A stretch of DNA of 64,000 nucleotides, taken from NCBI RefSeq assembly GCF_024223415.1, contig NZ_CP100500.1; one strand, written 5' to 3'. Positions 1-64,000 of the stretch are shown here, in pieces; positions within the stretch are counted from its first letter, which is position 1, and each line of letters begins with the position of its first letter. Made by a program: the position numbers and the translations under genes. Under the pieces are notes generated by a model that worked only from the letters and a program-made list of their open reading frames with translations, was not told where the DNA came from and searched no databases. This DNA comes from Escherichia coli (GTDB taxonomy: Bacteria > Pseudomonadota > Gammaproteobacteria > Enterobacterales > Enterobacteriaceae).

Positions 1-503
1 ATCCCGAAACTGTCATGCAAGGCTTTGGCCATCGGCGCAAGGCAGTTAGTGGTGCATGACGCCACGGAAACAATGGTATCGTTGCCATCCAGAGTGTCGT
101 CATTGACGTTATAAACGATAGTTTTCATTTCACCGGCAGGGGCGGAAATCAACACCTTCTTCGCGCCAGCATCGAGATGCGCCTGCGATTTCTCGGCGGA
201 GGTATAAAAGCCAGTACATTCGACAATGATTTCTGCACCTTTCGCTTTCCACGGAATATTTTTAGCCTCTTTTTCGGCGTAAACCGCGATACTTTTCCCA
301 TTAACGATAAGTGAATCTTCCGTAAAATCAACGCTCCAGGGGAACGGTCCGTAGTTTGAATCATGTTTCAGCAGGTAGGCGAGAATTTTTGGAGAAGTGA
401 GATCATTAATAGCGACAACGTCTATGTTGCTTTTGACTTCAAGTAATCGACGCAACACCAGTCGACCGATACGACCAAAACCGTTAATACCAACTTTACT
501 CAT
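1..503 (-). CDS. gapC: glyceraldehyde-3-phosphate dehydrogenase, N-terminal part (gene runs off window start)
   Basis: Reverse-complement from ATG at 503-501 translates [22 protein letters not shown]...SCTTNCLAP, the GAPDH NAD-binding and catalytic-Cys motif; no stop seen in this frame inside the window. Gene is a pseudogene in K-12; status here cannot be judged from the partial copy. Confidence 0.8.
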
Positions 504-691
504 GGTTTTCTCCTGTCAGGAACGTTCGGATGAAAATTGATCCTTTCCAGGCTTAGACCAGGATGGCGGGATGGGCAATCTCCATTCTTACAGTGAAACG
601 TAACGTACTGAAAACGGGTGAACAATATTTAATGAAATTTTGAGAAAAGCCCGTTATGTTAACGGAAAATTATGTTAAAGCAGGAAATGTT

Positions 692-1222
692 ATGGAAAAT
701 AAATACTCAAGGTTACAAATCAGCATTCACTGGCTGGTCTTTTTGCTGGTTATCGCAGCGTATTGCGCAATGGAGTTTCGGGGTTTCTTCCCACGTAGCG
801 ATCGGCCACTCATCAACATGATTCATGTTTCCTGCGGCATATCAATTCTCGTGCTGATGGTCGTTCGTCTTTTGTTAAGGCTGAAATACCCAACCCCGCC
901 GATTATACCTAAGCCAAAACCGATGATGACGGGACTGGCGCATTTGGGACATTTGGTGATTTATCTCCTGTTTATTGCGCTGCCAGTGATTGGTTTGGTG
1001 ATGATGTATAACCGAGGCAACCCGTGGTTTGCGTTTGGTTTGACGATGCCTTACGCTTCAGAGGCCAATTTCGAACGGGTAGATAGCTTAAAGTCGTGGC
1101 ATGAAACGCTGGCGAATCTGGGATATTTTGTCATCGGTTTGCACGCTGCGGCTGCACTGGCACACCACTATTTCTGGAAGGACAACACACTTCTACGCAT
1201 GATGCCGCGTAAACGTTCCTGA
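692..1222 (+). CDS. cybB: cytochrome b561
   Basis: ORF 656-1222; internal Met at 692 gives a 176-aa membrane protein MENKYSRLQISIHWLVF... matching recalled CybB. Confidence 0.9.
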   Translation: MENKYSRLQISIHWLVFLLVIAAYCAMEFRGFFPRSDRPLINMIHVSCGISILVLMVVRLLLRLKYPTPPIIPKPKPMMTGLAHLGHLVIYLLFIALPVIGLVMMYNRGNPWFAFGLTMPYASEANFERVDSLKSWHETLANLGYFVIGLHAAAALAHHYFWKDNTLLRMMPRKRS

Positions 1223-1232
1223 AGGATATTTA

Positions 1233-1296
1233 AAGAAAACGCCTGTACTAAAACCGACCCGTGGTACAGGCGAAGAATACGGGTCTACATCGGAAG
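1233..1296 (-). ncRNA. rydC: RydC small regulatory RNA
   Basis: Reverse complement of 1233-1296 reads CTTCCGATGTAGACCCGTATTCTTCGCCTGTACCACGGGTCGGTTTTAGTACAGGCGTTTTCTT, matching the 64-nt RydC sequence from memory; lies in the cybB-ydcA intergenic region as in K-12. Confidence 0.8.
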
Positions 1297-1466
1297 CGCC
1301 TATTATATTTATTTGTATGACAAATAAAACCATAATCCTTGCCCATACGTCCATCTGGCTTATTTTTAATCAATTCACCCGATCTTTGATCTCATCAACG
1401 GTATCAAAATAAACCAGCGTATAACGTTCAAATCGAACATAAGATTCGATAAACCATGGAGGTTAT

Positions 1467-1640
1467 ATGAAAAAACTGGCACTTATTTTGTTTATGGGAA
1501 CGCTTGTTTCCTTTTATGCCGATGCCGGGCGCAAACCCTGTTCTGGTTCGAAAGGGGGGATCTCACACTGTACGGCAGGCGGCAAATTTGTCTGTAATGA
1601 TGGTTCTATCAGTGCCTCGAAAAAAACATGCACTAACTGA
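1467..1640 (+). CDS. ydcA: small secreted protein YdcA (57 aa)
   Basis: ATG 1467 after a GGAGG-like RBS; MKKLALILFMGTLVSFYADA signal-peptide-like N-terminus; Cys-rich mature part; stop at 1638-1640. Confidence 0.75.
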   Translation: MKKLALILFMGTLVSFYADAGRKPCSGSKGGISHCTAGGKFVCNDGSISASKKTCTN

Positions 1641-1711
1641 AGTGTAAAAGGGGTGCCATGAGAAAATGAATCTGCTAGTCAGATGCGCGGGGAAAATCCC
1701 CGCGCTTGCCC

Positions 1712-1861
<150 letters not shown>

Positions 1862-1894
1862 AGCCTTTCTCCTTGCCGGATGGCGGGTAAGAGG

Positions 1895-1965
1895 CTAAGA
1901 TCTGAATTGCTATGTTCATTCGTTGGCCTCGGTTGATAGAAATATCGGTCGGGGCCTTCGTCTTT
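1895..1965 (+). ncRNA. sokB: probable SokB antisense RNA (approximate)
   Basis: Inferred from hok/sok architecture: antisense RNA is encoded opposite the hok/mok leader just upstream of hokB. Ends not determined from sequence. Confidence 0.35.
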
Positions 1966-2249
1966 CTGATTCCCGGTTAGCCTGAAAACAGAAAGTCTCA
2001 GGCACCCGCAGGCATCCTATGAGGTTTCCTTAGGGACAAAATAATCACTTCACGAAATTGCGTGCTGTTTTCCAGAATTTTTCGTCATTCGGTTTAGCCA
2101 TTCGTTACTCTCTTCATTCCAATGGCATTAATCTTCTCTGCAATAATTGTTGTAAAAATGTGACGCAAAGAGGCTTTTAGTCGTAAGTAATTACCGTCAA
2201 ATGCCGATGACTTTCTATCAGGAGTAAACCTGGACGAGAGACAACGGTA

Positions 2250-3890
2250 ATGAATACAACTCCCTCACAGCGATTAGGTTTTTTGCATCACATCAGGCTG
2301 GTTCCGTTATTTGCCTGCATTCTTGGCGGTATCTTAGTTCTATTCGCATTAAGTTCTGCTCTGGCTGGCTATTTCCTCTGGCAGGCCGATCGCGATCAGC
2401 GTGATGTTACTGCGGAGATTGAGATTCGGACCGGGTTAGCGAACAGTTCAGATTTTTTGCGTTCAGCCCGGATCAATATGATTCAGGCCGGGGCTGCGAG
2501 TCGTATTGCGGAAATGGAAGCAATGAAGCGAAATATTGCGCAAGCCGAATCGGAGATTAAACAGTCGCAGCAAGGTTATCGTGCTTATCAGAATCGGCCG
2601 GTGAAAACACCTGCTGATGAAGCCCTCGACACTGAATTAAATCAACGCTTCCAGGCTTATATCACGGGTATGCAACCTATGATGAAATATGCCAAAAATG
2701 GCATGTTTGAAGCGATTATCAATCATGAAAGTGAGCAGATCCGAACGCTGGATAATGCTTATACCGATATTTTGAACAAAGCCGTTAAGATACGTAGCAC
2801 CAGAGCTAACCAACTGGCGGAACTGGCCCATCAGCGCACCAGCCTGGGTGGGATGTTTATGATTGGCGCGTTTGTGCTTGCCCTGGTCATGACGCTGATA
2901 ACATTTATGGTGCTACGTCGGATCGTCATTCGTCCACTGCAACATGCCGCACAACGGATTGAAAAAATCGCCAGTGGCGATCTGACGATGAATGATGAAC
3001 CGGCGGGTCGTAATGAAATCGGTCGCTTAAGTCGTCATTTACAGCAAATGCAGCATTCACTGGGGATGACAGTAGGGACTGTTCGACAGGGCGCGGAAGA
3101 GATTTATCGTGGCACCAGCGAAATTTCCGCTGGCAATGCGGACCTTTCATCTCGCACCGAAGAACAAGCGGCGGCTATCGAACAAACTGCCGCCAGCATG
3201 GAGCAACTCACTGCGACGGTGAAACAGAATGCGGATAACGCGCATTATGCCAGCAAACTGGCGCAAGAGGCTTCTATTAAAGCCAGCGATGGCGGGCAGA
3301 CGGTTTCCGGTGTAGTAAAAACGATGGGCGCTATCTCCACGAGTTCGAAGAAGATTTCTGAGATCACCGCCGTCATCAACAGTATTGCTTTCCAGACGAA
3401 TATTCTGGCACTGAATGCTGCCGTTGAAGCCGCGCGAGCGGGTGAGCAAGGGCGTGGATTTGCCGTTGTCGCCAGCGAAGTACGGACACTCGCAAGCCGC
3501 AGCGCTCAGGCGGCGAAAGAGATTGAAGGCTTGATCAGTGAATCAGTCAGGTTAATTGATCTGGGGTCGGATGAGGTGGCAACGGCAGGGAAAACCATGA
3601 GCACTATTGTTGATGCCGTCGCGAGTGTCACACATATCATGCAGGAAATCGCCGCCGCCTCGGATGAGCAAAGTAGGGGCATAACGCAGGTTAGCCAGGC
3701 GATTTCTGAAATGGATAAGGTGACGCAACAGAATGCTTCTCTGGTAGAAGAGGCCTCAGCGGCGGCGGTGTCCCTTGAAGAACAGGCGGCACGATTAACT
3801 GAGGCGGTGGACGTATTCCGTCTGAACAAACATTCTGTGTTGGCAGAACCTCGCGGAGTTGGTAAACCAGTTAGTTTCGCTACGGTGTGA
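2250..3890 (+). CDS. trg: methyl-accepting chemotaxis protein III (ribose/galactose sensor)
   Basis: 546-aa ORF with N-terminal TM, periplasmic domain, second TM, HAMP and the highly conserved MCP signalling domain ([21 protein letters not shown]...). Confidence 0.95.
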
Positions 3891-3927
3891 AAATGTTAAA
3901 GGAGGGATCGACAGATCCCTTCACCTT

Positions 3928-4851
3928 TCAGAACGGCATTGATTTTCGAATAGCGTTAATCATCAACTGGCAACCAGAAGAGAACGTCGCATCTACGCGG
4001 GTCAGTATTCCAATCGGTTCGCCTGCACCATGTCCCGGAACAGGCAGGGCCACCAGCGTGGCATGACGCAGGTCGTCTTTTACAGCGCCAGAAGGGACAA
4101 ACCACACGTAATCGTATTCAACCGTAAGTTGACGGGATAGCGAAGCAGACAGCGTTTCGATACAACCCGAAGGAATTTTACATCCCTGGCTCTGCACTAA
4201 TGCATCTGAATGCTGGCGTGGCGCAGTGCCTTCTGGTGATACAACGACCGGCCATTCCAGCACCCGGCTTAGCGTTACGTTCTCCTGAAGTAGCGGGTGA
4301 TTAGGGCGGACAACCAGCTTCAGCGATTCAAGAAACAGCAGTTCGTAATTAAGCCCGGTCATCAGTTCAGGATCTGACATCCGACCAATGCCGATATCGA
4401 TTTCCCCGGTTTTTAAACCCGCCAGAATCATAGGGTTACTCATTGTCGCAACTTGCAAGGTCGTCTCTTTTTGTTGCTGATGAAACTGACCTATAACCGA
4501 AGGTAATATCCCCAGTGCCGCAGTAGGTAGTGCACCAACCCTGACGACATCATTATTAGGACCTTCTTTACGATTAAGCGACTGTCCGGCAGTGTTGATG
4601 GCGTCAAGAACTCTGACTGCATGCGTTAAAAATTGTTCGCCGGGTAAGGTAAGTTGCGCCCCCTGACGACCACGCTCAAACAAGCGAGCGCCCGTCAGTT
4701 GTTCCAGTTCATTCAATGTCTTAGAGAGCGCAGGTTGACTCAAATTAAGGGTTTCAGCCGCGCGCCCCAAAGTTCCTTGTTGTGCGACAGCTACGAATGT
4801 ATGAAGGTGGCGCAAACGGATGCGCTGACTAAACAGACTATTTTTTTCCAT
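3928..4851 (-). CDS. ydcI: LysR-family transcriptional regulator
   Basis: Minus ORF 3928-4992; Met at 4851 gives a 307-aa product with an N-terminal LysR HTH (LRHLHTFVAVAQQGTLGRAAETLNLSQPALSKTL). Confidence 0.85.
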   Translation of the reverse strand: MEKNSLFSQRIRLRHLHTFVAVAQQGTLGRAAETLNLSQPALSKTLNELEQLTGARLFERGRQGAQLTLPGEQFLTHAVRVLDAINTAGQSLNRKEGPNNDVVRVGALPTAALGILPSVIGQFHQQQKETTLQVATMSNPMILAGLKTGEIDIGIGRMSDPELMTGLNYELLFLESLKLVVRPNHPLLQENVTLSRVLEWPVVVSPEGTAPRQHSDALVQSQGCKIPSGCIETLSASLSRQLTVEYDYVWFVPSGAVKDDLRHATLVALPVPGHGAGEPIGILTRVDATFSSGCQLMINAIRKSMPF

Positions 4852-5067
4852 AAGCGATGTTAAAAACGAAGCGGTGTCGCTGACAAGTGAAGTTGTTTGA
4901 TTATGATAACTTGATTGCAAAATATTATTAACAATTAAAGCAATTATGTTACAGCAAAATGGATAATATTGATGTTTTCGCGGCGAGATCACAGTTTGTA
5001 AATTCTTCCCGCCAGAGTGAATGCGGTTACCTACACTCCAGATTACTGACCACTGGAGGCAGACACT

Positions 5068-6411
5068 ATGGCGAACAGCATCACGGCGGATGAGATTCGG
5101 GAACAGTTTTCGCAGGCAATGTCAGCCATGTACCAGCAAGAAGTTCCGCAATATGGCACGCTGCTGGAACTGGTAGCTGATGTGAATCTGGCTGTGCTGG
5201 AAAACAATCCTCAACTGCACGAAAAAATGGTAAATGCAGACGAGCTGGCGCGACTGAATGTTGAACGTCATGGGGCGATTCGCGTTGGGACTGCACAAGA
5301 GCTTGCTACTCTTCGGCGGATGTTTGCCATTATGGGGATGTACCCGGTGAGCTATTACGATCTCTCGCAGGCAGGGGTGCCGGTACATTCGACAGCATTT
5401 CGGCCCATTGATGATGCTTCTCTGGCGCGTAATCCCTTCCGCGTTTTTACCTCCTTACTCCGCCTTGAGCTTATCGAGAACGAAATTTTGCGCCAGAAAG
5501 CGGCGGAGATTCTGCGTCAGCGCGATATCTTCACCCCACGTTGTCGACAACTGTTAGAGGAATATGAGCAGCAGGGCGGTTTTAACGAAACACAGGCACA
5601 GGAGTTTGTGCAGGAAGCCCTGGAAACGTTTCGCTGGCACCAGTCAGCAACGGTAGATGAAGAAACCTATCGCGCCTTGCACAACGAACATCGGTTGATT
5701 GCTGATGTGGTCTGTTTTCCTGGATGCCATATCAACCATCTGACGCCACGTACGCTGGATATTGACCGGGTGCAGTCGATGATGCCTGAATGCGGAATTG
5801 AACCAAAAATTCTGATCGAAGGGCCGCCGCGCCGCGAGGTACCGATTTTACTACGCCAGACCAGCTTTAAAGCACTGGAAGAGACGGTGTTGTTTGCGGG
5901 GCAGAAACAGGGCACGCATACTGCGCGCTTTGGTGAAATTGAGCAGCGTGGCGTGGCATTAACGCCGAAAGGGCGACAACTGTATGATGATCTTCTGCGT
6001 AACGCTGGAACCGGGCAGGATAATCTCACTCACCAAATGCATTTACAGGAAACCTTCCGCACTTTTCCTGACAGTGAGTTTTTAATGCGTCAGCAAGGGC
6101 TGGCATGGTTCCGGTACCGTCTGACGCCTTCAGGTGAGGCGCATCGTCAAGCGATTCATCCCGGAGACGATCCACAGCCCTTAATTGAACGTGGTTGGGT
6201 CGCGGCGCAACCCATTACCTATGAAGATTTCTTGCCCGTTAGCGCGGCGGGGATCTTCCAGTCAAATCTGGGTAATGAAACGCAGGCACGCAGCCACGGT
6301 AATGCCAGTCGCGAAGCATTTGAGCAGGCGTTGGGTTGTCCGGTTTTGGATGAGTTCCAGCTTTATCAGGAAGCGGAAGAACGCAGTAAACGTCGCTGTG
6401 GTTTGCTTTAA
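5068..6411 (+). CDS. ydcJ: DUF1338-family putative metalloenzyme
   Basis: 447-aa ORF with good RBS context, position between ydcI and opgD as in K-12. Confidence 0.85.
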   Translation: MANSITADEIREQFSQAMSAMYQQEVPQYGTLLELVADVNLAVLENNPQLHEKMVNADELARLNVERHGAIRVGTAQELATLRRMFAIMGMYPVSYYDLSQAGVPVHSTAFRPIDDASLARNPFRVFTSLLRLELIENEILRQKAAEILRQRDIFTPRCRQLLEEYEQQGGFNETQAQEFVQEALETFRWHQSATVDEETYRALHNEHRLIADVVCFPGCHINHLTPRTLDIDRVQSMMPECGIEPKILIEGPPRREVPILLRQTSFKALEETVLFAGQKQGTHTARFGEIEQRGVALTPKGRQLYDDLLRNAGTGQDNLTHQMHLQETFRTFPDSEFLMRQQGLAWFRYRLTPSGEAHRQAIHPGDDPQPLIERGWVAAQPITYEDFLPVSAAGIFQSNLGNETQARSHGNASREAFEQALGCPVLDEFQLYQEAEERSKRRCGLL

Positions 6412-6635
6412 ATTCTGACCATCCGCCTTTGCAAAAATTTGCCTGATTTTACAAACGAATCAGGCTCATCCCATCGACATAAAAAAAATGCCGATTTATG
6501 CATATTCTCTCAGTTCAACAATTGGATTATTAATAAATATTGTCTAGAGTGAGCGGTCATAAATAAGCACTTTCTTGCCGCTGAAAACGACCAGCGCGGG
6601 ACCATTCACAACACCAGAAGGACTCACTTTCAGGT

Positions 6636-8291
6636 ATGGATCGTAGACGATTTATTAAAGGTTCAATGGCTATGGCCGCCGTGTGCGGTACCAGCGGCAT
6701 TGCTTCTCTTTTTTCTCAGGCGGCATTCGCGGCAGATTCTGATATTGCCGACGGACAAACCCAGCGTTTTGACTTCTCCATTCTACAGTCAATGGCGCAC
6801 GACTTAGCGCAAACAGCGTGGCGTGGTGCGCCTCGTCCGTTACCTGACACGCTGGCGACAATGACGCCGCAGGCTTATAACAGTATTCAATACGACGCCG
6901 AAAAATCGCTCTGGCATAACGTTGAGAACCGTCAACTGGACGCTCAGTTCTTCCATATGGGAATGGGATTCCGTCGCCGCGTTCGTATGTTTTCTGTAGA
7001 TCCAGCAACACATCTGGCGCGTGAAATTCACTTTCGCCCGGAGTTGTTCAAATACAACGATGCAGGTGTTGATACCAAACAATTAGAAGGGCAAAGCGAT
7101 CTCGGCTTTGCCGGTTTTCGCGTGTTTAAAGCCCCCGAACTGGCGCGACGTGATGTAGTATCATTCCTCGGAGCGAGTTATTTCCGCGCCGTTGATGACA
7201 CATATCAATACGGTTTGTCGGCCCGCGGCCTGGCGATTGACACTTACACCGACAGTAAAGAAGAGTTCCCCGACTTTACCGCCTTCTGGTTTGATACGGT
7301 AAAACCGGGGGCAACTACCTTTACCGTTTATGCGTTGCTCGATAGCGCCAGCATTACTGGTGCCTATAAGTTCACTATCCATTGTGAGAAAAGTCAGGTG
7401 ATTATGGATGTGGAAAATCACCTGTATGCGCGCAAAGACATTAAACAGCTGGGCATTGCGCCGATGACCAGTATGTTCAGCTGCGGTACTAATGAACGTC
7501 GGATGTGCGACACCATTCATCCGCAAATTCATGACTCTGATCGTCTGTCCATGTGGCGGGGCAACGGCGAGTGGATTTGCCGTCCGCTGAATAATCCGCA
7601 AAAATTGCAGTTCAATGCTTACACCGACAACAACCCGAAAGGGTTTGGTTTATTGCAACTGGATCGTGACTTCTCCCATTATCAGGACATTATGGGCTGG
7701 TATAACAAACGCCCAAGTCTGTGGGTGGAACCGCGTAACAAGTGGGGTAAGGGCACCATCGGCCTGATGGAAATCCCAACAACGGGCGAAACGCTGGATA
7801 ACATTGTCTGCTTCTGGCAGCCAGAAAAAGCTGTAAAAGCGGGTGATGAGTTTGCATTCCAGTATCGTCTGTACTGGAGTGCGCAACCGCCTGTTCATTG
7901 CCCATTAGCGCGCGTTATGGCGACGCGTACCGGCATGGGCGGTTTCCCGGAAGGTTGGGCGCCAGGTGAACACTATCCCGAAAAATGGGCGCGTCGTTTT
8001 GCCGTCGATTTCGTTGGTGGTGATCTGAAAGCTGCCGCACCAAAAGGCATTGAGCCGGTGATTACGCTTTCCAGTGGGGAAGCGAAGCAAATCGAAATTC
8101 TCTATATTGAACCCATTGATGGTTATCGTATTCAGTTTGACTGGTATCCGACATCGGACTCCACTGATCCGGTCGATATGCGGATGTATCTGCGTTGTCA
8201 GGGCGACGCTATCAGTGAAACATGGCTGTATCAGTATTTCCCGCCAGCGCCGGATAAACGTCAGTATGTTGACGACCGCGTGATGAGTTAA
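6636..8291 (+). CDS. opgD: osmoregulated periplasmic glucan biosynthesis protein D (Tat-exported)
   Basis: 551-aa ORF; twin-arginine signal [32 protein letters not shown]; OpgG/OpgD-family body. Confidence 0.95.
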
Positions 8292-8430
8292 TCGTTTTTT
8301 CTTCGGCACCTTCTTCGGGAGGTGCCGTCTGGTTAAACACGATCCCGCTCGCATTTTTCCCTAAGTTAAATGAGTAATCTGATGGTGTGTATTTCAGATA
8401 CACCTTGTCAGCCACTAACAGGGAGTGCGT

Positions 8431-8655
8431 ATGTTTCCAGAATATCGAGATTTAATATCCCGTCTGAAAAACGAAAATCCTCGCTTTATGTCCTTGTTCG
8501 ATAAACACAATAAACTTGATCATGAAATTGCCAGAAAGGAAGGTTCCGACGGTCGAGGGTACAATGCGGAAGTGGTCCGCATGAAAAAACAAAAGCTACA
8601 GTTAAAAGATGAGATGCTCAAAATCCTGCAGCAGGAGAGCGTCAAAGAGGTGTAA
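8431..8655 (+). CDS. ydcH: DUF465-family small protein
   Basis: 74-aa ORF from ATG 8431 (the track ORF begins at an upstream GTG); K-12 synteny. Confidence 0.8.
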   Translation: MFPEYRDLISRLKNENPRFMSLFDKHNKLDHEIARKEGSDGRGYNAEVVRMKKQKLQLKDEMLKILQQESVKEV

Positions 8656-8665
8656 ACTTTCCTAA

Positions 8666-8688
8666 GCCGCCAGCCAGGCGGCTTTTTT
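8666..8688 (+). terminator. rho-independent terminator after ydcH
   Basis: GCCGCC-AGCCAG-GCGGC stem-loop followed by TTTTTT. Confidence 0.7.
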
Positions 8689-8717
8689 AACAACTGCATG
8701 GATTGACTGGAGATAAG

Positions 8718-9257
8718 ATGACTGAAACGATAAAAGTAAGCGAATCACTTGAATTACATGCTGTTGCAGAAAATCACGTCACTCCTCTTTATCAGTTAAT
8801 CTGTAAAAATAAAACCTGGTTACAGCAGTCGCTAAACTGGCCGCAGTTCGTTCAGAGTGAAGAGGACACGCGAAAAACGGTGCAGGGTAATGTGATGTTG
8901 CATCAACGCGGCTATGCCAAAATGTTCATGATTTTCAAAGAAGATGAACTTATCGGCGTTATCTCGTTTAATCGTATTGAACCACTGAATAAAACCGCTG
9001 AAATAGGCTACTGGCTGGACGAATCTCATCAGGGGCAGGGGATCATTTCTCAGGCGCTGCAGGCATTGATTCATCATTACGCCCAGTCTGGTGAACTTAG
9101 ACGCTTCGTGATCAAATGTCGGGTGGACAATCCGCAAAGCAACCAGGTCGCTTTGCACAATGGTTTTATCCTTGAAGGTTGCCTGAAACAGGCTGAGTTC
9201 CTGAATGATGCCTATGATGATGTGAACTTATACGCGCGTATTATCGATTCACAATAA
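8718..9257 (+). CDS. rimL: ribosomal-protein-L7/L12 serine acetyltransferase (GNAT)
   Basis: ATG 8718 gives 179 aa; GNAT motifs ([17 protein letters not shown]). Confidence 0.9.
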
Positions 9258-10229
9258 CCCTGCCAGCGGCGTTCGCGTAATGCGCTCCTCGCCGTTAATG
9301 ACTTTTGGACCACGGACATGAACCGTGTCGCCATCAAAGGCTTCAACGACGGCGTGGTCGGTTAACTCCACATGGTTTTCAATTATCACCGCACCTGTAA
9401 TACGGCTCTTACCTTGTATTACAACGTGTTCGTCGAGCAGAATCGGTCCGCCACGTACCACGGCATTTCCGCCAATCAAGACATGATGTTTTAACACACA
9501 ATTACCTTCCACAATGGCATATTCCGCCACCTGTGAACTGTAATGAATCGTCGGAATGGCATCTTCTTCTATGCCAGCTTTCACCTGCGCGTGACCGTAG
9601 ACTTTAGCGCAATCGCATAGCCAGACGTTGTTCTCTTCATTACCTTCAATACTGGCAAAATCAAAAACTTCGGCGCGATGTTCAATAAAAGCATATCGGA
9701 TGACGGCATCGCCATAAATTTGTGCCTGGTGGACAATACGCGAGGCGCTAACCCTTGCGCGATCATAAATTTGTAGCAGGAGTTGATGGTCAGGCGTTAA
9801 GCCTTGTGCTGCGACGATCATAGAATGTTGATTAATTAAGGCGTGACCAAATATTCTACATTGCCCGCAAACCAGTGAGTCATGAATGGTGACGCTGTCA
9901 CTTATATATGCACCCTGGCTGATTTCACTATTATCGATCCAGACATTATCCGTTGCGTAAACCTCTCCCCACAGTACGCTGGTGCCGGTGATGCGCGTAT
10001 TACCGGAAATCACCGTTCCGCCGAACGCAATAGCATTCTGGTCGTAAATCCAGCAATTTCCTTCCTGTGCTAACACCGTTTCGCGATCGATCCAGCCGCC
10101 AGCGGTTCCTGCTATCACATCGTTAAAATCGCTCATGGCGATAATCTGCCGTAATAACACACTTTTTTTAGTGCCATCATCCTGATAACTAAAGGCTCGC
10201 TGTTCTTCACTTAGACGATATTTGCGCAT
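9249..10229 (-). CDS. ydcK: hexapeptide-repeat (left-handed beta-helix) protein
   Basis: 326-aa minus ORF with repeated hexapeptide pattern; 3' end overlaps rimL stop by 9 bp (convergent). Confidence 0.85.
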
Positions 10230-10352
10230 AGCGTTTTCCCACAGGTGACTTACTATAACCGTAGCAAATTCTGCGGCTCTGGCTATGCTCGAGAAAATTC
10301 CATAAAATGCATTTCAAATATACTTTATAAATTAAACAAAATGAGTAAGAAG

Positions 10353-11345
10353 ATGCAGAGCGATAAAGTGCTCAATTTGCCGGCAGGCTACTTTGGTATT
10401 GTGTTGGGGACTATAGGGATGGGATTTGCCTGGCGCTATGCCAGCCAGGTTTGGCAGGTCAGCCACTGGTTAGGGGATGGAATGGTGATTCTGGCGATGA
10501 TCATCTGGGGATTATTAGCTAGCGCATTTATTACCCGACTCATACGCTTTCCGCATAGCGTGCTGGCAGAAGTGCGCCATCCAGTGCTGAGCAGTTTTGT
10601 GAGTTTGTTTCCGGCAACGACGATGCTGGTAGCGATTGGTTTTGTTCCGTGGTTTCGCCCACTGGCGGTGTGCCTGTTCAGTTTTGGTGTCGTGGTTCAG
10701 TTGGCTTATGCCGCCTGGCAAACTGCGGGATTATGGCGCGGATCTCACCCTGAAGAAGCTACCACGCCTGGACTGTATCTGCCGACAGTTGCCAACAACT
10801 TTATCAGCGCAATGGCCTGTGGTGCGTTGGGCTACACCGACGCCGGTCTGGTGTTTTTAGGCGCAGGCGTTTTCTCATGGCTAAGCCTTGAACCGGTGAT
10901 CTTGCAGCGTCTGCGCAGTTCGGGAGAATTACCCACGGCACTGCGGACATCACTCGGCATTCAACTCGCTCCTGCGCTGGTGGCCTGTAGTGCCTGGCTG
11001 AGCGTCAACGGCGGCGAGGGTGACACGCTGGCGAAAATGCTTTTCGGTTATGGACTGCTGCAACTGCTGTTTATGCTACGTCTGATGCCATGGTATCTCT
11101 CCCAGCCATTTAATGCTTCATTCTGGAGTTTCTCGTTCGGCGTATCTGCACTGGCAACCACCGGTTTGCATCTGGGGAGTGGCAGCGATAATGGATTTTT
11201 CCATACGCTGGCGGTGCCGCTGTTTATCTTTACCAATTTTATTATTGCAATACTGCTCATCCGTACTTTTGCGCTTCTGATGCAGGGAAAATTGTTAGTC
11301 AGAACCGAGCGCGCCGTTTTAATGAAAGCAGAGGACAAAGAATGA
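10353..11345 (+). CDS. tehA: tellurite resistance / dicarboxylate exporter TehA
   Basis: Met at 10353 gives a 330-aa polytopic membrane protein; overlaps tehB start (ATGA). Confidence 0.9.
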
Positions 11346-11935
11346 TTATTCGTGACGAAAACTATTTTACTGATAAATATGAATTAACCCGCACACACTC
11401 TGAAGTACTGGAAGCGGTGAAAGTGGTTAAACCGGGTAAAACGCTGGATCTGGGCTGTGGCAATGGTCGTAACAGTCTTTACCTGGCAGCCAATGGTTAT
11501 GATGTTGACGCATGGGATAAAAATGCCATGAGTATCGCCAACGTCGAGCGCATTAAATCTATTGAAAATCTGGATAATTTACACACTCGGGTCGTTGATC
11601 TGAATAACCTCACATTTGCTGGACAGTACGATTTTATTCTTTCGACTGTGGTGCTGATGTTCCTTGAGGCTAAAACCATCCCAGGGCTGATTGCCAATAT
11701 GCAACGTTGCACGAAACCTGGCGGTTACAACCTGATTGTGGCGGCGATGGATACCGCTGATTATCCATGTACCGTCGGCTTCCCGTTTGCCTTCAAAGAG
11801 GGAGAATTACGTCGATATTACGAAGGCTGGGAGATGGTGAAATACAATGAAGACGTCGGCGAGCTGCACCGCACCGACGCCAACGGTAATCGTATTAAAC
11901 TGCGTTTCGCCACGATGCTGGCACGTAAAAAATGA
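11342..11935 (+). CDS. tehB: tellurite methyltransferase (SAM-dependent)
   Basis: 197-aa ORF with SAM-binding motif [15 protein letters not shown]. Confidence 0.95.
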
Positions 11936-12238
11936 TCCGGTAAGAACAAAGCGCGTGAAAATTCCCCACGCTGAGATGGTTTACTGTTCTTCTTTTCGGT
12001 AAGCATATTTTTTATCGAAGGGATGTGAAATTAATCACAGTAGTCGAAGTTTTTTAGCAGCTTAACTTACTGAAATTTAACTACTGATGATTGACTTAGC
12101 CCCTTTTTCGGCATTGACTATGTCGTCTGAAAAGGGGCTAAAAAAATTTATTTCCATCAACACTTTTTTTGCCACAACACGAAGCGGCGCTTTTTGCTAT
12201 AACTTAGAAAGTAATATAATCATCTCAGGAAACTATTC

Positions 12239-12907
12239 ATGCGTACCACATCATTTGCGAAAGTTGCAGCTTTATGCGGCTTGTTGGCTCTGTCTGGTTG
12301 TGCCTCTAAAATCACCCAGCCAGATAAATATTCTGGTTTTTTAAACAATTACTCTGATTTAAAAGAAACAACCTCGGCTACAGGTAAACCGGTTTTACGT
12401 TGGGTAGACCCGAGTTTTGATCAAAGCAAATATGACAGCATCGTCTGGAACCCAATCACTTATTATCCGGTACCGAAACCTTCGACCCAGGTAGGGCAGA
12501 AAGTTCTGGATAAAATTTTGAACTATACCAACACCGAAATGAAAGAAGCGATAGCGCAGCGTAAACCACTGGTTACCACCGCGGGGCCGCGTAGTCTGAT
12601 TTTCCGTGGGGCCATTACCGGTGTAGATACCAGCAAAGAAGGGCTGCAATTCTATGAAGTGGTTCCTGTTGCATTAGTGGTTGCGGGGACGCAAATGGCT
12701 ACAGGCCACCGTACCATGGATACTCGCTTGTATTTTGAAGGTGAGCTGATTGATGCAGCGACTAATAAACCGGTTATCAAAGTCGTTCGTCATGGCGAAG
12801 GTAAAGACCTGAATAACGAAAGTACGCCAATGGCTTTCGAAAATATTAAACAAGTTATTGATGACATGGCGACCGATGCCACCATGTTTGACGTTAACAA
12901 AAAGTAA
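12239..12907 (+). CDS. ydcL: lipoprotein YdcL
   Basis: 222-aa ORF; lipobox LALSGC in signal peptide. Confidence 0.9.
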   Translation: MRTTSFAKVAALCGLLALSGCASKITQPDKYSGFLNNYSDLKETTSATGKPVLRWVDPSFDQSKYDSIVWNPITYYPVPKPSTQVGQKVLDKILNYTNTEMKEAIAQRKPLVTTAGPRSLIFRGAITGVDTSKEGLQFYEVVPVALVVAGTQMATGHRTMDTRLYFEGELIDAATNKPVIKVVRHGEGKDLNNESTPMAFENIKQVIDDMATDATMFDVNKK

Positions 12908-12915
12908 TACCAGTT

Positions 12916-12940
12916 GCGCCATCGTTAGATGGCGCTTTTT
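12916..12940. terminator. bidirectional stem-loop terminator between convergent ydcL and ydcO
   Basis: GCGCCATC-GTTA-GATGGCGC followed by TTTTT. Confidence 0.7.
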
Positions 12941-12941
12941 A

Positions 12942-14114
12942 TTATCTGTTTCTGTCAGCGATTAAATTCAACACCACGTAACAAACGCCTCCGGCAATTA
13001 ATCCCCAGAACGCAGAACCAATCCCGACCAGCGTCAATCCACTTGCCGTTACCAGAAATGCCACCACCGCCGCGTCGCGCTCACGCTCATTATGCAGCGC
13101 CTGATACAAACTGCCGCCAATGGTACTCAACAGCGCCAGACCTGCCAGCATCTGGATCCAACTTACGGGCAGGGCAGCCATCATCCCGGTAATGGCACTA
13201 CCAAACAGACCTGCGAGCAAATAGAAAATGCCTGCAACGGCAGCTGCCAGCCAACGTTGGTCTTTATCCGGATGCGCTTCCGGGCTTTGGCAAATAGCCG
13301 CGGTGATTGCCGCAATACCGACGGAATAAACGCCGAAAGGGGAAAAAACCAGTGCCAGCAATCCAGTAAATACAATTAATGGCGAAACAGGAGCCGAATA
13401 TCCGGCTGCTTTCATTGCTGCGATACCCGGTGCGTTTTGCGATGCCATCGTCACCAGAAAAAGGGGGAGTGCAACGCTCAGGCTGTGAGCAAACGAAAAA
13501 TCAGGGGTAATATAAGTGGGGAGAACGGGTTTAAAGACAACATCAGTTGTGACAACGTCACCTTGCGCGATAACGATCACGATCCCAATAATCATCGCGG
13601 CAATTACCGCATAGCGCGGCGCAACGGCCTTGGTTGCCAGCCATACCAGCAACATACTTCCACACAACGTAAATTGACCGTCCAGACTGGCAAACGCCTG
13701 TAAACCAAAGCGTAATAAAATCCCGGCAAGCATTGCCGCCGCAAGCGAGTGCGGAATAATGCGCATCAGACGAGCAAAGAGTCCCGTTATGCCGCAGAGG
13801 ACTATTAACGCGTTGGTGACAATAAAAACGCCGATGGCTTCGTTAAGTGTTAGTCCCTGCAATCCGGTGACCAACAAAGCCGCGCCAGGCGTTGACCATG
13901 CGGTGAGAACAGGTACGCGATACCATAATGTCAGAGTCAGCGTACTGACGCCCATTGCCAGCCCCAGCGCCGTCATCCAGCCAGAGATTTGTGCAGTGGA
14001 GGCTCCGGCGACAATCGCTGCTTGCCAGATTATTGCCGCTGAACTGGCGTAGCCAATTAATACCGCCAGAAACCCCGCCAGTAGCGTGGGTGGAGGAATA
14101 GAAAACAGACGCAT
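12942..14114 (-). CDS. ydcO: BenE-family membrane transporter
   Basis: Minus ORF 12942-14237, highly hydrophobic; start chosen at Met 14114 (about 390 aa); exact start uncertain. Confidence 0.8.
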   Translation of the reverse strand: MRLFSIPPPTLLAGFLAVLIGYASSAAIIWQAAIVAGASTAQISGWMTALGLAMGVSTLTLTLWYRVPVLTAWSTPGAALLVTGLQGLTLNEAIGVFIVTNALIVLCGITGLFARLMRIIPHSLAAAMLAGILLRFGLQAFASLDGQFTLCGSMLLVWLATKAVAPRYAVIAAMIIGIVIVIAQGDVVTTDVVFKPVLPTYITPDFSFAHSLSVALPLFLVTMASQNAPGIAAMKAAGYSAPVSPLIVFTGLLALVFSPFGVYSVGIAAITAAICQSPEAHPDKDQRWLAAAVAGIFYLLAGLFGSAITGMMAALPVSWIQMLAGLALLSTIGGSLYQALHNERERDAAVVAFLVTASGLTLVGIGSAFWGLIAGGVCYVVLNLIADRNR

Positions 14115-14205
14115 AGTCACCTCGTGCGTTATAGCGTACAGGCACCGTAGCATTTGTCCGTTATAACGCACAAGTGATAAACTTCCGTTTTGCCGGAGGA
14201 GTCGC

Positions 14206-14742
14206 ATGGAAAATCTCGCTCGCTTTTTATCCACCACACTTAAACAATTACGTCAGCAGCGCGGCTGGAGTCTTTCGCGACTGGCAGAAGCGACGGGCGT
14301 TTCTAAAGCAATGTTAGGACAGATTGAGCGTAATGAGTCTAGCCCGACGGTCGCGACATTATGGAAAATTGCCACTGGGTTGAACGTGCCCTTTTCGACA
14401 TTTATTTCTCCGCCACAGTCCGCTACGCCTTCAGTTTATGATCCACAACAGCAGGCGATGGTGATCACTTCGCTGTTTCCTTATGATCCACAACTCTGCT
14501 TTGAACACTTCTCGATTCAGATGGCACCCGGTGCAATAAGCGAATCGACGCCCCATGAGAAGGGGGTAATCGAACATGTCGTCGTCATTGATGGACAACT
14601 TGATCTGTGCGTTGATGGGGAATGGCAGAGCCTTAATTGTGGGGAAGGCGCTCGATTTGCTGCAGACGTCACGCATGTCTATCGTAATGGAGGGGAGCAA
14701 ACCGTACATTTTCATTCCCTCATCCATTACCCGCGCAGTTAA
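14206..14742 (+). CDS. ydcN: XRE-family HTH transcriptional regulator with cupin domain
   Basis: 178-aa ORF; N-terminal HTH (LRQQRGWSLSRLAEATGVSKAMLGQIERNESSPT). Confidence 0.9.
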   Translation: MENLARFLSTTLKQLRQQRGWSLSRLAEATGVSKAMLGQIERNESSPTVATLWKIATGLNVPFSTFISPPQSATPSVYDPQQQAMVITSLFPYDPQLCFEHFSIQMAPGAISESTPHEKGVIEHVVVIDGQLDLCVDGEWQSLNCGEGARFAADVTHVYRNGGEQTVHFHSLIHYPRS

Positions 14743-14814
14743 GCGGGAAAACTATTTCGCAACGTCGCGCTTGTGGCTAAAATAGCCGCCATTTTTCAGC
14801 TACTGGATAAGAAA

Positions 14815-16776
14815 GTGACCGTATCTTCTCATCGTCTTGAACTGTTAAGTCCGGCACGCGATGCCGCCATTGCCCGCGAAGCTATTTTGCACGGTGCCGA
14901 TGCTGTTTATATCGGCGGCCCTGGTTTTGGTGCCCGTCATAATGCCAGTAATAGCCTGAAAGATATTGCCGAGCTGGTGCCGTTTGCCCATCGTTATGGT
15001 GCAAAAATTTTCGTCACGCTTAACACCATTTTGCATGATGATGAGCTTGAACCCGCGCAACGGCTGATTACCGACCTCTACCAGACCGGCGTCGATGCGC
15101 TGATTGTTCAGGATATGGGGATTCTGGAACTTGATATTCCGCCGATTGAACTGCACGCCAGTACGCAGTGCGACATTCGCACGGTAGAAAAAGCGAAATT
15201 CCTCTCTGATGTTGGCTTTACGCAGATTGTGCTGGCGCGAGAGCTGAATCTTGAGCAGATCCGCGCGATTCACCAGGCCACGGACGCGACCATTGAATTC
15301 TTTATTCATGGCGCACTGTGCGTGGCCTATTCTGGTCAGTGCTACATTTCTCATGCGCAAACTGGGCGTAGCGCCAACCGTGGCGATTGCTCGCAGGCGT
15401 GCCGTTTGCCATACACATTGAAAGACGATCAGGGGCGGGTGGTTTCCTATGAAAAACATCTGCTGTCGATGAAAGATAACGATCAGACTGCCAACCTCGG
15501 CACGCTGATTGATGCTGGCGTACGCTCCTTCAAGATTGAAGGGCGTTACAAAGATATGAGCTACGTGAAGAATATCACCGCCCATTATCGTCAGATGCTG
15601 GATGCCATTATTGAAGAACGTGGCGATCTGGCGCGCGCTTCATCAGGTCGTACTGAACATTTCTTTGTTCCATCGACGGAAAAGACTTTCCATCGTGGTA
15701 GCACAGATTATTTTGTGAATGCCCGTAAAGGCGATATTGGCGCGTTCGATTCGCCGAAATTTATCGGCCTGCCGGTGGGTGAAGTATTGAAAGTGGCGAA
15801 AGATCATCTCGATGTTGCCGTTACCGATCCACTGGCAAATGGCGATGGCCTGAACGTGATGATTAAACGTGAAGTCGTCGGTTTTCGTGCCAATACGGTC
15901 GAGAAAACCGGAGAAAATCAGTACCGCGTCTGGCCCAATGAAATGCCAGCAGATTTGCACAAAATTCGCCCGCATCACCCACTAAACCGTAATCTTGATC
16001 ATAACTGGCAGCAGGCACTGACAAAAACCTCCAGCGAACGTCGGGTGGCGGTAGACATTGAACTGGGCGGTTGGCAGGAACAATTGATTCTGACCCTCAC
16101 CAGTGAAGAGGGGGTCAGCATCACGCATACGCTGGATGGGCAGTTCGACGAAGCCAATAACGCCGAAAAAGCAATGAACAATCTGAAGGATGGTCTGGCA
16201 AAACTGGGGCAAACCATCTATTACGCCCGCGATGTGCAAATTAATTTGCCGGGGGCACTGTTTGTACCAAACAGTCTGTTAAACCAGTTCCGCCGTGAAG
16301 CTGCTGACATGCTGGATGCTGCGCGTCTTGCCAGTTACCAGCGCGGCAGCCGTAAACCGGTTGCTGATCCTGCGCCGGTTTATCCGCAAACGCATCTGAG
16401 TTTCCTCGCGAACGTTTACAACCAGAAAGCGCGTGAATTTTATCATCGCTATGGTGTGCAGCTGATTGACGCGGCGTATGAGGCACATGAAGAGAAGGGC
16501 GAAGTCCCGGTGATGATCACCAAGCATTGTCTGCGCTTTGCCTTTAATTTGTGCCCGAAACAGGCGAAAGGCAATATCAAAAGCTGGAAGGCTACGCCAA
16601 TGCAACTGGTTAACGGCGATGAAGTATTAACGCTAAAGTTTGATTGCCGCCCATGCGAGATGCACGTCATTGGCAAAATCAAAAATCACATACTGAAAAT
16701 GCCTTTACCGGGAAGCGTAGTGGCATTCGTAAGTCCGGATGAGCTGCTGAAAACATTGCCGAAGCGAAAAGGGTAA
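14815..16776 (+). CDS. rlhA: U32-family peptidase-like protein (23S rRNA hydroxycytidine synthase RlhA)
   Basis: ORF 14773-16776; GTG at 14815 gives 653 aa matching YdcP length; U32 family features. Confidence 0.85.
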   Translation: MTVSSHRLELLSPARDAAIAREAILHGADAVYIGGPGFGARHNASNSLKDIAELVPFAHRYGAKIFVTLNTILHDDELEPAQRLITDLYQTGVDALIVQDMGILELDIPPIELHASTQCDIRTVEKAKFLSDVGFTQIVLARELNLEQIRAIHQATDATIEFFIHGALCVAYSGQCYISHAQTGRSANRGDCSQACRLPYTLKDDQGRVVSYEKHLLSMKDNDQTANLGTLIDAGVRSFKIEGRYKDMSYVKNITAHYRQMLDAIIEERGDLARASSGRTEHFFVPSTEKTFHRGSTDYFVNARKGDIGAFDSPKFIGLPVGEVLKVAKDHLDVAVTDPLANGDGLNVMIKREVVGFRANTVEKTGENQYRVWPNEMPADLHKIRPHHPLNRNLDHNWQQALTKTSSERRVAVDIELGGWQEQLILTLTSEEGVSITHTLDGQFDEANNAEKAMNNLKDGLAKLGQTIYYARDVQINLPGALFVPNSLLNQFRREAADMLDAARLASYQRGSRKPVADPAPVYPQTHLSFLANVYNQKAREFYHRYGVQLIDAAYEAHEEKGEVPVMITKHCLRFAFNLCPKQAKGNIKSWKATPMQLVNGDEVLTLKFDCRPCEMHVIGKIKNHILKMPLPGSVVAFVSPDELLKTLPKRKG

Positions 16777-16824
16777 AACGCCAGTTTTCTGGTTACTCAC
16801 AACTTATTGAATCTGCATGATATT

Positions 16825-16858
16825 GCCTGCCGGGTAAGGTGTTACGCCGCATCCGGCA
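16825..16858. repeat. REP (repetitive extragenic palindrome) element
   Basis: GCCTGCCGGGTAAGGTGTTACGCCGCATCCGGCA matches the REP consensus class. Confidence 0.6.
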
Positions 16859-16867
16859 TCAAACGAC

Positions 16868-17098
16868 TCAACGTTGTCCCGCTTCTGGTTTGCGCGATTT
16901 TTGCCAGTAAAAATGCTCGCGCAAACCTTCCGCCGACTCTTCCGCCACAGCACGCAATTCATCGCTGTCCGCTTCATGACGCAGCTGATGATCCACATTC
17001 TTTACCCACACAAATTCATGTCCTTTGTGCCCTGCCATGAGTTGTCCTGAGAACAGCGCACACGTTAATAAGACAACCGATAACGCCTTCGTAAACAT
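16868..17098 (-). CDS. yncJ: small secreted protein YncJ
   Basis: 76-aa minus ORF with signal peptide MFTKALSVVLLTCALFSGQLMA. Confidence 0.8.
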   Translation of the reverse strand: MFTKALSVVLLTCALFSGQLMAGHKGHEFVWVKNVDHQLRHEADSDELRAVAEESAEGLREHFYWQKSRKPEAGQR

Positions 17099-17319
17099 CC
17101 TGCCACCTTTTTCTTACCTTTTGCCGCTATGATGCCGATAGTTTCTTTAGGTTATTATTCAGTTTTGCAAATTAGCGCAAAGAAATTCTGGAATCTTCCT
17201 TCCTGATTTTGCATTGCATTCTGCCGTTGCGGCGATTTAGTGCTATTTTCGAGCAAATTACGCACGGAGGTAAACACTAATGTTTACTTTGTTGATATAC
17301 TCAGCGGCAGGGAGGCGAT

Positions 17320-17496
17320 GTGAAACAAAGCGAGTTCAGACGTTGGCTCGAATCTCAGGGCGTCGATGTAGCGAATGGCAGCAACCATTTGAAACTCAGG
17401 TTTCATGGGATGCGCAGTGTCATGCCGCGTCACCCCTGCGATGAGATTAAAGAACCATTGCGTAAAGCAATCCTGAAACAACTCGGTTTGAGTTAA
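17320..17496 (+). CDS. hicA: HicA mRNA interferase toxin (type II TA)
   Basis: GTG 17320; VKQSEFRRWLESQGVDVANGSNHLKLRFHGMRSVMPRHPCDEIKEPLRKAILKQLGLS, 58 aa; not in the ORF track because of its GTG start and short length. Confidence 0.9.
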   Translation: MKQSEFRRWLESQGVDVANGSNHLKLRFHGMRSVMPRHPCDEIKEPLRKAILKQLGLS

Positions 17497-17520
17497 TCGC
17501 CAATTAAAAAGGTTAATGAC

Positions 17521-17958
<438 letters not shown>

Positions 17959-18036
17959 TTACAGTTAACGAAAAGTTGTCATTTTTAACAACTGATATAG
18001 ACTGCCGAATCATCTGCACATAATTACGATTCGATA

Positions 18037-19443
18037 ATGAAAAAATACCAGCAGCTTGCAGAACAATTACGCGAGCAGATTGCGTCGGGTATCTGGCAAC
18101 CCGGCGATCGTTTGCCTTCGTTGCGTGACCAGGTGGCGCTTTCTGGCATGAGCTTTATGACTGTCAGCCATGCCTATCAGTTGCTCGAAAGTCAGGGATA
18201 TATTATCGCACGACCGCAGTCGGGTTATTACGTTGCGCCACAGGCAATAAAAATGCCGAAAGTGCCAGTCATTCCAGTCACTCGAGATGAAGCAGTCGAT
18301 ATCAACACTTATATTTTTGATATGTTGCAGGCCAGTCGCGATCCGTCGGTCGTTCCGTTTGCCTCGGCCTTTCCCGACCCGCGACTTTTCCCCCTCCAAC
18401 AACTAAACCGCTCGCTGGCGCAGGTAAGCAAAACCGCCACAGCGATGAGTGTGATTGAAAACTTACCGCCAGGAAACGCAGAACTGCGTCAGGCTATTGC
18501 TCGTCGCTATGCCTTACAGGGCATCACCATTTCTCCTGATGAAATTGTCATCACTGCCGGGGCGTTAGAAGCATTAAACCTCAGTTTGCAAGCGGTAACT
18601 GAACCGGGCGATTGGGTGATAGTAGAGAATCCTTGTTTCTATGGCGCGTTGCAGGCGCTGGAACGGCTACGGCTGAAAGCGTTATCGGTAGCGACGGATG
18701 TTAAAGAAGGGATCGATCTTCAGGCGCTGGAACTGGCGTTGCAGGAGTATCCGGTGAAAGCGTGCTGGCTGATGACTAATAGCCAGAATCCACTCGGATT
18801 TACCTTAACGCCGCAAAAAAAAGCACAACTGGTGGCGTTGCTCAATCAGTACAACGTAACGCTGATTGAAGATGACGTTTACAGCGAACTTTATTTTGGA
18901 CGGGAAAAACCGCTGCCTGCGAAAGCGTGGGATCGCCACGATGGCGTTTTGCATTGCTCTTCGTTTTCGAAATGTCTGGTGCCTGGTTTTCGTATTGGTT
19001 GGGTCGCCGCCGGAAAACATGCACGTAAAATTCAACGATTGCAGTTGATGAGTACGCTTTCCACCAGCTCACCGATGCAGCTTGCGCTGGTGGATTACCT
19101 TTCCACGCGCCGATACGACGCCCATCTTCGTCGCCTGCGTCGCCAGCTTGCGGAACGTAAACAACGTGCCTGGCAGGCACTGCTGCGTTATCTGCCTGCG
19201 GAAGTGAAAATTCATCATAATGACAGCGGTTATTTTCTCTGGCTGGAGCTCCCCGAGCCGTTAGATGCCGGCGAATTGAGCCTGGCGGCACTGACGCATC
19301 ATATCAGTATTGCGCCGGGTAAAATGTTTTCTACCGGTGAAAACTGGTCACGTTTTTTTCGTTTTAATACCGCGTGGCAGTGGGGAGAACGTGAAGAACA
19401 GGCGGTAAAACAATTAGGCAAACTTATTCAAGAACGGCTGTAA
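18037..19443 (+). CDS. ydcR: MocR/GntR-family regulator with aminotransferase-like domain
   Basis: 468-aa ORF; N-terminal GntR HTH plus PLP aminotransferase fold. Confidence 0.9.
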   Translation: MKKYQQLAEQLREQIASGIWQPGDRLPSLRDQVALSGMSFMTVSHAYQLLESQGYIIARPQSGYYVAPQAIKMPKVPVIPVTRDEAVDINTYIFDMLQASRDPSVVPFASAFPDPRLFPLQQLNRSLAQVSKTATAMSVIENLPPGNAELRQAIARRYALQGITISPDEIVITAGALEALNLSLQAVTEPGDWVIVENPCFYGALQALERLRLKALSVATDVKEGIDLQALELALQEYPVKACWLMTNSQNPLGFTLTPQKKAQLVALLNQYNVTLIEDDVYSELYFGREKPLPAKAWDRHDGVLHCSSFSKCLVPGFRIGWVAAGKHARKIQRLQLMSTLSTSSPMQLALVDYLSTRRYDAHLRRLRRQLAERKQRAWQALLRYLPAEVKIHHNDSGYFLWLELPEPLDAGELSLAALTHHISIAPGKMFSTGENWSRFFRFNTAWQWGEREEQAVKQLGKLIQERL

Positions 19444-19687
19444 TAGCGTTTAATTTAATTCCTCTTAGATTGGGTAATATGAATTTCGAATAGCAGTCAT
19501 ATTTCCTAACTCCTTGTCTATACTCCAGAAGATAACCTTACAGAAGGCATAATGCGCGGTAGCTCACAACCTGATTAAATTTTCTCAGGGGCGAAGGTGT
19601 GCCTGCAAGCCGCCGTCTATGGTTAAACAAGGAGATATTTTTACGGCACGGCGGCTGAACAATTAATTACGACAGGAGTAAGACCTT

Positions 19688-20833
19688 ATGAGCAAGACAT
19701 TTGCCCGCAGCAGCCTGTGTGCGCTCAGCATGACAATAATGACCGCTCACGCCGCCGAACCGCCTACCAATTTAGATAAACCGGAAGGGCGACTGGATAT
19801 TATCGCCTGGCCGGGATATATCGAACGCGGACAAACTGATAAACAATACGACTGGGTAACGCAATTCGAAAAAGAGACAGGCTGCGCGGTGAATGTTAAA
19901 ACCGCCGCGACTTCCGATGAAATGGTCAGTCTGATGACCAAAGGGGGTTACGATCTGGTTACGGCATCCGGCGATGCCTCGCTGCGTTTGATTATGGGTA
20001 AACGCGTGCAGCCGATTAATACCGCATTGATTCCCAACTGGAAAACGCTCGATCCGCGCGTGGTTAAAGGCGACTGGTTTAACGTGGGCGGCAAAGTTTA
20101 CGGCACACCTTACCAATGGGGGCCGAACCTGCTGATGTACAACACTAAAACCTTCCCGACGCCGCCGGATAGCTGGCAAGTGGTTTTTATTGAGCAAAAT
20201 CTGCCGGACGGCAAGAGCAATAAAGGCCGCGTTCAGGCTTATGATGGCCCTATCTATATTGCGGACGCTGCGTTGTTCGTTAAAGCCACTCAGCCGCAGT
20301 TGGGCATCAGCGATCCGTATCAACTCACCGAAGAACAGTACCAGGCGGTGCTGAAAGTGCTGCGCGCTCAACACAGTTTGATCCATCGCTACTGGCATGA
20401 CACTACCGTGCAAATGAGCGATTTCAAAAACGAGGGTGTGGTCGCTTCCAGTGCCTGGCCCTATCAGGCCAACGCCTTGAAAGCCGAAGGTCAGCCTGTC
20501 GCTACCGTTTTCCCGAAGGAGGGCGTTACCGGTTGGGCTGACACCACCATGCTACATAGCGAAGCGAAACATCCAGTTTGCGCCTACAAATGGATGAACT
20601 GGTCATTAACGCCAAAAGTGCAGGGCGATGTGGCGGCCTGGTTTGGCTCGTTACCAGTCGTGCCGGAAGGGTGTAAAGCCAGTTCGTTATTAGGCGAGAA
20701 AGGTTGTGAAACAAACGGTTTTAACTATTTCGATAAAATAGCCTTCTGGAAAACGCCTATCGCAGAAGGGGGCAACTTTGTTCCCTACAGTCGCTGGACG
20801 CAGGATTACATTGCCATTATGGGCGGTCGCTAA
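19688..20833 (+). CDS. ydcS: periplasmic polyamine-type ABC substrate-binding protein
   Basis: 381-aa ORF with signal peptide; first gene of ydcSTUV-patD cluster. Confidence 0.9.
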   Translation: MSKTFARSSLCALSMTIMTAHAAEPPTNLDKPEGRLDIIAWPGYIERGQTDKQYDWVTQFEKETGCAVNVKTAATSDEMVSLMTKGGYDLVTASGDASLRLIMGKRVQPINTALIPNWKTLDPRVVKGDWFNVGGKVYGTPYQWGPNLLMYNTKTFPTPPDSWQVVFIEQNLPDGKSNKGRVQAYDGPIYIADAALFVKATQPQLGISDPYQLTEEQYQAVLKVLRAQHSLIHRYWHDTTVQMSDFKNEGVVASSAWPYQANALKAEGQPVATVFPKEGVTGWADTTMLHSEAKHPVCAYKWMNWSLTPKVQGDVAAWFGSLPVVPEGCKASSLLGEKGCETNGFNYFDKIAFWKTPIAEGGNFVPYSRWTQDYIAIMGGR

Positions 20834-20850
20834 CTTCGCTGGGGTGCTTT

Positions 20851-21864
20851 ATGACGTACGCAGTGGAGTTTGACAACGTCTCGCGGTTGTACGGTGACGT
20901 GCGCGCAGTAGATGGCGTCAGTATTGCGATAAAAGATGGTGAGTTCTTCTCTATGCTGGGGCCGTCCGGCTCCGGCAAAACCACCTGCCTGCGCCTGATT
21001 GCTGGCTTCGAACAGCTTTCCGGCGGGGCTATCTCTATCTTTGGTAAACCCGCCAGCAATCTGCCACCGTGGGAGCGGGACGTGAATACTGTCTTTCAGG
21101 ACTACGCGCTATTTCCGCATATGTCGATTCTTGACAATGTCGCCTACGGGCTGATGGTCAAAGGCGTGAATAAAAAGCAGCGGCACGCAATGGCGCAAGA
21201 GGCGCTGGAGAAAGTGGCGTTGGGGTTTGTACAGCAACGTAAACCGTCACAACTTTCTGGTGGTCAGCGCCAGCGGGTTGCTATCGCCAGAGCATTGGTG
21301 AATGAACCGCGCGTATTGCTGTTGGATGAACCGCTCGGCGCACTGGATCTCAAATTGCGTGAGCAGATGCAGCTGGAACTGAAAAAACTGCAACAGTCTC
21401 TCGGTATCACTTTTATCTTCGTTACCCACGATCAGGGCGAAGCATTATCGATGTCCGATCGTGTGGCGGTTTTCAATAATGGACGCATTGAGCAGGTCGA
21501 TTCCCCGCGCGATCTCTATATGCGCCCGCGCACGCCGTTTGTTGCCGGGTTCGTTGGTACATCGAATGTTTTTGATGGACTGATGGCAGAGAAACTTTGT
21601 GGCATGACGGGAAGCTTCGCCCTGCGACCGGAACATATCCGCCTCAACACCCCTGGTGAACTGCAGGCCAATGGCACGATCCAGGCGGTGCAATATCAGG
21701 GCGCGGCAACTCGTTTTGAACTGAAATTGAACGGCGGTGAAAAACTGCTTGTGAGTCAGGCGAATATGACAGGCGAAGAACTGCCTGCCACGCTCACGCC
21801 CGGACAACAGGTGATGGTTTCCTGGTCGCGTGATGTGATGGTGCCGCTGGTTGAGGAGAGGTGA
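20851..21864 (+). CDS. ydcT: ABC transporter ATPase
   Basis: Walker A GPSGSGKTT, ABC signature LSGGQRQRVAIARAL, Walker B LLLDEP. Confidence 0.95.
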   Translation: MTYAVEFDNVSRLYGDVRAVDGVSIAIKDGEFFSMLGPSGSGKTTCLRLIAGFEQLSGGAISIFGKPASNLPPWERDVNTVFQDYALFPHMSILDNVAYGLMVKGVNKKQRHAMAQEALEKVALGFVQQRKPSQLSGGQRQRVAIARALVNEPRVLLLDEPLGALDLKLREQMQLELKKLQQSLGITFIFVTHDQGEALSMSDRVAVFNNGRIEQVDSPRDLYMRPRTPFVAGFVGTSNVFDGLMAEKLCGMTGSFALRPEHIRLNTPGELQANGTIQAVQYQGAATRFELKLNGGEKLLVSQANMTGEELPATLTPGQQVMVSWSRDVMVPLVEER

Positions 21865-22806
21865 ATGGCGATGAACGTATTGCAATCACCTTCACGTCCA
21901 GGTCTGGGTAAGGTGTCCGGTTTCTTCTGGCGGAATCCGGGGCTGGGGCTGTTTTTGCTGCTGCTTGGCCCGCTAATGTGGTTTGGCATTGTCTATTTCG
22001 GCTCGCTGCTAACGCTGTTATGGCAGGGCTTTTATACCTTTGACGATTTCACCATGTCGGTAACGCCGGAACTGACGCTGGCGAATATCCGTGCGCTGTT
22101 TAATCCGGCAAATTACGACATCATTCTCCGCACGCTGACTATGGCTGTGGCAGTCACTATCGCCAGCGCCATTCTGGCTTTTCCAATGGCGTGGTATATG
22201 GCGCGCTATACCAGCGGGAAAATGAAAGCGTTTTTTTATATTGCGGTAATGTTGCCGATGTGGGCGAGCTACATTGTTAAAGCCTATGCCTGGACGTTAT
22301 TGCTGGCAAAAGATGGCGTGGCTCAGTGGTTTTTACAACATCTTGGGCTGGAACCACTGCTGACAGCGTTCCTTACATTACCTGCGGTGGGCGGCAATAC
22401 GCTGTCAACTTCCGGGCTGGGGCGCTTTCTGGTGTTTCTCTATATCTGGCTGCCGTTCATGATCCTGCCCGTGCAGGCGGCGCTTGAGCGTTTGCCGCCG
22501 TCATTGTTGCAGGCGTCAGCTGATCTCGGCGCACGTCCACGACAAACCTTTCGCTATGTGGTGTTGCCGCTGGCGATCCCGGGTATTGCCGCTGGCTCTA
22601 TCTTTACCTTCTCACTCACACTGGGCGATTTTATCGTCCCGCAGCTGGTTGGCCCGCCAGGATATTTTATCGGCAATATGGTTTATTCCCAGCAGGGGGC
22701 GATTGGCAATATGCCGATGGCGGCGGCATTCACCCTGGTGCCGATTGTTCTTATCGCACTGTACCTGGCGTTCGTGAAACGTCTGGGAGCGTTTGATGCA
22801 CTCTGA
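21865..22806 (+). CDS. ydcU: ABC transporter permease
   Basis: 313-aa polytopic membrane ORF, start overlaps ydcT stop. Confidence 0.9.
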
Positions 22807-23590
22807 ACGCGCATCGTTTTTCCTCAAACTGGCGGCCTGGGGCGGCGTTGTTTTCCTACATTTTCCCATCCTGATAATCGCCGCCTATGCGTTTAACACT
22901 GAAGATGCGGCGTTTAGTTTTCCACCGCAGGGCCTGACGCTGCGCTGGTTTAGCGTGGCAGCACAGCGTAGTGATATTCTTGATGCCGTGACACTGTCAC
23001 TTAAAGTGGCGGCGCTGGCGACATTAATGGCGCTGGTGTTAGGGACGCTGGCAGCTGCCGCGCTGTGGCGACGAGACTTTTTCGGCAAAAACGCCATTTC
23101 GCTGTTACTGCTGCTGCCCATTGCGCTGCCGGGCATTGTCACTGGTCTGGCGCTATTAACCGCTTTTAAAACCATCAATCTGGAGCCGGGATTTTTCACC
23201 ATCGTGGTCGGCCATGCGACTTTTTGCGTAGTGGTGGTGTTTAACAATGTCATCGCCCGTTTTCGCCGCACCTCCTGGAGTCTGGTTGAGGCGTCAATGG
23301 ATCTTGGGGCCAATGGCTGGCAAACCTTCCGCTACGTAGTGTTGCCGAATCTCAGTTCGGCGCTACTGGCAGGAGGAATGCTGGCGTTTGCCTTGTCGTT
23401 CGATGAAATCATCGTTACGACCTTTACGGCAGGTCATGAACGAACGTTACCGTTGTGGTTGCTCAATCAGCTTGGGCGACCGCGTGATGTACCGGTAACT
23501 AACGTGGTGGCACTGCTGGTTATGTTGGTAACAACCTTGCCGATCCTGGGGGCCTGGTGGCTAACCCGCGAAGGCGACAATGGTCAATAA
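22796..23590 (+). CDS. ydcV: ABC transporter permease
   Basis: 264-aa membrane ORF overlapping ydcU end. Confidence 0.9.
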
Positions 23591-23611
23591 CCACTGATAC
23601 AGGAATATGCT

Positions 23612-25036
23612 ATGCAACATAAGTTACTGATTAACGGAGAACTGGTTAGCGGCGAAGGGGAAAAACAGCCTGTCTATAATCCGGCAACGGGGGACGTTTT
23701 ACTGGAGATTGCCGAGGCATCCGCAGAGCAGGTCGATGCTGCTGTGCGCGCGGCAGATGCAGCATTTGCCGAATGGGGGCAAACCACGCCGAAAGTGCGT
23801 GCGGAATGCCTGCTGAAACTGGCGGATGTTATCGAAGAAAATGGTCAGGTTTTTGCCGAACTGGAGTCCCGTAACTGTGGCAAACCGCTGCATAGTGCGT
23901 TCAATGATGAAATTCCGGCGATTGTCGATGTTTTTCGCTTTTTCGCTGGTGCGGCGCGCTGTCTGAATGGTCTGGCGGCAGGTGAATATCTTGAAGGTCA
24001 TACTTCGATGATCCGTCGCGATCCGTTGGGGGTCGTGGCTTCTATCGCACCGTGGAATTATCCGCTGATGATGGCCGCGTGGAAACTTGCTCCGGCGCTG
24101 GCGGCAGGGAACTGCGTAGTGCTTAAACCATCAGAAATTACCCCGCTGACCGCGTTGAAGTTGGCAGAGCTGGCGAAAGATATCTTCCCGGCAGGCGTGA
24201 TTAACGTACTGTTTGGCAGAGGCAAAACGGTGGGCGATCCGCTGACCGGTCATCCCAAAGTGCGGATGGTGTCGCTGACGGGCTCTATCGCCACCGGCGA
24301 GCACATCATCAGCCATACCGCGCCCTCCATTAAGCGTACTCATATGGAACTTGGTGGCAAAGCGCCAGTGATTGTTTTTGATGATGCGAATATTGAAGCA
24401 GTGGTCGAAGGTGTACGTACATTTGGCTATTACAATGCCGGACAGGATTGTACTGCGGCTTGTCGGATCTACGCGCAAAAAGGCATTTACGATACGCTGG
24501 TGGAAAAACTCGGTGCTGCAGTGGCAACGTTAAAATCTGGTGCGCCGGATGACGAGTCTACGGAGCTTGGACCTTTAAGCTCGCTGGCGCATCTCGAACG
24601 CGTCAGCAAGGCAGTAGAAGAGGCGAAAGCGACAGGGCATATCAAAGTGATCACCGGTGGTGAAAAGCGCAAGGGTAATGGCTATTACTATGCGCCGACG
24701 CTGCTGGCTGGCGCATTACAGGACGATGCCATCGTGCAAAAAGAGGTATTTGGTCCAGTAGTGAGTGTTACGCCCTTCGACAACGAAGAACAGGTGGTGA
24801 ACTGGGCGAATGACAGCCAGTACGGACTTGCATCTTCGGTATGGACGAAAGATGTGGGCAGGGCGCATCGCGTCAGCGCACGGCTGCAATATGGTTGTAC
24901 CTGGGTCAATACCCATTTCATGCTGGTAAGTGAAATGCCGCACGGTGGGCAGAAACTTTCTGGTTACGGCAAGGATATGTCACTTTATGGGCTGGAGGAT
25001 TACACCGTCGTCCGCCACGTCATGGTTAAACATTAA
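23612..25036 (+). CDS. patD: gamma-aminobutyraldehyde dehydrogenase
   Basis: 474-aa aldehyde dehydrogenase; catalytic motifs ELGGKAP and NAGQDCTA. Confidence 0.95.
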
Positions 25037-25422
25037 GGATAATATTGCAGATCGTAAGAGTATGAGAAGATCTTGCGTACTGTCAGAGAGTTGATTTCTC
25101 TGACAGTACGTGCTGCGTGCAAAATCACTACATCAAATAAACCAGCCAAATCTCATAGAGATAAGAGTAAACAAACCAACAGCAGCAAAGACATTTATCA
25201 GTACTACAGTTCTACTGGAAACATTCATTTTTGCCACCTTTTATCATTGCCCCTATGTGTATAGTACGGGTTAAGAAAATCCGCAATAATACTCATTCTG
25301 AAGATGGATAAGGGCAAGTTGCTGTTTGATGTTTTTTTCTCAAACCGGTTAAAAAACTTGATGCACGTCAAAAAATGACGCATATTTGCGCGCGTTTTAT
25401 TCATCTGGCTGGACGCCCGTAC

Positions 25423-25596
25423 ATGTCTCTCTATCAACACATGCTTGTTTTTTATGCGGTTATGGCAGCAATCGCATTTCTTATCACTTGGTTTCTTTCT
25501 CACGATAAGAAACGCATCCGTTTCTTAAGCGCCTTTCTGGTGGGGGCAACATGGCCGATGAGTTTCCCGGTGGCGCTGTTGTTTTCACTGTTTTAA
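25423..25596 (+). CDS. ortT: small membrane toxin OrtT (orphan toxin)
   Basis: ATG 25423 gives 57-aa hydrophobic peptide MSLYQHMLVFYAVMAAIAFLITWFLSHDKKRIRFLSAFLVGATWPMSFPVALLFSLF. Confidence 0.85.
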   Translation: MSLYQHMLVFYAVMAAIAFLITWFLSHDKKRIRFLSAFLVGATWPMSFPVALLFSLF

Positions 25597-25681
25597 ATCT
25601 TACTCACTGGCTTGACGGCACCACGCAGACTTATATCATTTGGATGAATCGATAAATTTCACAAGTGGCTAAGGAGAAAGT

Positions 25682-25915
25682 ATGTCGCATCTGGATGAAG
25701 TCATCGCGCGTGTGGATGCCGCGATTGAAGAGAGCGTCATTGCCCATATGAACGAATTATTAATCGCCCTGAGCGATGACGCGGAGTTAAGTCGGGAAGA
25801 TCGCTACACCCAGCAGCAGCGTTTGCGCACCGCTATTGCTCATCACGGTCGCAAGCATAAAGAAGATATGGAAGCGCGCCACGAACAGTTAACCAAAGGC
25901 GGCACCATCCTGTGA
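25682..25915 (+). CDS. ydcY: DUF2526 small protein
   Basis: 77-aa ORF; K-12 synteny. Confidence 0.8.
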   Translation: MSHLDEVIARVDAAIEESVIAHMNELLIALSDDAELSREDRYTQQQRLRTAIAHHGRKHKEDMEARHEQLTKGGTIL

Positions 25916-26365
25916 TTAAAATGAGCGTCTGGCCACCAACCAGGCGCCAACCACAAGTAAAATTGCGCCACAAATTGGGCCGAACAATGCCCGTAGTGGT
26001 ACGCCATGACTGCGGAAGATATCCAGCACCAGACCGCCAATCAGCTGGCTGGCGACCAGTACTGCAATAGTTGTCGCCGCTCCCACATTCTGATATCCGC
26101 TGATACTGGCAAAGACAAAAAACGATCCCAGCAAGCCGGGTATAAGTGTCCACCAGCGCACGCTGGACACCAGTTCGCCAAACCCCGCCATACCTTGTTT
26201 AAACCATAAAATAGAAACAAAGAGCACAATCCCCACCAGTGAGTTCAGCAACATGGCGATGAGAATGGTAGAGGAGGTCTGGGTGATGCGCACCATCAGC
26301 GTGTTCTGGACTACCAGACCAATTCCGGCGGCAATCAAAAAAGCAAGGGTGAGCGACTGATTCAT
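25916..26365 (-). CDS. ydcZ: inner membrane protein (DMT-like, 149 aa)
   Basis: Hydrophobic 149-aa minus ORF; overlaps mnaT stop. Confidence 0.85.
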   Translation of the reverse strand: MNQSLTLAFLIAAGIGLVVQNTLMVRITQTSSTILIAMLLNSLVGIVLFVSILWFKQGMAGFGELVSSVRWWTLIPGLLGSFFVFASISGYQNVGAATTIAVLVASQLIGGLVLDIFRSHGVPLRALFGPICGAILLVVGAWLVARRSF

Positions 26366-26880
26366 CCAATCGCGTCCGGTTCAGTGCGCTCGTCGAGTTG
26401 CAACTGCATAAATGTCAGATCCAGCCAACGACCAAATTTAGTGCCTACCTGCGGCATTTGTGCAGTGATGACAAATCCCAGCGACTGGTGGAGATGCAGC
26501 GAAGCCTGGTTTTGCGATTCGATCCCGGCGACCATGACATGCTTCCCGCAATCCCGCGCTTCATCAATCAATCGGCTTAACAATTTACGCCCCAGACCTT
26601 TGCCCTGATGATCGGGATGGACATAAACCGAATGTTCCACGGTATGGCGAAAACCATCGAAACTACGCCAGTCGCCAAACGAGGCATATCCCGTCACTAC
26701 GCCATCTTCTTCACTTACCAGCACCGGATAACCTGCTATGGTCCGCGCTTCAAACCAGGCAATGCGGTTATCTGCATCCACCGTTTGGTCATTCCAGATA
26801 GCCGCCGTATACAACACGGCGTGGTTATAAATTTCCGCAATGGCAACACAGTCGGCTTTGCGGGCAAAACGGATGGACAT
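26362..26880 (-). CDS. mnaT: L-amino acid N-acyltransferase (GNAT)
   Basis: Met at 26880 gives 172 aa (MSIRFARKADCVAIAEIYNH...); GNAT motif QGKGLGRKLL. Confidence 0.9.
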   Translation of the reverse strand: MSIRFARKADCVAIAEIYNHAVLYTAAIWNDQTVDADNRIAWFEARTIAGYPVLVSEEDGVVTGYASFGDWRSFDGFRHTVEHSVYVHPDHQGKGLGRKLLSRLIDEARDCGKHVMVAGIESQNQASLHLHQSLGFVITAQMPQVGTKFGRWLDLTFMQLQLDERTEPDAIG

Positions 26881-27060
26881 GTCTGGCCTCGATAAAATAA
26901 TGATGATGATGTTATCAATACTATCGAAAACAGCCCGAAGCAACGGATTCCTCGATGAAATTATTGCGTGTTGCAGAGGGGATGTGACGGCTGCAAACAA
27001 AACCAATCCCGTGAGCCTGCTACTATTGATGGATTCATGCCAAAAGCACAGGAGAGCATT

Positions 27061-28098
27061 ATGGGGCAACAAAAGCAGCGTAATCGACGTTGGGTTCTGG
27101 CCTCGCGTCCACATGGCGCACCGGTTCCGGAGAATTTCCGTCTTGAAGAAGATGATGTCGCCACACCGGGTGAAGGACAGGTGTTACTGCGCACAGTTTA
27201 TTTGTCACTGGACCCGTATATGCGTGGACGTATGAGCGATGAGCCATCTTATTCACCGCCGGTTGATATTGGCGGCGTGATGGTCGGCGGTACGGTGAGC
27301 CGTGTCGTGAAGTCGAATCATCCTGATTATCAGCCTGGCGACTGGGTGCTGGGCTACAGTGGATGGCAGGACTATGACATATCCAGTGGTGATGATCTGG
27401 TGAAACTTGGCGATCATCCGCAAAATCCATCGTGGTCGCTGGGTGTGCTGGGGATGCCAGGCTTTACCGCTTATATGGGGCTGCTGGATATCGGTCAGCC
27501 TAAAGAGGGCGAAACGTTGGTGGTAGCTGCGGCGACAGGACCAGTGGGGGCGACGGTGGGGCAAATCGGCAAACTTAAAGGTTGCAGAGTGGTGGGGGTA
27601 GCCGGTGGCGCGGAAAAATGCCGCCATGCTACCGAGGTGTTAGGCTTCGATGTTTGCCTTGATCACCACGCGGACGATTTTGCCGAACAACTGGCGAAAG
27701 CGTGCCCAAAAGGTATTGATATCTATTATGAAAACGTGGGCGGTAAGGTATTTGATGCAGTGCTACCATTACTTAATACATCTGCGCGCATTCCCGTTTG
27801 TGGCTTAGTGAGCAGCTATAACGCTACAGAGCTACCACCCGGTCCGGATCGTTTACCCCTGTTGATGGCAACGGTGCTGAAAAAACGTATTCGCTTGCAA
27901 GGGTTTATTATCGCTCAGGATTATGGTCACCGCATCCATGAGTTTCAGAAGGAGATGGGGCAATGGGTGAAAGAGGATAAAATCCACTACCGCGAAGAAA
28001 TTACTGACGGTTTAGAGAATGCGCCACAGACGTTTATCGGCCTGCTTAAGGGTAAAAACTTCGGCAAAGTGGTGATCCGCGTGGCGGGTGATGATTAA
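27061..28098 (+). CDS. curA: NADPH-dependent curcumin/dihydrocurcumin reductase
   Basis: Met 27061 gives 345 aa; MDR/zinc-independent dehydrogenase fold with AATGPVG nucleotide motif. Confidence 0.9.
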   Translation: MGQQKQRNRRWVLASRPHGAPVPENFRLEEDDVATPGEGQVLLRTVYLSLDPYMRGRMSDEPSYSPPVDIGGVMVGGTVSRVVKSNHPDYQPGDWVLGYSGWQDYDISSGDDLVKLGDHPQNPSWSLGVLGMPGFTAYMGLLDIGQPKEGETLVVAAATGPVGATVGQIGKLKGCRVVGVAGGAEKCRHATEVLGFDVCLDHHADDFAEQLAKACPKGIDIYYENVGGKVFDAVLPLLNTSARIPVCGLVSSYNATELPPGPDRLPLLMATVLKKRIRLQGFIIAQDYGHRIHEFQKEMGQWVKEDKIHYREEITDGLENAPQTFIGLLKGKNFGKVVIRVAGDD

Positions 28099-28295
28099 AG
28101 TTTCAACGGCGGCGTAAGCCGCCATAAAAATCCAGGCAAAAAGCTCATTTTCAGCTTTAATTAACTAACCACGTCATTGTTCTGCTGCTAATAACAACAA
28201 AGGTGAGTGGTTTATGATTATTCACTTTAATACACCAGGTGAACTCCTTCTGCCATGCAGGCAGGGTTGGACAGAAAACACGCGAAGGAATTAAA

Positions 28296-28961
28296 ATGCC
28301 TGGAACGGGAAAAATGAAACATGTCAGTTTGACTCTGCAGGTTGAGAACGACCTGAAACATCAGCTTAGTATTGGCGCATTAAAACCTGGCGCACGCCTG
28401 ATTACTAAAAATCTGGCGGAGCAATTAGGTATGAGTATTACACCTGTGCGTGAAGCATTATTACGTCTGGTTTCGGTGAATGCGCTTTCTGTCGCACCAG
28501 CGCAAGCATTTACAGTTCCGGAAGTGGGGAAACGTCAATTAGACGAAATCAATCGGATCCGCTACGAACTGGAATTAATGGCAGTTGCTCTGGCTGTTGA
28601 AAACCTCACCCCGCAAGACCTGGCGGAACTCCAGGAATTGCTCGAGAAATTACAGCAGGCGCAAGAAAAGGGCGACATGGAACAAATCATTAATGTAAAC
28701 AGGCTATTTCGCTTAGCGATTTATCATCGCTCAAATATGCCCATCCTGTGTGAGATGATTGAGCAACTGTGGGTCAGGATGGGGCCTGGTTTACATTATC
28801 TCTATGAAGCGATTAATCCAGCGGAATTACGGGAGCATATAGAAAACTATCATCTGTTACTCGCTGCGTTAAAAGCAAAAGACAAAGAGGGATGCAGACA
28901 TTGTCTTGCTGAAATTATGCAACAAAATATTGCTATTTTATACCAGCAATACAATCGTTAA
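28296..28961 (+). CDS. mcbR: GntR-family regulator McbR
   Basis: Met 28296 gives 221 aa; GntR HTH and FCD domain. Confidence 0.9.
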   Translation: MPGTGKMKHVSLTLQVENDLKHQLSIGALKPGARLITKNLAEQLGMSITPVREALLRLVSVNALSVAPAQAFTVPEVGKRQLDEINRIRYELELMAVALAVENLTPQDLAELQELLEKLQQAQEKGDMEQIINVNRLFRLAIYHRSNMPILCEMIEQLWVRMGPGLHYLYEAINPAELREHIENYHLLLAALKAKDKEGCRHCLAEIMQQNIAILYQQYNR

Positions 28962-28966
28962 ATCAA

Positions 28967-28988
28967 ATGCCCGGCAAATACCGGGCAT
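28967..28988. terminator. bidirectional hairpin between convergent mcbR and yncD
   Basis: ATGCCCGG-CAAATA-CCGGGCAT perfect inverted repeat. Confidence 0.6.
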
Positions 28989-28996
28989 CAAGGTAA

Positions 28997-31099
28997 TTAC
29001 TCAAATCTCCACGCAATATTCATGCCGACACCATAATTTCGTCCGGGCGCAGGTTCGTAATATCGCCCGTTTGACTCATTGACAATGACAGAACCAACGT
29101 ATTCTTTATCGAATAAATTATCGACACGACCAAATAAATCCACAGTTAAATTGTGGTAATTGTATTTATACCCGGTGAATAAGCCGACGAGAGTATAAGA
29201 CGGCGCTTTGGCCGTATTTTCATCATCTGCCATAATATCGCCCATATAACGCGCTTCCGTGCCTGCATACCAGCCATCTTCCGGTACATAACCTATCGAC
29301 GCAAAGCCCATATTACGGGCGATCCCAGGCATCCGATTACCGTTACAATCCTGTTCATTGCAAACATTGCTGCGATAGGTCGCATCAAGCCAGGTCCAGG
29401 ACGCGTTTACGCGAAAATCTCCCGCGAAACGTTGATCCCATGCCAGTTCAGCACCTTGACGACGGGTCTTTCCAGCATTTTTGTAAGTCGTACGCCCACC
29501 GCTACTGCTATCGACAACAATTTCATCATCGGTGTCGGTCTGGAACAATGCGAGACTAAGCAGCCCATCACCAATACGCGTTTTACTGCCGATCTCAATT
29601 GTATCGTTGGTGGATGGTTTTAAACCAAAGTTCATACCGCTTTGCCCATCAGCGCGATAAGACAGCTCATTAATCGTCGGCGTTTCAAAACCACGCCCGG
29701 CTGCCAGATAGATATTCCAGGCATCGGTCATTGCATATTTTAGCGATCCGGCAGGTAGCCATTTGTGATAACTGGCATCACCGCTGTCATCGCCGTTACC
29801 CGGAGTAACGTAATGGTCGTTGGAATCAAACCACACGGAGCTGTAGCGCACGCCAGCATCCAGCGACAGTTTTTCGCTCAGCTGCCACTGCGTCTGTAAA
29901 TAGGGATCGATGTTCCACATCAGATTGCGTTCGTCGCGACGCAACTCACCTTTTTGCCCGTACTCCGGCATGCCGCTATTCAGGCGGAAGTTATTGTAGC
30001 CCTTGCGGTTTTCACTCATGTTTTCGTAGTTCAGGCCGGTAGTGAACGTGACCGGAACGCCCAGTTCACCACGGTGTGTCCAGCGGCTGTCTATTCCCTG
30101 GTAATGGCGTTGCAGGGTAATCACGCCGCCCGCATGTGACGGGTTAAGTTGTGGTGCCATGGGTATTGACTGGTACTGGGTCGTTTCTCGCTCTCCGGCA
30201 TACATCATCACACTCATATCATCCCGCGAACTCAGGCTACGTTCATAGCGCAACCCAGCCTGAGTTTGCTTGATGGTTTTTCGCGTGTCGTACTGTTCTG
30301 CACGAGGCGCTTGTTGTGGATTCGCCTTCCATTCTGCTTTGGTTAGCCCACCTGGGTCATCTGCTTTGATATCCACACTATTGAAAATCAGGCTTAATTT
30401 GCTGGCTTCATCAATGCGTACGCCCAGTTTGGCATTGGCTAAATTTTTCTGTGCGCCACTATGGTCACGATAGCCGTGGGTCGTAAAACGCGTGGTTGAG
30501 ACGGTGTAATCAACATCGCCGGGCTGTGTGCCGTCTCCCGTTGCGCCCGTTGCTTTCAGCCCATAGCGCCAGCTGCCAAAACTGCCGTAGTAACTATTGG
30601 CTTCAATGGTTGGTGGCTGTTGTCCGGTCTGGGTGGTGACATTCATTACACCGCCAGACGCGTTGCCATACAGGGCAGAGAAGGGGCCACGCAGCACTTC
30701 CACATTTTGCACACTGCTTAAATCGATGTTGGATGTTTGCCCTTGCCCGTCGGGCATGGTGGCGGGAATACCGTCCACATACAGGCGAATACCGCGAATT
30801 CCGTAAGTGGAACGGGAGCCAAATCCGCGAATCGACAGCTGTAAATCTTGCGCATAGTTCTGCCGGTTTTGTACCTGTAAACCAGGCACGCCGGTCAGTG
30901 ATTCGGACAAGTTAATGCGCGGTGTTGCCAGGCGCATCTCCTCGCCATCCACCACGCTTACTGCTGCAGGGGTATCCAGTTCTGAAACCACCTGCGGCGC
31001 GGCACTGACAATCATGGTCTGTTCATCAGCGGCAAAAACAACGGGGGAAAGGACAAGCAGTGCGGGCAAAACGGTCTGTCGGACGGAAAAAATCTTCAT
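28997..31099 (-). CDS. yncD: TonB-dependent outer membrane receptor
   Basis: 700-aa minus ORF; signal peptide, TonB box DEQTMIVSA, C-terminal aromatic residue (…AWRFE). Confidence 0.95.
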   Translation of the reverse strand: MKIFSVRQTVLPALLVLSPVVFAADEQTMIVSAAPQVVSELDTPAAVSVVDGEEMRLATPRINLSESLTGVPGLQVQNRQNYAQDLQLSIRGFGSRSTYGIRGIRLYVDGIPATMPDGQGQTSNIDLSSVQNVEVLRGPFSALYGNASGGVMNVTTQTGQQPPTIEANSYYGSFGSWRYGLKATGATGDGTQPGDVDYTVSTTRFTTHGYRDHSGAQKNLANAKLGVRIDEASKLSLIFNSVDIKADDPGGLTKAEWKANPQQAPRAEQYDTRKTIKQTQAGLRYERSLSSRDDMSVMMYAGERETTQYQSIPMAPQLNPSHAGGVITLQRHYQGIDSRWTHRGELGVPVTFTTGLNYENMSENRKGYNNFRLNSGMPEYGQKGELRRDERNLMWNIDPYLQTQWQLSEKLSLDAGVRYSSVWFDSNDHYVTPGNGDDSGDASYHKWLPAGSLKYAMTDAWNIYLAAGRGFETPTINELSYRADGQSGMNFGLKPSTNDTIEIGSKTRIGDGLLSLALFQTDTDDEIVVDSSSGGRTTYKNAGKTRRQGAELAWDQRFAGDFRVNASWTWLDATYRSNVCNEQDCNGNRMPGIARNMGFASIGYVPEDGWYAGTEARYMGDIMADDENTAKAPSYTLVGLFTGYKYNYHNLTVDLFGRVDNLFDKEYVGSVIVNESNGRYYEPAPGRNYGVGMNIAWRFE

Positions 31100-31340
31100 G
31101 AAAAAAGCCAGGTTAAGAATGGGAAAACGCCGTCATGGTAATGAAATTGTAAATTTATGGAAAATGAAACGGCACAATACGTTAAGTAATTGAGAAAATT
31201 GTAGTCGTAACGGCAAGAAATGCTCCACATTTGAGAAAATAATGATTACCATTCCCATTTATAACAAGAGCGTAACTATGATTACGCTTAGCGAAGCATT
31301 GTGAAGCAGCAAAAATATCGGTTCATCAAAGGGAGTCGTC

Positions 31341-32402
31341 ATGCATTTACGTCATCTGTTTTCATTGCGCCTGCGTGGTTCATTACTGTTAGGTTCATTG
31401 CTTGTTGCTTCATCATTCAGTACGCAGGCCGCAGAAGAAATGCTGCGTAAAGCGGTAGGTAAAGGTGCCTACGAAATGGCTTATAGCCAGCAAGAAAACG
31501 CGCTGTGGCTCGCCACTTCGCAAAGCCGCAAACTGGATAAAGGTGGCGTGGTTTATCGTCTTGATCCGGTCACTCTGGAAGTGACGCAGGCGATCCATAA
31601 CGATCTCAAGCCGTTTGGTGCCACCATCAATAACACGACTCAGACGTTGTGGTTTGGTAACACCGTAAACAGCGCGGTTACGGCGATAGATGCCAAAACG
31701 GGCGAAGTGAAAGGCCGTCTGGTGCTGGATGATCGTAAGCGCACGGAAGAGGTGCGCCCGCTGCAACCGCGTGAGCTGGTAGCTGATGATGCCACGAACA
31801 CCGTTTACATCAGTGGTATTGGTAAAGAGAGCGTGATTTGGGTCGTTGATGGCGAGAATATCAAACTGAAAACCGCCATCCAGAACACCGGTAAAATGAG
31901 TACCGGTCTGGCGCTGGATAGCAAAGGCAAACGTCTTTACACCACTAACGCTGACGGCGAATTGATTACCATCGACACCGCCGACAATAAAATCCTCAGC
32001 CGTAAAAAGCTGCTGGATGACGGCAAAGAGCACTTCTTTATCAACATTAGCCTTGATACCGCCAGGCAGCGTGCATTTATCACCGATTCTAAAGCCGCAG
32101 AAGTGTTAGTGGTCGATACCCGTAATGGCAATATTCTGGCGAAGGTTGCGGCACCGGAATCACTTGCTGTGCTGTTTAACCCCGCGCGTAATGAAGCCTA
32201 CGTGACGCATCGTCAGGCAGGTAAAGTCAGTGTGATTGACGCGAAAAGCTATAAAGTGGTGAAAACGTTCGATACGCCGACTCATCCAAACAGCCTGGCG
32301 CTGTCTGCCGATGGCAAAACGCTGTATGTCAGTGTGAAACAAAAATCCACTAAACAGCAGGAAGCTACCCAGCCAGACGATGTGATTCGTATTGCGCTGT
32401 AA
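31341..32402 (+). CDS. yncE: beta-propeller protein YncE
   Basis: 353-aa ORF with signal peptide and repeated propeller blades. Confidence 0.9.
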   Translation: MHLRHLFSLRLRGSLLLGSLLVASSFSTQAAEEMLRKAVGKGAYEMAYSQQENALWLATSQSRKLDKGGVVYRLDPVTLEVTQAIHNDLKPFGATINNTTQTLWFGNTVNSAVTAIDAKTGEVKGRLVLDDRKRTEEVRPLQPRELVADDATNTVYISGIGKESVIWVVDGENIKLKTAIQNTGKMSTGLALDSKGKRLYTTNADGELITIDTADNKILSRKKLLDDGKEHFFINISLDTARQRAFITDSKAAEVLVVDTRNGNILAKVAAPESLAVLFNPARNEAYVTHRQAGKVSVIDAKSYKVVKTFDTPTHPNSLALSADGKTLYVSVKQKSTKQQEATQPDDVIRIAL

Positions 32403-32485
32403 TAGATATGGCGAGGGTGAAAACGGAGAGACTTGCCTGACTTTTATCACGTCGCATGCGGCACACCTTCGTCAGTAATCTAAAT

Positions 32486-32514
32486 TTGCCCGGCACGTAG
32501 CCGGGCAATTTTGC
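32486..32514. terminator. bidirectional terminator between convergent yncE and ansP
   Basis: TTGCCCGGC-ACGTA-GCCGGGCAA followed by TTTTG. Confidence 0.7.
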
Positions 32515-32516
32515 AA

Positions 32517-34016
32517 TTAGCTCGCCGTTTCAGGCTTAAACACAATTTCCTGTTTTTCTTCATCTTCCTCGACGACTGGCGCAGTGCTGTGAATTTCAGC
32601 AACGCGTTTGCGCACACCAAACCAGCCTATAACCAGCAGAATACCGATAATCGGCAGCGCCGCGATAGTATAAGTCCCGTTCGGGTAATCGAACGCCATC
32701 AGCACAAGGACACTCAGTAAAAACAGTAATGTCAGCCAGGAAGTGAAGGGCGCGCCAGGCAGTTTAAAACTGACATCCGCTGCTTTGCCTTCTTTAATCG
32801 CTTTACGCAGGCGCATCTGGCACACGATGATAAACGCCCATGAAGCGATGATTCCCAGCGACGCGAAGTTCAACACAATCTCAAATACGCGCGATGGCAC
32901 CAGATAGTTGAGGAATACGCCGACGACATACACAACCAGTGTCGCCAGAATCCCGGCATACGGCACATGCTGACGACTCATTTTCGCCATAAAACTCGGT
33001 GCGGAACCGCCCATCGCCATTGAGCGCAGAATACGTCCGGTGCAGTACAGACCTGAATTCAGGCTGGAGAGGGCAGCGGTCAGCACCACAATGTTCATAA
33101 TGCTGCCGATATATGGCACACCCAGTTTAGAGAAAAACGTCACGAACGGACTTTGCCCCGCCTGATACGCGCTCCACGGCAATAACATAACCAGCAACAC
33201 CACGGAGCCGACGTAAAACAGGCCAATACGCCAAATCACACTGTTAATGGCTTTAGGCACCATGGTCTGCGGATCTTTACATTCTCCGGCAGCTGTACCC
33301 ACCATTTCAATGGAGGCAAAAGCAAACACTACGCCCTGAATCAACACCAGCGCAGGCAGCAAACCGTGGGGGAAGAAGCCGCCATTATCGGTAATTAAAT
33401 GAAAGCCAGTGGTGTTGCCATCCAGCGGCTGACCACTACCGAGGAACACTGTACCCACGACCAAAAAGGTCACAATGGCGAGCACTTTAATAAGCGCAAA
33501 CCAGAACTCCATCTCCGCAAACCATTTCACACCGATCATATTCATGGTGCCAACGATGGTAAGTGCAGCGAGCGCAAAGACCCACTGCGGCACGCCGCCA
33601 AACGCACCCCAGTAATGCATATACAGAGCGACGGCGGTAATATCAACAATCCCCGTCATCGCCCAGTTGATGAAGTACATCCAGCCAGCAACATAAGCGG
33701 CTTTCTCACCCAAAAACTCACGGGCATAAGAGACAAAACTGCCACTGGAAGGGCGGTGTAGCACCAGCTCACCCAATGCACGCAGAATAAAAAACGAAAA
33801 CAAGCCACAAATTAAATAAACCAGTGCCAGTGCTGGACCCGCCATTTGCAGTCGGGCTCCTGCACCTAAAAACAAGCCGGTGCCAATCGCGCCGCCAATG
33901 GCGATCATCTGTACCTGGCGATTGCCCATCGCTTTGTGATACCCCTCTTCGTGGGCATTAAGCCAGCGGCGTTTCGCGGCGTGTTGATCTGAAGTGTCGG
34001 TGTCGTGTTTACTCAT
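32517..34016 (-). CDS. ansP: L-asparagine permease (APC family)
   Basis: Minus ORF 32517-34067; Met at 34016 gives 499 aa; amino-acid permease signature. Confidence 0.9.
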   Translation of the reverse strand: MSKHDTDTSDQHAAKRRWLNAHEEGYHKAMGNRQVQMIAIGGAIGTGLFLGAGARLQMAGPALALVYLICGLFSFFILRALGELVLHRPSSGSFVSYAREFLGEKAAYVAGWMYFINWAMTGIVDITAVALYMHYWGAFGGVPQWVFALAALTIVGTMNMIGVKWFAEMEFWFALIKVLAIVTFLVVGTVFLGSGQPLDGNTTGFHLITDNGGFFPHGLLPALVLIQGVVFAFASIEMVGTAAGECKDPQTMVPKAINSVIWRIGLFYVGSVVLLVMLLPWSAYQAGQSPFVTFFSKLGVPYIGSIMNIVVLTAALSSLNSGLYCTGRILRSMAMGGSAPSFMAKMSRQHVPYAGILATLVVYVVGVFLNYLVPSRVFEIVLNFASLGIIASWAFIIVCQMRLRKAIKEGKAADVSFKLPGAPFTSWLTLLFLLSVLVLMAFDYPNGTYTIAALPIIGILLVIGWFGVRKRVAEIHSTAPVVEEDEEKQEIVFKPETAS

Positions 34017-34282
34017 TGCTCTCCCTGATTGCTTTAATGAAAAAGTCATATAAGTTGCCATGAACAATGTTTATTCATCCTGGCGATGATAGTTATCACC
34101 ATTATTCTTTATGGGTATAAAACTATCGGCGCAGCATCCTACCCGTTATCGATAAACGATGCAAAACATCCCCTTACAATCCTGAAGGGGATTAATACAA
34201 CTGACGAAAAAATGACAAATCCTTTTGCTGGTTAACCTGTGTACTGTCCTACACTTAATCTTTAAAAGATTGTGAGGGGCAT

Positions 34283-34879
34283 ATGATTAAGGTGTATGGC
34301 GTACCCGGATGGGGCTCTACAATCAGTGAGCTGATGCTAACACTGGCTGATATTCCTTATCAGTTCGTTGATGTCAGTGGTTTTGACCACGAGGGAGCTT
34401 CACGCGAGTTATTGAAAACCCTGAACCCGTTGTGTCAGGTTCCGACACTGGCATTGGAAAATGACGAGATTATGACGGAGACAGCGGCGATTGCATTGAT
34501 GGTTCTCGATCGTCGCCCGGACCTTGCGCCACCGGTTGGGCGCGCCGAACGTCAGCAGTTTCAACGGCTATTGGTCTGGCTGGTTGCTAATGTCTATCCA
34601 ACATTCACTTTCGCCGATTACCCTGAGCGTTGGGCTCCTGACGCACCCGAACAGTTAAAGAAGAATGTTATTGAATATCGTAAATCGCTTTATATCTGGC
34701 TGAATTCACAATTGACCCCTGAACCTTATGCGTTTGGTGAGCAACTAACGCTGGTGGACTGTTATCTTTGCACTATGCGCACATGGGGCCTGGGCATGAA
34801 TGGTTTCAGGATAATGCCACGAATATCAGTGCGATTGCTGATGCTGTATGTCAGTTACCGAAATTACAAGAAGTATTAA
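34283..34879 (+). CDS. yncG: glutathione S-transferase homolog
   Basis: 198-aa ORF with GST N-terminal thioredoxin-like fold; exact start uncertain. Confidence 0.8.
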   Translation: MIKVYGVPGWGSTISELMLTLADIPYQFVDVSGFDHEGASRELLKTLNPLCQVPTLALENDEIMTETAAIALMVLDRRPDLAPPVGRAERQQFQRLLVWLVANVYPTFTFADYPERWAPDAPEQLKKNVIEYRKSLYIWLNSQLTPEPYAFGEQLTLVDCYLCTMRTWGLGMNGFRIMPRISVRLLMLYVSYRNYKKY

Positions 34880-34974
34880 AAAGGAATGTCATTATTTGAG
34901 TGGGATACCAGAAGATTATGTTATTTATTATTCAGTAACTTTATCCACAATGATGGGCGTAATTAATTAGATTC

Positions 34975-35187
34975 ATGTTATGTTTTTTAATTTATATCAC
35001 TCTCCCTTTCATTCAGCTTGTCTATTTCATTTCCTCTGAAAAGAAACTAACTATTCACATTGTGAAGATGTTTCACTTGTTATCACAGGCATTCTATAAT
35101 CTCAAAATGTTTTTAATGATGGATATGCTCGGAGTTGGAGATACAATTAATATTAATACAAATAAAAATATCCGGCAGGTATGCTAA
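34975..35187 (+). CDS. yncH: small AT-rich ORF (70 aa)
   Basis: 70-aa ORF in very AT-rich DNA; position matches K-12 yncH next to the rhsE locus. Confidence 0.55.
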   Translation: MLCFLIYITLPFIQLVYFISSEKKLTIHIVKMFHLLSQAFYNLKMFLMMDMLGVGDTININTNKNIRQVC

Positions 35188-36006
35188 AAGGATAAATGGC
35201 GTTCTCTGTATTTATTCGCAATTATCTGTAGGACAAATATGGAGAGCTTGATGAGTCAGAGCTAAAACAGCAATTGATTAATAAACATGTTGATTTATTC
35301 AAGAAAATGGATGTATTTTAAATATTGATTCTTAATATAACCTAATCAATAGATTATCACGTGAGAGCTGCACATTATTGGAGGGGCAGGGGAAAACACC
35401 ATTTTGGGAACAATGCATCAGGTACTCTTACCACTGAAGCAAGATCATCCGGGCACCAGGTGGTGGTGCAGTGCTTTGGAAATGGTCCCCTCGGGGGAGT
35501 TGTCATTATTTTCTATGCTATTTGCTTATGATATTCATCAGGTGAATTTAATAAATTCCTAATTTGAAATATCCACTATTAAGCCAGTGTTTAACGACGT
35601 TAAGATGGCAATGTGCAGATCATGTTATCAGGGTGGGGCGGTAGCGTATATTCCTTATACAAATCATCATTCATTTCAATGATTGTTATTAAATTATTTA
35701 TTGTTGTGAATAAAAAGACATTATGAATATTGGTTTAACTTTGCATATCAGGTTTTTTATTACTCGCTGTAATGTACGAGCCTGTCGTGAATAACGTCCA
35801 GAACCCATCCGTTGCGTTTGTGATTATTTTGTTGACTAAACAGACGCCCGTTTCTCTGAAGTAAAATCCCAGACTAAATCATCACATAACCATGACATTT
35901 TCTGATATTCCCCGGTAACGCCAGTTGTCGACTCACTTATTTCATCCGCCCGACATGTTGTACATGCAATATGTGCGGATTATTATTCATTTTCACGGAG
36001 GTTGCT

Positions 36007-38115
36007 ATGTCAACCGGATTACGTTTCACGCTGGAAGTGGACGGCCTGCCACCGGACGCGTTTGCGGTGGTCTCCTTTCATCTGAACCAGTCACTCTCTT
36101 CACTTTTTTCCCTCGACCTTTCTCTGGTCAGTCAGCAGTTTCTTTCCCTTGAATTTGCGCAGGTGCTGGACAAAATGGCCTACCTGACGGTATGGCAGGG
36201 CGATGACGTACAGCGCCGGGTGAAAGGTGTGGTGACCTGGTTTGAACTGGGGGAGAACGACAAAAACCAGATGCTGTACAGCATGAAGGTGTGCCCGCCG
36301 CTGTGGCGCACAGGGCTGCGCCAGAACTTCCGTATCTTCCAGAATGAGGACATCGAAAGCATCCTCGCTACGATATTGCAGGAAAACGGGGTGACCGAGT
36401 GGAGTCCGCTGTTCAGCGAGCCGCATCCTTCCCGTGAGTTTTGTGTCCAGTACGGCGAAACCGATTACGATTTCCTGTGCCGGATGGCGGCGGAGGAAGG
36501 CATCTTCTTTTATGAGGAGCACGCGCAAAAAAGTACCGACCAAAGCCTGGTCCTGTGCGATACCGTGCGTTATCTGCCGGAGTCCTTTGAGATCCCCTGG
36601 AATCCGAACACCCGTACCGAGGTAAGCACCCTCTGCATCAGCCAGTTTCGCTACAGCGCACAAATCCGCCCTTCTTCCGTGGTGACCAAAGACTACACCT
36701 TTAAACGCCCCGGCTGGGCCGGACGTTTTGACCAGGAAGGCCAGCACCAGGATTACCAGCGCACACAGTATGAAGTGTATGACTATCCCGGACGTTTCAA
36801 GGGCGCCCACGGGCAGAACTTTGCCCGCTGGCAGATGGACGGCTGGCGAAACAACGCAGAAGTGGCGCGCGGAACAAGCCGTTCGCCGGAGATATGGCCG
36901 GGACGGCGAATTGTGCTGACGGGGCATCCGCAGGCGAACCTGAACCGGGAATGGCAGGTGGTGGCAAGTGAACTGCACGGTGAGCAGCCGCAGGCGGTGC
37001 CGGGACGCAGTGGTTCAGGTACCTCGCTGAATAACCACTTTGCGGTAATCCCGGCAGACCGGACATGGCGGCCACAGCCGTTGCTGAAACCGCTGGTGGA
37101 CGGCCCGCAGAGCGCCGTCGTGACGGGACCGGCAGGCGAGGAAATCTTCTGTGATGAACATGGCCGCGTGCGGGTGAAATTTAACTGGGACCGCTATAAC
37201 CCGTCAAACCAGGACAGTTCATGCTGGATCCGTGTGGCACAGGCGTGGGCAGGCACCGGATTCGGTAACCTTGCGATACCGCGCGTGGGTCAGGAGGTGA
37301 TTGTGGACTTCCTCAACGGCGATCCGGACCAGCCGATCATTATGGGGCGCACCTACCACCAGGAAAACCGCACACCCGGCAGCCTGCCGGGAACAAAGAC
37401 GCAGATGACCATTCGTTCGAAAACCTATAAGGGCAGCGGGTTTAATGAACTGAAGTTTGACGATGCGACAGGGAAAGAACAGGTCTACATCCACGCGCAG
37501 AAGAACATGAACACCGAGGTGCTGAATAACCGCACCACGGATGTGATAAACAACCATGCTGAGACCATTGGCAACAATCAGATGATTGCGGTTACCAACA
37601 ATCAGATACAGACGGTGGGCGTTAACCAGATAGAGACGGTGGGCAGTAACCAGATCATTAACGTGGGTTCTGTTCAGGTGGAAACGATTGGACTTGTTCG
37701 TGCGCTGACCGTGGGCGTGGCGTACCAGACGACGGTAGGTGGCATTATGAACACTTCGGTGGCTCTGATGCAGTCCTCGCAGATCGGTTTGCATAAATCT
37801 TTGAGGGTCGGGCTGGGTTATGACGTCAAAGTCGGAAATAACGTTACCTTCACCGTTGGTAAAACGAAAAAGGATGATACCGGGCAGACCGCGATTTACT
37901 CCGCCGGTGAGCATCTGGAGCTCTGCTGTGGTAAGGCAAAGCTGGTGCTGACAAAGGACGGTCAAATTTTTCTCAACGGCACAAAAATTCATTTGCAGGG
38001 TAAGGAGCAGGTTAATGGTGACTCACTGTTGATTAACTGGAACTGTGCAGCCTCGAAATCCCCACCGAAGACCCCTGATGAAAAGCAGGATACGCCGGAT
38101 ATGAGAGAGTACTGA
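36007..38115 (+). CDS. vgrG: type VI secretion spike protein VgrG
   Basis: ATG 36007 after GGAGG; 702 aa; gp27-like N-terminus (MSTGLRFTLEVDGLPPDAFAVVSFHLNQSLSSLFSLDLSLVS) and gp5-like beta-helical repeats (VINNHAETIGNNQMIAVTNNQIQTVGVNQIETVGSNQIINVGSVQVETIG). Confidence 0.9.
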   Translation: MSTGLRFTLEVDGLPPDAFAVVSFHLNQSLSSLFSLDLSLVSQQFLSLEFAQVLDKMAYLTVWQGDDVQRRVKGVVTWFELGENDKNQMLYSMKVCPPLWRTGLRQNFRIFQNEDIESILATILQENGVTEWSPLFSEPHPSREFCVQYGETDYDFLCRMAAEEGIFFYEEHAQKSTDQSLVLCDTVRYLPESFEIPWNPNTRTEVSTLCISQFRYSAQIRPSSVVTKDYTFKRPGWAGRFDQEGQHQDYQRTQYEVYDYPGRFKGAHGQNFARWQMDGWRNNAEVARGTSRSPEIWPGRRIVLTGHPQANLNREWQVVASELHGEQPQAVPGRSGSGTSLNNHFAVIPADRTWRPQPLLKPLVDGPQSAVVTGPAGEEIFCDEHGRVRVKFNWDRYNPSNQDSSCWIRVAQAWAGTGFGNLAIPRVGQEVIVDFLNGDPDQPIIMGRTYHQENRTPGSLPGTKTQMTIRSKTYKGSGFNELKFDDATGKEQVYIHAQKNMNTEVLNNRTTDVINNHAETIGNNQMIAVTNNQIQTVGVNQIETVGSNQIINVGSVQVETIGLVRALTVGVAYQTTVGGIMNTSVALMQSSQIGLHKSLRVGLGYDVKVGNNVTFTVGKTKKDDTGQTAIYSAGEHLELCCGKAKLVLTKDGQIFLNGTKIHLQGKEQVNGDSLLINWNCAASKSPPKTPDEKQDTPDMREY

Positions 38116-38181
38116 TCCCGTACCTGTTCGGTATTCAGTAACAAACAAGCATTAAAAATAAACAGAAGAAGGAATTGAATC

Positions 38182-41100
38182 ATGAGCGGAAAACCAGCGG
38201 CGCGTCAGGGAGATATGACTCAGTATGGCGGTCCCATTGTCCAGGGTTCGGCAGGTGTAAGAATTGGCGCGCCCACCGGCGTGGCGTGCTCGGTGTGTCC
38301 GGGCGGGATGACCTCGGGCAACCCGGTAAATCCGCTGCTGGGGGCGAAGGTGCTGCCCGGCGAGACGGACCTTGCGCTGCCCGGCCCGCTGCCGTTCATT
38401 CTCTCCCGCACCTACAGCAGCTACCGGACGAAGACGCCTGCGCCGGTGGGGATTTTTGGCCCCGGCTGGAAAGCGCCTTCTGATATCCGCTTACAGCTAC
38501 ATGATGACGGACTGATACTCAACGACAACGGCGGGCGGAGCATTCACTTTGAGCCGCTGCTGCCGGGGGAGGCGGTGTACAGCCGCAGCGAGTCAATGTG
38601 GCTGGTGCGCGGTGGTAAGGCAGCGCAGCCGGACGGCCACACGCTGGCGCGGCTGTGGGGGGCGCTGCCGCCGGATATCCGGTTAAGCCCGCATCTTTAC
38701 CTGGCGACCAACAGCGCACAGGGGCCGTGGTGGATACTGGGGTGGTCAGAGCGGGTGCCGGGTGCTGAGGACGTACTGCCAGCGCCGCTGCCGCCGTACC
38801 GGGTGCTTACCGGGCTGGCAGACCGTTTCGGGCGGACGCTGACGTACCGGCGTGAGGCCGCAGGCGACCTGGCCGGGGAAATCACCGGCGTGACGGACGG
38901 TGCCGGGCGTGAGTTCCGTCTGGTACTGACCACACAGGCACAGCGGGCGGAAGAGGCCCGCACCTCTTCGCTATCTTCTTCTGACAGTTCCCGCCCTCTC
39001 TCAGCCTCAGCGTTCCCCGACACACTGCCCGGTACCGAATACGGCCCCGACAGGGGTATCCGTCTTTCAGCGGTGTGGCTGATGCACGACCCGGCATACC
39101 CGGAGAATCTGCCCGGTGCGCCACTGGCGCGGTACACGTATACGGAAGCCGGTGAACTGCTGGCGGTATATGACCGCAGCAATACGCAGGTGCGCGCTTT
39201 CACGTATGACGCGCAGCACCCGGGCCGGATGGTGGCGCACCGTTACGCGGGAAGGCCGGAGATGCGCTACCGCTACGACGATACCGGGCGGGTGGTGGAG
39301 CAGCTGAACCCGGCAGGCCTGAGTTACCGCTACCAGTATGAGCAGGACCGCATCACCGTCACGGATAGCCTGAACCGGCGTGAGGTGCTGCATACAGAAG
39401 GCGGGGCCGGGCTGAAGCGGGTGGTGAAAAAAGAACTGGCGGACGGCAGCGTCACGCACAGCGGGTATGACGCGGCAGGAAGGCTCACGGCGCAGACGGA
39501 CGCGGCGGGACGGCGGACAGAGTACGGTCTGAATGTGGTGTCCGGCGATATCACGGACATCACCACACCGGACGGGCGGGAGACGAAATTTTACTATAAC
39601 GACGGGAACCAGCTGACGGCGGTGGTGTCCCCGGACGGGCTGGAGAGCCGCCGGGCATATGATGAACCGGGCAGGCTGGTATCGGAGACATCGCGCAGCG
39701 GGGAGACAGTACGCTACCGCTACGATGATGCGTACAGTGAGTTACCGGCGACGACAACAGATGCGACGGGCAGCACCCGGCAGATGACCTGGAGCCGCTA
39801 CGGTCAGTTGCTGGCGTTCACCGACTGCTCGGGCTACCAGACCCGCTATGAATACGACCGCTTCGGCCAGATGACGGCGGTCCACCGCGAGGAAGGCATC
39901 AGCCTTTACCGCCGCTATGACAACCGTGGCCGGTTAATCTCGGTGAAAGACGCACAGGGCCATGAAACGCGGTATGAGTACAACGCCGCAGGCGACCTGA
40001 CTGCCGTCATTACCCCGGACGGCAACCGGAGCGAGACACAGTACGATGCGTGGGGAAAGGCGGTCAGCACCACGCAGGGCGGGCTGACGCGCAGTATGGA
40101 GTACGATGCTGCCGGACGTGTCATCAGCCTGACCAACGAGAACGGCAGCCGGAGTGAGTTTACCTACGATGCGCTGGACCGCCTGGTACAGCAGGGCGGC
40201 TTTGACGGGCGGACGCAGCGTTACCGTTATGACCTGACCGGAAAACTCACGCAGAGTGAAGATGAGGGGCTTGTCATCCTCTGGTACTACGATGAATCGG
40301 ACCGTATCACTCACCGCACGGTGAACGGCGAACCGGCAGAGCAGTGGCAGTATGATGGCCACGGCTGGCTGAGAGAAATCAGCCACCTGAGCGAAGGCCA
40401 CCGTGTTGCCGTCCACTATGGCTATGACGATAAAGGCCGCCTGACCGGCGAACGCCAGACGGTGGAGAACCCGGAGACGGGGGAACTGCTGTGGCAGCAT
40501 GAGACGAAACACGCATACAACGAGCAGGGGCTGGCAAACCGCGTCACGCCGGACAGCCTGCCGCCGGTGGAGTGGCTGACGTATGGCAGCGGTTACCTGG
40601 CGGGAATGAAGCTGGGCGGGACGCCGCTGGTCGAGTATACGCGGGACAGGCTGCACCGGGAGACGGTGCGCAGCTTCGGCAATAATGCATATGAACTGAC
40701 CAGCACTTACACCCCCGCAGGCCAGTTACAGAGCCAGCACCTGAACAGCCTGGTGTATGACCGTGACTACGGGTGGAATGACAACGGCGACCTGGTGCGC
40801 ATCAGCGGTCCGCGACAGACGCGGGAATACGGCTACAGCGCCACGGGCAGGCTGGAGAGTGTGCGCACCCTCGCACCGGACCTGGACATCCGCATCCCGT
40901 ATGCCACGGACCCGGCGGGCAACCGGCTGCCGGACCCGGAGCTGCACCCGGACAGTACACTCACAGTGTGGCCGGATAACCGAATCACCGAAGACGCGCA
41001 CTACCTGTACCGTTACGATGAATACGGCAGGCTGACGGAGAAGACGGACCGCATCCCGACGGGTGTGATACGGACGGACGACGAGCGGACCCACCACTAC

Positions 41101-42387
41101 CACTACGACAGCCAGCACCGCCTGGTGTTCTACACGCGGATACAGCATGAGGAGCCACTGGTCGAGAGCCGCTACCTCTACGACCCGCTGGGACGGCGAA
41201 TGGCAAAACGGGTCTGGCGGCGGGAGCGTGACCTGACGGGGTGGATGTCGCTGTCGCGTAAACCGGAGGAGACATGGTACGGGTGGGACGGCGACAGGCT
41301 GACGACGGTGCAGACTGACACCACACGTATCCAGACGGTCTACCAGCCGGGGAGCTTCACGCCGCTCATCCGTATCGAGACAGAGAACGGCGAACGGGAG
41401 AAAATGCAGCGCCGCAGCCTGGCGGAGAAGCTGCAGCAGGAAGGAAGTGAGGACGGTCACGGTGTGGTGTTCCCGGCTGAGCTGGTGAGGATGCTGGACA
41501 GGCTGGAGGAAGAAATCCGGGCAAACTGCGTGAGCAGTGAAAGCCGCCAGTGGCTTGCGCAGTGCGGGCTGACGGTGGAGCGGCTGGCGGCACAGATAGA
41601 GCCGGTTTATTTGCCTGAGCGAAAAATACATCTTTATCACTGTGACCACCGGGGCCTGCCGCTGGCGCTTATCAGTGAAGACGGCAATACGGCGTGGCGC
41701 GGGGAGTATGATGAATGGGGCAACCAGCTTAATGAAGAGAACCCGTATTACCTGCACCAGCCATACCGTCTGCCGGGGCAGCAGCATGATGAGGAATCAG
41801 GGCTGTACTATAACCGGAACCGGTACTATGACCCGCTACAGGGGAGGTATATTACACAAGACCCCATTGGGCTGGAGGGGGGATGGAACCTGTACCAATA
41901 TCCGCTGAATCCAGTGCAACACGTTGATCCATTAGGGCTTAGTACTATGATAATAGGTAACGGCCCCGTTCCTGATAATCCTTTTGGGCATGCTGCGGCG
42001 GCAAATCGATATGGATTAATGAGTTCGGGAACTGGGGATGAGATGGGAGCCTCTGTCTCTGATTATTTTAAAAAGATGCAACCCCGCAGAGATACCTGGA
42101 TTTGGATAATAGATACAACAGATGAAGAAGAACAATGTATGATGAATAAGGCAATAGACCTTAATAAAAAACTAAAAACTATTAACCTCGGGCCTCTTCC
42201 TGTTTTAAATAATTGTTTTAGCCGAACGAACATGATTTTTGAGGCGTGCGGGTTTAACAACCCCTCTATGAATACAAATGCGCCTATAAGCCTACAAGTG
42301 CTCGGTGAGCTTTATGGATATCAAAGATATATTATGCCTAAAGGTCCTTTCACTGGATTCCCATTTGAATTTCAAGAGGTAAAGTAA
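38182..42387 (+). CDS. rhsE: PAAR-domain Rhs polymorphic toxin (T6SS effector), 1401 aa
   Basis: N-terminal [31 protein letters not shown] (PAAR motif); many YD repeats ([30 protein letters not shown]...); Rhs core terminating at PxxxxDPLGL (ends 41940); gene symbol assigned by synteny only. Confidence 0.9.
41941..42387 (+). other. Rhs C-terminal variable toxin domain (about 148 aa), family not recognised
   Basis: Begins immediately after DPLGL; base composition switches from GC-rich core to AT-rich; sequence [25 protein letters not shown]...[19 protein letters not shown]... has no motif I can assign. Confidence 0.75.
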
Positions 42388-42786
42388 ATGGAAATGCTTG
42401 GGAAGATATTAGTGATAATTATTTCCATGATAATTATATCTTGTGATTATTATAATGCTGGCATGGACTATCAAGATAATATAGCCCTCGAGCAAGTCGT
42501 AACATGGGATTCTGATAATATATTCACACCTAATATCTTTGAACATAATGGAAGATGTTTTATGAAGAAAAATGAAACATGGATGTTATTAAATGGAGAT
42601 GCAACACCAAACATTAGAACAATGAGCAATAAGAAAATAGAATGCCTGGAGAAGAGTGAAGTAGAATGGGCTAGTAGGGTTTGCGACAGTATCACAGACA
42701 AGGAAAGGGAAAATCTGAAGGCATTAATATGTAGCAAACCAGCTAAATCAGTTAATACAGGCAAAAGACCAGCGTTAGGATATTGA
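42388..42786 (+). CDS. probable Rhs immunity protein (132 aa, lipoprotein-like)
   Basis: ATG directly abuts rhs stop (TAA-ATG); AT-rich; N-terminal hydrophobic stretch ending in lipobox-like IISC. Confidence 0.7.
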   Translation: MEMLGKILVIIISMIIISCDYYNAGMDYQDNIALEQVVTWDSDNIFTPNIFEHNGRCFMKKNETWMLLNGDATPNIRTMSNKKIECLEKSEVEWASRVCDSITDKERENLKALICSKPAKSVNTGKRPALGY

Positions 42787-43229
42787 AACCGGCACTGCAC
42801 TCTATCACTATTACAATATTCTGAGTGACTAGAGCAACTGCTCCGCCATCCGGGCTAGCAGTATGACGACGAATCCGAACTGCACTACAACTGGCACCGG
42901 TACTACAATCCGGGACAGGGACCAGGGAAAGATCACGGTGTGCCGTAGGCACAAAGATGCAAAACGGGACGTTTTGCATGTAATAAGCATAAGCTTGTGA
43001 AGAGATGGTGGCAGGCCCACCGGGATCTGCTGTCGGAAGTCGGTCCCAAACAACCCCGGCTGCTGTGGTAAAGAGCCAAGGTAGTGAGCGCAGGGGGAAC
43101 GATCAGACGAGATCTGATCCTGTGTGAGATACAGTGAGATGAGTAAACCCGAACCTGTGTTGAAACGTCGTTAGTCCTAAGTGACATCAAAACCGGAGGT
43201 TTCGTGATACCGCCTGGATTAATTTACGG

Positions 43230-44725
43230 GTGAATTCCGAATGCTGCGTAAATGGTGTCCGGCGTATAGCAGGCATGACGCTGTATCAGGCTCTTTGCAG
43301 GAACTACGGGAACCAGTCGTCGCAATGTCAAGAGAGAAATACAAATAACCGAAATTATGAGTATGAGAGTATCGATGTGCGAAACCGGGGCAGAGCTGTT
43401 CGTAGTAGTGAGGAAGCGTTTGTAATGAATGTGGAGCGAAGGGGCAACGTCGGGCAGTCTGCATCACAGCCCAACTGTAAACAGGAGGAGGCTGCGGGTG
43501 AACAGACAAAACCGTTTCAGGTCAGTAAATTGCATGTGGTGGAAGCGTACCGTCGGGTAAAGGCGAATGCCGGAGCTGCCGGAGTGGATAACCAGACGCT
43601 GAAAGATTTTGAGCGGGATCTGAAAGGAAATCTGTACAAAATCTGGAACAGGTTATCGTCGGGAAGCTGGATGCCGCCGCCAGTGCGTGCGGTGGAAATT
43701 CCGAAGAAGGATGGCAGTAAAAGGCTTTTAGGAATACCGACAGTAAGCGATCGAATAGCGCAGATGACGGTGCTGGTAACGTTTGAACCATTAGTGGAGC
43801 GTTATTTCCTGAATGATTCATACGGATACCGGCATGGAAAATCAGCGCTGGATGCAATAGCAGTTACCAGAAAACGTTGCTGGCAATACGACTGGTGTCT
43901 TGAGTTTGATATTAAAGGGTTATTCGATAATATCCCCCACGATTTATTACTCAGGGCAGTGGATAAACATTGCGCGGATAAATGGGTAAGACTGTATATT
44001 CGCAGGTGGCTGACAGCGCCGGTGCAGATGCCGGATGGAACACTGAAGGAAAGAAATAAAGGTACGCCACAGGGTGGAGTCATCAGTCCGGTACTGGCGA
44101 ATTTATTTCTGCACTATGTGTTTGATAAATGGCTGTCGTTACATTATCCGGAAATTCCCTGGTGTCGTTATGCAGATGATGGATTAATTCATTGTGGCAG
44201 TAAACAACAGGCAGAGGAATTACTGAATAAACTGGCAAAACGTTTTCAGGAATGTGGACTGGAATTACATCCGGAGAAAACGAAAATAGTTTACTGCAAA
44301 GACAGCTAACGACAGGCGAACCACGAAACAGTGCAGTTTGATTTTCTGGGTTATACGTTCAGGGCGAGAAGAGCACGTAATCAGCGAAGTGGAAATCTCT
44401 TTACGAGTTTCAGTCCGGCGGTGAGTAACAGTGCGCAGAAAGGCATGATCGAAAAACTCAGGAAACTGCGGCTCAGACGCAGGGTGGAGATGAGTCTCGA
44501 AGATATTGCGAAAAGGCTGAATCCGATGATATCGGGGTGGCTGAATTATTACGCGAAATACCACAAAGATATATTAATCTGACGCTGATTGCGTGGGCGA
44601 GAAAGAAATATAAAACCCTGCGGTATAGAAAGACGAAGGCGTGTCAGCTAATGGAAAGGCTGTCAAAAGAGAAGCCGGAGTTGTTTGCCCACTGGAATGC
44701 AGGACCGGAAAGCGCGTTTGCCTGA
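43230..44725 (+). pseudogene. group II intron-encoded reverse transcriptase/maturase, split over three frames
   Basis: 43230-44309 has RT motifs (RLLGIPTVSDRIAQMTVL, PQGGVISPVLANLFLHYV, CRYADDGLIHC); maturase continues in 44331-44582 (FDFLGYTFRARRARNQRSG...GWLNYYAKYH) and 44537-44725 (IAWARKKYKTL...LFAHW), so there are at least two frame disruptions. Confidence 0.75.
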
Positions 44726-44728
44726 CGG

Positions 44729-44762
44729 GAGCCGTATGAAGCGAGAGTTTCACGTACGGTTC
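44729..44762 (+). ncRNA. group II intron ribozyme domain V
   Basis: GAGCCGTATGAAGCGAGAGTTTCACGTACGGTTC fits the domain V consensus (GAGCCGUAUG...ACGUACGGUUC) with catalytic AGC triad. Confidence 0.8.
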
Positions 44763-44945
44763 TGCGAGAGGCTGTCGGGGAGGTTCCGGTGGCCTACTCA
44801 CTTAACGCTGCTTTTTTGTACTAAATAATTCGCATTTTATGTTTAAAAATTGAGATATTCCCCATTACCTAAAGCTGTTTTTTATTGCTTATACATGATC
44901 AAATACTCCTTACATAATTAAGGAGAACAAAATGGAATTAAAAAA

Positions 44946-46067
44946 TTGATGGAACATATTTCTGTTATCCCCGATTACAGACAAGCCTGGAAAGTGGAAC
45001 ATAAATTATCGGATATTCTACTGTTGACTATTTGTGCCGTTATTTCTGGTGCAGAAGGTTGGGAAGATATAGAGGATTTTGGGGAAACACATCTCGATTT
45101 TTTGAAGCAATATGGTGATTTTGAAAATGGTATTCCTGTTCACGATACCATTGCCAGAGTTGTATCCTGTATCAGTCCTGCAAAATTTCACGAGTGCTTT
45201 ATTAACTGGATGCGTGACTGCCATTCTTCAGATGATAAAGACGTCATTGCAATTGATGGAATAACGCTCCGGCACTCTTATGATAAGAGTCGTCGCAGGG
45301 GAGCGATTCATGTCATTAGTGCGTTCTCAACAATGCACAGTCTGGTCCTCGGACAGATCAGGACGGATGAGAAATCTAATGAGATTACAGCTATTCCTGA
45401 ACTTCTTAACATGATGGATATTAAAGGAAAAATCATCACAACTGATGCGATGGGTTGCCAGAAAGATATTGCAGAAAAGATACAAAAACAGGGAGGGGAT
45501 TATTTATTCGCTGTAAAGGGAAATCAGGGGCGACTAAATAAAGCCTTTGAGGAAAAATTCCCGCTGAAAGAATTAAATAATCCAGAGCATGACAGTTACG
45601 CAATCAGTGAAAAGAGTCACGGCAGAGAAGAAATCCGTCTTCATATTGTTTACGATGTCCCTGATGAACTTATTGATTTCACGTTTGAATGGAAAGGGCT
45701 GAAGAAATTATGCGTGGCAGTCTCCTTTCGGTCCATAATAGCAGAACAAAAGAAAGAGCCAAAAATGACGGTCAGATATTATATCAGTTCTGCTGATTTA
45801 ACCGCAGAGAAGTTCGCCACAGCAATCCGAAACCACTGGCACGTGGAGAATAAGCTGCACTGGCGTCTGGACGTGGTAATGAATGAAGACGACTGCAAAA
45901 TAAGAAGAGGAAATGCAGCAGAATTATTTTCAGGGATACGGCACATTGCTATTAATATTTTGACGAATGATAAGGTATTCAAGGCAGGGTTAAGACGTAA
46001 GATGCGAAAAGCAGCCATGGACAGAAACTATCTGGCGTCAGTCCTTGCGGGGAGCGGGCTTTCGTAA
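44946..46067 (+). CDS. ydcC: H-repeat-associated ISAs1-family transposase
   Basis: 373-aa ORF ([45 protein letters not shown]...) typical of H-rpt/ISAs1 transposases found in Rhs elements; start codon (TTG 44946 or ATG 44949) uncertain. Confidence 0.85.
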
Positions 46068-46377
46068 TCTTGCCCTGGTTCGTTGAGTTTTTCTGCATTG
46101 CCGGTAATTTTTGCATCTTCTTTGTCCGTGGCTTGTTTCAGCGTCTATAATGGGCGTTAATAAATTGGCAAGTCGGGAACTTGATGTTTTCTTAATGGTA
46201 TGTAGGCAGAAGAATATGTTCTGCAAGTTGACGATTTGTTGGTGCTTTATTTAAAAGGGTGTAGTGCAAATATCTACAATTTCAAGTAGGCATTATTGTC
46301 GTAAAAACGCATCACCGGACATACGACATTCACAATGTGTGTTAATTTTACTGACATCTTTCAAAAGGAGCACAATC

Positions 46378-46605
46378 ATGCCGCACATCGACATTAAATG
46401 TTTTCCGCGTGAACTGGACGAACAACAAAAAGCAGCACTTGCTACAGATATTACCGACGTTATTATTCGCCATCTGAACAGTAAAGACAGTTCGATAAGC
46501 ATTGCTCTACAGCAGATTCAACCAGAATCTTGGCAAGCTATCTGGGATGCCGAAATCGCGCCCCAAATGGAGGCTTTGATAAAGAAACCCGGTTACAGCA
46601 TGTAA
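46378..46605 (+). CDS. pptA: 4-oxalocrotonate tautomerase-family protein
   Basis: Met 46378 then Pro-1 ([22 protein letters not shown]...), 75 aa. Confidence 0.85.
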
Positions 46606-46608
46606 TGC

Positions 46609-47178
46609 TTAACCCGCCGTAACTCGCTTGCCGCTGGTAACAAACGTGCCAGCACCTAAATGATGCAACGTATTGAGCTTATCATCATCAAACTGCCAGC
46701 GGCCTTCGACAAATACCCGTGCGTCTGCCGCTGCTGATACCACCTCGCCAAACAGCGTGTCGTATTTTTGTTGCGCAGAAGTCGCAGGTAGCAGGCGGCA
46801 CTCCATCCACGCCAGGCATTTCTCTTCAACAAGTGGCAAACCAAGCACCGGACCTTTCATCACCGGAATGCCGTAGCAATTAAATTTATCTTCTTCACGC
46901 CCAGATACACTTCCCACTGCCCACGTCCAGTTAGTTGCTGCAACGCCCGGGATAACGATGCCAAATTTACCGTTACGTTCAATCAACTCCCTGGTCCATG
47001 TCGATTTATCTACCACAATCGCCACGCGTGGAGGTTCAAACTCCACCGGCATTGACCAGGCTGCTGCCATAATGTTACGCCGCTGGGATTGCTCATCGAA
47101 ACTGGTGATCAAGACAGTTGGGCCATGATTTAACAGACGGCTGGCATGGTGTAATTCTATGGGGATGAATCGGCTCAT
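46609..47178 (-). CDS. yddH: flavin reductase-like domain protein
   Basis: Met 47178 gives 189 aa; convergent with pptA, 3 bp apart. Confidence 0.85.
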   Translation of the reverse strand: MSRFIPIELHHASRLLNHGPTVLITSFDEQSQRRNIMAAAWSMPVEFEPPRVAIVVDKSTWTRELIERNGKFGIVIPGVAATNWTWAVGSVSGREEDKFNCYGIPVMKGPVLGLPLVEEKCLAWMECRLLPATSAQQKYDTLFGEVVSAAADARVFVEGRWQFDDDKLNTLHHLGAGTFVTSGKRVTAG

Positions 47179-47350
47179 GGTATCGCCTCGCGAAGAAGGT
47201 TTTTTTAAGCGTAGTCCGTAACGCAATAAGTAACGAAATTAACGGGATTGGCGATTTGCGAACGTGATGCATGTCCGCGATCGCACAAAATAGCCGGTGC
47301 GGCGTCTATTCCAGGTTATAAGTTGAGAAAACCACTAAGGGAAACGCCTG

Positions 47351-48196
47351 ATGACGCCCATTCTGAATCACTATTTTGCCCGTATTAACTGGTCGGGAGC
47401 TGCTGCGGTCAATATTGATACGCTTCGTGCATTGCACCTGAAACACAATTGCACCATTCCGTTTGAAAACCTCGACGTTTTGCTGCCGAGGGAAATACAG
47501 CTTGATGATCAATCTCTGGAAGAGAAATTGGTGTTCGCCCGGCGTGGCGGTTACTGCTTTGAACAGAATGGTGTGTTTGAGCGGGTATTACGCGAGCTGG
47601 GTTTTCAAGTACGCAGTCTGTTAGGTCGCGTAGTGTTATCTAATCCGCCAGCATTACCGCCGCGTACACATCGTTTGCTGTTGGTGGAGCTGGAAGGAGA
47701 AAAATGGATTGCTGATGTCGGTTTCGGTGGAAAGACATTGACTGCGCCGATTCGTTTAGTGGCGGATATCGCACAAATAACGCCACATGGCGAATATCGG
47801 CTTTTACAGGAAGGGGATGACTGGATTTTGCAGTTTAATCATCATCAGCACTGGCAGTCGATGTACCTTTTTGATCTCTGCGAGCAACAACAAAGCGATT
47901 ATGTGATGGGTAATTTCTGGTCGGCGCACTGGCCGCAATCGCATTTTCGCCATCATTTGCTGATGTGCCGCCATTTGCCGGACGGTGGCAAGATAACGCT
48001 GACCAATTTTCATTTCACCCATTATGAAAATGGGCACGCGGTGGAGCAGCGAAATCTACCTGATGTGGCGTCGTTATATGCTGTGATGCAGGAACAGTTT
48101 GGTCTGGGCGTAGATGACGCAAAGCATGGCTTTACCGTGGATGAACTGGCGTTGGTGATAGCGGCGTTTGATACGCACCCGGAGGCGGGAAAATAA
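47351..48196 (+). CDS. nhoA: arylamine N-acetyltransferase
   Basis: 281-aa ORF; catalytic Cys in RGGYCFEQN motif. Confidence 0.95.
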   Translation: MTPILNHYFARINWSGAAAVNIDTLRALHLKHNCTIPFENLDVLLPREIQLDDQSLEEKLVFARRGGYCFEQNGVFERVLRELGFQVRSLLGRVVLSNPPALPPRTHRLLLVELEGEKWIADVGFGGKTLTAPIRLVADIAQITPHGEYRLLQEGDDWILQFNHHQHWQSMYLFDLCEQQQSDYVMGNFWSAHWPQSHFRHHLLMCRHLPDGGKITLTNFHFTHYENGHAVEQRNLPDVASLYAVMQEQFGLGVDDAKHGFTVDELALVIAAFDTHPEAGK

Positions 48197-48204
48197 TATA
48201 TGTC

Positions 48205-48288
48205 AGGTTGCCGGATGCGGCGTAAACGCCTTATCCGGCATACATTAGCTCGGTTGTAGACCTGATAAGCGAAGCGCATCAGGCAACG
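48205..48288. repeat. pair of REP elements
   Basis: GCCGGATGCGGCGTAAACGCCTTATCCGGCATACA and GTAGACCTGATAAGCGAAGCGCATCAGGCA, classic REP sequences between nhoA and yddE. Confidence 0.8.
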
Positions 48289-48291
48289 GTT

Positions 48292-49185
48292 TCAGAGTTT
48301 AATTGCCCATTCGGCATGAAACAAAATCACCGCCGCGCCAGAAATGGTGACTTTTTCCGGTTGGTTATCACGAATTGTCACCGTCACTTCAATCATACCG
48401 TCACGCCCCAATGCGCGCCCCTGATGGCCTTTAACACGCAACACGTTGCCATCGTGGGGCAATACGTTGTGATGTACCAACCATGCACCCATCGGGCCAT
48501 TGGCATTGCCAGTCACCGGATCTTCCACAATACCAATCGCAGGCGAGAACATGCGACCATCGGTTTCGTTTTTGCCTGGGCGGATCTGGAACGGGAAGAA
48601 ACCATTGCAGCCAATCTGTTTGCTGATAGCGGTCAGCGCATTAAGGTCAGGCGAAAGGGCGTCGATATCCACTTCCGGTTTCAGTGGGATCATCACTTTT
48701 GAGTGTCCTGTGGTTGCCACCTGAATTGGCAAGCCTGGCAGAATATCGTCTTCAGTGAGATGAAGCGCGTTGATGATCGCCGCACGTGTTTTACCTTCCA
48801 GCGGTGGCTCAAAGCCCGGCGTACCTTGTTCCAGCGAAATACGATAATCATCGTTGTGCTTTTCGATAGTCACGCGATGTTTTCCTGCCAGTGACGTTTG
48901 CCAGATCGTGCAATTTCCTAAACCTAACGCCTTCGCACGTACATAGTGCGCAGCTACTGTCGCGTGACCGCAAATAGGCACTTCAACTGTTGGCGTAAAG
49001 TAGCGGATGCGCACATCGCTGTCGTCGCTGTGCAGCAGAAAAGCGGTTTCCGAATGACCTAATTCGCGGGCGATAAGCTGCATTTGCGCTTCGCTAAGAT
49101 TATCGGCGGGGAAAACAACACCGGCAGAATTGCCGCGAAATGGTTGAGAGGTAAAAGCATCGACGTGGTAAACCTGCGGTTTCAT
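48292..49185 (-). CDS. yddE: PhzF-family isomerase-like protein
   Basis: 297-aa minus ORF, PhzF/DAP-epimerase-like fold. Confidence 0.9.
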   Translation of the reverse strand: MKPQVYHVDAFTSQPFRGNSAGVVFPADNLSEAQMQLIARELGHSETAFLLHSDDSDVRIRYFTPTVEVPICGHATVAAHYVRAKALGLGNCTIWQTSLAGKHRVTIEKHNDDYRISLEQGTPGFEPPLEGKTRAAIINALHLTEDDILPGLPIQVATTGHSKVMIPLKPEVDIDALSPDLNALTAISKQIGCNGFFPFQIRPGKNETDGRMFSPAIGIVEDPVTGNANGPMGAWLVHHNVLPHDGNVLRVKGHQGRALGRDGMIEVTVTIRDNQPEKVTISGAAVILFHAEWAIKL

Positions 49186-49263
49186 TAACGTTCTCCTGTG
49201 ACTGGAGAACTATCATAGCCTGCAAGTGGCCGGAGAGCGAAGGGCTATCCGGCCAGGGTGAAA

Positions 49264-49944
49264 TTATCGCCGCGAGCGCACAATCTGATACCGACGAGTA
49301 AAGTACTCAAACGGGGCGCTCCACACATGCACCAGTCGGGTGAACGGGAAGAGCACGAAGATGGTCATTCCCAACACCAGATGCAGGCGGAAGACGAACG
49401 CTACACCGTTAAGCATCTCTGACGATCCACCACGGAAAGTGACAATGCTTTGCGCCCAACCCACCAGCTTCATCATTTCGCTACCATCAGGATACTGTGC
49501 TGAAAACGGTATGGTGCTTAGCCCCAACAGACACTGGACCAGCAAAATGCTCATGATGATGATATCCGGCGTAGTGGAAGTGGCACGCACGCGCTGATTT
49601 GTCAGCCTGCGCCACAGCAGTCCTGCGCCACCAATCAACGTCAACACACCGCAAATGCCTCCGAGCACCATCGCCATTAGTTGTTTCGCTGCCACCGGCA
49701 AAAACCACGCGTACATCCAGTGCGGCGTTAACATGCCGAACAGGTGCCCGAAGAAAATCCCCAAAATGCCAATATGGAACAGATTCGACCATATCACCAT
49801 CCCGCGTTTATCGAGCATTTGACTTGAGGAGGCGCGCCAGGTGTACTGCCCGTAGTCGTAGCGCAGCCAGCTGCCGAGGAAAAACACCGTCGCACAAATG
49901 TACGGGTAGATATCGTAAAAAAAGACGTTCAGATACTGAATCAT
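49264..49944 (-). CDS. narV: nitrate reductase Z gamma (cytochrome b) subunit
   Basis: 226-aa membrane ORF; NarI family. Confidence 0.95.
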
Positions 49945-50636
49945 TTCCCACCTCCCGCACTGATATCGACATATTGCGGCGCGACATCCTGGCTAAAGCG
50001 TCGCTGATATTGATTAAGCGGCGAGCTGTCACACGCCGTGGCGTTATCTTCAATAAACTTCACCTGTTCCTCTTCCCACACTGCATCCAGCGCCTGGCGG
50101 GTGTCATCGCGCTCTTCGCTGTTTACTTGTTTTGTGACACTGTCACTTGAAAGTGTACTTCCCGCCAGTTGCAGCAGAGCATCATACAACGCGTACCACG
50201 GTGCCTCGCGTTGTTTTAAGCGACCGCCAAGCAGGGCGAGGATCGGCGCAACATTGAGCAATCCTTCTTTCGCCTGATCGTCAGGCAGTACGCTTAAATA
50301 CTCCAGATACAGCGGTAGATAATCGGGCAGTTCCCGACAATCCAGCTGCAGGCCGACCTTTTCATACTCCGCCAGCAGGTCCACCATTGCCTGGCCGCGA
50401 TCGCGGGACTCGGCATGAACATGTTCGAACAGCAGCAGCGACGTAGTGCGCCCGCGGTCAAACACTTCGCACCATTCGGCCTGTTTATCCAGCAGCGGCG
50501 CGTTAAGCAGGTTGTGGGTGAAATCCGTAAGCATCGGCGCGTCGCGGCGGATCAACGCCAGCGCGTCCTCCTTGCATTCCCACAACAGCTCGTCCGGATA
50601 CTCCATCAACAGGCCGATCACTTTGAGGATCTGCAT
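49941..50636 (-). CDS. narW: nitrate reductase Z assembly chaperone (NarJ paralog)
   Basis: 231-aa ORF, overlaps narV start and narY stop. Confidence 0.95.
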
Positions 50637-52180
50637 TATTCGCCCTCCGCTTTGTCGCGCACTTCGGTGATGTTGATGGCATCGATACGGCTACTGTTGA
50701 ACAGGTTGAATTTACTGTCCGAACCGTGGCAACCGTCGCCAAAGGTAAAACCGCAGCCGTTGCGTTCTGCGAAGGCATCGCCCGCCATTTCCCGATGGCT
50801 GGTCGGGATAACAAAACGATCTTCATAGTTGGCAATGGCGAGATAGCGATACATTTCTTCGACCTGGGCGACGCTCAGGCCTACTTCGTCGATGGCACGA
50901 GTATCAGTAACGCCTTCCACGGTTTGTGAACGCATATAGTGGCGCATCGCCATCATCCGTTTCAGCGCCCGCAGTACCGGACCAGTATCACCGGCACTCA
51001 ACATATTGGCGAGATATTGCACTGGAATACGCAGGCTTTCGATGGCGGGGAGCACGCCTTCGCTTTTCGGCAAACCGCCCGCATCAGCGTAAGACTGAAT
51101 CGGTGACAGCGGAGGAACGTACCAGACCATCGGCAGGGTGCGGTATTCAGGGTGCAACGGTAGCGCCAGTTTCCAGTCCATCGCCATTTTGTAGACAGGC
51201 GAACGCTGGGCAGCGTCAATCACATTTTGTGGAATACCTTGTTTCAGGGCTTCCTCGATCACTGAGGGATCGTGCGGATCGAGGAACACTTCGCACTGGC
51301 GTTCATAGAGGTCAACCTCGCGCTCGGTGCTTGCCGCTTCCTCAATGCGGTCGGCGTCGTAAAGCAGCACGCCCAGATACCGGATGCGACCCACGCAGGT
51401 TTCTGAGCAAACGGTCGGTTGACCGGACTCAATTCGTGGGTAACAGAAGATACATTTTTCTGACTTGCCGCTTTTCCAGTTGAAGTAGATTTTTTTGTAC
51501 GGACAACCGCTAATGCACAAACGCCAGCCACGGCATTTATCCTGATCAATCAGCACAATGCCGTCTTCTTCGCGTTTGTAGATAGCGCCGCTTGGGCAGG
51601 TCGCCACGCAGCTGGGATTGAGGCAGTGTTCGCACAGGCGCGGCAGGTACATCATGAAGGTGTTTTCAAACTGCCCGTACATCTCCTTTTGCATGGCCTC
51701 GAAGTTGCGGTCGCGGGCACGTTTTTCAAACTCGCCGCCCAGCAGTTCTTCCCAGTTTGGCCCCCAGATCACTTTGTCCATCCGCTTACCGTCAATCAGC
51801 GAACGCGGGCGAGCAGTAGGGATATGTTTGCCTTCCGGTGCGCTATGCAAATGTTCGTAGTCGAAGGTGAAAGGTTCGTAGTAATCATCAATCTGCGGCA
51901 CCACCGGGTTGGCGAAGATTTTGGTTATTACGCCCATCTTACTGCCCAGACGCGGGCGTATCTTGCCATTCACATCGCGGACCCAGCCGCCTTGCCACTC
52001 TTCCTGATCTTCCCAGTTTTTCGGATAACCAATGCCCGGTTTGGTTTCGACGTTGTTAAACCATGCGTACTCCATGCCTTCGCGTCCGGTCCAGACGTTT
52101 TTACAGGTCACCGAACAGGTATGGCAGCCGATACATTTATCGAGATTAAGCACCATGCCGACTTGCGAACGGATTATCAT
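50636..52180 (-). CDS. narY: nitrate reductase Z beta (Fe-S) subunit
   Basis: 514-aa ORF with multiple Cys clusters (CIGCHTCSVTC, CEHCLNPSCVATCP). Confidence 0.95.
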   Translation of the reverse strand: MIIRSQVGMVLNLDKCIGCHTCSVTCKNVWTGREGMEYAWFNNVETKPGIGYPKNWEDQEEWQGGWVRDVNGKIRPRLGSKMGVITKIFANPVVPQIDDYYEPFTFDYEHLHSAPEGKHIPTARPRSLIDGKRMDKVIWGPNWEELLGGEFEKRARDRNFEAMQKEMYGQFENTFMMYLPRLCEHCLNPSCVATCPSGAIYKREEDGIVLIDQDKCRGWRLCISGCPYKKIYFNWKSGKSEKCIFCYPRIESGQPTVCSETCVGRIRYLGVLLYDADRIEEAASTEREVDLYERQCEVFLDPHDPSVIEEALKQGIPQNVIDAAQRSPVYKMAMDWKLALPLHPEYRTLPMVWYVPPLSPIQSYADAGGLPKSEGVLPAIESLRIPVQYLANMLSAGDTGPVLRALKRMMAMRHYMRSQTVEGVTDTRAIDEVGLSVAQVEEMYRYLAIANYEDRFVIPTSHREMAGDAFAERNGCGFTFGDGCHGSDSKFNLFNSSRIDAINITEVRDKAEGE

Positions 52181-55100
52181 TTTTTCGCCTCCTGTACCTG
52201 ATCGCGACCTTCATCATCCAGCCAGTTAACGTTCTTCATCTTGCGGATCATGATGAATTCGTCGCGGTTCGAACCGACGGTGCCGTAGTAGTTAAAGCCC
52301 CAGGCCAGCTGTGCGTAACCGCCAATCATATGCGTTGGTTTCGGACAAACGCGGGTGACCGAGTTATGAATACCGCCGCGCATGCCAGTTACTTCCGAAC
52401 CAGGAATATTCATAATGCGTTCCTGGGCGTGATACATCATGGTCATGCCCGGCGGTACACGTTGGCTGACCACCGCGCGGGCAGTCAGCGCGCCGTTGGC
52501 GTTAAATACTTCCACCCAGTCGTTATCGACAATGGTCAGTTCTCGGGCATCGGTTTCGCTGATCCAGACAATCGGTCCACCGCGAGAGAGCGTCAGCATT
52601 AGCAGGTTTTCACTGTAGGTTGAGTGAATGCCCCATTTCTGGTGCGGCGTCAGGAAGTTAAGTGCTTTTTCCGGGAAGCCGTTTGGCGGGATCTGGCGCA
52701 TCTCACTGACGCTACGGGTGTCGATAGGCGGGCGATAAGCCACCAGGCTTTCACCAAAAGCACGCATCCACGGATGATCCTGATAGAGCTGCTGGCGTCC
52801 CGACAGCGTGCGCCACGGAATTAACTCATGAACGTTGGTGTATCCCGCATTATAGGAGACGTGATCGCTTTCCAGACCAGACCATGTGGGGCTGGAGATA
52901 ATTTTACGCGGCTGCGCCTGAATATCGCGAAAGCGAATCTTCTCGTCCTCTTTGTGCAGCGCCAGATGGGTATGTTCGCGTCCGGTGATCTCGCCCAGCG
53001 CCTGCCACGCTTTAACTGCAACATGACCGTTGGTTTCTGGTGCCAGTGCCAGAATCACTTCTGAAGCGTCAATGGCGGTGTCAATCAGCGGACGTCCCTG
53101 TGCCGGGCCATCACGCTTGGTGTAATTGAGTTTACCGAGGAAATCGATTTCATCCTGCGTATTCCACGAAATCCCTTTACCGCCGTTGCCAAGTTTGTCC
53201 ATCAATGGCCCGAGCGAGGTAAAGCGTTCATACGTAGCAGGGTAGTCGCGCTCCACCGCCACAATATTCGGCGCGGTTTTACCTGGAATCAGATCGCATT
53301 CGCCTTTGCGCCAGTCGAGCACTTCACACGGCTGTGAGAGCTCTGCCGGAGAGTCGTGCAGCAGTGGTTGCAATACCACGTCGGTTTCTTTGCCAAGATG
53401 ACCCACACACACTTGCGAAAATGCTTTGGCAATACCTTTGTAGATTTCCCAGTCGCTGCGTGATTCCCAGGCCGGATCGACCGCCGCAGATAGCGGATGA
53501 ATAAACGGATGCATATCCGAGGTGTTCATATCGTCTTTTTCATACCAGGTGGCGGTGGGCAGAACGATATCGGAGAACAGGCAGGTACTGGACATGCGGA
53601 AGTCGAGCGTCACCAGCAGGTCGAGCTTGCCTTCAATCGCCGCAGTTTGCCACTCGACTTCTTCCGGTTTGATCCCGTCGCTGGCACCGAGTTCCTCGCC
53701 CTGAATCCCGCTTTCGGTCCCCAGCAGATACTTCTGCATATACTCGTGGCCTTTGCCGGAGGAACCAAGCAGGTTAGAACGCCAGACAAACAAATTACGC
53801 GGATGATTGCTGCCGCTATCTGGTTGTTCGCAGGCCATACGTAAATCGCCCGATTTCAGCGCCTGGGCGGTAAATTCTGTGGGGGATAATCCGGCCTTGT
53901 CGGCTTCAGCTTTAATCCCGAGCGGGTTACGCCCCAGCTGCGGCGCAGAAGGTAGCCAGCCCATACGTTCGGCGCGAACGTTGAAATCAATCAGATGACC
54001 GCTGTACTTACTGGCATCGGCGAGCGGTGAAAGTAACTCCTGCGCAGAGACTTTTTCATAGCGCCATTGGCTGGAATGATTGTAGAAAAACGAGGTACTG
54101 TTCATCTGGCGCGGTGGGCGGTTCCAGTCGAGCGCAAAGGCCAGCGGCAACCAGCCGGTTTGTGGGCGCAGTTTTTCCTGACCGACATAGTGCGCCCAGC
54201 CGCCGCCGCTTTGCCCGACACAACCGCAGAAGATCAGCATATTGATCATCCCACGGTAGTTCATATCCATGTGATACCAGTGGTTGACGCCAGCACCGAG
54301 GATAATCATTGAGCGCCCATGCGTTTTATGGGCGGTATCGGCAAATTCGCGGGCGATGGTTTCAATATACTGGCGCGGCACGCCGGTAATTTGCTCACCC
54401 CAGGCTGGGGTGTACGGTTTGATTTCAGCGTAATCTTTCGCGCTGTTTTCATCTTCCAGCCCGCGATCGAGGCCGTAATTCGCCAGTACCAAATCATAAA
54501 CGCTGACCACTGGACAGGTGCTGCCATCGGCTAATGTCAGGTTTTTAACGGGTAATTGGCGCACCAGCACCGGATTGTGTTTTACGCTGCGAAAATGCGG
54601 ATTTTCGATGCCGCCAAAGTAGGGGAAGGCCACGCCTGCAACAGCGTCATGTTGACCGAGCAGGGTTAACGACAATTCGGTTTCCTTACCGGCGGCAATG
54701 GATTCCAGATTCCATTTGCCTTTTTCTCCCCAGCGGAAACCAATCGAACCGTTCGGCACTACCAATTCACCTGCGGTATTAACCGCCACGGTTTTCCACT
54801 GCGGATTATTGCTTTCGCCCAGTCCATCTACCAGGTCAGACGCGCGGATCATGCGCCCGGGTACGTAGCTACCATCGTCGCGAGGTTCCAGCATTACCAG
54901 CATCGGCATGTCGCTATAGCGGCGGCAGTAGTTGATAAAGTAGTCGCTGGGATTATCGAGATGAAACTCTTTTAAAATCACATGGCCCATTGCCATCGCC
55001 AGGGCGCTATCCGTGCCTTGTTTTGGTGCCAGCCACTGGTCGCACAATTTGGCCACTTCAGAGTAGTCAGGGGTAATGGCGATGGTTTTAGTGCCTTTGT

Positions 55101-55917
55101 AGCGTACTTCGGTAAAGAAATGGGCGTCCGGCGTACGTGTCTGCGGTACGTTAGACCCCCAGGCGATGATGTAACTGGAGTTATACCAGTCGGCAGATTC
55201 CGGTACGTCGGTTTGCTCGCCCCAGGTCATCGGCGAGGCGGGCGGCAGGTCGCAATACCAGTCGTAGAAGCTTAAACAGGTGCCACCTAATAGTGACAGA
55301 TAACGTGTTCCGGCGGCGTAAGAAACCATCGACATCGCCGGGATCGGCGAGAAACCGGCAACGCGATCCGGGCCGTAGGTTTTGATGGTCCAGACGTTAG
55401 CGGCGGCAATCAGCTGGTTTAGTTCCTGCCAGTTGGAGCGGATAAACCCGCCGCGCCCACGCACTTGTTTGTAGCTCAGGCACTTTTGCGGATCGTTCAT
55501 AATCGATGCCCACGCCAGTACCGGATCGCTGTGTTGTTTGAGGGCTTCGCGCCACAGTTCAATCAGTCGTTTACGAATGAGCGGGTATTTCAGGCGGTTA
55601 GCGCTGTAAAGATACCAGGAGTAACTTGCGCCACGCGGGCAGCCGCGAGGTTCATGATTGGGCAGGTCAGGGCGAGTGCGCGGGTAGTCGGTCTGTTGGA
55701 TTTCCCAGGTCACCAGACCATTTTTAACGTAGATTTTCCAGCTACAGGAGCCTGTACAGTTAACACCGTGGGTGGAACGCACGATTTTGTCGAACTGCCA
55801 ACGCTGGCGATAGCTGTCCTCCCAGTCGCGGTTGCTATGCATCACCTGTCCGTGACCATCGGCAAAGGTATCGCCCTTTTGTTTGAAGTAGCGAAAGCGA
55901 TCCAAAAGTTTACTCAT
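52177..55917 (-). CDS. narZ: nitrate reductase Z alpha (molybdopterin) subunit
   Basis: Minus ORF 52177-55974; Met at 55917 gives 1246 aa (MSKLLDRFRYFKQKGDTFADGHGQ...). Confidence 0.95.
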   Translation of the reverse strand: MSKLLDRFRYFKQKGDTFADGHGQVMHSNRDWEDSYRQRWQFDKIVRSTHGVNCTGSCSWKIYVKNGLVTWEIQQTDYPRTRPDLPNHEPRGCPRGASYSWYLYSANRLKYPLIRKRLIELWREALKQHSDPVLAWASIMNDPQKCLSYKQVRGRGGFIRSNWQELNQLIAAANVWTIKTYGPDRVAGFSPIPAMSMVSYAAGTRYLSLLGGTCLSFYDWYCDLPPASPMTWGEQTDVPESADWYNSSYIIAWGSNVPQTRTPDAHFFTEVRYKGTKTIAITPDYSEVAKLCDQWLAPKQGTDSALAMAMGHVILKEFHLDNPSDYFINYCRRYSDMPMLVMLEPRDDGSYVPGRMIRASDLVDGLGESNNPQWKTVAVNTAGELVVPNGSIGFRWGEKGKWNLESIAAGKETELSLTLLGQHDAVAGVAFPYFGGIENPHFRSVKHNPVLVRQLPVKNLTLADGSTCPVVSVYDLVLANYGLDRGLEDENSAKDYAEIKPYTPAWGEQITGVPRQYIETIAREFADTAHKTHGRSMIILGAGVNHWYHMDMNYRGMINMLIFCGCVGQSGGGWAHYVGQEKLRPQTGWLPLAFALDWNRPPRQMNSTSFFYNHSSQWRYEKVSAQELLSPLADASKYSGHLIDFNVRAERMGWLPSAPQLGRNPLGIKAEADKAGLSPTEFTAQALKSGDLRMACEQPDSGSNHPRNLFVWRSNLLGSSGKGHEYMQKYLLGTESGIQGEELGASDGIKPEEVEWQTAAIEGKLDLLVTLDFRMSSTCLFSDIVLPTATWYEKDDMNTSDMHPFIHPLSAAVDPAWESRSDWEIYKGIAKAFSQVCVGHLGKETDVVLQPLLHDSPAELSQPCEVLDWRKGECDLIPGKTAPNIVAVERDYPATYERFTSLGPLMDKLGNGGKGISWNTQDEIDFLGKLNYTKRDGPAQGRPLIDTAIDASEVILALAPETNGHVAVKAWQALGEITGREHTHLALHKEDEKIRFRDIQAQPRKIISSPTWSGLESDHVSYNAGYTNVHELIPWRTLSGRQQLYQDHPWMRAFGESLVAYRPPIDTRSVSEMRQIPPNGFPEKALNFLTPHQKWGIHSTYSENLLMLTLSRGGPIVWISETDARELTIVDNDWVEVFNANGALTARAVVSQRVPPGMTMMYHAQERIMNIPGSEVTGMRGGIHNSVTRVCPKPTHMIGGYAQLAWGFNYYGTVGSNRDEFIMIRKMKNVNWLDDEGRDQVQEAKK

Positions 55918-55998
55918 GACATGACTCCTGCTCCAGGAATGAATTGGGATCTGATGCCTTGTCGGATGCGACACGGTTGTACATCAGGCATCGATCTC

Positions 55999-57387
55999 TT
56001 ATTTTTGGCTGAACTTCCGCCGACCATAAACCAGCCAGGTCAGTAGCACACAAACGATGTAGAAGATTAAAAACACTTTCATCGCGCCCACTGGAGAGCC
56101 GGTCATATTGAGCGACATGCCAAACGCCTGCGGAATAAAAAAGCCGCCCACTGCGCCAATGGCTGAGATAAAGCCCAGAGCCGCCGCCGTTTCGGTGACG
56201 GCTTCTCTCTGAGCTTGCTCATCACTACCGCCTTTCATCTTCACCCGATAAATGGTTATCTGGCGAAAGATGACGGCGATCATCTGGAAAGTAGAACCAC
56301 TTCCCAGACCCGCGGTCAGAAACAGCCCCATAAATACGGCGTAAAAGGCGATGAAATTACCGGAGCCTGTGCCCGGTAAGGTAAGGAACAGCAGGGCGCT
56401 GAAAATCGCCATAAAAATAAAGTTGATCAACGTCACCCGCACGCCGCCGAATTTATCGGAAATAGCACCACCAACCGACCGCGCGATGGCACCGATAAAT
56501 GGGCCAAAGAACGCCAGGCGCAGAATATTCACATCCGGGAACTGGGTTTTTGCCAGCATGGCAAAACCCGCAGAAAAACCGATAAACGAACCGAAGGTGG
56601 CAAGGTAAAGCAGGCTCAGCAGCCAGAGATGCAGGCGTTGTAAGACAGGGAGCTGGTCGGCAATTGACGCGCGTGAACTGGCGATATCATTCATCCCTGA
56701 CCAGGCGGCGATCGTGGCAATCGCCAGTAGCGGTACCCAAATCCATGCGGCATTCGCCAGCGACATCACCGAACCGTCGGCCTGCGGGACGCCATTGACG
56801 CCGAGAAAGGCAAATACGGGCACAAAAATGACCAGCGGTGCAACCAGCTGCATCACACTTACACCTAAGTTTCCTAATCCGCCATTAATCCCAAGAGCGC
56901 TCCCTTGCCTGGCTTTTGGAAAGAAGAAACTGATATTGCCCATGCTCGAAGCAAAGTTCGCACCTGCAAAACCGCATAGCAAAGCGATAACGATAAAGAT
57001 CCCAAAAGGAGTATTCGGATTCTGCACGGCAATTCCAAGCCAGACGCAAGGAATAATCAGGATTGCAGTACTAAAAACCGTCCATCGGCGTCCACCGAAT
57101 ATAGGTACCATAAAGGAGTAGGGAACACGCAATAATGCGCCAGAAACGGAGGGTAATGCGGTTAATAAAAAGAGTTGATCGGTAGTAAAATTAAAACCGG
57201 TTTTATTGAGATTAACGGTAACTGCGCTAAATAGCATCCAGACACAGAAGGCAAGAAGTAGACAACTGACTGATATCCAGAGGTTTCTTCGAGCAATATG
57301 TTTTCCTTTATTTTCCCAGAAGGCCGGATTTTCTGGTTTCCAGTCGCGTAAAAGATAACGACTATTTTTCTCATTTTGCAGTGCCAT
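55999..57387 (-). CDS. narU: nitrate/nitrite transporter (MFS)
   Basis: Met at 57387 gives 462 aa (MALQNEKNSRYLLRDW...), 12-TM MFS. Confidence 0.95.
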   Translation of the reverse strand: MALQNEKNSRYLLRDWKPENPAFWENKGKHIARRNLWISVSCLLLAFCVWMLFSAVTVNLNKTGFNFTTDQLFLLTALPSVSGALLRVPYSFMVPIFGGRRWTVFSTAILIIPCVWLGIAVQNPNTPFGIFIVIALLCGFAGANFASSMGNISFFFPKARQGSALGINGGLGNLGVSVMQLVAPLVIFVPVFAFLGVNGVPQADGSVMSLANAAWIWVPLLAIATIAAWSGMNDIASSRASIADQLPVLQRLHLWLLSLLYLATFGSFIGFSAGFAMLAKTQFPDVNILRLAFFGPFIGAIARSVGGAISDKFGGVRVTLINFIFMAIFSALLFLTLPGTGSGNFIAFYAVFMGLFLTAGLGSGSTFQMIAVIFRQITIYRVKMKGGSDEQAQREAVTETAAALGFISAIGAVGGFFIPQAFGMSLNMTGSPVGAMKVFLIFYIVCVLLTWLVYGRRKFSQK

Positions 57388-57707
57388 ATTGTTCCTCACA
57401 TGCACACATTGGTAATGAAAAAAGACAAAACAGGAGGTAAGGCGCAATAGTCAGTTATTAGAATTAAGGATGAATTGGGTGAAGTGCTGATTGAAAGAAT
57501 AGATAAGAAAGCGTAACCGCGGGGGCAGAATGGGGATTAGGTAGCCAGATATGTGTTACTAAATGTAACTGACAAGCTAACCATTAAACGGGGGGGTAAT
57601 CTTTGAACGCATGTCATGATTCACCCTTCAGATGATGAATCCAAAGGGTTGTATATTAACTATATTCTTAACAAGACCAGACACTTATAGAATTAGCAAT
57701 AATTTAT

Positions 57708-64000: not shown

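What the first reader, a model, noticed from the sequence alone, without database searches (positions are those of the whole stretch)
42800..44800. Group II intron inserted directly downstream of the Rhs immunity gene, with a decayed reverse transcriptase but intact domain V
The RT ORF (43230-44309) carries clear RT blocks including YADD, but the maturase region is spread over two further frames (44331-44582, 44537-44725), indicating at least two frameshifts. Domain V (44729-44762) still fits the consensus closely. The element sits between the Rhs immunity gene and the ISAs1/H-repeat transposase, so the Rhs element has been a landing pad for successive mobile elements. I could not locate a GUGYG 5' end.
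Basis: seen in the sequence. Interest (0 to 1): 0.6.

Follow-up and report, generated by a model that had tools for sequence, protein, structure and literature searches.

The report
Dead group II intron in ISEc1
This is a known E. coli retroelement, the class D group II intron E.c.I9. It sits in its usual target, the left tip of the Rhs-associated insertion sequence ISEc1/H-rpt, with an almost intact ribozyme and a reverse-transcriptase/maturase gene killed by one stop codon and one 22-bp deletion. It is an ordinary, already annotated decaying mobile element.

Summary
The feature is real. It is a complete 1,865-bp group II intron at window 42938-44802. The ends were fixed by comparison with uninterrupted ISEc1 copies (CAGGGAAAGATCACG^TAACGCTGC).

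It belongs to the E.c.I9 lineage, bacterial class D / IIB3, the class of RmInt1. It lies in the known E.c.I9 target at the known RhsE locus, 15 nt inside the left end of the H-rpt/ISEc1 element. So it is nested in the IS, not inserted next to the Rhs immunity gene.

The protein gene (43425-44725) has one in-frame nonsense codon (GAA>TAA, 44307-44309) and one 22-bp deletion (after 44566). That is one frameshift, not two. Twenty-one independent complete genomes carry this lesion-bearing segment (19 identical, 2 at 99.7%), so the lesions are not sequencing errors.

The ribozyme aligns end to end with nine other class D introns. GUGUG, EBS1, EBS2, the gamma pair, domain V and domain VI are all in place. 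There are three private broken pairs and a U-U mismatch at EBS3-IBS3.

The intron is most likely immobile and poorly spliced or unspliced. RefSeq already annotates it as an ltrA pseudogene, and the family is described in Leclercq & Cordaux 2012. Interest is low.

The parts
42859..42921 (+). Stub of an orphan Rhs core C-terminal fragment (QYDDESELHYNWHRYYNPGQG), cut off by the IS. This is context, not part of the intron.
   Evidence: Translation. In L003 the same sequence continues into a 576-bp orphan Rhs fragment plus a second immunity gene.
42923..42937 (+). Left end of H-rpt/ISEc1 (inverted repeat CAGGGAAAGATCAC plus 1 nt), which is the 5' exon of the intron. Contains IBS2 (AGGG, 42924-42927) and IBS1 (AUCACG, 42932-42937).
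   Evidence: Comparison with uninterrupted ISEc1 copies L005 and L006. IBS/EBS pairing tests.
42938..44802 (+). Complete group II intron, 1,865 nt, E.c.I9 lineage, bacterial class D / IIB3.
   Evidence: Empty-site comparison. 95.7-96.1% nucleotide identity to ORF-intact E.c.I9 copies: 95.7% to ATCC 8739 over the ORF region, 96.1% to strain 2014C-3061 over 43000-44800. Alignment with nine class D introns including RmInt1.
42938..42942 (+). 5' splice-site consensus GUGUG.
   Evidence: Aligned with the GUGUG/GUGCG start of all nine other class D introns in alignment A3.
43007..43122 (+). Domain I segment matching Rfam RF01999 (group-II-D1D4-2).
   Evidence: 93.9 bits against a gathering score of 36. 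The same model hits RmInt1 and seven of the eight other plasmid-borne relatives scanned, plus the ATCC 8739 and E. coli 042 copies.
43175..43178 (+). EBS2 (UCCU), pairing with IBS2 AGGG. Tentative: only 4 bp, one of them G-U.
   Evidence: Same alignment columns as the exon-complementary loops of the other nine introns. Cognate pairing averages 5.0 bp against 3.4 bp for non-cognate combinations.
43203..43208 (+). EBS1 (CGUGAU) in the terminal loop of the Id3 hairpin, complementary over 6 bp to IBS1 AUCACG.
   Evidence: The loop covaries with the 5' exon in 8 of 10 introns. Cognate pairing averages 6.2 bp against 3.3 bp for non-cognate combinations.
43267..43267 (+). EBS3 (U), the homologue of RmInt1 G329. 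It faces IBS3 U44803, giving a U-U mismatch.
   Evidence: Mapped through alignment A3 and the 3' exons in A4. 8 of 10 introns have a Watson-Crick pair here. RmInt1 positions are from PMC4238363.
43392..43392 (+). Gamma (A), pairing with gamma' U44802, the last intron nucleotide.
   Evidence: All 10 introns pair here, and the pair covaries: A-U in the E.c.I9 lineage, G-C in the others.
43425..44725 (+). IEP (ltrA) pseudogene in domain IV. RT domain with YADD at 44169-44180. TAA nonsense at 44307-44309 (codon 295). 22-bp deletion between 44566 and 44567 in the maturase (X) domain. No endonuclease domain.
   Evidence: Nucleotide comparison with the intact 440-aa ORF. PGAP note 'frameshifted; internal stop'. 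TIGR04416 at 354 bits for codons 1-294. Pfam RVT_1 92-312 and GIIM 339-410 on the intact homologue.
44729..44762 (+). Domain V, 34 nt, with the AGC triad at 44730-44732. Identical to ORF-intact copies.
   Evidence: Rfam RF00029 alignment. No differences within it relative to L003.
44765..44800 (+). Domain VI with the bulged branch-point A at 44796, seven nt from the 3' splice site.
   Evidence: Rfam RF00029 alignment. CCUACUCAC(U/C) is conserved, with minor variants, across class D introns.
44803..46077 (+). Remainder of H-rpt/ISEc1, which is the 3' exon. Transposase ORF 44949-46067. Right inverted repeat 46064-46077 (12/14 match to the left repeat). The IS is 1,291 bp without the intron.

Best explanation
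Window 42938-44802 is a full-length but protein-dead copy of the E. coli group II intron E.c.I9, bacterial class D / IIB3, the class of Sinorhizobium RmInt1.

How it arrived (inferred from the family). The intron RNA, bound to its RT/maturase, recognised the left tip of an ISEc1/H-rpt element by base pairing: EBS1 CGUGAU with AUCACG, and EBS2 UCCU with AGGG. It reverse-spliced into the DNA after nucleotide 15 of the IS and was copied into DNA. The IEP has no endonuclease domain, so priming presumably used the replication fork, as shown for RmInt1.

What happened since (shown). In the lineage that includes this window, the IEP gene acquired a GAA>TAA nonsense codon at codon 295 and a 22-bp deletion in the maturase domain. 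The ribozyme picked up three single-pair disruptions.

Consequence (inferred). There is no maturase or RT of its own, and the identical strains checked hold no second related copy. The intron can therefore no longer move, and it probably splices poorly or not at all in vivo. It is now inherited vertically as a 1.9-kb insert between the left inverted repeat and the transposase gene of the IS, downstream of the RhsE toxin-immunity module.
For: - Exact ends come from the empty site CAGGGAAAGATCACG^TAACGCTGC in uninterrupted ISEc1 copies.
- Rfam hits above gathering score for the domain I motif and for domains V-VI.
- The 5' 490 nt align column for column with nine class D introns including RmInt1. 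RNAalifold gives 125 pairs, 85 of them with compensatory changes.
- EBS1, EBS2 and gamma-gamma' covary with the exons and the intron end across the ten introns.
- The intact homologue's IEP is 55% identical end to end to the RmInt1 IEP, including the C-terminal tail. It has RVT_1 and GIIM but no HNH domain.
- The lesions are defined against intact 440-aa ORFs.
- 21 complete genomes from different hosts and laboratories carry the lesion-bearing 341-nt segment in one piece, 19 at 100% and 2 at 99.7%.
- A sister copy (OkiPb01695) has the same EBS1 and the same exons but lacks the stop, the deletion and the three broken pairs. These changes are therefore derived.
- Identical strains have only one related place per genome, so no trans IEP of this family is available.
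- Literature: E.c.I9 is class D and targets the Rhs IS. It is full-length in ATCC 8739, and 193-bp orthologous fragments occur in other strains (PMC3522654).
- Window GC skew is +0.038, which places the intron sense strand on the lagging-strand template. This fits the RmInt1-type bias but is weak evidence (PMC8914252 abstract).
Against: - No transcription, splicing or mobility data exist for this copy. 'Unspliced and immobile' is inferred from the loss of the maturase.
- The ribozyme is nearly intact, so residual protein-independent or trans-assisted splicing cannot be excluded.
- EBS3-IBS3 is U-U here. Either insertion tolerated a mismatch or the 3' exon or EBS3 changed afterwards.
- The EBS2 pairing is only 4 bp.
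- The naming as E.c.I9 rests on about 96% identity to the ATCC 8739 copy and on one paper. The Zimmerly database itself could not be queried.
Confidence: 0.93

Rival explanations
1. The intron has lost its protein but is still a working ribozyme. It splices from read-through Rhs-operon or IS transcripts, either on its own or with a maturase supplied in trans. It therefore still modulates ISEc1 expression or Rhs 3' transcript structure.
For: GUGUG, EBS1, EBS2, gamma-gamma', domain V and domain VI are all present. Only 3 of about 118 helix pairs are privately broken. RmInt1, of the same class, self-splices in vitro, though inefficiently (PMC4238363).
Against: In vivo splicing of bacterial group II introns normally needs the cognate maturase. 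No second related ORF exists in identical genomes. EBS3-IBS3 is U-U, and two of the tested non-pairing EBS3-IBS3 combinations impaired the second splicing step in RmInt1. The C-U mismatch at 43194/43215 lies in the stem that presents EBS1.
Confidence: 0.15
2. The frame breaks are assembly or sequencing errors and the intron is intact and mobile.
For: A single nonsense codon and one indel are the kinds of change that errors can produce.
Against: 19 complete genomes are 100% identical across both lesions and 2 more are 99.7% identical. They come from human, chicken, mink, calf and pig isolates and from different centres. The indel is 22 bp, not a homopolymer slip. PGAP flags the same lesions.
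Confidence: 0.01
3. One reading: the intron inserted into the Rhs element itself, in the spacer between the immunity gene and the IS, as one of several independent arrivals.
For: Its position lies between the two genes.
Against: The 15 nt upstream and the sequence downstream of the intron rejoin into the uninterrupted ISEc1 left end. The same intron family is found in ISEc1 in other contexts, and the literature names the IS as the homing site. EBS1 pairs with the IS terminus, not with Rhs sequence.
Confidence: 0.03
4. It is not an intron but a free-standing reverse transcriptase remnant, such as a retron, DRT or Abi-type defence RT, next to chance RNA motifs.
For: Weak sub-threshold NCBIfam similarities to Drt3a, Drt2 and retron RTs.
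Against: Those hits are far below their cut-offs, whereas TIGR04416 group_II_RT_mat scores 425 bits against a cut-off of 300. The complete ribozyme shows covariation. The ends are exact against an empty site.
Confidence: 0.01

Closest known systems
E.c.I9 (E. coli ATCC 8739, NC_010468 2411.6-2413.5 kb; Leclercq & Cordaux 2012, Zimmerly database name)
   Same: Same chromosomal locus, between the RhsE module and pptA-yddH-nhoA. Same host element and insertion point at the left tip of the H-rpt/ISEc1. 95.7% nucleotide identity over the ORF region; the near-identical copy in strain 2014C-3061 shows 51 substitutions plus the 22-bp gap over the whole intron. Same domain V and VI, same gamma-gamma' A-U, same EBS2 and EBS3.
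   Different: ATCC 8739 has an intact 440-aa IEP. The window has a stop at codon 295 and a 22-bp deletion. The EBS1 loop differs at 4 of 5 adjacent positions: window UUUCGUGAUA against CAUGAUGAUA. The IS subtype downstream also differs: 3' exon UAACGCUGC against AGAAGUACA. The window has three extra broken helix pairs.
E.c.I2 / IntB-type intron (E. coli UMN026; a copy in E. coli 042 at NC_017626 271263-273153)
   Same: Same class (D), same host IS family (ISEc1/H-rpt), about 70% nucleotide identity, same overall ribozyme, En-less IEP.
   Different: It inserts inside the transposase coding sequence (CUGGACG^UGGUAAUG) rather than at the IS terminus. Its EBS1 is CGUCCAG, its gamma-gamma' is G-C, and it is 1,891 nt long with an intact IEP.
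RmInt1 of Sinorhizobium meliloti (class D / IIB3 prototype, in ISRm2011-2)
   Same: The IEP is 55% identical end to end, including the class-specific C-terminal tail, with no D/En domain. The ribozyme is alignable throughout. EBS1, EBS2, EBS3 and gamma fall in the same columns. The 3' end is not the usual AY. The lifestyle is the same: homing into an insertion sequence (PMC4238363).
   Different: Different host, target and exon-binding sequences. RmInt1 is active and experimentally characterised, whereas this copy is a pseudogenised relic.

Membership tests
Group II intron (ribozyme plus IEP retroelement) | Conserved 5' end GUGYG and a defined 3' end that together excise precisely from a known uninterrupted sequence | tested here: met
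   GUGUG at 42938. Removing 42938-44802 restores the ISEc1 left end seen in L005 and L006.
Group II intron (ribozyme plus IEP retroelement) | Domain V (34-nt helix with AGC triad and 2-nt bulge) and domain VI with a bulged A | tested here: met
   RF00029 at 62.8 bits against a gathering score of 40, at 44727-44802. Branch A at 44796.
Group II intron (ribozyme plus IEP retroelement) | Domains I-III fold supported by covariation | tested here: met
   Ten-intron alignment, 125 pairs, 85 with compensatory changes. The window departs at three private pairs only.
Group II intron (ribozyme plus IEP retroelement) | EBS1-IBS1 (and EBS2-IBS2) pairing with the 5' exon | tested here: met
   EBS1 CGUGAU with AUCACG, 6 bp, and the loop covaries with the exon in 8 of 10 introns. 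EBS2 UCCU with AGGG, 4 bp, weaker.
Group II intron (ribozyme plus IEP retroelement) | RT plus maturase (X) ORF in domain IV | tested here: met
   TIGR04416 at 354 bits for codons 1-294 and 54.7 bits for the next segment. RVT_1 and GIIM on the intact homologue.
Functional (mobile, splicing-competent) group II intron | Uninterrupted IEP reading frame | tested here: not met
   TAA at 44307-44309 and a 22-bp deletion after 44566. The lesion-bearing segment is shared by 21 genomes.
Functional (mobile, splicing-competent) group II intron | Demonstrated splicing or retrohoming | not testable with these tools
   Needs RT-PCR, in vitro splicing or mobility assays.
Bacterial class D / IIB3 | IEP without D/En domain, clustering with class D IEPs, and the class-specific C-terminal extension | tested here: met
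   The intact homologue is 55-56% identical to the RmInt1 IEP through the last residues (...LFxHWKA...). There is no HNH domain. Class D is assigned in PMC3522654 Table S2. No formal phylogeny was run.
Bacterial class D / IIB3 | IIB-like RNA with EBS3 in the Id internal loop and gamma-gamma' pairing | tested here: inconclusive
   Gamma-gamma' is met (A43392-U44802). The EBS3 position is conserved by homology, but it forms U-U with IBS3 in this copy.
E.c.I9 (named intron) | More than 95% nucleotide identity to the reference copy (database naming rule quoted in PMC3552965) and the same homing site | tested here: met
   95.7% identity to ATCC 8739 over the ORF region by BLAST, and 96.1% to the near-identical 2014C-3061 copy over 43000-44800. 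Same IS terminus and locus.

The most novel reading that the evidence does not exclude
The window copy may represent an undescribed E.c.I9 sub-lineage. Its EBS1 loop was rewritten at 4 of 5 adjacent bases so that it matches the canonical ISEc1 terminus (GAUCACG^U) instead of the variant terminus (GAUCAUCG^A). EBS3 was left unadapted. This would be a natural snapshot of a class D intron retargeting between IS subfamilies. The ORF-dead but ribozyme-intact copy might also persist because it still splices, or because it uncouples the IS left end from its transposase.
Probability: 0.12. Interest if true: 0.3.

Novelty: already known. Interest (0 to 1): 0.12.

Why it matters
It matters little beyond correct annotation. 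The case is a clean example of the published extinction dynamics of group II introns in Enterobacteria. An intron homes into an IS next to an Rhs toxin module. It is intact in a few strains and protein-dead in a clade of 21 genomes. In about a quarter of complete E. coli genomes only a 193-nt stump remains.

The practical value is an exact map of the ends, exon-binding sites and lesions. The map stops the RT fragment being mistaken for a defence RT, and stops the intron being mistaken for part of the Rhs cargo. The EBS1 difference between sub-lineages could be used to test target-switching rules in class D introns.

Tried and rejected
1. Single-sequence MFE folding of 42938-43430. The z-score was only -1.99 and the fold was not group II-like. 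It was replaced by a comparative fold of ten introns.

2. Position 43079 as EBS3, because it is A in the window and U in E.c.I9, complementary to the two 3' exons. Rejected for two reasons. The E.c.I2-like intron does not fit. Homology to RmInt1 G329 places EBS3 at 43267. Position 43079 is instead a broken G-U pair.

3. Class C assignment, suggested by the best PDB hits (GsI-IIC RT and other IIC RTs). Rejected because no class D structure is in the PDB, the IEP is 55% identical to RmInt1, and the RNA has an EBS2 and a full-size domain V.

4. Reading Dai & Zimmerly 2002 (PMC1370338 and PMC101233). Neither is held, so the original IntB/E.c.I2 description could only be cited second-hand through PMC3522654.

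5. A search for a perfect right-end inverted repeat of the IS with GGGAAAGATCA found none. The right repeat is imperfect (12/14) and was read directly from the sequence.

6. The first full-text search for Rhs, H-rpt and group II intron gave nothing relevant.
Full report
**Context.** The window is the E. coli RhsE region. The gene order is VgrG (35971-38115), a 1,401-aa Rhs core protein (38182-42387), its immunity gene (42388-42786), the feature in question, an ISAs1-family (H-rpt/ISEc1) transposase (44949-46067), then pptA, yddH and nhoA. The queried stretches are 100% identical to E. coli O78 strain 3 (42750-44900) and, over the intron, to several other complete genomes.

Two details of the observation are wrong. 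ORF 44331-44582 is in the same frame as 43230-44309, so the first break is not a frameshift. A GUGYG 5' end is also present.

**Ends of the intron.** Uninterrupted ISEc1/H-rpt copies elsewhere in E. coli read ...CAGGGAAAGATCACG^TAACGCTGCTTTTTTGTACTAAAT... (loci L005 and L006). In the window this sequence is split. CAGGGAAAGATCACG ends at 42937, followed by GTGTGCCGTAGG.... On the other side...GGCCTACTCACT ends at 44802, followed by TAACGCTGC. The intron is therefore 42938-44802, 1,865 nt, starting GUGUG.

The 15 nt upstream are the left terminus of the IS. The matching imperfect right repeat (12/14) is at 46064-46077. The IS is 1,291 bp once the intron is removed. The intron is nested in the IS, one nucleotide beyond its 14-bp terminal repeat. 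It is not inserted into Rhs sequence. The stretch between the immunity gene and the IS holds the stub of an orphan Rhs C-terminal fragment (42859-42921...ESELHYNWHRYYNPGQG).

**The protein gene.** Other E. coli strains carry the same intron at the same locus with an intact 440-aa ltrA. These include ATCC 8739, 2014C-3061 and 30COLEC. Base-by-base comparison gives 51 substitutions and one 22-bp gap. Two changes are disabling:
- G>T at 44307 turns codon 295 from GAA into TAA.
- The 22-bp deletion after 44566 shifts the frame within the maturase domain.

The true start is ATG 43425. RefSeq's PGAP annotation of the identical genome says 'ltrA, frameshifted; internal stop'.

The intact protein matches TIGR04416 group_II_RT_mat at 425 bits. 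It has Pfam RVT_1 (92-312) and GIIM (339-410) and no endonuclease domain.

The lesions are not sequencing errors. A 341-nt query spanning both is 100% identical in 19 complete genomes and 99.7% identical in 2 more. These isolates come from humans, chickens, mink, a calf and a pig.

Substitutions relative to the intact ORF are 21 synonymous and 16 non-synonymous (including the stop) against ATCC 8739 (14 against L003). Most of the divergence therefore accumulated while the gene was still under selection, and inactivation is comparatively recent.

A sister copy in strain OkiPb01695 has the same exon-binding loop and the same exons. It lacks the stop, the deletion and the window's broken helix pairs. 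It has its own one-base insertion. The window's lesions are thus derived within one sub-lineage.

**Identity and class.** Leclercq & Cordaux 2012 (PMC3522654) state that E.c.I2 and E.c.I9 target the Rhs IS (ISEc1-5) at two different positions. They list E.c.I9 as class D, 'in a Rhs region', full-length in ATCC 8739, with orthologous 193-bp fragments in SE11, O157:H7 and other strains.

The window intron is 95.7% identical to the ATCC 8739 copy over the ORF region. The fragment shared by 1,327 of 5,426 complete genomes corresponds to intron nucleotides 1-193, window 42938-43130. The roughly 70%-identical relative in E. coli 042 sits inside the transposase coding sequence and is 1,891 nt long. 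That matches the 1,891-nt coordinate span listed for E.c.I2 in UMN026.

The intact E.c.I9 IEP is 55% identical over its whole length to the 419-aa IEP of RmInt1, the class D prototype. The match includes the C-terminal tail. RF01999 also hits RmInt1, seven of the eight other plasmid-borne relatives fetched, and the E. coli 042 and ATCC 8739 copies.

**The ribozyme.** The window's 5' 490 nt align column by column with nine other class D introns, starting at the shared GUGUG/GUGCG. These come from E. coli, Methylobacter, Marinobacter, Sinorhizobium, Bradyrhizobium, Methylomagnum, Alkalihalophilus and Clostridium. RNAalifold predicts 125 pairs, and 85 of them keep pairing through changes on both sides in at least one sequence.

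Exon recognition and tertiary contacts:
- **EBS1.** The terminal loop at 43203-43208 (CGUGAU) is complementary to the last six exon bases, AUCACG. Across the ten introns, cognate loop-exon pairs form 6.2 bp on average against 3.3 bp for non-cognate combinations.
- **EBS2.** A second loop (UCCU, 43175-43178) pairs with AGGG at -14 to -11. Cognate pairing averages 5.0 bp against 3.4 bp.
- **Gamma and EBS3.** I used the published RmInt1 positions, EBS3 = G329 and gamma = G452 pairing with the last nucleotide (PMC4238363). Gamma maps to A43392 and pairs with U44802. This contact is Watson-Crick in all ten introns and covaries, which independently fixes the 3' splice site and explains the non-AY end.
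- **EBS3 mismatch.** EBS3 maps to U43267 and faces U44803. Eight of the ten introns pair at this contact.

Relative to intact E.c.I9, the window has three private broken pairs: 43065-43079 (G-A), 43194-43215 (C-U, in the stem that carries EBS1) and 43315-43386 (A-C). Domains V and VI are unchanged.

**Mechanism.**
- Shown: the anatomy, the ends, the lesions, the pairing potential and the population distribution.
- Inferred from the family: the intron arrived by retrohoming into the IS terminus, guided by EBS1 and EBS2. The IEP lacks an endonuclease, so insertion most likely used a replication fork, as in RmInt1. The positive GC skew of the window (+0.038) puts the intron's sense strand on the lagging-strand template, which fits that model but is weak evidence.
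- Inferred consequence: the maturase is gone and identical genomes hold no second related ORF. The copy should be immobile and poorly spliced or unspliced.

Residual ribozyme activity cannot be excluded.

**Novelty.** The intron family, its class, its IS target, its presence at this Rhs locus and its decay pattern are all published. This copy is already annotated as a pseudogene. What may be undescribed is modest. The window sub-lineage has an EBS1 loop that differs from the ATCC 8739 copy at four of five adjacent bases and matches the canonical ISEc1 terminus. The ORF-intact ATCC 8739 copy, in contrast, pairs over only 2 bp with its own 5' exon.

**Verdict.** This is an ordinary, correctly recognised feature with corrected details. 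Interest is low.

Noticed in passing
L001 3001-3322 (E. coli NT1W25); same arrangement in SE11, O157:H7 and others; corresponds to window 42923-43130: 1,327 of 5,426 complete E. coli genomes keep part of the intron's domain I, in most cases only intron nucleotides 1-193. In L001 the stump is followed directly by a second H-rpt left end (TAGGGAAAGATCATCAAAAGTTCAC...). This suggests that another H-rpt inserted into domain I and recombination between the two IS copies then deleted the rest of the intron.
   Followed up: partly
L008 2694-2740 and 2990-3010 (E. coli ATCC 8739), L003 likewise: The ORF-intact reference E.c.I9 has EBS1 GAUGAU, which pairs over only 2 bp with its present 5' exon GAUCACG. 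It would pair over 7 bp with the GAUCAUCG exon seen in the fragment-bearing strains. Its 5' exon seems to have lost one T, or been exchanged, after insertion. The 'intact' reference copy may itself splice badly.
   Followed up: partly
L021 1658-3545 (E. coli OkiPb01695): A sister copy of the window sub-lineage with the same EBS1 and exons. It lacks the stop, the 22-bp deletion and the three broken pairs, but is independently inactivated by a 1-nt insertion at intron position 782. This is a second, independent death of the same intron lineage.
   Followed up: yes
window 44932-44951: The ISAs1/H-rpt transposase gene has lost one base (the C of codon 3; GAACTT became GAATT). The canonical start ATG 44932 therefore runs into TGA at 44947-44949. 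The annotated ORF restarts at ATG 44949 and lacks the first six codons.
   Followed up: partly
window 42859-42921: A stub of an orphan Rhs core C-terminal fragment (QYDDESELHYNWHRYYNPGQG) directly abuts the IS left end. In ATCC 8739 and 2014C-3061 the same sequence continues into a full orphan toxin fragment plus a second immunity gene. The IS, or a deletion next to it, removed that module here.
   Followed up: partly
window 46079-46288: About 210 bp between the IS right end and pptA are absent from strain NT1W25 (L001). In OkiPb01695 the corresponding gap holds a diguanylate cyclase gene fragment. The origin was not examined.
   Followed up: no
L013 (Methylobacter plasmid), L016 (Alkalihalophilus pseudofirmus pBpOF4-01), L017 (Clostridium pasteurianum pCLOPA01): The closest relative outside the genus Escherichia (63% aa) also follows an ISAs1-family transposase gene. 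The two Firmicute class D introns sit inside another group II RT gene. Their 5' exons end in ...GCGGACGAT and ...GCGGATGAT, which read as YADD-motif coding sequence, so these are twintron-like insertions.
   Followed up: no
window 1233-1296, 1856-2007, 63509-63567: Other Rfam gathering-level hits in the window: RydC sRNA (- strand), sok antitoxin RNA of a hok/sok-type locus (- strand), and a SECIS_3 selenocysteine insertion element. From its map position the SECIS is presumably in fdnG.
   Followed up: no

Follow-up and report, generated by a model that had tools for sequence, protein, structure and literature searches.

An open reading frame of 373 codons, opening at TTG 44946 and running over positions 44946-46067 (+ strand), is found in the window analyzed here, a stretch of 64,000 nucleotides of Escherichia coli DNA. 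The initial annotation took it for an H-repeat (H-rpt) transposase of the ISAs1 family that completes a classical Rhs element. This raises the question of where the insertion sequence carrying the frame begins and ends, how its present structure arose, and whether it is still able to move. H-rpt sequences have been described together with Rhs elements for decades. In the ISAs1 family, the transposase binds both terminal repeats, and its DDE active site cuts and rejoins the ends. The answer reached here, to which a probability of about 85% is given, is that the element is an RhsE-linked ISEc1 H-repeat copy split by an intron, most likely immobile and now a passive substrate for recombination.

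Identity of the Transposase ORF

Family searches with the translated frame returned PF13808 DDE_Tnp_1_assoc (E = 8.5e-34, profile positions 2-88 of 88), PF01609 DDE_Tnp_1 (E = 2.7e-29, positions 3-200 of 200), and the NCBIfam model NF033564 “ISAs1 family transposase”, the last at 409.4 bits over positions 1-314 of 314 against a cutoff of 70 bits. On these scores a chance ORF was rejected for 44946-46067, and the proposed H-rpt/ISAs1 identity of the 373-aa frame was confirmed by the Pfam and NF033564 matches. Read from ATG 44949, one codon downstream of TTG 44946, the product is 372 aa long. In near-identical E. coli records PGAP names the gene “ydcC: ISAs1 family transposase”, 372 aa, and annotates it as intact; “ISAs1-like element ISEc1 family transposase” is another annotation among the megablast matches. 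The frame is assigned as the ortholog of ydcC at the RhsE locus of E. coli, an H-repeat (ISEc1) of the ISAs1 family. The presence of an H-repeat ydcC beside RhsE is already known, and thousands of E. coli genomes carry the annotation.

Limits of the Insertion Sequence

The termini were set by comparing H-rpt copies that lie in different contexts, namely K-12 ydcC, yhhI, ybfL/ybfQ, and ybfD. Across the four K-12 copies and other reference copies, the ends read CAGGGAAAGAT.. and ..CTTGCCCTG, and the homology between copies stops on the left at CAGGGAAAGATCA... and on the right at ..TAATCTTGCCCTG, the latter corresponding to window position 46077. The body of the element (ISEc1-like H-rpt, 44803-46077, + strand), which is also the 3' exon of the intron described below, aligned by BLAST with K-12 ydcC, yhhI, and ybfL at 95-97.6% identity, the alignments ending at 46077/46078. 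The right terminal inverted repeat occupies 46060-46077 on the - strand; it reads CAGGGCAAGATTACGAAA inward, and its end ..CGTAATCTTGCCCTG falls at 46077. The left terminal inverted repeat, CAGGGAAAGATCACG, is located at 42923-42937 (+ strand), where it also forms the 5' exon of the intron, and the same terminus is present in K-12 ybfL/ybfQ, yhhI, and ydcC. Exact matches to the pattern CAGGGMAAGATYA occur only at 42923-42935 (+) and 46065-46077 (-), with 0.24 expected by chance. When the right repeat CAGGGCAAGATTACGAAA is compared with the reconstructed left end CAGGGAAAGATCACGTAA, 15 of the 18 positions match.

The insertion sequence is thus delimited as 42923-46077, a length of 3,155 bp with the intron and 1,290 bp (15 + 1,275) without it. 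Each of the four reference copies has exactly the canonical H-rpt length of 1,291 bp, and the one base missing from the window copy is the start-region deletion discussed below. Elements of the ISAs1 family are about 1.2-1.5 kb long, have terminal inverted repeats beginning CAGGG, and generate a target-site duplication of about 8-10 bp. CAGGG-type ends are present at both termini of the window copy, the left one being parted from the body by the intron. Terminal inverted repeats, which had been sought on either side of 44.8-46.1 kb, do therefore exist, but they do not flank that interval, since the left one lies at 42923-42937, upstream of the intron. A repeat scan of the region around 44.6-46.3 kb gave only weak, chance-like pairs, none of them at the true ends. 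No abutting direct repeat of at least 3 bp was found at the window copy or at any of the four reference H-rpt copies, so the expectation of target-site duplications failed; flanking deletions could have erased such a duplication.

The Group II Intron within the Left End

The left terminus stands 1.87 kb upstream of its expected place, the body of the element being separated from it by a group II intron. This E.c.I9-type intron of 1,865 bp (42938-44802, + strand) points the same way as the transposase gene. It was recognized by the Rfam models group-II-D1D4-2 (43007-43122, 93.9 bits) and Intron_gpII for domains V/VI (44727-44802, 62.8 bits), by the 5' GUGYG motif, and by its ends, 5' GTGTGCCG and 3' CCTACTCACT, which are identical to those of E.c.I9 at the orthologous locus of ATCC 8739. 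For the latter, the coordinates are those given in the supplement to Leclercq & Cordaux 2012 (PMC3522654); the window intron differs from it at 54 substituted positions and by a deletion of 22 bp. At the same locus ST2747 has an intron-less allele with the sequence CAGGGAAAGATCACG^TAACGCTGCT, continuing onward as CAGGGAAAGATCACG^TAACGCTGCTTTTTTG, and the window carries the sequences of this junction exactly on either side of 42938-44802. Furthermore, the 5' exon ends in the six bases ATCACG, with which a candidate EBS1, CGTGAT (43203-43208), can pair perfectly from a typical EBS1 position; taken alone this candidate is weak, a 6-mer match within 520 nt being expected about 0.13 times.

Full-length copies of the intron were found in 82 of 5,426 complete E. 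coli genomes. According to Leclercq & Cordaux 2012 (PMC3522654), the Rhs insertion sequences ISEc1-5 are what E.c.I2 and E.c.I9 “specifically target”, and an intron within an H-rpt is therefore known biology. The intron belongs to the insertion sequence, lying 15 bp inside the left repeat at the known E.c.I9 homing site. It had been regarded as a separate module of an island, a view at odds with the ST2747 allele and the positions of the repeats, which place it inside the element. The ltrA gene of the intron (43425-44725), encoding a reverse transcriptase/maturase, is a pseudogene. It is interrupted by a nonsense codon (44307-44309) and has lost 22 bp after 44566, which leaves three broken RT/maturase ORFs in the window, and PGAP labels the ltrA of strains GPEC1446 and Combat11I9 “frameshifted; internal stop”.

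Translation Start, Catalytic Residues, and Selection

The canonical H-rpt protein has 378 aa and the N-terminus MELKKLMEH, with AAGGAG ahead of its start codon. In the window the product has 372-373 aa, lacks MELKKL, and is 6 codons short. When the window was aligned with K-12 ydcC/yhhI and NCTC10444, which all encode MELKKLMEH at the start, a 1-nt deletion emerged between 44937 and 44938, the lost base being the C of GAACTT. Because of this deletion the canonical start is lost, and what remains is a vestigial translation start at 44920-44949 (+ strand). Here, the Shine-Dalgarno sequence AAGGAG (44920-44925) precedes ATG 44932, which now opens a 5-codon mini-ORF, MELKN*, whose stop codon TGA (44947-44949) overlaps ATG 44949 as TGATG. 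The 372-aa product could arise by re-initiation at this overlap. GPEC1446 and Combat11I9 have the same deletion, and the exact 91-nt start variant is present in only 21 of the 5,426 genomes. With regard to whether the ORF is truncated relative to intact transposases, the shortening is slight (372 vs 378 aa, the canonical start being lost) and the frame is otherwise open.

The putative DDE residues are D103 (45255-45257), D166 (45444-45446), and E300 (45846-45848), all kept in the window and invariant in an alignment of 18 sequences down to 65% identity. Their designation as a catalytic triad is proposed from the motif contexts DG, TDAMG, and HWxVEN rather than from a structure. Directly after D103-G104, the window has the substitution K105I (45261-45263, ATA). 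At this column lysine occurs in 16 of the 18 homologs, and isoleucine only in the window and one paralog. Pairwise Nei-Gojobori analysis of seven H-rpt ORFs gave dN/dS of 0.12-0.25 for the diverged pairs. These low ratios show purifying selection on the ORF family, so that the protein family as a whole is not decaying.

Gene Conversion from a Paralogous Copy

Comparison with GPEC1446, the closest relative at the same locus, shows that differences within the element are confined to one tract. The two sequences are identical over 44803-45226 and 45763-46288, with 31 differences within 45227-45762. The chance that 31 differences would cluster in 536 of 1,275 bp is about 2e-12 (0.42^31). The tract, searched with a 551-bp query, has 100% identity with an H-rpt paralog that NCTC10444 and KV7 carry at another locus, where the matching copy lies downstream of a vgrG-DcrB-rhs cluster and adjoins nfrB. 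In a table of variable sites covering the window and five reference copies, the window follows the local allele to 45025; from 45026 onward, as far as the element extends, it agrees with the paralog. From SNP clustering and paralog identity, a gene-conversion tract (+ strand) is delimited at a minimum of 45227-45762 (536 bp) and a maximum of 45026-46077. K105I came in with this tract. The conversion is ordinary recombination between dispersed repeats.

Flanking Junctions

On the left, the terminus of the insertion sequence is directly abutted by a degenerate orphan Rhs core-end remnant (..YYNPGQG) at 42829-42922 (+ strand), reading ..PG*QYDDESELHYNWHRYYNPGQG on translation and containing in-frame stops. 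In ST2747 the orthologous stretch is annotated by PGAP as an RHS pseudogene, partial and with an internal stop, and this strain keeps 25 more bp (..RYIT.DPIG) ahead of the same left terminus. Of six copies examined, four have a truncated Rhs fragment directly adjoining the left terminus, and the breakpoint differs in each.

On the right, strain comparison identified a flank of 211 bp (46078-46288) that is absent in K-12 and Combat11I9; in both of these the right repeat joins the equivalent of 46289, whereas in the window it joins 46078. Within this flank, positions 46080-46146 are left over from the 3' end of an alkyl/aryl-sulfatase gene. In ET826 another 1,211 bp separate the right repeat from the equivalent of 46078; in ST2747 and GPEC1035 a truncated H-rpt is followed by GGDEF and sulfatase genes and then pptA, and ATCC 8739 lacks 45704-46327. 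Both termini of the element abut deletions relative to other strains. Several independent junctions placed exactly at the termini fit past deletions anchored at the ends of the insertion sequence, and such deletions do not show that the window copy is active.

The Rhs Locus and Its Distribution

The gene order of the window is ansP-yncG-yncH, then vgrG-rhs-immunity-intron, the transposase, and pptA. The vgrG gene at the locus has Phage_GPD and Gp5_C domains. The rhs core is a 1,401-aa ORF (38182-42387) with a GC content of 0.60-0.69, whose C-terminal part matches PF03527 RHS, NF041261 RHS_core, and TIGR03696. A classical Rhs element has a GC-rich core, an AT-rich extension, a downstream ORF, and an H-rpt, and is often linked to vgrG; of these parts the locus contains the large GC-rich core ORF with YD repeats and the RHS core end, and a linked H-rpt. 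The tip of the rhs gene is AT-rich (GC 0.34-0.38 at 42.0-42.8 kb), and a 132-aa ORF begins 1 nt past the rhs stop. Neither the tip nor the 132-aa ORF matched a Pfam or NCBIfam family, and their toxin and immunity roles are suggested by position. Gene order and GC content together bear out the initial annotation as to the Rhs linkage, with GC-rich core, AT-rich tip, small ORF, and intron between yncG/yncH and pptA. The corresponding order in GPEC1446 and Combat11I9 is ansP-yncG-yncH-vgrG-rhs-small ORF-ltrA(pseudo)-ydcC-pptA-yddH-nhoA, and K-12 has the reduced order yncH-rhsE(pseudo)-ydcD-yncI(pseudo)-ydcC-pptA.

A megablast search with 44800-46250 gave matches in 5,403 of the 5,426 complete E. 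coli genomes, with at least 80% query cover in 4,914, and many strains carry truncated H-rpt copies. The yncH-side flank and the H-rpt are present in nearly all of the 5,426. No clean empty site joining the yncH and pptA flanks was found among these genomes; the two flanks were brought together in only 36, and the one inspected is an IS1-associated deletion that retains a vgrG fragment. The boundaries of an island are consequently not definable from an empty site. The proposal of an accessory island from 35.2 to 46.1 kb therefore survives only in that the classical parts are present, no clean empty site being available to delimit it. Its left boundary at 35.2 kb is not demonstrated, since K-12 shares the sequence to 35939 and then lacks 35940-40378. 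Nor does the term “accessory” suit a yncH flank and H-rpt of such wide occurrence, and Jackson et al. 2009 (PMC2935791) argue against it, holding that rhs loci are better treated as ordinary genes than as “accessory elements”.

Mobility of the Element and Alternative Explanations

Taken together, these features suggest a history in which an E.c.I9-type intron reached its natural target by retrohoming, 15 bp in from the left terminus, and so placed 1.87 kb between the left repeat and the remainder of the element. Translation of the transposase would then depend on re-initiation at the overlapping TGATG, splicing would be doubtful with the intron's own maturase gene dead, and the copy would now be a passive block of repeated DNA recombining with its paralogs. 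The window copy is probably no longer mobile. This is argued by an intron that splits the left repeat at the inner edge, the loss of the canonical start, K105I after the first catalytic aspartate, and the dead maturase gene, which makes splicing doubtful. On the other side stand the 372 codons, otherwise open and retaining the three putative catalytic residues, the low dN/dS of the family, the preservation of the entire right repeat and of the outermost 15 bp of the left one, the possibility that the TGATG overlap still permits translation, and the fact that the effect of K105I on activity is only predicted. In the literature, transposition of H-rpt “has not been observed” according to the E. 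coli W genome paper (PMC3032704), and mobilome sequencing of K-12 (preprint 10.1101/2024.07.17.603846) gave no elevated coverage of ISAs1 circles. The name ISEc1, as a whole word, does not occur in PMC10711316.

Could the element nevertheless be an active insertion sequence, in which a translationally coupled 372-aa transposase recognizes the outer ends and moves the whole 3.15-kb unit together with its intron? The open ORF with conserved D103, D166, and E300, the intactness of both outermost termini, and the Shine-Dalgarno sequence with a mini-ORF ending exactly on ATG 44949 would all accord with this, as would the purifying selection on the ORF family and the strain-to-strain variation of the junctions at both termini, which suggests end-directed activity in the past. 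Against these stand the absence of a target duplication at the window copy or any copy examined, the intron splitting the inner part of the 18-bp repeat, the lost canonical start codon, and the change of an otherwise invariant residue by K105I. The locus is, moreover, syntenic over thousands of genomes rather than scattered, and transposition of H-rpt is unobserved in the literature (PMC3032704), the mobilome preprint being likewise without elevated ISAs1 circles. Continued mobility is accordingly regarded as very unlikely.

The same observations bear on two readings in which the protein acts on the surrounding locus. The transposase may have been domesticated, being kept for a host function at Rhs loci rather than for its own spread; this function might be, for example, the promotion of end-anchored deletions or of the exchange of orphan toxin/immunity modules. 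A dN/dS of 0.12-0.25 among copies never seen transposing and a place beside Rhs loci fixed in about 4,900 of the 5,426 genomes would be expected under such a function, and the left terminus abutting a truncated Rhs fragment at differing breakpoints in 4/6 copies, the strain-dependent right junction, and the lack of target duplications are in keeping with it. However, a low dN/dS is also expected for a recently active transposase and for copies homogenized by gene conversion, and any link of the H-repeat protein to an Rhs function is hypothetical. Selection for a host function should also have removed the start loss, K105I, and the split repeat, and truncated copies occur in many strains. Domestication is thus judged highly improbable. 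Closely related is the idea that the H-repeat transposase is an end-directed recombinase sculpting Rhs loci, a protein under purifying selection that would prune or reshuffle orphan toxin/immunity modules by terminus-anchored deletions. It is drawn from the left terminus abutting orphan Rhs fragments, with a different breakpoint per locus or strain, and from the right terminus adjoining three different right-flank junctions at the RhsE locus, and it too is considered a long shot. An intron-split, passive H-repeat copy remains the preferred explanation.

The useful outcome is a corrected map. Annotation and the calling of island boundaries should use the element limits 42923-46077, and the corrected coordinates together with the intron-within-IS relationship are the main additions of the present study. 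The window allele offers a compact example of retrohoming into the end of an insertion sequence, gene conversion between copies, and terminus-anchored deletions. All three processes are routine, and current understanding is unchanged.

Comparison with Known Systems

The closest named counterparts of the element are the K-12 copies ydcC (RhsE), yhhI (RhsB), and ybfL/ybfD (RhsC), which resemble the window copy in termini, architecture, and protein family, and all of which are without target duplications. K-12 ydcC occupies the same place as the window copy, between the RhsE locus and pptA. Unlike the K-12 copies, the window copy has an intron 15 bp inside its left end, the start deletion (372 vs 378 aa), and a central tract with the sequence of a different paralog and K105I. 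Its left end is the ..ACGTAACGCT variant of ybfL/ybfQ, whereas K-12 ydcC/yhhI have ..ATCAGAAGTTCAC, and it keeps the right flank of 211 bp that K-12 lacks.

Regarding the intron, the E.c.I9 of ATCC 8739 (NC_010468 2411599-2413485) lies at the same locus, in the RhsE H-rpt next to pptA, and has the same insertion point after ..GATCACG, with about 97% identity to the window intron. The two differ in length (1,865 bp in the window, 1,887 bp in ATCC 8739) and in LtrA, which is intact at 440 aa in ATCC 8739, whereas ltrA is broken in the window. The candidate EBS1 is CGTGAT in the window and GATGAT in ATCC 8739, and the 3' exon has TAACGC and AGAAGT, respectively. The nearest relatives of the whole allele are GPEC1446 and Combat11I9, which share the gene order of the window and its 1-nt start deletion at 99.0-99.5% identity over 12-14 kb. 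Unlike the window, neither has the conversion tract (31 SNPs, 45227-45762), and Combat11I9 also lacks the 211-bp right flank.

Rhs fragments and the H-rpt left terminus

Comparison of the loci demonstrates that Rhs fragments adjoin the left termini of H-rpt, an ISAs1-family insertion sequence, and that the breakpoint varies from one copy to another. In NCTC10444, where H-rpt occupies 8568-9858 of the locus, the left-terminus breakpoint is located in the mid-core YD repeats. The Rhs sequence is broken at ..DPIGLAG in ET826 (left terminus at 3499), at ..DPIG in ST2747 (left terminus at 7091), and at ..GQG in the window (H-rpt at 42923-46077). Repeated truncation of orphan rhs modules, anchored at the H-rpt terminus, would fit this pattern.

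It can also be observed that the rhs core (window 38500-41500) is mosaic with respect to close relatives. Against the same-locus allele of GPEC1446, SNPs are concentrated in a 1-kb segment, 40.0-41.0 kb, which holds 57 of them; against that of Combat11I9 the only SNP cluster in the core lies at 39.5-40.0 kb, comprising 13 SNPs. Such clustering suggests recombination within the core repeats. Downstream of the DPLGL motif, the AT-rich C-terminal tip of Rhs, a putative toxin, and the 132-aa ORF next to it, a putative immunity gene (together window 41950-42786), gave no significant match in Pfam or NCBIfam; the same small protein is present in GPEC1446 and Combat11I9 as WP_000425544.1.

Flanking genes

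In ST2747 and GPEC1035, an intact alkyl/aryl-sulfatase gene and a GGDEF-domain gene are located between H-rpt and pptA. Both are deleted in the window lineage, in which a 67-bp remnant of the sulfatase 3' end is retained at 46080-46146 (88-90% identity). Upstream of pptA, at 46122-46151, lies the region's best sigma-70-like match, TTGTCC-18 nt-TATAAT (10/12 positions). Since it falls inside a 211-bp stretch absent from K-12 and Combat11I9, promoter use at pptA may differ between strains with and without this stretch. The ORF of yncG (glutathione S-transferase family; window 34283-34879) encodes 198 aa, compared with 205 aa in K-12, and is annotated as frameshifted by PGAP in the near-identical loci of GPEC1446 and Combat11I9.

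EBS1 candidates of E.c.I9

The EBS1 candidate of the window group II intron (43200-43208) reads CGTGAT, pairing at 6/6 positions with its own 5' exon, ATCACG. In the E.c.I9 copy of ATCC 8739, by contrast, the candidate reads GATGAT, which pairs with its own exon at only 4/6 positions and would pair at 6/6 with ATCATC, the H-rpt left-end variant of the K-12 ydcC/yhhI type. As the two candidates match different left-end variants, base complementarity hints at two E.c.I9 sub-lineages, each tuned to one of them.
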